A DNA stretch of 24,721 bases, from positions 1 to 24,721 of the IMG/VR virus record IMGVR_UViG_3300020248_000008. One strand, written 5' to 3'. How positions within the stretch are numbered: the stretch's first letter is position 1; each line of letters starts with the position of its first letter. This document shows, piece by piece, positions 1-24,721 of this stretch. Source of the DNA: a virus. Taxonomy: Duplodnaviria; Caudoviricetes. A model generated the notes under the pieces. That model saw only the letters and a program-made list of their open reading frames with translations. It did no database searches and was not told the DNA's origin. The translations under genes were made by a program, and so were the position numbers.

Positions 1-326
1 CATTCGTCTACTGTTGCTGCTTCCCAAATAGGGTAGAAGTGTAGACCGATTGCGTTTGAAGATGGAACTACAGCACCTGAGATGATGTTGTTACCATACA
101 TAAAAGAACCCGCAACTGGTTCTCTGATTCCATCGATGTCCACAGGAGGAGCAGCGATGAATGCTACGATGAAACACGCTGCTGCTGTTAGCAAGCAAGG
201 AATCATTAAAACACCAAACCAACCAACATAAAGTCTGTTGTTTGTTGATGTTACCCACTCACAGAATTCTGGCCACCCTGCTAGGAGACCACCTGATCTG
301 CGGGATTGAGTTGAAAGAGTTGTCAT
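1..326 (-). CDS. psbA: Photosystem II D1 protein, N-terminal part (runs off the window start)
   Basis: Manual translation from ATG at 326: [108 protein letters not shown]. Clear D1 sequence; absent from the ORF track. Confidence 0.99.
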
Positions 327-328
327 TA

Positions 329-446
329 GTAAGACGATTTAAGTAGGGCACCAAGGGTAGATGCGAAACTTATTTCCAGTAATCCCTCACTACTGGATAG
401 AAAGACGAAGTATTATACTGCCTATAGGTCTTGGTTTACGAGCAGT
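329..446 (-). ncRNA. Structured psbA 5' leader, probably PhotoRC-II-type RNA motif
   Basis: Three hairpins in the minus-strand RNA: ACUGC..GCAGU (446-417), UCCAGUA-GUGAGGGAU-UACUGGA (397-375) and GCAUC-UACCCUU-GGUGC (364-348). PhotoRC-II is known upstream of cyanophage psbA. Family assigned from position and recall. Confidence 0.7.
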
Positions 447-482
447 TTGTACGCAGGGTGACGATAATTTCGGGTCCTTTGT

Positions 483-519
483 AAAAAAAGATCGAGGAAG
501 TTACAAAACTTCACGATCT
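483..519 (-). terminator. Terminator-like hairpin with U-tract overlapping the predicted psbA TSS
   Basis: RNA AGAUCG-U-GAAGUU-UUGU-AACUUC-CU-CGAUCU followed by UUUUUU. Confidence 0.55.
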
Positions 520-523
520 ACCT

Positions 524-552
524 ATTATATATGCGTTTCAACACTTTGTCAA
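524..552 (-). promoter_or_regulatory. Perfect sigma70-type promoter for psbA
   Basis: TTGACA (552-547), 17 bp spacer, TATAAT (529-524). Confidence 0.9.
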
Positions 553-555
553 GAG

Positions 556-843
556 TTACATTCCATTCCAGAATGTATCTGTTGGTGTTGCCATATTCCT
601 TGAGATAAAATACAGACCTACGTTGCATAGAAACCAATAGATATTAGTTATCCACGCTTGTCTCCAACAATATCTTCTATTAGATTGTACGATATACATA
701 TTTCTTTCATTCATTGATGCGTCAACAGATAAAGGTCTAAACTTTATCCACTGTTCTAATAACAATGAGATTACAAAACCAACAGCAAAGATGTAGAACA
801 AAAGGTTTAAGAACCCTGCTGCTGTAAATAAAAATGCGAGCAT
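556..843 (-). CDS. Hypothetical membrane protein (95 aa)
   Basis: ORF track; hydrophobic N-terminus and second hydrophobic segment; abuts the upstream gene. Confidence 0.75.
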   Translation of the reverse strand: MLAFLFTAAGFLNLLFYIFAVGFVISLLLEQWIKFRPLSVDASMNERNMYIVQSNRRYCWRQAWITNIYWFLCNVGLYFISRNMATPTDTFWNGM

Positions 844-844
844 T

Positions 845-1318
845 TTACTCTCCTAGTTTGTGAATTACTGGTTTTTCTTTTGTGAGTGCATTATAAAGAT
901 CTATATTAGTTGCAGAAGACACAGGATAAAACTCTGCACTTGGGTCAAATCCATCATATCTCTTTGCCTGATTAATAACTATTGAACCATCTTCTCCTGA
1001 TACCGATCTATGGAATGTACCACGAGGTATAAACAATGCTCCGTTGTGAACATTTAGATGCACAATATGATAAGGATATTTCCAAGAATAGTTTACCAGT
1101 TCAAATGTTCTCTGCCCTGATACAACTCTATTGTAATCATCTTGGAAACTATGAATGTAGAATTGCTTTGCACCCACACTATCGTTTGGTGGTGATGTAG
1201 CAGGACCTGTGTGTACTACAAGGTCACTAGCATTAGATTCTTCTACAGATATATCATAAAAAATAACATCGTCTGTCTCTCTAAACACACGATGTTTTTT
1301 GTAGTGTACATCACTCAT
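845..1318 (-). CDS. Cupin-fold-like hypothetical protein of a cyanobacteria/cyanophage family
   Basis: FYIHSFQDDYNRVVSG and LFIPRGTFHRS resemble cupin motifs 1 and 2. Confidence 0.65.
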   Translation of the reverse strand: MSDVHYKKHRVFRETDDVIFYDISVEESNASDLVVHTGPATSPPNDSVGAKQFYIHSFQDDYNRVVSGQRTFELVNYSWKYPYHIVHLNVHNGALFIPRGTFHRSVSGEDGSIVINQAKRYDGFDPSAEFYPVSSATNIDLYNALTKEKPVIHKLGE

Positions 1319-1532
1319 AAAGATCAGATCCTATTTCAAAATACTTTTTGATTACTTCAATACGTTCTTCTTCTTTTGCAATCAAATCAATTTGATCTTG
1401 TATTGCACCTAAAACGTCAGGGTGTTCTCCAATACCGACAGGACTCTTGAGATATATCTCAATGTTCATCTTTGCTTTCTTGATGTTGCCGATAGAGAGT
1501 GACTTCAGTGCCTCTAACATTTCTCTTCTCAT
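1311..1532 (-). CDS. Conserved cyanophage hypothetical protein (73 aa)
   Basis: ORF track; PVGIGEHPD motif recalled from marine T4-like phages. Confidence 0.8.
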   Translation of the reverse strand: MRREMLEALKSLSIGNIKKAKMNIEIYLKSPVGIGEHPDVLGAIQDQIDLIAKEEERIEVIKKYFEIGSDLYE

Positions 1533-1534
1533 AA

Positions 1535-1708
1535 TTAATCTTTTCTAATTGATGTTGTACTGTATATCAGTATCCCTATTGTAATTAGTCCTAGGAAAAC
1601 TGCGAGTGATGGACCTACATTAAATTCAAAGTGTGGAATTAATGCGTGTTCACATTTAGTCCAAGTTCCAGGAAGAGTATATACTGGTGGACAAGATAGA
1701 AAAATCAT
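1535..1708 (-). CDS. 57-aa single-TM protein, possibly a truncated or divergent phage PsbN-like protein
   Basis: Manual translation MIFLSCPPVYTLPGTWTKCEHALIPHFEFNVGPSLAVFLGLITIGILIYSTTSIRKD; TAATG coupling with the upstream ORF. Confidence 0.65.
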   Translation of the reverse strand: MIFLSCPPVYTLPGTWTKCEHALIPHFEFNVGPSLAVFLGLITIGILIYSTTSIRKD

Positions 1709-1788
1709 TAGCGTACATAGGCGAATTGTGGGAGATATAATACCATAGCAGATATTATAAGAAGTATCAACAAATATGACACTTTCAT
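1708..1788 (-). CDS. 26-aa hydrophobic microprotein
   Basis: MKVSYLLILLIISAMVLYLPQFAYVR; GGAG upstream; stop overlaps the next start (TAATG). Confidence 0.6.
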   Translation of the reverse strand: MKVSYLLILLIISAMVLYLPQFAYVR

Positions 1789-1792
1789 TAAG

Positions 1793-1972
1793 TTAGTCTC
1801 CAAGTTTATCTATGTTGTATCTTACACGAAATGCTTCGTCAAGTCCATCTGTGTCAGTGTTTCCACTTGTGATCCAATAGTCACAGAACTCGTAGACTTT
1901 TTGGTTGTCACAAACTTTGAAATACTTCTTCAGTTGTAGGTAAGATTTTGTTCTGAGTGAAAGGTCAGTCAT
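1793..1972 (-). CDS. Hypothetical protein (59 aa)
   Basis: MTDLSLRTKSYLQLKKYFKVCDNQKVYEFCDYWITSGNTDTDGLDEAFRVRYNIDKLGD; 8-nt overlap with the upstream ORF. Confidence 0.7.
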   Translation of the reverse strand: MTDLSLRTKSYLQLKKYFKVCDNQKVYEFCDYWITSGNTDTDGLDEAFRVRYNIDKLGD

Positions 1973-2132
1973 CTTGTACTCTTCTTATTCTAGTTTTATT
2001 GTAGACCATATTTTGAGATTGTCTACAGAGGTAAAGATAAAATTCAGATTTTGCATCAGATAAATTACGATAGTTATTCATCTTAATCCACTTGTTTGAA
2101 TTTTCTGTCTGGTACTCAAGTCTATATTTCAT
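1965..2132 (-). CDS. Hypothetical protein (55 aa)
   Basis: MKYRLEYQTENSNKWIKMNNYRNLSDAKSEFYLYLCRQSQNMVYNKTRIRRVQDD; fills the gap exactly. Confidence 0.6.
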   Translation of the reverse strand: MKYRLEYQTENSNKWIKMNNYRNLSDAKSEFYLYLCRQSQNMVYNKTRIRRVQDD

Positions 2133-2164
2133 AAAAAAGGGTAGCGTTAGTTTGTGCTACCCTT
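2133..2164 (-). terminator. Intrinsic terminator ending the hli operon
   Basis: AAGGGUAGC-ACAAACUAAC-GCUACCCUU then UUUU; perfect 9-bp stem. Confidence 0.75.
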
Positions 2165-2169
2165 ATATA

Positions 2170-2250
2170 TTATGCGTAAAATAAACTTGTTATATTGCCG
2201 TTAATGGCAAATGCTGCGAGTACTACAGCAAAAAGTAATTGATACTTCAT
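2170..2250 (-). CDS. 26-aa hydrophobic microprotein
   Basis: MKYQLLFAVVLAAFAINGNITSLFYA; AGGAG RBS and TAATG coupling. Confidence 0.65.
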   Translation of the reverse strand: MKYQLLFAVVLAAFAINGNITSLFYA

Positions 2251-2438
2251 TATGCTCCTGATGGTGCGTAGTTATAAACAGGAGTCATTACTCCTCCTCC
2301 ACCGTCGTCATCATCATCGTCATCATCAAAAGGCAAGTCACCTAGCATCAACCAACTGCATAAGAATACCGTAATTACAGGTAAAAAAGGAAACAGTATG
2401 GTATTGACCCAAGTATTATAATCTGCCTCTAAGATCAT
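2250..2438 (-). CDS. Small membrane protein with poly-Asp/poly-Gly tail
   Basis: ORF track; TM segment followed by DDDDDDDDGGGG; TAATG-coupled on both sides. Confidence 0.8.
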   Translation of the reverse strand: MILEADYNTWVNTILFPFLPVITVFLCSWLMLGDLPFDDDDDDDDGGGGVMTPVYNYAPSGA

Positions 2439-2572
2439 TAAACAAATCCTGGTATGATTTGTCCTGTAGTTAAGTAAGCACCTAGTCCTGCAACGATACC
2501 TAGCATTGCTAGTCTTCCGTTTAGTTTTTCAGCAACTAACTTTTCTTTTTCGATTGGTTTTTTGTTTGTCAT
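2438..2572 (-). CDS. hli: High-light inducible protein (44 aa)
   Basis: MTNKKPIEKEKLVAEKLNGRLAMLGIVAGLGAYLTTGQIIPGFV; AExxNGRxAM and TGQIIPG motifs; not in the ORF track. Confidence 0.95.
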   Translation of the reverse strand: MTNKKPIEKEKLVAEKLNGRLAMLGIVAGLGAYLTTGQIIPGFV

Positions 2573-2573
2573 T

Positions 2574-2663
2574 TTATACGAATGCGGTTGTTAATGTACT
2601 TGCTCCTAGTGCCATTGCGAAAATGTATGGCACAATTCTAAGTGGCACAGGATGTCTTTTCAT
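2574..2663 (-). CDS. 29-aa hydrophobic microprotein within the hli cluster
   Basis: MKRHPVPLRIVPYIFAMALGASTLTTAFV; fills the space between two hli genes exactly. Confidence 0.65.
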   Translation of the reverse strand: MKRHPVPLRIVPYIFAMALGASTLTTAFV

Positions 2664-2771
2664 TTAGAATATACCTGGAATGATTTGACCTGTGAATGTG
2701 TAAGCACCAACTGCTGCAACGAAACCAAGCATTGCTGCCCAACCGTTAAATCTTTCTGCTTCTGGAGTCAT
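2664..2771 (-). CDS. hli: High-light inducible protein (35 aa; in-frame alternative start at 2816)
   Basis: MTPEAERFNGWAAMLGFVAAVGAYTFTGQIIPGIF; GAGG RBS upstream; not in the ORF track. Confidence 0.95.
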   Translation of the reverse strand: MTPEAERFNGWAAMLGFVAAVGAYTFTGQIIPGIF

Positions 2772-2815
2772 TAGTTTTTCCTCTTTGTTGATTGTGAATT
2801 GTGATTGAAATTTCA

Positions 2816-2929
2816 TTAATAGAATCCTGGAATTATCCATCCAGTAAAACCGTAGTTTATTACAGCGATGGCGAAACCCATCATTGCTAATCTACCGTTT
2901 GTTTGCTCTGCGTTCTTCCAATAGTTCAT
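2816..2929 (-). CDS. hli: High-light inducible protein (37 aa)
   Basis: MNYWKNAEQTNGRLAMMGFAIAVINYGFTGWIIPGFY; start at 2929 is TAATG-coupled (the track ORF is over-extended). Confidence 0.95.
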   Translation of the reverse strand: MNYWKNAEQTNGRLAMMGFAIAVINYGFTGWIIPGFY

Positions 2930-3126
2930 TAGAAGATACCTGGAATGATTTGCCCTGTAGTTGCGTATGCACCTATCAATGCTACGAATCCGATCATCGC
3001 CCAACGACCGTTGACTTTCTCAGCATTCTGAGGATAACCTTCGTAGGAAACAGACTCATCTATGTAAGGTCTGGTTTCGGTTGGGAAGGCATTTTGTCTT
3101 CCACCTGATTCAGTAATAACTGTCAT
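2929..3126 (-). CDS. hli: High-light inducible protein (65 aa, long N-terminus type)
   Basis: MTVITESGGRQNAFPTETRPY...NAEKVNGRWAMIGFVALIGAYATTGQIIPGIF; start placed at 3126, downstream of the promoter. Confidence 0.95.
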   Translation of the reverse strand: MTVITESGGRQNAFPTETRPYIDESVSYEGYPQNAEKVNGRWAMIGFVALIGAYATTGQIIPGIF

Positions 3127-3153
3127 TGTCTTTTGTAAAGAAACGTTACATAT

Positions 3154-3183
3154 ATTATATAGCATTGTAAAGATTTGTGTCAA
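3154..3183 (-). promoter_or_regulatory. Sigma70-type promoter of the hli operon
   Basis: TTGACA (3183-3178), 18 bp spacer, TATAAT (3159-3154). Confidence 0.85.
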
Positions 3184-3240
3184 GTATTTTAATAAAATGA
3201 GTACAAATCCTTACTTAATATGCTGATATGTAAACTTATA

Positions 3241-3495
3241 TTACGAGATTAGTGTAGCATCTGTATCAGAACTGTCACGTACGTAACAAGGAGGTCCTGA
3301 TGGGTCTAACCATTTGGTGTACTCGAAGTCCTCTATAGCGGTCATCATCTGATCCATATTGTCACAGTAGTACATTGTTTTGTATCTCTCTGTGTACTCA
3401 TCAAACTTTAGAATACGACAATCTGGTTTGCCATTGATCTCTAGATCACCACAAGTAACATACTTGTATGGGAATCTCTCGTGAATTAGTTGCAT
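3241..3495 (-). CDS. Conserved cyanophage hypothetical protein (likely start MQLIHERFPY)
   Basis: ORF track 3241..3525; ATG at 3495 preferred because the GTG at 3525 abuts a terminator U-tract. Confidence 0.75.
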   Translation of the reverse strand: MQLIHERFPYKYVTCGDLEINGKPDCRILKFDEYTERYKTMYYCDNMDQMMTAIEDFEYTKWLDPSGPPCYVRDSSDTDATLIS

Positions 3496-3525
3496 AATAA
3501 TATTGTTAGTGTACTTATTATACAC

Positions 3526-3551
3526 AAAAAAAGACCCCTGTGTAGGGGTCT
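3526..3551 (-). terminator. Intrinsic terminator
   Basis: AGACCCCU-ACAC-AGGGGUCU followed by a U-run, directly at the endonuclease stop. Confidence 0.9.
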
Positions 3552-4017
3552 ATGTGACGGATTCAGAATCGTAATAGTCTTTTTTATAATAACGACCAAG
3601 TATGTTGCTGTTATAGTATGCAGGTGTACCGTCTTTTAATTTTTCTGTTAATACATTGTTGGCAAAAAGTTGTCGTGTCTCTTCATAGTTTGTCTTTCCA
3701 ACGGTGGGATGTAAGGAGAGTATTCTTCTGGAAAAACATTGCTTTCCGTACTCCTTAATATCTCGCTTAAGATCTGGACAACTTCCATAGTAATTCTTCC
3801 AGTCGCTTTCACTCGTACGTCTCCTACCTCCACCTCTAGGTTTTCGTTTTTGAACAAAGTATTTGCGTCCGATATACTTTTGTCCAGTGCGTTCGTTTGT
3901 GATGACATAGACGAACCCGTAACTACTCCCAATGTCAGTGCTGTTAAAGATATTGCTATCAAAGATCCACGGGTTATCATAGTGTTGTTCATTCGTGTTC
4001 GACTCCTTCTTGTTCAT
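3550..4017 (-). CDS. GIY-YIG family endonuclease
   Basis: GFVYVITNERTGQKYIGRK (GIY-YIG variant), YYGS, and a conserved Glu helix plus YYN; ATG at 4017 preferred over the track start at 4080. Confidence 0.85.
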   Translation of the reverse strand: MNKKESNTNEQHYDNPWIFDSNIFNSTDIGSSYGFVYVITNERTGQKYIGRKYFVQKRKPRGGGRRRTSESDWKNYYGSCPDLKRDIKEYGKQCFSRRILSLHPTVGKTNYEETRQLFANNVLTEKLKDGTPAYYNSNILGRYYKKDYYDSESVT

Positions 4018-4138
4018 ACTGTGGTAAATGATCAGGTCCCTCAGTATATGTAGTAACATCTGAGTAGACTTCTGATTCAAGTTCGTTGATTAGATACTTC
4101 AATTCTCCAATCAAAACTTTGAGTTTGTCTTTATCCAT
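3989..4138 (-). CDS. Conserved cyanophage hypothetical protein (49 aa)
   Basis: MDKDKLKVLIGELKYLINELESEVYSDV...; 8-nt overlap with the talC end. Confidence 0.75.
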   Translation of the reverse strand: MDKDKLKVLIGELKYLINELESEVYSDVTTYTEGPDHLPQYEQEGVEHE

Positions 4139-4796
4139 TTTGTAAATCGGATTGTAATGCTTTCCAGTCTTCATTAAAACGTGCAAGTCCTATGTCTGTC
4201 AAGACGTGTTGATACATTTTCCAAAAAATACCTATTGGCATAGTAACTACATCAGCACCTGCTTTCCAACTGTCTGTGACCTGTTTAACATCCCTTATAG
4301 AAGCAGATAAGATCTGTGTCTCTATGTCGTGCATCATATACAAATCTGATATACCTTTAATCAATCCTATACCATCAAATGAATTGTCATTAACACGTCC
4401 TACAAAAGGTGAGACATATGTTGCACCTGCTTTTGCTGCAAGAACTGCTTGTGCTTCTGAGAAGATTAAAGTTACATTTGTTTTGATACCATCTTCTGTA
4501 AGATCACTACACGCTTTCAATCCTTCTACGTTACAGGGTAATTTAATTGTTACGTTAGGTGCTATCTGATAGTAGTCTACTGCCATCTCTAGCATATCGT
4601 CTGCTGTTTCTCCAACGACTTCAGCACTAACTGACGAACTCCACGAAAATAATTCTGTAATTTTTTGGATTACATCCATAGGTTCCATCCCTTGCTTTTT
4701 CATTAGAGATGGGTTTGTTGTTACTCCATCAACTAAACCTGTTTCTATTGCAGGTTTAAGTAATTCTGGATCAGAACAGTCTAGAAATATTTTCAT
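4131..4796 (-). CDS. talC: Transaldolase TalC (auxiliary metabolic gene)
   Basis: MKIFLD, GVTTNPSL, VTIKLP (Schiff-base Lys), YVSPFVGR, ILSASIR; AAGGA RBS before ATG 4796. Confidence 0.97.
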   Translation of the reverse strand: MKIFLDCSDPELLKPAIETGLVDGVTTNPSLMKKQGMEPMDVIQKITELFSWSSSVSAEVVGETADDMLEMAVDYYQIAPNVTIKLPCNVEGLKACSDLTEDGIKTNVTLIFSEAQAVLAAKAGATYVSPFVGRVNDNSFDGIGLIKGISDLYMMHDIETQILSASIRDVKQVTDSWKAGADVVTMPIGIFWKMYQHVLTDIGLARFNEDWKALQSDLQNG

Positions 4797-4817
4797 TGGA
4801 CGTTTCCTTTTTGTCAT

Positions 4818-4825
4818 TATTTAGT
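4818..4825 (-). promoter_or_regulatory. T4-like late promoter variant (ACTAAATA) upstream of talC
   Basis: Core TAAATA matches the gp55 consensus TATAAATA; lies between the terminator and the talC RBS. Confidence 0.55.
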
Positions 4826-4831
4826 TCGAGT

Positions 4832-4858
4832 AAAAAAAAGAGACCCTTGCGGATCTCT
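4832..4858 (-). terminator. Intrinsic terminator ending the riboswitch/DUF4278 operon
   Basis: AGAGAUCC-GCAA-GGGUCUCU followed by U7; GNRA loop; the G-U pair fixes the minus strand. Confidence 0.9.
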
Positions 4859-4860
4859 AT

Positions 4861-4888
4861 ATTATAACATTAATTTTCTGTTTGTCTA
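4861..4888 (-). promoter_or_regulatory. Possible sigma70 extended -10 promoter for talC
   Basis: TAGACA (4888-4883), 16 bp spacer, TGn-TATAAT (hexamer 4866-4861). Confidence 0.5.
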
Positions 4889-5058
4889 GGGTTATGCAGA
4901 AACCAGTTATTTATATTGAATGTATCTAATCGAACCCATTTAGCGTAATGAACTCCTCTATAGCATAGCATAGCGAAGACCTCTTTCGGATCGTGGATCT
5001 CAGGATCATACTCTGGTAAATCATAGTCAAGACCCCAACTAAAATGGATTCTTAACAT
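4870..5058 (-). CDS. Hypothetical protein with a YRGV motif (62 aa)
   Basis: ORF track; GGAGG and AAGG upstream; LCYRGVHY segment. Confidence 0.75.
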   Translation of the reverse strand: MLRIHFSWGLDYDLPEYDPEIHDPKEVFAMLCYRGVHYAKWVRLDTFNINNWFLHNPRQTEN

Positions 5059-5063
5059 AGACC

Positions 5064-5156
5064 TTATCCCTCCAATCTTTGCAGTAGACGGACTTCAAAA
5101 TAAAATAGTGAAAGGGCAACTGCCATAAGGAGGGTTATCTGAGTAACAATCATCAT
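5064..5156 (-). CDS. 30-aa hydrophobic microprotein
   Basis: MMIVTQITLLMAVALSLFYFEVRLLQRLEG; AAGGAGGAG RBS and ATGA overlap with the DUF4278 stop. Confidence 0.7.
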   Translation of the reverse strand: MMIVTQITLLMAVALSLFYFEVRLLQRLEG

Positions 5157-5281
5157 TTGTTCTCCTCCTTTACTTTTAGACCTCTATAAACGAGATTCTT
5201 TTGTTGTGGTTGTTGAGTCTTCTGACTCTGTACACGAGCGTCGGTATCATAAGGGATACCACGATAAGTTACTTGTGCCAT
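5153..5281 (-). CDS. DUF4278-like small protein (putative glutamine synthetase inactivating-factor relative)
   Basis: MAQVTYRGIPYDTDARVQSQKTQQPQQKNLVYRGLKVKEENK has two YRG motifs; AGGAG RBS at 5293-5289. Confidence 0.85.
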   Translation of the reverse strand: MAQVTYRGIPYDTDARVQSQKTQQPQQKNLVYRGLKVKEENK

Positions 5282-5318
5282 TTGTTTACTCCTAAAGTAG
5301 TTGGATGTTTTTAAGATC

Positions 5319-5524
5319 CGTTCCTTCAGTCGTTTGCGTCCCAATTACATTCTACTCCCATCGCCTCTGGCAAATAAACTGTATAGAGTTCTATAAGTTC
5401 TTCCCTCTCTTGAGGTGTAAGATCTGGATAACTCTTTGCTTTCTCTACCTTTGCAGCAATCTCTGCACAGGTAAAACCGTTAGTTGCAATGAGTAAAGCA
5501 AGTAGATGAATCATAGGATGAACG
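5319..5524 (-). ncRNA. Glutamine-II (Downstream-peptide)-like riboswitch aptamer 2, split by an ORF
   Basis: 5' half CGUUCAUCCUA (5524-5514); 3' half UGGGACGCAAACGACUGAAGGAACG (5343-5319). P1 CGUUC/GAACG, P2 UCCUA/UGGGA. Directly upstream of the DUF4278-like gene. Confidence 0.8.
5326..5514 (-). CDS. Aptamer-embedded small protein B (62 aa)
   Basis: ORF track; aligns without gaps to the core of 5539..5745; no obvious Shine-Dalgarno. Confidence 0.75.
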   Translation of the reverse strand: MIHLLALLIATNGFTCAEIAAKVEKAKSYPDLTPQEREELIELYTVYLPEAMGVECNWDAND

Positions 5525-5527
5525 TAC

Positions 5528-5756
5528 CGTTCCGCGACTTACTTGCGTCCAATGATAAAGACATCACATCTATCGTCGGATACCTTTGTTCTGAAGTAAT
5601 CTATAAGATACTCCTTGGCATCAGGTATAAGATTCTGATCGCTCATAATCTCTACCCTATTCTGGTTCCACTCTGAACAAGACATCTCCCAATGAGATGG
5701 ATTGTGTTCAGCGATTAGAAACCCCGATAGTGCAAGACTAATCATTTAGATGAACG
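5528..5756 (-). ncRNA. Glutamine-II (Downstream-peptide)-like riboswitch aptamer 1, split by an ORF
   Basis: 5' half CGUUCAUCUAAAUGAU (5756-5741); 3' half AUCAUUGGACGCAAGUAAGUCGCGGAACG (5556-5528). P1 CGUUC/GAACG; P2 is 9 bp with one bulged A. Confidence 0.8.
5539..5745 (-). CDS. Aptamer-embedded small protein A (68 aa)
   Basis: ORF track; hydrophobic N-terminus, two Cys; paralog of 5326..5514; no obvious Shine-Dalgarno. Confidence 0.75.
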   Translation of the reverse strand: MISLALSGFLIAEHNPSHWEMSCSEWNQNRVEIMSDQNLIPDAKEYLIDYFRTKVSDDRCDVFIIGRK

Positions 5757-5805
5757 TTTGTAAATAATGATAACATATTCTTAGAGAAATGTCACCATTC
5801 ACATA

Positions 5806-5813
5806 TATTTATA
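5806..5813 (-). promoter_or_regulatory. T4-type late promoter TATAAATA
   Basis: Exact gp55 consensus in the intergenic region after nrdB. Confidence 0.8.
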
Positions 5814-5841
5814 CAACTAAAAGGTTTTAATACCCGTTCTG

Positions 5842-7035
5842 TTACAACTCGAACCCTTTGAAGGTGTCAGAGGTTACGTCTTGTTTGATTGCACCTACTA
5901 CATATGATTCTATTTCAGTTTCTTGTGGTGCATTCTGTTGTCCTCTGGAGTTTAACCAGTGCTCTGTCCAAGGTAGTGGATTGTTTCTTAAAGGTATATC
6001 ATAGATTGGATCTATTCCTATCGCTTTCATTCTACGATTAGCAATCCATTCTACATACTGTCCTAATAGTTTAGCGTTCAATCCTATCATACTACCATCT
6101 TTAAATAAGTATTCTGCCCACGCTTTCTCTTCGTTTACTGCGTTGACAAACATCTCAGTTACTCTATCTTTCTCCTCCTTAATTATCTGGAGCATTACTG
6201 GGTCGTCTCCTTGTGCCCACTTTCCGAGGATTTGTTGAGTAAGGACAAGATGTTGTGCTTCGTCTCTTGAGATGAGGGAGATAATTTTTGCTGATCCCTC
6301 CATAAGTTTAAGTTCTCCAAATGCAAACGAGCACGCAAAGGAGACATAGAAGCGAATTCCTTCCAAAATGTTGACATTTACTACTGCCCTATAAAGTTTA
6401 CGTTTTAATTCAACGAGTTCATAGTGACCGAGAGGTACACCGTCAAGGTTGTGTACCCACATATTACCAGATCCATACTGTTGTGCAGCGTTTATGAAGT
6501 CATCATACGCTTCTGTAACACTCTTAGCACGTGCAAGTATCTTTTCATCGTCTAAGATAGTGTCAAAGACAACTGATGGGTCTGGATATACATTCTTAAT
6601 AATATGTGTGTAACTTTTTGAGTGTATCATCTCAAAAAATTCCCACGCAATCATAGCAGATTCTAACTCAGGTATCGAACAGTAAGGGATGAAAGCAAGA
6701 CCAGGACCACGACCTTGTACGGAGTCAAGGAGGATCTGATACCTGAGATTTGACGTGAAGATGTGTTTCTGTGTTTCATTTAATGTAGCAAAGTCACTTC
6801 GATCTTTTTGTAATGAGACCTCTTCTGGTCTCCAGAAGTATCCTAGTTGTTGATTAGTTAGTTTATCAAACACTGGATACTTAGCACCATCATATCTTTG
6901 TACTCCTAGAGGTGGTCCGAAGAACATAGGAGGATTGGTATTGTTCTTTTCTTTATTGAATACCGTTACTCCTTTAATTTTTGTCTTTGGCATTTGTTGA
7001 TCGTCGTTGTTAAGTTTAAACTTTGCAACTGTCAC
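5842..7035 (-). CDS. nrdB: Ribonucleotide reductase class Ia beta subunit
   Basis: FWRPEEVSL, QILLDSVQGR, EMIHSKSY (radical Tyr), LEGIRFYVSF, DEAQH, APQETE. Start uncertain (GTG 7035 or ATG 6993). Confidence 0.97.
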   Translation of the reverse strand: MTVAKFKLNNDDQQMPKTKIKGVTVFNKEKNNTNPPMFFGPPLGVQRYDGAKYPVFDKLTNQQLGYFWRPEEVSLQKDRSDFATLNETQKHIFTSNLRYQILLDSVQGRGPGLAFIPYCSIPELESAMIAWEFFEMIHSKSYTHIIKNVYPDPSVVFDTILDDEKILARAKSVTEAYDDFINAAQQYGSGNMWVHNLDGVPLGHYELVELKRKLYRAVVNVNILEGIRFYVSFACSFAFGELKLMEGSAKIISLISRDEAQHLVLTQQILGKWAQGDDPVMLQIIKEEKDRVTEMFVNAVNEEKAWAEYLFKDGSMIGLNAKLLGQYVEWIANRRMKAIGIDPIYDIPLRNNPLPWTEHWLNSRGQQNAPQETEIESYVVGAIKQDVTSDTFKGFEL

Positions 7036-9343
7036 AGTCTTCCTCCTGTTCTAATTCTTGTATGAGTTGATTTAATCTTTGATTGGTTTCATCCATAGGT
7101 ATATCATCCCTCCATCCCATTGGATGTGCAGGTTCTTCAATTTCTTTCTTAGCATCATATGTATTCTGATAGTAAGAAGTTTTCCAACCATATTTGTATG
7201 TGGTAAGAAGATCCTGTGCCATAACAGAGACAGGCACTTCATCGTTATCATAGTTCTCTGGATTATAACTCCAGTTACCACTAATTGCCTGATCAAAAAA
7301 CTTTTGCATAACTGATGTGACTTTGATATATCCTTCGTTAGATGGCATATCCCAAAGTAATGTGTATTTGTTTTTCAGATGGGGAAACCCTGGAACAATC
7401 TGCTTAAGAGGTCCTTTTTTTGACTTCTTAACGGACAAGTAGTCTCTAGGTGGTTCGATTCCATTGGTTGCATTTGACACAACGGAACTGCTCTCTGAAG
7501 GCATTTGTGCGGACAGTGTTGAGTGCCTGAGACCGTGCTCCAAGATAGATGCCCTAAGAGATTCCCAATCATACTTGTATTCCTCTTTTGTTATCTGATC
7601 TACCTCACTCTTATATGTATCTATTGGTAAGATTCCATCAGAGTATTTTGTGTGAGAGAAACCATCACAAGCACCCTTCTCTTTTGCTATCTCGTTTGAT
7701 GCTTTAAGAAGATTGTATTGGAATGCTTCAGTAAGGTTATGTACTATATCATATGCACCTTGATCGTTATACTTAAATCCATTCTTTGCTAGGTAATGTG
7801 CTAGACCGATGAATCCGATGCCCAAGGAGCGTCTTGCAAGGGTGCTACGTCGTGCTGCTGCAACAGGATAGCGTTGGTAATCAATTAGTTCTTCTAGTCC
7901 ACGAACTGCAAGATCACATAGTTCTTCTAACTCATTAAGACTACGGAGTTTACCTACGTTAATAGCAGATAAAATACACAATGCAATCTCACCACCATCT
8001 TCATCTATATGATCTAAAGGATCGGTAGGTAGAGTTATCTCCTGACATAGGTTACTCATATTAACCTTGTCTTTGAATGAACTATGACTATTACAGTGGT
8101 CTATATTCATAATGTATAGACGACCAGTCTCTGCTCTTTCCTTCAAGAAGTTTAGGATAAGATCTTGTGCACCTATCTTTTTCTTAGGTATTGATTCATC
8201 CAACTCATACTGAGCATACAGTGCATCAAACTCAGGAGTTCCAAAAGCATCATATAATCCTGGTACATCGTGTGGTGAGAAGAGTGTGATTTCTCCATTT
8301 TCGATAAACCTTCTATAGAATAACTCACTGAACTGAATACTATAGTCTAATTTTCTGACACGGTTATCCTCTGTGCCTTTGTTGTTCTTTAGAACAATAA
8401 TATCTTCTATTTCTTGGTGCCAGATGGGGAAGTGGACAGTCGCTGATCCACCTCTAATGCCATTCTGAGTGCAACATCTGACAGTGCTTTCAAACTTTTT
8501 GAGGAACGGTACAACACCTGTGTGTTGGACTTCTCCACCACGGATTTTACTGTTGATCCCACGGATGCGACCTGCGTTGATACCAATCCCTGCCCTTTGT
8601 GCAACATAACGACCAATGGCCATATCAGAAGTAAAAATACTATCCAAGGTGTCGTCAACATCAACCAAAACGCAAGACGCAAACTGCCGAAGAGGTGTTC
8701 TAACACCTGCGAGAACTGGAGTTGGGACGTTGATTTTCCCTTTGGAGGTTGCTGTGTAGTAGCGTTTGACATAATCGAGTCTTTTATCTTTAGGGTAATC
8801 TTGGAACAAGGTTGCAGCAACCATTATGTACATATACTGAGGAGTCTCATATACTCTACCAGTGCTACGGTCTTGTACAAGATACTTATCTACGATCTGT
8901 CTCAACCCTGCATATGTAAATCCATAGCAACGTTGGTGATCTATATAAGAATTTAGTTCTTCCCACTCTTCATCGTCATATTTCTTTAGGATTCCACCAT
9001 CATATACTCCTGCTTCTGCACAAGTCTCAACGTGACTTTTGAGTTTAGGATACCCAGTATTATTCCAATCAGCAAATACTTGTTTACGAACACTAAACAA
9101 TAGTAATCTTGCTGCTACGAACTGATAGTTAGGTGAATCTAAACTAATCAAATCACTCGCAGATTTAATAAGAATATTTTGAATCTGTTCTGATTCAATA
9201 CCATCAAAGAATTGTAGACCACTATTCATTTCTACTTGTGATGATGATACACCTGTTATGTCTTCACAGGCAAACTCAACCATTTGATGTATCTTGTCTA
9301 GGTTGAGAGGTTCGGCAGTGCCATCCCTTTTAATTACGTTCAT
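7016..9343 (-). CDS. nrdA: Ribonucleotide reductase class Ia alpha subunit
   Basis: N-terminal ATP cone (VIKRDG), QFASC, SNLCQEI, LCILSA, KTSYY, C-terminal CDSC. Confidence 0.98.
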   Translation of the reverse strand: MNVIKRDGTAEPLNLDKIHQMVEFACEDITGVSSSQVEMNSGLQFFDGIESEQIQNILIKSASDLISLDSPNYQFVAARLLLFSVRKQVFADWNNTGYPKLKSHVETCAEAGVYDGGILKKYDDEEWEELNSYIDHQRCYGFTYAGLRQIVDKYLVQDRSTGRVYETPQYMYIMVAATLFQDYPKDKRLDYVKRYYTATSKGKINVPTPVLAGVRTPLRQFASCVLVDVDDTLDSIFTSDMAIGRYVAQRAGIGINAGRIRGINSKIRGGEVQHTGVVPFLKKFESTVRCCTQNGIRGGSATVHFPIWHQEIEDIIVLKNNKGTEDNRVRKLDYSIQFSELFYRRFIENGEITLFSPHDVPGLYDAFGTPEFDALYAQYELDESIPKKKIGAQDLILNFLKERAETGRLYIMNIDHCNSHSSFKDKVNMSNLCQEITLPTDPLDHIDEDGGEIALCILSAINVGKLRSLNELEELCDLAVRGLEELIDYQRYPVAAARRSTLARRSLGIGFIGLAHYLAKNGFKYNDQGAYDIVHNLTEAFQYNLLKASNEIAKEKGACDGFSHTKYSDGILPIDTYKSEVDQITKEEYKYDWESLRASILEHGLRHSTLSAQMPSESSSVVSNATNGIEPPRDYLSVKKSKKGPLKQIVPGFPHLKNKYTLLWDMPSNEGYIKVTSVMQKFFDQAISGNWSYNPENYDNDEVPVSVMAQDLLTTYKYGWKTSYYQNTYDAKKEIEEPAHPMGWRDDIPMDETNQRLNQLIQELEQEEDCDSCKV

Positions 9344-10338
9344 ACTTTTTTCCAGTTTTGAAATTTAACTTGTGCTGTTAACCCTGAGTAGGTGTTTGAT
9401 TCTACTATACTTTGAACATTATGTCCAGACAGAATCATATCGTTGACATCTTTTTCCTCTATGGAGTTATTCCAGATGACGACTTTGTAACCTCCTGATA
9501 TTGCTTTTGCAATTCGGTCGGTGATTTGTTTGTTGCGTGGTTCGTTATCAAAAACAAAAACACTATCGCTCCAACCACACGTCCTAGGATCAAGATCGGA
9601 CCCGCACATAGCAACACAGTTTTCCAAGAAGAGGGAATCAAACGGTCCTTCCACGATGTAGACTGTCTTGTTGCTATCGATTGTGTCGAGACCAAAGACT
9701 TTTTGTTTTGTTTCATCGAAAATAATAGTAATGTATCTTAGTTTTGGATTGGATGAGATTGCTCTCCCTTGTATTCCAAACCATTTTCCACTTTGGTCTA
9801 TGAGTGGTATTATAATCCTTGGACTATCGTTTTGCAGATTGTCAAAGGTATGTTTGTGTTTATTAACAAACTCTTTGAAACGTTCTGCATAGAAAATTCT
9901 ATCAAGTTTATCTCCATTAATGTTTCTCGATTCAAGGTAGGATCTTGCAGGGTGTTCTTTATTTAGGTCTGAGATTTTTGGAATCTTAGTACCTGTATTA
10001 AAGATTGGTTTGGTTTGAAGACTTGTAAACTTTGGTTCAGCAACTCTTGTACTTTTACCTGTCAATCCCATCTTATATCTTTCTAAGACAAACTGATCGT
10101 ATAAGTCTCTAGCATTATCCTTCAAGAAATTTCCTAGTGTTCTACCAACACCACAGTTGTGACACTTGAATATAAAATCAGAACCCTTGACGAAAAAATA
10201 CCCTCTTGCTTTAGACTTATGTTTCTGTGAGTCTCCGCAATAAGGGCATCTAAAATTGTATAGGTTTGTCTTCTTTTCCTTGAAGAGATCAAGACGACTG
10301 CCTACAAGACGTGCGTACTTGACATCAACATAACTCAT
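9340..10338 (-). CDS. T4 gp61-like DNA primase
   Basis: Zn finger CPYCGDS..CHNC; TOPRIM motifs VEGPFDSLF, FDNEPRN, KDVND. Confidence 0.96.
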   Translation of the reverse strand: MSYVDVKYARLVGSRLDLFKEKKTNLYNFRCPYCGDSQKHKSKARGYFFVKGSDFIFKCHNCGVGRTLGNFLKDNARDLYDQFVLERYKMGLTGKSTRVAEPKFTSLQTKPIFNTGTKIPKISDLNKEHPARSYLESRNINGDKLDRIFYAERFKEFVNKHKHTFDNLQNDSPRIIIPLIDQSGKWFGIQGRAISSNPKLRYITIIFDETKQKVFGLDTIDSNKTVYIVEGPFDSLFLENCVAMCGSDLDPRTCGWSDSVFVFDNEPRNKQITDRIAKAISGGYKVVIWNNSIEEKDVNDMILSGHNVQSIVESNTYSGLTAQVKFQNWKKV

Positions 10339-10350
10339 TATAAAAGTTTC

Positions 10351-10731
10351 TTATGGAACGATTTCTATCATACTCGTATTTGTTTGTGATGTCAACATAG
10401 GTTGTATCACTTTCTGTCCAACTGGACTTACAAGGAAAGAGATAATACTAAGAGCACCAAAGATACTCCACATCTTTTTCTCCATCAACCTGAGTCTATC
10501 ATCTACTTTTCTTATATCTCTCTCACATCCTTTCTTAATAGCATTTGTTTCTCTGGTTACATCAGCGTGTAGTCTATCTACCTTCTCGAATAGAACTTGA
10601 TCAATCTTATCTTGCTTATCTAACTTCTCATTATGAACCGCAAGCAGTTGACCCATCTTTACAGAGTTCTCTTGAAGGGTATCTACAACTTTTTCTAGTC
10701 TTTCTATTATCGCTGAATTAATATCAGACAC
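10351..10731 (-). CDS. Conserved coiled-coil protein with a C-terminal hydrophobic segment
   Basis: ORF track; heptad-like helix followed by WSIFGALSIISFLV. Confidence 0.85.
   Translation of the reverse strand: MSDINSAIIERLEKVVDTLQENSVKMGQLLAVHNEKLDKQDKIDQVLFEKVDRLHADVTRETNAIKKGCERDIRKVDDRLRLMEKKMWSIFGALSIISFLVSPVGQKVIQPMLTSQTNTSMIEIVP
10367..10395 (-). promoter_or_regulatory. Sigma70-type early promoter for primase-nrdA-nrdB, inside the upstream CDS
   Basis: TTGACA (10395-10390), 17 bp spacer, TATGAT (10372-10367). Confidence 0.75.
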
Positions 10732-11438
10732 TACATTGCTCCTTGACGCTTATCCCAGTAATATTTTAACACAGTAGAAGGTGTTAGACGGGTGATTTTT
10801 ATCTTGTCAAATTTTTCTGGTCTGTATATAGACCTCAAACGTATTTTTACATCAGAGACACTACGACCATAGAATACAAAGTCTGTCTCTCCTTCAAACT
10901 CAGTGAACTCTACTTTGAAAGGAAAGTATCTCCCCTCATTTCTAGTATAACTTTCTTTAGTAGTAGAAGGACCACACTTGATGGTTCCATTCTTTTTGGT
11001 TTTACATTTAAACCTTCTACCTTTAACTGGTCTACCAACACCACCTAAAGGTTCATCTAGTCCTGCTGTAGGACCATTAGGATCAGAGTCACCAGAGAAT
11101 CCCGCTGCTTGTGCAGTAGAACCTGTGCTCATAGTAGGAGCACCTTCTTCTTTGACAGTTTTCTTTTTCTTCGCTGTCTTAGCAACATACTTTCCTTTCG
11201 CATCACTATGACTGGTAGATCCAGGTCTTGCTGACGATACAACAGCACCATACCCAATCATATATTCTTTCACCATAGGTAGTTCTTTCTCTTTAGTAGA
11301 GGCGAACTTCTTTACATCAGTCTTTTTCATACCTTTAGCAGCAGACGCAATCTCTTTCGATGGTGCAGACATCTCGCCCTTCTGGACTGCTCTGACCATC
11401 CCCATAAATCTACGTTGTGCTACTGATACTGCGGGCAT
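10731..11438 (-). CDS. Basic hypothetical protein, DUF3008-like N-terminus
   Basis: MPAVSVAQRRFMGMV...VKKFASTK; coupled to both neighbours. Confidence 0.8.
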   Translation of the reverse strand: MPAVSVAQRRFMGMVRAVQKGEMSAPSKEIASAAKGMKKTDVKKFASTKEKELPMVKEYMIGYGAVVSSARPGSTSHSDAKGKYVAKTAKKKKTVKEEGAPTMSTGSTAQAAGFSGDSDPNGPTAGLDEPLGGVGRPVKGRRFKCKTKKNGTIKCGPSTTKESYTRNEGRYFPFKVEFTEFEGETDFVFYGRSVSDVKIRLRSIYRPEKFDKIKITRLTPSTVLKYYWDKRQGAM

Positions 11439-11812
11439 TAGAGTTTACTCAACTGTGACGTAACTTCAGCGTCAATGACTATCTCATCGAGAATACCATT
11501 GCCACCTTCGGGATCTAATCTATTCAAATATAATAGATAGGATTTCATAATAGACCAATACTCCATCTCGATTTTAAAAACCAATAAGGGTATCGCTGCT
11601 TCACCAAATACATTGAACAATACAATCAAATGGTTTAAGATCAAATGATTACGCAATACCCCAGACTTAACATACCTACCAAAAAGACGTTTGAGATACT
11701 TAAACCTCATCATATCTTCTTGAAAGTCATCGTAAGTTACAGACTGGGGATTGTCATAATGCTTCATAGCGAACAACATATAGTTGTCGTTCGTTAACAC
11801 TGAAAAATTCAT
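11438..11812 (-). CDS. Conserved T4-like marine phage hypothetical protein
   Basis: LFAMKHYDNP, RFKYLKRLF, LILNHLIVLFNVFG. Confidence 0.85.
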   Translation of the reverse strand: MNFSVLTNDNYMLFAMKHYDNPQSVTYDDFQEDMMRFKYLKRLFGRYVKSGVLRNHLILNHLIVLFNVFGEAAIPLLVFKIEMEYWSIMKSYLLYLNRLDPEGGNGILDEIVIDAEVTSQLSKL

Positions 11813-11829
11813 AACGAATTATAATTTAA

Positions 11830-12618
11830 TTAACTACCAAATGATAGAGTTGCGATAGAACTTACTACCTCTTTAGCACCTTTGCTACTGTTAAGTTTAA
11901 CTCTGTATGAGTCACCATCATTAGCAGCAAGTTGTCCAGACAATACAAGAGATGCACTTGTAGCACCACTTACGTCAGCAAATCTAGTACCACTAGCAGT
12001 TCTCTTCTGCCACTGATATGTGATTGTACCTGACTGATCAACAGTTGCAGCAACTGTGAATGTTGCAGCACCACTAGATGAGGTCTGGTTAGAAGGTTGT
12101 GTACCGATAGTAATAGTTTCAAGTACGTCTGCTACTACTGTCTCGTCTGCCATATCACCTGATGTTCCTACTGCTACTCTTAGTGCAGCAAGTTTCTCTG
12201 CCTTATGACGTGTGGTTCCTTGTGCTGTATTGTATGTTCTATACAACCACCATCCTGGTCCGTCTATACCACGAGACTTGTTAGATGCAATTCCATCTTC
12301 TGTTGTATCTACAAATACTAATTGATAGTCAGTGATACTATCTCCACCTTTGATTACATACTCTGCAACCGCTTTTGGTGGAGTTCTTTTAATTACGCTT
12401 GATGCAGTAACTGTTGCAGTTGATCCTGCATATGCTTTGTGTAACTCTATAGCAGTAGTGCTAGTTACCTGTTTAACAATATATGCAACGCTAGAAATTT
12501 CTAGTACGTCACCTGGGACTACGCTATCAGCAGCATTTTTTGTTACAGTAGCGTCGCCATTAGTGACGCTAATGTTCTGTGTAAATGCAGCAGCGTCAAT
12601 CTTACCATAGATCGCCAT
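11830..12618 (-). CDS. Virion structural protein with a C-terminal Ig-like domain
   Basis: ITIGTQP..ATFTVAA..YQWQK..SLVL..DGDSYRV (I-set Ig pattern); GGAG RBS; late promoter upstream. Confidence 0.8.
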   Translation of the reverse strand: MAIYGKIDAAAFTQNISVTNGDATVTKNAADSVVPGDVLEISSVAYIVKQVTSTTAIELHKAYAGSTATVTASSVIKRTPPKAVAEYVIKGGDSITDYQLVFVDTTEDGIASNKSRGIDGPGWWLYRTYNTAQGTTRHKAEKLAALRVAVGTSGDMADETVVADVLETITIGTQPSNQTSSSGAATFTVAATVDQSGTITYQWQKRTASGTRFADVSGATSASLVLSGQLAANDGDSYRVKLNSSKGAKEVVSSIATLSFGS

Positions 12619-12650
12619 TAGTTATTCTCCAAGAACATTGTGTTTCCTAT

Positions 12651-12662
12651 TATTTATTTATA
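12651..12662 (-). promoter_or_regulatory. T4-type late promoter (TATAAATA with overlapping AATAAATA)
   Basis: Exact consensus at 12662-12655. Confidence 0.8.
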
Positions 12663-12664
12663 AT

Positions 12665-12688
12665 AAAAAGGAGGGGTGTACCCTCCTT
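12665..12688 (-). terminator. Intrinsic terminator
   Basis: AAGGAGGG-UACAC-CCCUCCUU followed by UUU. Confidence 0.8.
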
Positions 12689-12691
12689 CGT

Positions 12692-12898
12692 TTATCTTGC
12701 TTTGATTGCTGCTGAGACTTGCTCAAACAACTTATCATCTGCTTCTGTTTTAGTCATTTTGACTGCTTTACCTATGATGACTAAACAGATGTCGATGAGT
12801 TTATCACCGAGTTCTGCATCATCAGGGATTTTAGCGATTGCTTTCTCTATAATACTCTTTGCAAAAGGTAAGAGAAAACTTGAAACTGAACCAATCAT
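12692..12898 (-). CDS. Conserved cyanophage small helical protein (68 aa)
   Basis: ORF track; followed by a terminator; TATATATA late-like element at 12932-12925. Confidence 0.8.
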   Translation of the reverse strand: MIGSVSSFLLPFAKSIIEKAIAKIPDDAELGDKLIDICLVIIGKAVKMTKTEADDKLFEQVSAAIKAR

Positions 12899-12934
12899 TT
12901 TAATAAAGAATAAGGTACCTACCCTATATATACA

Positions 12935-13390
12935 TCAATGATTATGTGCTTCAGATACTAATACTTCTAAATCTTCTACTGCTACGTTCTCATAGATTCT
13001 TCCACCCTTGTCTACGATGTCATAGTGTGATACGTAGTGAGTGTTACCCTGATCATCTGGTTCTTCCATCTCAACTAGAGTGTGATGCTCTGGGATAGTA
13101 GTTACAAGACCATACTCAGCGTGCTCTGCCATCTTTGCACAGATATGAGTCTTCTTACCCATTGCTTTTGATATAGTCTTTCTTCTGTTAAGAAGATACT
13201 TATCATCTTTGTCGTGATCACCGTCGTTGTCGATGTCCTTGTCCTCTGTTCCTACAGGATCAAGTTTTTTCTTTGCTTTCTCTTGTAAGTTTTGTACTTC
13301 AAGACGAAGCATTTCGCGAATAGATTCTTTCATTAGATCAGATTTCTTTGGGTTTACTAAAATCTTAGATTTTTTTTCAGAGAGTTCCAT
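12935..13390 (-). CDS. Hypothetical protein with a DxDxDG (EF-hand-loop-like) motif
   Basis: DKDIDNDGDHDKDDKYLLNRRK; start uncertain. Confidence 0.8.
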   Translation of the reverse strand: MELSEKKSKILVNPKKSDLMKESIREMLRLEVQNLQEKAKKKLDPVGTEDKDIDNDGDHDKDDKYLLNRRKTISKAMGKKTHICAKMAEHAEYGLVTTIPEHHTLVEMEEPDDQGNTHYVSHYDIVDKGGRIYENVAVEDLEVLVSEAHNH

Positions 13391-13398
13391 TTTATTTA

Positions 13399-15234
13399 TT
13401 AATCTTTCTGGTTATAGAGATCATTTGCTTCTTTGTGCTTTCCTTGGTTGGTCAATGCCTTGACCTTCTTCATCTTCTCTCTCTTCGCCAACTGCATAGC
13501 GGTTGGTTTCTTCTCATTGTAATACTTACCAGTTCCAGACTCAGGAGTTGCCATCCCTTCTTCAAAATTCATTCTTTCTCTCCAAGAATAATTTTCTTTT
13601 TTGACCTTCTTTCTTGAAGGTTCATCGTAGTCAGACTTACCGTGTTTCTTTGTACCCGCTAAACCTTGACCTTGATTGTACCAATGAGATCCACCTTGTC
13701 TTCTATCATTATAGGGATGATACGAATTGGGTCTATTCATAACGTGACCTTTCTTCTTCTTGACACCTCTTTCTGCCTCGTGGTTATGTTTACGAGCATC
13801 AGCATTATACTTTGCACCGTAAGTATCTTTTCCACCATAATTACGTGCTATTCTATCTTTTACTTTAGTCGCTCTGTCTTTTCCCATATCTCCCTTTGGA
13901 GTTTCAGAAATAACAAATTTAGTTGACTTAATTATTTCTTCTGGAACACAATTAGGAACTTCTTTTCCACCTTTCATTTTAGTTGGAGGACTGCCAATCT
14001 TCTTTCCATCCCAACACTTAGATGCTCCCACGTTCTTACGTGCTTGCTTTAGACCTTCCTCTACAGATACTGGTGTGGTATCTTCGTGTTCGATTACCTT
14101 ACCATCTTTATCCTTTTGATGATGCTCTACAAACTTAACAGGCATTGATACAGTTCCTTTTCCTGGAACGTACTTTGTAGTTCTAGGATTCTTAGGATCA
14201 TCTGACTTGAAGTCTTTATGAATCTTATCATATTCCTTCTTAGTCATCTTGAGTTCTTCATTATAATTACCAACTGCTTCTTTTACCCTATGCAATACTC
14301 CCTCGTACTTTGGATTAGGTGAAGTACTATCAAAAGCAGGATTGTTTTTATAACGATCAGGTTGTGCGTCTCTTTGTTTTGTTAACTTCTTTGCTTTATC
14401 ATCAAGATACTTTTTCATTACTGATGTATCCTTCTCTTCAATATGCTCCACCTCTTCTCTCTTAAACTGAGGATGATTGTCTAACTTCATTCCTCTTTTC
14501 TTTTCAAGTGCTGCTTTCTTTTTTGCTGACTCTTCACCTGTGTTATCAGAGTATCTATTGTCATACTTTTCATATACAGCAGCGTATGCTTCTGCCATCT
14601 TAGCACCTGCTTTTGCCATACCACCTACTCTCTTTTTAATTTGTTTATCTTTTATTTTTTTAACATCAGGGTTATCGCCTTTGTATTTCATATGTCCTTC
14701 AACTTCTTTCGATGCTTTAGCAACGTAACCACCTAGAGTTTTGTTACTCAACTCATCAAGATGCTCAACCTCTTCTTTAGCAGTCTTTGCTGCTTTCTTG
14801 AAAGCATCTTTTGCAGGATAGTCTTCATCACCAGGTTTTGCAGGTGATTCACCTCTTGCTCTCTTAGCGTGGATGTTAGCATAAAGACCTTTCTTCTCCT
14901 CTATATGCTCTACCTCTTCTGTCTTAGCAGATGCTTCTGATGGTTTTGCTTTTATAGTTTTCTGATTCTCGCACTGTGGATCTACAGTAGTCTCCTTTTC
15001 CTTAACAGTATCAATCTTTGGAGAAGCATCACTTGGTTTCATATTAAGTGTCGCTGCGTTTGCTGTCTCTACAAAAATCTGTGCTATTTCTTTTTGTGCA
15101 GTGCTGTGTGTATGCACATCGATATACTCACTAGGGTTATCGGTGTTATGATTAGCATACTCTACGACATATCTGACACGTTGTACGTCTGAAGGACTAT
15201 ACTTCAATAGTTTTGTCGCTGTTTTAAGGTCCAT
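13399..15234 (-). CDS. Large Lys/Glu-rich modular protein, probable internal head protein
   Basis: 611 aa, highly charged, three EEVEH(I/L)(E/D)E repeats; late-like promoter TCTAAATA at 15264-15257. Confidence 0.8.
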   Translation of the reverse strand: MDLKTATKLLKYSPSDVQRVRYVVEYANHNTDNPSEYIDVHTHSTAQKEIAQIFVETANAATLNMKPSDASPKIDTVKEKETTVDPQCENQKTIKAKPSEASAKTEEVEHIEEKKGLYANIHAKRARGESPAKPGDEDYPAKDAFKKAAKTAKEEVEHLDELSNKTLGGYVAKASKEVEGHMKYKGDNPDVKKIKDKQIKKRVGGMAKAGAKMAEAYAAVYEKYDNRYSDNTGEESAKKKAALEKKRGMKLDNHPQFKREEVEHIEEKDTSVMKKYLDDKAKKLTKQRDAQPDRYKNNPAFDSTSPNPKYEGVLHRVKEAVGNYNEELKMTKKEYDKIHKDFKSDDPKNPRTTKYVPGKGTVSMPVKFVEHHQKDKDGKVIEHEDTTPVSVEEGLKQARKNVGASKCWDGKKIGSPPTKMKGGKEVPNCVPEEIIKSTKFVISETPKGDMGKDRATKVKDRIARNYGGKDTYGAKYNADARKHNHEAERGVKKKKGHVMNRPNSYHPYNDRRQGGSHWYNQGQGLAGTKKHGKSDYDEPSRKKVKKENYSWRERMNFEEGMATPESGTGKYYNEKKPTAMQLAKREKMKKVKALTNQGKHKEANDLYNQKD

Positions 15235-15255
15235 TTGATTAATTATCCTATGATA

Positions 15256-16407
15256 TTATTTAGACTTTCGGAAGTCGCTAAATTTCTTTATGCTTTGCCC
15301 AGGAGTCATTGCCTGTACTGCTTGTCTATAGGTATCGGTTCCTATTTTCCAGTCGTTTCCTGACCCATCATCAGCAGAATGATGTTTTTCTCTTACCTCA
15401 TTTAGTGAGGTTAACCAACAACGGAATCTCCATCCGTTACCGTCTTCAAATATTGCATAGTTAGTTCCACGATGAACAATCTTACCTTGAACACCAGTGT
15501 CTAGGTGCTCAACTACTGTTCCCATATCAAAAATACTTTTGCGAACGTATGCTTCTCTTAAGTTTTGTAGATCTAACTTAGGAGCGATCTGCCAGAGTTC
15601 TTTAATCTCTACGTCCTCTTTCTCTTGGATACCCATACCTTTACGTACCGCATCCATAAGTCTTTTTGCTACTCCCTCATCTTTTCCAGGGATACCTTTA
15701 GCAAAATCTTCTAGGTTTCCTTCAGCAGCAAATGCACGCATCTTAGATGCAGACATACCTTCAACACCTTCAGCATCAGGATCTCTTTGTCCACCAGATA
15801 CTACCTTGAGTTCTTCAAAGTTATATGCTTGACCATTATATTTTTGTAGGAGGTCATTAAATTCTGCTACCCTATCACTACCAACAACCATTGTTACTGA
15901 ACTGTAACCCTCTTCATTGATAGAAGACAATACATTAAAAATGTTTCCTTTATCAGGATCATTTTGTATTGCATTTGCGTGGTCGGGGAACATCTGTTTA
16001 AGATAGTTTATCTTCTCCGCAGGTTCCAACGGATTTTTCTTTGCATCAACAGTACGTGATGGATAAATCCTGTATTCTCCTCCTTGAGAAGACTCCGCAA
16101 CTTTGGATAAAAGTTTTTCGTGACCCACAGTAGGAGGATTGAACCTCCCAAAAGTAATTGCAATGTTTCCAAGATCTGTTACCGATGAATTACCTTCATT
16201 TTCAGCAGCACCTTCTTCAGCACCCGCTTGTGCTTGTTCTGCTTCATCACGAGAAACTGTAACAAGTCTCTCACCACCTTCTGATTTTGCCACAATGTTA
16301 CCTGTGCGATCAGCATAGTAACCGTGACCAACGTGTTGGAGACCTCGTTTCGCTGCTGCTTCTCCTGCAACAGTGCGTGCTTCTGATAGGAATTGCTTAA
16401 ATTTCAT
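15256..16407 (-). CDS. Cytidylyltransferase-like (HIGH-superfamily) nucleotidyltransferase
   Basis: TFGRFNPPTVGHEKL, VVGSDR, MSASKMR; start set at MKFKQF (16407) after GATAAATA at 16420-16413. Confidence 0.85.
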   Translation of the reverse strand: MKFKQFLSEARTVAGEAAAKRGLQHVGHGYYADRTGNIVAKSEGGERLVTVSRDEAEQAQAGAEEGAAENEGNSSVTDLGNIAITFGRFNPPTVGHEKLLSKVAESSQGGEYRIYPSRTVDAKKNPLEPAEKINYLKQMFPDHANAIQNDPDKGNIFNVLSSINEEGYSSVTMVVGSDRVAEFNDLLQKYNGQAYNFEELKVVSGGQRDPDAEGVEGMSASKMRAFAAEGNLEDFAKGIPGKDEGVAKRLMDAVRKGMGIQEKEDVEIKELWQIAPKLDLQNLREAYVRKSIFDMGTVVEHLDTGVQGKIVHRGTNYAIFEDGNGWRFRCWLTSLNEVREKHHSADDGSGNDWKIGTDTYRQAVQAMTPGQSIKKFSDFRKSK

Positions 16408-16418
16408 AATACTATTTA

Positions 16419-17606
16419 TCAACCCCAGTTCTTTTCTATATTAAAGTTAGTTTTACTGAACTCTAGTCTGTCAACTAACTTTATAGCGGAACCAGATTTA
16501 ATTGCTACAAAACCTTCTGGTGCTGTAACACGATAACCATTGTCAGTTTTGATGTAAGTACCAATAGTATTTACTTTTGATAACTGACGAACAATATACA
16601 TCTTACATTCAGTTAAATTCATATAAGATGCTACTGTCATATATATCGGTCGTGCATTAGTTTTAATAAACTTTAGACCATCTAGTTGTATCTGTTTATA
16701 TTTATTCTTTGTCGCTTCTGTTTTCTTGGTATCAATTTCTTTTTGCAATGTTGCTTTATAAAATTTCTCAAAAGCATTAGATACATCTGCTGTACTAGAA
16801 AACTTCACACCCTTTTTAATATAACTGTTAAAGAATAATTTAAAGACTTCTGATAGTAAAAACTTACCACTACCTGTCTGTCCTAGAACATCTAAGAACT
16901 GTGATGCTTGTTTGAGAGAACCCTCTGCACGGTTTGTTGCTGAGATAAACTTAGATAATGTAGTTCTATCAAATGTAGAAGCACCTGTTGCATCTTTAAA
17001 GTTAGATGAGAATACTGCTACGTCATTACTTTTCATAGAAGATGTATTAACACCGAAAGATGCTTTCATATCTCTAACTGTGCCATCACCACCGCTATAC
17101 TTTGTATGGAATACGATACCCATCTTTGCGGTTCTAATTTTCTTACCCATATCACTCTTTACAGGTACAGCATAGGTAATAGTATTAGGTGTAAACACAT
17201 AACAAGATTCACCATTTACATTTCTAGTAACCACATCATTATAAAAAAGTAAATCACCTTGCAGTACACCTTTGATACCTAACTTAGGTAAATATTCTAA
17301 ACAAACCTTAAGTTTATCTGCTAGTTGACCTGCATAGTATGTGTCTATATCACTATTGCTTCTACAAATTTTTGGTGTTCCTTTATTAAATACTGCTTTT
17401 GTTCCAACAAAAAATTTTCCTGTAGTAGGATGCTGTCCACATACAATAGCAGGTGCACCATCCCATTTGGTAGTGATTCGTATATTGGAATGTGGTTCTG
17501 TTAACATAAGACCTAACTCTCTTAGAATCTTGATAGCATTTCTACCACCATTAGACCCACTGTTGAGTATATCGTCTTCTAAATGTTCGAGGTGAGTGTT
17601 TTTCAT
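16419..17606 (-). CDS. Conserved phage protein (DUF6267-like) with ligase-type nucleotidyltransferase motifs
   Basis: NTHLEHLED, TTKWDGAP, LQGDL, PEGFV, IKLVDRLEFS. Confidence 0.8.
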   Translation of the reverse strand: MKNTHLEHLEDDILNSGSNGGRNAIKILRELGLMLTEPHSNIRITTKWDGAPAIVCGQHPTTGKFFVGTKAVFNKGTPKICRSNSDIDTYYAGQLADKLKVCLEYLPKLGIKGVLQGDLLFYNDVVTRNVNGESCYVFTPNTITYAVPVKSDMGKKIRTAKMGIVFHTKYSGGDGTVRDMKASFGVNTSSMKSNDVAVFSSNFKDATGASTFDRTTLSKFISATNRAEGSLKQASQFLDVLGQTGSGKFLLSEVFKLFFNSYIKKGVKFSSTADVSNAFEKFYKATLQKEIDTKKTEATKNKYKQIQLDGLKFIKTNARPIYMTVASYMNLTECKMYIVRQLSKVNTIGTYIKTDNGYRVTAPEGFVAIKSGSAIKLVDRLEFSKTNFNIEKNWG

Positions 17607-17607
17607 A

Positions 17608-18507
17608 CTATCCTAGTTTAACATCTATTCTGATTACTGGATTATATTGTGTGACACCTTGTAGACTGGTAGGAATCCTCTCTATAGGACCTTGAACACC
17701 TTGCCCTAGTTGTCTTGTCTTTGGAAATGTACCTTGTTTCTTTTTAGAAAATCTTGGATTTACTATTGCACAAAACTCTTGTACTAATTTCTTAGTAATT
17801 GGTCTCAAACCTTTTTCTGTTAGTATATGTGTCGCTATTTGGAGAGGTTTTCCTTTTAATGTCAACTTTCCTGTGATTGATTCTTCTACAAAGGCACATC
17901 TAAATTCATCATAGACTGATCCGACACCATCCTTACCTTTAGTTCCTATAATTTCTATCAACCTTTCTTCTAGTGCTGCTGCATTTGGATTGTGTTTGAC
18001 TAATGAATCAACGTCTTCCTTTGTCATATATTTATTTGGAAAAAATGCTTCCACATCATTAATTACTGCTTGGATATTTGCCAAAGTATTACCATCTGTG
18101 CTTGAACCTTTACCTCTAGCAATTTTTTTATATATTTCATTAAGTGCAGTTACATTAGTCTCTATCATTGAACTACTAAGTTGAAAAGAATTTCCATATT
18201 TCATAGAGCATTGATATATCTTACCACCTTTATAAAAAACTATATCAGATTTACTTCCCGATTCCATCTTTTCAAATGAGGCATAAAATTTTAAACTTTC
18301 ATTAGTGGATAAGGTCTTTGCAAGTTTATCTACTACTTTTACAGAGTCTTTTTGTACTGTACTGTTTGTTTTATTCCAAGTTTCTAATGCTTTTTCTTTA
18401 GTTTTTAGTTGTTTACTAGATAAAACTTCTGGATTAGTAAGACGACTATATGCAGTATGTAATACGCACCATTCAAACTGAGTTCCTTGATCTTGTTTCC
18501 TTGCCAT
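17608..18507 (-). CDS. Hypothetical protein, possible PD-(D/E)XK-type nuclease
   Basis: GTQFE helix, KSDIVF and CSMKYG; late-like TCTAAATA at 18529-18522. Confidence 0.6.
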   Translation of the reverse strand: MARKQDQGTQFEWCVLHTAYSRLTNPEVLSSKQLKTKEKALETWNKTNSTVQKDSVKVVDKLAKTLSTNESLKFYASFEKMESGSKSDIVFYKGGKIYQCSMKYGNSFQLSSSMIETNVTALNEIYKKIARGKGSSTDGNTLANIQAVINDVEAFFPNKYMTKEDVDSLVKHNPNAAALEERLIEIIGTKGKDGVGSVYDEFRCAFVEESITGKLTLKGKPLQIATHILTEKGLRPITKKLVQEFCAIVNPRFSKKKQGTFPKTRQLGQGVQGPIERIPTSLQGVTQYNPVIRIDVKLG

Positions 18508-18524
18508 CGACCTTTTTTTACTAT

Positions 18525-19070
18525 TTAGAAGGTACCTGCTTTTTTATATAAATTCATAGCAAAACAACGTCTTCCTGCTGACGTAACTGGCACTTCGTGT
18601 TGCATCTTTGCATCAAATATTAATAGTTGTCTTGCTGACACATAGTATGGATTACGTCCGTCAAATATTATAGGTGATGCACCATCATCTATTTTTAAAT
18701 ATCCAACAGCAGCAAAATCAGCAGGAAAATGACAGTGTGGTTTCACATAGTCTCCCTGTTTATAATCTGCACCCCATATATCTTTAGCAAAATATTCTAC
18801 ATCTGTGGTTCCATCATTCAATCCACCATAAACTCTGCCACCTGCATTGTATATCAGGTTAGCAATCATTTTACAGCACAAACTGACATATGATTCGCAC
18901 TTAGGCATTTTCATATCCCAATCAGTTTGACGTGCTACAACATTAGATGCTTCTGGTGATGGTTTATCTAACTTTAACCAATCATCAATAACAGTGTTTG
19001 CTTCTTCAATACATTCATCTGGTAGTATAAACTCAAATACTGGTTGTCCACTACCGACATAAACTGTCAT
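18525..19070 (-). CDS. 2OG-Fe(II) oxygenase-like protein (HxH variant)
   Basis: YVKPHCH, FAAVGYL, LLIFDAKMQHEVP, RRCFAMN. Confidence 0.8.
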   Translation of the reverse strand: MTVYVGSGQPVFEFILPDECIEEANTVIDDWLKLDKPSPEASNVVARQTDWDMKMPKCESYVSLCCKMIANLIYNAGGRVYGGLNDGTTDVEYFAKDIWGADYKQGDYVKPHCHFPADFAAVGYLKIDDGASPIIFDGRNPYYVSARQLLIFDAKMQHEVPVTSAGRRCFAMNLYKKAGTF

Positions 19071-19402
19071 CTTAGTTCATTAACTTTCTCTACTATTTTA
19101 TCTATAATGTCAATATCTATTCCTAAAAATGGTGGAATGATACCTAGTAGACGTAGTGTTCCATCTAAAAATAATGCTAGGCAAGTAAATCCTAATATCA
19201 TACTTATGACAGTAGCATCTCTGTTATGTTTACGCATAGATTCTTCATCTATCTTCTTCGCTTGTTCTAATGTCTGTTGAAGTAAAAATTTAACTTCTTC
19301 CTTAGTATAAAAACTTCCTAATCCTGGAAGTTTTATACTTGGTTTCATATCTGAGAATGGAAAATTAGTCATTTCCTTTTCCTGTTGTGATTTATCTGTC
19401 AC
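19067..19402 (-). CDS. Conserved cyanophage membrane protein
   Basis: HNRDATVISMILGFTCLALFLDGTLRLLGIIPPF hydrophobic segments. Confidence 0.8.
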   Translation of the reverse strand: MTDKSQQEKEMTNFPFSDMKPSIKLPGLGSFYTKEEVKFLLQQTLEQAKKIDEESMRKHNRDATVISMILGFTCLALFLDGTLRLLGIIPPFLGIDIDIIDKIVEKVNELR

Positions 19403-19907
19403 CTTCCTTTCGTTCCTCTGAACGTTTTATAGAAAACTCTCCCTCTGGATAGCGAGATGCAAGTTTCACTGTATTACGGAAGATTACTTCTGCAAGACGT
19501 TCATCCAATGCCATTGCTGCTTGTGCAGCATACCACATCACGTCTCCGAGTTCTGTAACAAGGTGGTCTTTAACATCATCGTTCCAAGGTTTACCTTGAA
19601 ATTTGATTTTTTTAACAAGTTCCATAAACTCGCCCGCTTCAGCAACCATTCCTGATGCTGCGGTATCGAGTCTTTCTATTTTACACCCTTCTTTATGTAG
19701 TTCCTCGTACCTTTCTATTAGAGAATCATAACTCTTACTTGCATCAGATGTTACCAAATCAACGAACTCTGTGTACTTATCAAGATCTATGTCAAATTTC
19801 TCTGCTGTTTTTTGTCCCTTTCTTTTTTTCGCTTCTGGTGATGCGAACCCCTTAAAATCTTGTGATTGTGTAAAATCTTGAGGCATTGGGTCTGGTGTAG
19901 AAGTCAT
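19392..19907 (-). CDS. mazG: MazG-family nucleoside triphosphate pyrophosphohydrolase
   Basis: EAGEFMELVKK..ELGDVMWY..NTVKLASRYP. Confidence 0.93.
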   Translation of the reverse strand: MTSTPDPMPQDFTQSQDFKGFASPEAKKRKGQKTAEKFDIDLDKYTEFVDLVTSDASKSYDSLIERYEELHKEGCKIERLDTAASGMVAEAGEFMELVKKIKFQGKPWNDDVKDHLVTELGDVMWYAAQAAMALDERLAEVIFRNTVKLASRYPEGEFSIKRSEERKEGDR

Positions 19908-21262
19908 ACTTTAAAATCAGTAAATAATGTTGGTTGAATTTTAGGTGTGTCCTCACCATTGTGACCAGGATCTATAATATTCTCCTGCTGATCACAATCA
20001 TACAGTCTCATCTTCCCTCTGTCAATACCCACAACAAATCTTTTGTTCATTGTCGGATCATTGTATCTATTTTTTAACTGCTTGATCATTATTTGACCGT
20101 TTGCTTCCAAGTCTTCACTAGAGATAAGAGCAAACATAAAGTCAGCAGTTGCAGGAAGACCAAAAGATTCAGAAGTGTCGGTAAGTTCCACGTCTGAATT
20201 ACCGTAACCTGATCTAGTAGTTTGAGTAGCACTAATGATAGGAAGGTTGCACTCAGCAGCAAGACCACGGAGTTCTTCAGCGATTGCTTTAACATAGGTA
20301 TAAGAGTTAACTATTGCCCCCTTATATCTAGCAGATGCACAGATGTTTAAATAATCTACAAACACTACGTCAGGAGTAAAAGACTTTTTAATTGCTAACT
20401 CTTGTAGTAGAGATTTGAAATGACCTACGTGTGCTGCTGCTGTTGGATATTCTTTTACAATAAGACGACCTTGAGTTTTCTCTGCAACCTTTGTCAACTT
20501 ATTATCGTACATAACTTTAGGCAATGTTTCTAGTTGTTGTACGTTTATATTCAATAAGTTTGCATCAATACGTTCAGCAATTTTTTCCTCTGCCATTTCA
20601 CAAGTAATATAAAGAACATTATATCCTTGCATTAGATGTGAAGCAGCGGTGTGGCACATAAACAATGACTTACCAACACCAGTTCCTGCCAGTGCGATAT
20701 TCAATGTCTTCTTACCTAGACCACCCTTTGTAATCTTATTGAGCATAGAAATATCAAAAGGAATTTTCTCTTCCTTTCTATGATAGAAATCAAATCTATC
20801 GTCAGCATCATCTATGTAATCGTGTCCAACAGAATTATCAAAACTAACAGCAAGTGCATCAGTAAGTAATGATGGAATAGCATCTCTACTTGCTTTCTTC
20901 TCACCGTCAGCAATTTGAATTGACTCTAATAGAGCGTTGTATATTGCACGATCACGACACCACTTTTCTGTAGTGTCTACTAACCATTTAATATCGTGTG
21001 CTGTATCTTCAAAATTAGAAATACTATTTTGTATAGTCTTAGATTGTTCATCTGTAAGATCTCTACGGGTTTCTAATTCAATAGTCAATGCTTCCTTAGT
21101 TGGAAGACGATCGTACTCAACAAAATATTTTGATGTTTCTTCAAAAAGTATTTTGTTATTAACATCTTCAAAATATTCTCCTTTGAGATGTGGAATTACT
21201 CTACGAGTAAACTTTTCTTCAAAGAATAATGATGAGATAATTAAATTCTCAAGATTAGACAT
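19904..21262 (-). CDS. T4 gp41-like replicative DNA helicase (DnaB family)
   Basis: Walker A AGTGVGKS, VFVDYL, SATQTTR, TSESFGLP, KQLKNRY. Confidence 0.97.
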   Translation of the reverse strand: MSNLENLIISSLFFEEKFTRRVIPHLKGEYFEDVNNKILFEETSKYFVEYDRLPTKEALTIELETRRDLTDEQSKTIQNSISNFEDTAHDIKWLVDTTEKWCRDRAIYNALLESIQIADGEKKASRDAIPSLLTDALAVSFDNSVGHDYIDDADDRFDFYHRKEEKIPFDISMLNKITKGGLGKKTLNIALAGTGVGKSLFMCHTAASHLMQGYNVLYITCEMAEEKIAERIDANLLNINVQQLETLPKVMYDNKLTKVAEKTQGRLIVKEYPTAAAHVGHFKSLLQELAIKKSFTPDVVFVDYLNICASARYKGAIVNSYTYVKAIAEELRGLAAECNLPIISATQTTRSGYGNSDVELTDTSESFGLPATADFMFALISSEDLEANGQIMIKQLKNRYNDPTMNKRFVVGIDRGKMRLYDCDQQENIIDPGHNGEDTPKIQPTLFTDFKV

Positions 21263-21836
21263 AATGTGTGTAAGAACTTACGATAAATTTGTCGTCAGAA
21301 ATAGTGCGTTTACCTGAGTGTGGGTATAACCATAGAGGAGGGAACATAACTAATCTGCCTTCCTTTGGTTTTATTGTAGGACCGTTTTCAAAAACTGTCT
21401 CGCCACCTTCTTCAACATCATTTAGATACCAGAACATTGATAAGAACCTACGAGCAGATGCGTGGTCTCCCACATCAACGTGTTTATCAAAACGATCATC
21501 AGTTCCCTTTTCATATTTCTTAACTCTGAATTGTTCAAGAGCAGATTTGACAGGAAAATATGGTCTACAATCTACATCCTCCATATATTTTTGGACATAG
21601 TAATGTGATGATTCAATCAAAGCATTCTGTATCATTCCCCACTCAGACCAAGGAGATACATTGAGATTATGCTCATTGTCATCTATTGCCTGTGTGATAT
21701 TGAATTGACGAAACTTAGGTAGACCTTTCTGATCTACCTCTTCGTGAATCTGACTACCAAATAATCTAATAACGTTTTTGCAAACAGTATTAGGTAATGT
21801 GTAGTCATAAACTTGTATGTAATCTCTGAGTTCCAC
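21255..21836 (-). CDS. 2OG-Fe(II) oxygenase (prolyl-hydroxylase-like)
   Basis: FDKHVD, YLNDVEEGGET, FPPLWLYPHSG, KFIVS; GTG start overlaps the uvsX stop. Confidence 0.9.
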   Translation of the reverse strand: MELRDYIQVYDYTLPNTVCKNVIRLFGSQIHEEVDQKGLPKFRQFNITQAIDDNEHNLNVSPWSEWGMIQNALIESSHYYVQKYMEDVDCRPYFPVKSALEQFRVKKYEKGTDDRFDKHVDVGDHASARRFLSMFWYLNDVEEGGETVFENGPTIKPKEGRLVMFPPLWLYPHSGKRTISDDKFIVSSYTHYV

Positions 21837-22852
21837 TAACCGTACGCAAATTCTTTTTGTGCTGCTTCATCTAGTTGCTGCATTATTCCTTCGGTGAAGT
21901 ACTTGTCAGGATCGGCAAGGATAGCAGAAGGATAAACGGAAGATTCACCAACAACAATCCTATTACCCCGCTTTGTGAAGACTCCATACTTTTCACCCAA
22001 CTCCAGTAATCCGTAATACCTGTCGAGTCCACGTTCGTCATAGAAAAGACGAGTAGTAATTTTAGCATTCTCTTTTGTAAATCTAGATTTCTTTGTTTCA
22101 CATCTAATGATGTTTCCGATCACTTCTTTACCATCTTTCTCTTTAGACTTAGCGAGATAGATGATAGTCGATGCTGCATATTTAAGACCAGAACCACCGC
22201 CCATTTCTTTTGTAGGTACATATGCACCCACTACATCATATGTATGGTTTGTGACAATCATAGGTATGTTCGCTTTACCCAACTTCAAAGTAAGAACACG
22301 GAAGATTGCTTTGACAACCTGTGCACGAGTCATATCTCGTGTGTCCTTACCATCAGAGGAGTCTTGGACTTCCTTTGAAGTAGATAACATACCAAGAGAA
22401 TCGAGAACGAACATTAATGGTTTACGTTCTGCTTCTGGTTGTTCAAGATATTTGTCAACAATTCTTAATGATTGTGTTCTAAATTCTTGAACTGTAGTAA
22501 CAGGAACTAAAACCATACGATCAGAAGGAATATTCCTAGACTCAATCATATCCTTAGATAATGCAGACTCAGATTCAAAATAAATGCACCCTGCTTCTGG
22601 ATTACTTGCAAGAAAACTTTTTACCATACTAAGAGTAAAGAAAGTTTTACCTGTACTACTCTCACCTGCAATAGCGGTGATCTTATTGGAAGGTATTCCA
22701 CCTTTAATACTACCACTTACTAGGGCATTAAAGATGTAACTACCTGTATCTACAAAAGACGCAACGTCTCCTGCTGATACTCCATCTGACACTACACCTG
22801 CATACTCGTTTCCGATGTCGCTGATAATGTCTTTAAAAAATGCTGATGTCAT
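21836..22852 (-). CDS. uvsX: UvsX RecA-like recombinase
   Basis: [32 protein letters not shown]. Confidence 0.97.
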
Positions 22853-24720
22853 ACAAAAAGGTCTTCTAAAGTAGCGATTTTTTCTGCCTTCCAGTTGATA
22901 GTATCCATAATAACTTGTAAAGGATCAAGAAAACTCTTCTGGAATTGTAGATCAAAATCTATGTATTTGTCAAGTCCAAACTCTTTAGGTAATGTTTGGA
23001 AGAATGAAATAACGTTTTCATTAATTTTGTTTGGTCGTCTAAGATAAAGAAACTTTACTTTCTCTCCCTCTTGTATGAGAGGATACTTGTGAGTTATCTT
23101 TGTTTTCTTAGCGTGGAAATTATATAGTAACGCACCACGTACGTGTATGGGAGTTCCCTTACTATAAATTGTAGCAGGATTTGAGAATTTGCCAACCCCA
23201 TTACATCCACGAGGGAATGCAATATCTTCTGGTGGCATAGTTTCAAATTTCTTTCTGAAGTTTCCTACAAATTCTTGTACATCAGATTCTGTACCATTCA
23301 TAATAACTTTCAGTGCATCTTTAATTGCTGTCCTACAAGCAGCAGGTGTAGATGATTTAACTGCTTCAATACCCATCATCTTTAGTTTAGGTTCAGCGTA
23401 TTGAACACCCTCACTATTCCATACATTGAGGATGTATCTTTTCTTAGCAGTCCAGATGCCTTTGTTAGCGATGTTCTCTCGCTTCATAAACATCTTTTGA
23501 TCATATGCGTTTACAGTGGTTGCCAACGCTTCATAAGAATTCTGAATATACTTTTCAAATTCCACATCACACACCTTCTCAAGGAACCTAAGAACGCTTT
23601 GATCGCTTTTCTCTCTGCCCTTGAATACAGTTTCAACCAGAGAACCCAGATTAAGATAAATGGAATCGGTATCAGAAGCAATAACATAATCAACCTCCTT
23701 TGTTTTTAAAATTTTGTTTATGTAAGAGTTCATTTTGTTTTCTATCCAACGGATAGATAACTGTCCAGACAATGTAATTGCTTCAGCATTAGCGATGTTG
23801 AAGTATCGGAAGTATTGATTTCCGATAGCACCATAAGCACTATTAAGTTGAATCTTACGTGCCATCTGGATATTATTAAAAGCAGATATGTCTGCTTGTA
23901 ATTCTTTATCACCTGTCTTTTCATATTCAGACTTGGCAATAAGCATTTTCTTTTTATAGATCGTACGTTCATCGTAGATCTTTTGCATCATCTCAGGTAA
24001 GAAACCTTGAATGTCTTTTCTATATTGTGCACCATTAGCAGCAACACAATAGTCACTATCAATATCAATCTCACCATTTAAGATTTTGTCCACAGAGATA
24101 CTTGGGTATCTAGTGGGAACCAAAGTCTCTGGTGAAATGTTATATTCCATAATGAGATGAGGGTACAGAGAGTTAAGGTCGAAACTAACCACCCAATCAT
24201 ATAACCCAGGTATAGGTTCCTTAACGTACGCACCTGCGTATTTGTCATCTTTCTTACTTTCTTGACGAGGTGGAACACAGATCTTTCTCTCCTTTAGATA
24301 GTTGTATATAAGTGTATCCCACATACGAACCTGAGAATACACATCTTCAAAGTTTACCTTGGCATCATATGCCATAGTAATTGCTAGTTCGAGAAGTTTC
24401 ATTTTCTTCTCTAGTCTGTCAACTAGATCAACGTCTTTAATGTTGTACTCTACAAACTTCTGCCAATGTTCTGTATAGAAGTCTTTAAAGTTTTCAAACT
24501 CACTATGATCTAGTTTACCTTCACCAAGTTCTACTGTAGCAATGTGCTCTAGACGATATGACTCTTGATTAGTATATGTAAACTTTCTATAAAGATCAAG
24601 ATAGTCTAAGATGCTGACACCTAGTATATCGTAAGCAAGATTCCTACGTCCTTGAATGTAGACCTCTCTCATATTTACTTTATTCCAAGGTGATAATGAC
24701 TTCTGCCATTTCTCTCCTAG
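22849..24720 (-). CDS. T4 gp43 family B DNA polymerase (5' end outside the window)
   Basis: YNIKDV (ExoIII), [28 protein letters not shown]; the frame stays open past the track start (24672) to the window edge. Confidence 0.98.
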
Positions 24721-24721
24721 T

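Follow-up and report, generated by a model that had tools for sequence, protein, structure and literature searches.

Our study examined a 24,721-nt stretch of DNA (hereafter the window), which is a 24.7-kb fragment of the virus record IMGVR_UViG_3300020248_000008. It carries T4-like replication genes, nrdA/nrdB, a transaldolase gene, hli-like genes and a PhotoRC-II RNA, and was therefore assigned to a T4-like marine cyanophage. On the minus strand, which also carries all of the features described below, a candidate riboswitch element lies between nrdB and a small operon. The first gene of this operon, a 42-aa ORF at 5153..5281, matched the DUF4278 (IF17-like) family PF14105 with 25.5 bits against a cut-off of 25.3, in agreement with an earlier note on this sequence that had placed a DUF4278 gene downstream, and this is likely to be the regulated gene. 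A [YF]RG motif was present in the first downstream ORF of 167 of the 171 related elements with enough sequence; a tblastn search of the phage collection with the 42-aa peptide returned no matches. The DUF4278 stop is overlapped by a 30-codon hydrophobic ORF (5064..5156), for which no Pfam match was found, and this is followed by a 62-aa ORF of phrog_6192 (4870..5058) with weak likeness to DUF4278 (E 0.16). An intrinsic terminator-like hairpin (4831..4858) closes the operon at 4858. Upstream of the element, a T4-type late promoter box, TATAAATA, was recognized from the sequence at 5806..5813 by the consensus TATAAAT (PMC3037559). It is followed by a sigma-70-type promoter, GTGACA-N17-TATCAT (5767..5795; 10/12 matches), from which transcription is predicted to begin near 5760, only a few bases ahead of the aptamer.

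The element comprises two units of similar form, each with a gene in its P2 loop. The 5' strand of the outer P1, C1-G2-U-U-C (5752..5756), was paired with 5323-5319 on the basis of covariation, RNAalifold and the RF01739 alignment of compact relatives. P2a (5548..5750; stem 5750-5741 with 5556-5548) encloses most of ORF a (5539..5745), a 68-aa gene of phrog_6471 with a hydrophobic N-terminus, two cysteines and a predicted helical hairpin, the UAA stop of which overlaps loop E and P3. The outer-site linker CGCA (G18, C19) and the loop E 5' strand AGUA occupy 5540..5547 (sequence; numbering as in PMC6698751), and are followed by the 5' strand of the shared P3, AGUCG (5535..5539; partner 5332-5328 by covariation), and by an inner, circularly permuted P1 hairpin (5520..5532), which consists of GAACG 5532-5528, a GUA loop with G41 at 5527, and CGUUC 5524-5520. 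P2b (5339..5518; UCCUA 5518-5514 with UGGGA 5343-5339) encloses most of ORF b (5326..5514), a 62-aa gene of phrog_504 and a remote homologue of ORF a, and the WDAND tail and UGA stop of ORF b are themselves aptamer letters. The region at 5318..5338, assigned by sequence, covariation and RNAalifold, holds the inner-site linker CGCAAA, the P3 3' strand CGACU (5332-5328), the loop E 3' strand GAA (5327-5325), the outer P1 3' strand GAACG (5323-5319) and G41 (5318). A predicted OFF-state expression platform (5289..5329) pairs CUGAAG 5329-5324 with CUUUAG 5297-5292, as indicated by covariation and folding, and also holds an inner GGAU/AUCC hairpin and the Shine–Dalgarno (SD) sequence AGGAG 5293-5289. 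The motifs, both start codons, both stop codons and the ORFs of 68 and 62 aa reported by the earlier note were all confirmed from the sequence.

The 22-nt 3' half of unit 1 recurs as exact copies in an estimated ~1700 stored viral stretches, and this recurrence is not chance. Parsing of 461 loci plus the window gave 436 anchors, 381 complete elements and 239 distinct elements, with the 55 dropped anchors including contig-end truncations and variants outside the search pattern. The loci are a non-random sample of the matches listed, enriched for variants by design, and counts of core-base conservation are partly built into the search patterns. Each P2 was found either as a short hairpin (7–47 nt) or as a long insert (140–234 nt); both were short in 22 of the 239 elements, only b was long in 159, only a in seven, and both were long in 51. 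Natural compact and gene-bearing forms thus occur at the same two P2 sites, which supports the earlier proposal that whole coding genes replace the P2 loops. A second subtype with an 8-nt third-helix strand was estimated to occur in ~1300 stored viral stretches, and 92 distinct elements were parsed from 122 anchors (13 both short, 40 only b long, 13 only a long and 26 both long). The central 39 nt of the element matched 431 of 50,697 GenBank phage records, many of which are strains or duplicates, and all 431 are named Synechococcus, Prochlorococcus, cyanophage or marine. Scanning GTDB with the second 3' half returned five stretches, all with the same element; several of these sit on contigs labelled as unrelated organisms and are therefore possibly stray phage DNA.

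As shown by comparison of these relatives, the sequences are best read as one nested RNA, with an outer glnA-like junction, a shared P3 and an inner circularly permuted core, and we are highly confident of this nested fold and of the reality of the genes it carries. Both P1 registers are possible in the window because the strands are identical. The earlier note had adopted the within-unit register, which proved to be wrong: in 33 relatives each of the within-unit P1 pairings broke in nine, whereas the swapped (nested) pairs held in 33/33. In 68 of the 239 elements the unit-1 3' strand begins with C rather than G, and in these C-variants the partner is G at the position of 5520 (unit 2) in 68/68 and at that of 5752 (unit 1) in 0/68. 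In the outer P1, CGUUU pairs with AAACG in 6/239 elements, a U-A change, and a lone change at the unit-1 5' base in three elements left one U-G pair and two mismatches in either register. The pairing of AGUCG in unit 1 with CGACU in unit 2 to form P3 showed 32 compensatory variants among the 239 elements (AGUCA/UGACU 28, AGACU/AGUCU 3 and AGUCU/AGACU 1), three variants with a wobble pair and one mismatch. The two halves of loop E flank P3, AGUA (5543-5540) being found in unit 1 only and GAA (5327-5325; AAA in 78/239 elements) in unit 2 only. The long-range C19:G41 pair also crosses the halves, as C41 in unit 1 was accompanied by G19 in unit 2 in 11/11 elements, which were kept from 13 search matches after two proved not to be elements. 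These 11 G19:C41 cases may represent about two lineages.

RNAalifold without constraints returned the nested helices for 21 compact elements and, for 33 gene-bearing elements, the nested fold with the inner end of P3 shifted. In a count of named pairs across these 33, the nested model paired in 100 % of 756 cells, and 0/500 shuffles scored as high. A tree-aware covariation test, which was based on a tree of 167 ORF-b sequences and had little power, gave five well-supported independent pairs for the inner P1, with the partner following in 5/5 (p 0.06), and one pair each for P3 and for P2b pair 1; P2b pair 4 scored 0/4 because U-G is tolerated there. The case for the nested fold rests on agreement of several helices and not on one test. 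Of the covariation looked for in the earlier proposal, P2 pairs are kept and P1 covaries in the nested, not the within-unit, register. The strands of the inner hairpin are 3–4 nt apart and would move together by recombination. Computed with neither ligand nor tertiary contacts, the energy of the nested fold is predicted to exceed that of the ensemble by ~9.5 kcal/mol. Elements of the second subtype often have two third-helix strands of the same sequence (AGCCGACU), which suggests an origin by duplication, followed by strand swap. The inter-unit P3 helix, loop E and the anti-SD helix were missed by the earlier note.

Rfam searches of the window, whole and local, found no glutamine family, with no match to RF01739 (cut-off 35 bits) or RF01704 (cut-off 33 bits), as would be expected from the earlier suggestion that standard covariance searches miss such a split aptamer. 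Compact relatives passed RF01739 with 36.8–43.6 bits (loci L009, L034 and L027, 38–44; L402, 40.2), and the model aligned their unit-1 5' end with their unit-2 3' end, while none of the six gene-bearing loci scanned (0/6) reached this cut-off. Naturally compact elements of this kind were used as the counterpart of the insert replacement suggested in the earlier note. Single compact halves scored 34.0 and 35.7 bits with RF01704. The glutamine-riboswitch ancestry proposed earlier is supported by these compact relatives; the two independent tandem glutamine-II units proposed with it were replaced by one nested double core, the outer half of which is glnA (type 1)-like.

The outer core appears to resemble the Glutamine-I riboswitch (glnA, RF01739), and the compact form scores as one. 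The likeness includes a three-way junction P1/P2/P3 with loop E AGUA/GAA, a 5' position on the transcript, a DUF4278 gene downstream (PF14105 at 5281-5153), and 3' bases that can pair with the ribosome-binding site when unbound, as in the Synechocystis gifB/IF17 leader (PMC6212724). It differs from Glutamine-I in that P3, instead of ending as a hairpin, leads into a second, permuted core, a gene sits within P2, the element is on a phage genome, and the long-range pair is C19-G41 as opposed to G-C in Synechocystis, although C-form rows are present in a glnA alignment from 2010 (PMC2864571). Likeness to Glutamine-II (Downstream-peptide, RF01704; PDB 6QN3, PMC6698751) was seen in the CGUUC/GAACG ligand helix, the GCGCA-type linker, C19:G41, the marine picocyanobacterial setting and the ligand contacts named for that RNA (C1, G2, G18, C19, C39, G40 and G41), all of which are present at both sites in the window. 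In contrast to Glutamine-II, the element has no pseudoknot helix with sequence 3' of GGAACG and its fold is fully nested, its third helix is common to two cores on one chain, and its variable loop is taken up by a coding sequence of 140–230 nt. Crystals of Glutamine-II RNA contained a dimer with swapped strands, and this RNA also binds glutamine when it is divided into two pieces (PMC6698751); a split, swapped core is therefore physically plausible. We infer that the element binds glutamine and regulates in response to it.

Tandem riboswitches, of which tandem glycine aptamers are an example, also have two ligand sites before one expression platform. However, the cores described here are nested with a common helix, not serial, and they do not each close on their own P1. 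Group I introns with homing endonuclease genes are structured RNAs that carry ORFs in peripheral loops, and resemble the element in that a gene is tolerated in a loop pointing away from the functional core. They differ in that the host RNA here is a regulatory sensor on the same mRNA, from which no excision was seen, and in that the start and stop codons here are letters of the sensor.

An ORF complete from start to stop occupies 56 of the 58 long first inserts and all 210 long second inserts. The AUG lies at P2 offset 4 or 5 in 54/56 (ORF a) and 205/210 (ORF b), and the stop of ORF b falls at one aptamer position in 204/210. The embedded genes are under purifying selection, with dN/dS values of 0.136 for the ORF a family (19 disjoint pairs), 0.236 for the main b family (70 pairs) and 0.175 for a second main b family, calculated with the first codon and the last six left out; the clustering used left ORF b of the window as a singleton. 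Conservation of the embedded ORFs, on which the earlier proposal depended, was thus found at dN/dS 0.14–0.24. Exactly two cysteines were present in 52/52 a-type and 195/195 b-type proteins, and the first ten residues of both types are hydrophobic on average. Remote homology between the two families was detected with hhalign (probability 94, E 1e-7), and AlphaFold2 predicted for both ORF a and ORF b a confident helical hairpin behind a low-confidence N-terminal helix; the proteins may represent an exported, disulfide-closed mini-protein. Of the 80 loci that ranked best among 533 in a search by protein similarity only, 79 lay inside a complete element and the last was cut by the contig end. The embedded proteins matched no Pfam family, and phrog_6471 and phrog_504 are families whose function is not named. 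Comparison with PDB sequences gave no match below E 0.42, a Foldseek search of the PDB with ORF a gave none at E 0.001, and the top matches of a BFVD fold search were only uncharacterized cyanophage proteins. Matches in the Atlas were below 0.9 and unnamed, and a profile search returned 164 matches, of which the 120 listed were unnamed or hypothetical. Structure and coding status are both well supported by comparison of related sequences.

P2 closure across the inserts, as proposed earlier, holds in the relatives. At P2a, the first, second and third pairs are retained by 56, 58 and 58 of the 58 long inserts, respectively (pair 3 being C-G in 39 and U-A in 17); at P2b, the first four are retained by 210, 210, 209 and 209 of 210 (pair 1 being U-A in 182 and C-G in 27). 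Native P2 arms beat cross-paired arms in 48/52 (a) and 159/204 (b) comparisons. The inserts folded more stably than synonymous-codon shuffles in 15/15 and 15/15 of those tested, with z values of −3.95 (a) and −2.54 (b) in the window, and the coding sequences appear to be shaped or selected for RNA folding. In the full window RNA without ligand, P2a has a predicted probability of 0.02, and AUG-a, which is paired in P2a, is unpaired in the minimum-energy ligand-free fold at 37 °C. P2b is predicted to form whether or not the aptamer core does (probability 0.90), and of AUG-b it takes up only the A. Both embedded genes lack an SD; initiation on them is therefore probably rare enough to let the sensor fold between one ribosome and the next.

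A sigma-70-type −10 box ending 7–10 nt before C1 was found in 196/231 elements and in 20/860 background windows, and the aptamer therefore likely starts the transcript. The NtcA consensus GTA-N8-TAC (PMC3037559) was present in 122 of 219 distinct upstream regions of relatives, against a shuffle rate of 3 %; 114 of 131 sites started 52–61 nt before C1, and windows further upstream held the consensus in 2/204. These NtcA-type sites therefore link the operon with nitrogen control through a second, independent signal; in the window, however, the match is only 5 of 6 and lies over the −10 box. A marine RNA library (run X1) contained exact contigs for 5320-5800 and 4882-5306, with far lower contig depth in the flanks, and the first of these (481 nt) spans both inserts. 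In three further RNA studies contigs covered parts of the element. The RNA contigs of two runs of one study end at 5800, but the transcript start is not fixed by these because a contig of another study continues to 5904. All of these contigs come without strand, start or level and may include DNA. A literature search for transcription-start data from cyanophages brought up nothing of relevance.

In the predicted ligand-free fold, the helix CUGAAG 5329-5324/CUUUAG 5297-5292 takes up the first two bases of the DUF4278 SD, while GGAU/AUCC hides G40 and G41. Pair 3 of this anti-SD helix, counted in those elements that have an AGGAG within range (212 of 239), is G-C in 68, G-U in 65, A-U in 73, A-C in none and unpairable in six, and in the tree test five to six of 11 pairs changed in the same direction and none in the opposite one. 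The anti-SD bases are also needed for P3, loop E and the outer P1; therefore the two folds are mutually exclusive, and ligand binding should free the DUF4278 SD. In ViennaRNA, forcing the nested fold did not raise SD accessibility (0.40 vs 0.37), because weak local hairpins remain. The P2 5' arms (UCCU) had been considered as an anti-SD and were dropped, the predicted SD partner being the CGACUGAAG strand. Glutamine riboswitches of both known types switch DUF4278 genes ON, and an anti-RBS model was proposed for gifB (PMC6212724), and the predicted ON logic of the element matches both. Taken with the anti-SD covariation, this makes it likely that glutamine turns DUF4278 on, as the earlier note had suggested. 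The same study describes short marine IF17-like forms without the C-terminal part needed in Synechocystis (PMC6212724).

In the mechanism that we propose, low glutamine would allow the 3' strands to form the anti-SD helix, leaving DUF4278 off and AUG-a open. Glutamine would lock the nested fold, drawing the anti-SD strand into P3, loop E and P1 so that DUF4278 is turned on, and would favour P2a over an open AUG-a. A ribosome on either embedded gene would have to unfold the sensor, and from the anatomy of the element such a ribosome and a folded sensor therefore cannot share one molecule. The earlier note had both embedded genes switched off by ligand. This is plausible for ORF a, the AUG of which is open in the predicted ligand-free fold and paired in P2a, and we place repression of ORF a by glutamine at about even chances; for ORF b, whose P2b is predicted in both states, repression is doubtful. 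The fully reciprocal switch proposed with it fared likewise in part: the prediction of DUF4278 ON stood, but the UGA of ORF b lies inside the anti-SD strand, a terminating ribosome would therefore itself open the DUF4278 SD, and a clean reciprocal switch does not follow. RNase E cleavage has been suggested for the gifB riboswitch (PMC8682795) and, by analogy, could add a layer of stability control to the element.

Several other explanations were weighed against the reading of the operon's 5' end as one glutamine-sensing riboswitch, with two nested cores and genes inside its P2 hairpins, which we consider probable. That the two units are independent tandem glutamine-II aptamers, each with its own P1, is highly improbable. 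Both registers can pair in the window, the 2010 glnA alignment has such halves as separate rows, single compact halves can exceed Rfam cut-offs (L027, L402, L472 and L480), and the often identical P3 strands of the second subtype would permit a mini-hairpin within a unit there; against this, the within-unit P1 breaks in the relatives described above and in each of the 68 C-variants, the swap in the long-range pair involves both units, and the loop E halves are split between them. Excision of the inserts from the RNA in the manner of an intron, to give a compact aptamer after processing, is harder still to credit, despite a joint at 5341-5516 in RNA contigs of two runs and a similar joint in a third. 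The joint in two runs has 9–10 extra letters and fits compact relatives known as DNA, no joint was found at 97 % likeness in four further runs, the exact RNA contig runs through both inserts, and the ORF starts and stops sit in the aptamer arms. It is very unlikely, although less so, that the fold is real and one or both cores have lost glutamine binding or bind another ligand, the inner core perhaps being a scaffold. The inner core is permuted and without loop E, and A19 stands opposite G41 at the inner site in some relatives (L068, L111, L405 and L419), but both sites of the window keep the full set of contact bases, and a compensatory swap is seen in the long-range pair of the inner core.

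The remaining alternatives accept a working sensor and concern the embedded genes. Translation of ORF b might be the main switch of DUF4278 by translational coupling, with glutamine mostly altering how often ORF b is translated. The UGA at 5328-5326 lies inside the anti-SD strand 5329-5324, and the variable G/A base (GAA in 161 elements, AAA in 78) keeps a stop, UGA or UAA, both ways; however, compact elements without ORF b show this helix and the G/A alternation as well, and ORF b is without an SD, so that this explanation is unlikely. A better candidate, if still one that we judge somewhat improbable, is that the embedded genes are passengers: the sensor would control DUF4278, and the P2 loop would be a tolerated slot behind a strong promoter, with no glutamine control of translation of the inserts. 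Either gene can be missing and 22/239 elements have neither, P2b is predicted in both states, and pairing past the first three to five P2 pairs is patchy, with the U and G of the AUG often unpaired. On the other side, the protein family is almost never seen outside the element, the AUG offsets and the ORF b stop position are fixed to the extent given above, and the coding sequence appears selected to fold. Beyond the riboswitch reading that we prefer, a broader one can be put forward only tentatively, at somewhat short of even chances: a two-site sensor that arose by duplication and strand swap, is common in T4-like marine cyanophages and holds a natural permuted aptamer, its P2 loops being exchangeable gene slots and ligand and ribosome traffic on the nested genes forming one switch, which would yield a small exported two-cysteine protein at low glutamine and the IF17-like peptide at high glutamine.

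Glutamine riboswitches of cyanophages are known as Rfam matches (PMC9964418, PMC9602691 and PMC9004378), and a survey from 2017 found only two glutamine aptamers in cyanophage genomes and held that phages rarely use riboswitches (PMC5473149). Tandem glnA RNAs were noted in PMC2864571, the 2010 alignment of which has compact halves as separate rows with a within-unit P1, one of them from NC_006820. The wide gap in the P2 loop of this alignment indicates that at least one long-loop row exists; a string search of the accessible 2010 alignments for gene-bearing rows found none, although gaps could hide them. No description of the nesting or of ORF inserts was found in the accessible portions of the literature searched (including PMC12379486), though earlier glutamine-riboswitch papers beyond this coverage could mention the layout. 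We regard the element as a genuine and widespread glutamine-riboswitch variant, apparently undescribed so far, with a nested double core and whole genes in its P2 loops. If this is correct, it adds two architectures for which no description was found, namely two aptamers nested one in the other with the inner core permuted, and aptamer loops that hold whole genes, and gives phages a means of sensing the nitrogen status of the host while they infect it. On the broader reading above, riboswitches would be common in T4-like marine cyanophages and would have been overlooked because genes split them; a gene interrupts the majority of the parsed copies, and Rfam failed to find the gene-bearing ones that were scanned. 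By the same token, other riboswitch classes may be under-counted. The second subtype includes the cultured phages P-SSM4 and P-HM1, both inserts being present in each, and the records of these two phages annotate only hypothetical CDSs at the element.

In the inner core of the predicted nested riboswitch, a circularly permuted second site, the long-range pair between positions 19 and 41 (glutamine-II numbering) varies among relatives. This pair is reversed to G19:C41 in the related loci L415, L424, L433, L470-L473 and L475-L481, with the outer core retaining C19:G41, and the reversed polarity is that of the Synechocystis type-1 riboswitch. In L068, L111, L405, L419, L422, L430 and L438, an A occupies linker position 19 of the inner site, so the long-range pair is lost, and the second site of these relatives is possibly dead or altered.

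Three relatives (L184, L207 and L261) carry unit 1, one of the two aptamer halves, but no unit-2 5' strand directly after it, and are apparently truncated elements. The P2a insert of L094 and L097 is 178 nt long, and no ORF that begins within the first 30 nt spans it. Leaders of 53-65 nt, as in L028, L168 and others, contain an additional hairpin within the loop of the predicted anti-Shine-Dalgarno helix, which lengthens the leader to the DUF4278 AUG and leaves that helix unbroken.

In around half of the relatives' promoters, an NtcA-type palindrome (GTA-N8-TAC) immediately precedes the -35 box, 52-61 nt ahead of C1, the first base of the outer P1 5' strand. In place of the full palindrome, the promoter region in the window has a T4 late box and no more than a 5-of-6 NtcA-type match (5773-5760), which lies over the -10 box.

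Downstream of DUF4278, on the minus strand, a hydrophobic ORF of 30 codons (5156-5064) is coupled to the DUF4278 stop and is followed, before the terminator, by a second, weakly DUF4278-like ORF (5058-4870). The same strand encodes three neighbouring hli-like ORFs and a SegE GIY-YIG endonuclease gene (2664-3183 and 3550-4080); two of the hli-like ORFs gave weak chlorophyll a/b-binding matches.

Other structured RNAs were also detected. At 461-362, the minus strand of the window carries a PhotoRC-II RNA (RF01717, 62 bits), an RNA typically located ahead of psbA-type genes. A manA RNA (RF01745; 184 and 169 bits) shares the loci of L467, the cultured phage P-SSM4 (1165-1350), and L448 (339-137); in P-SSM4 it directly precedes the element, and part of it is shared with an annotated CDS (1220-1393).
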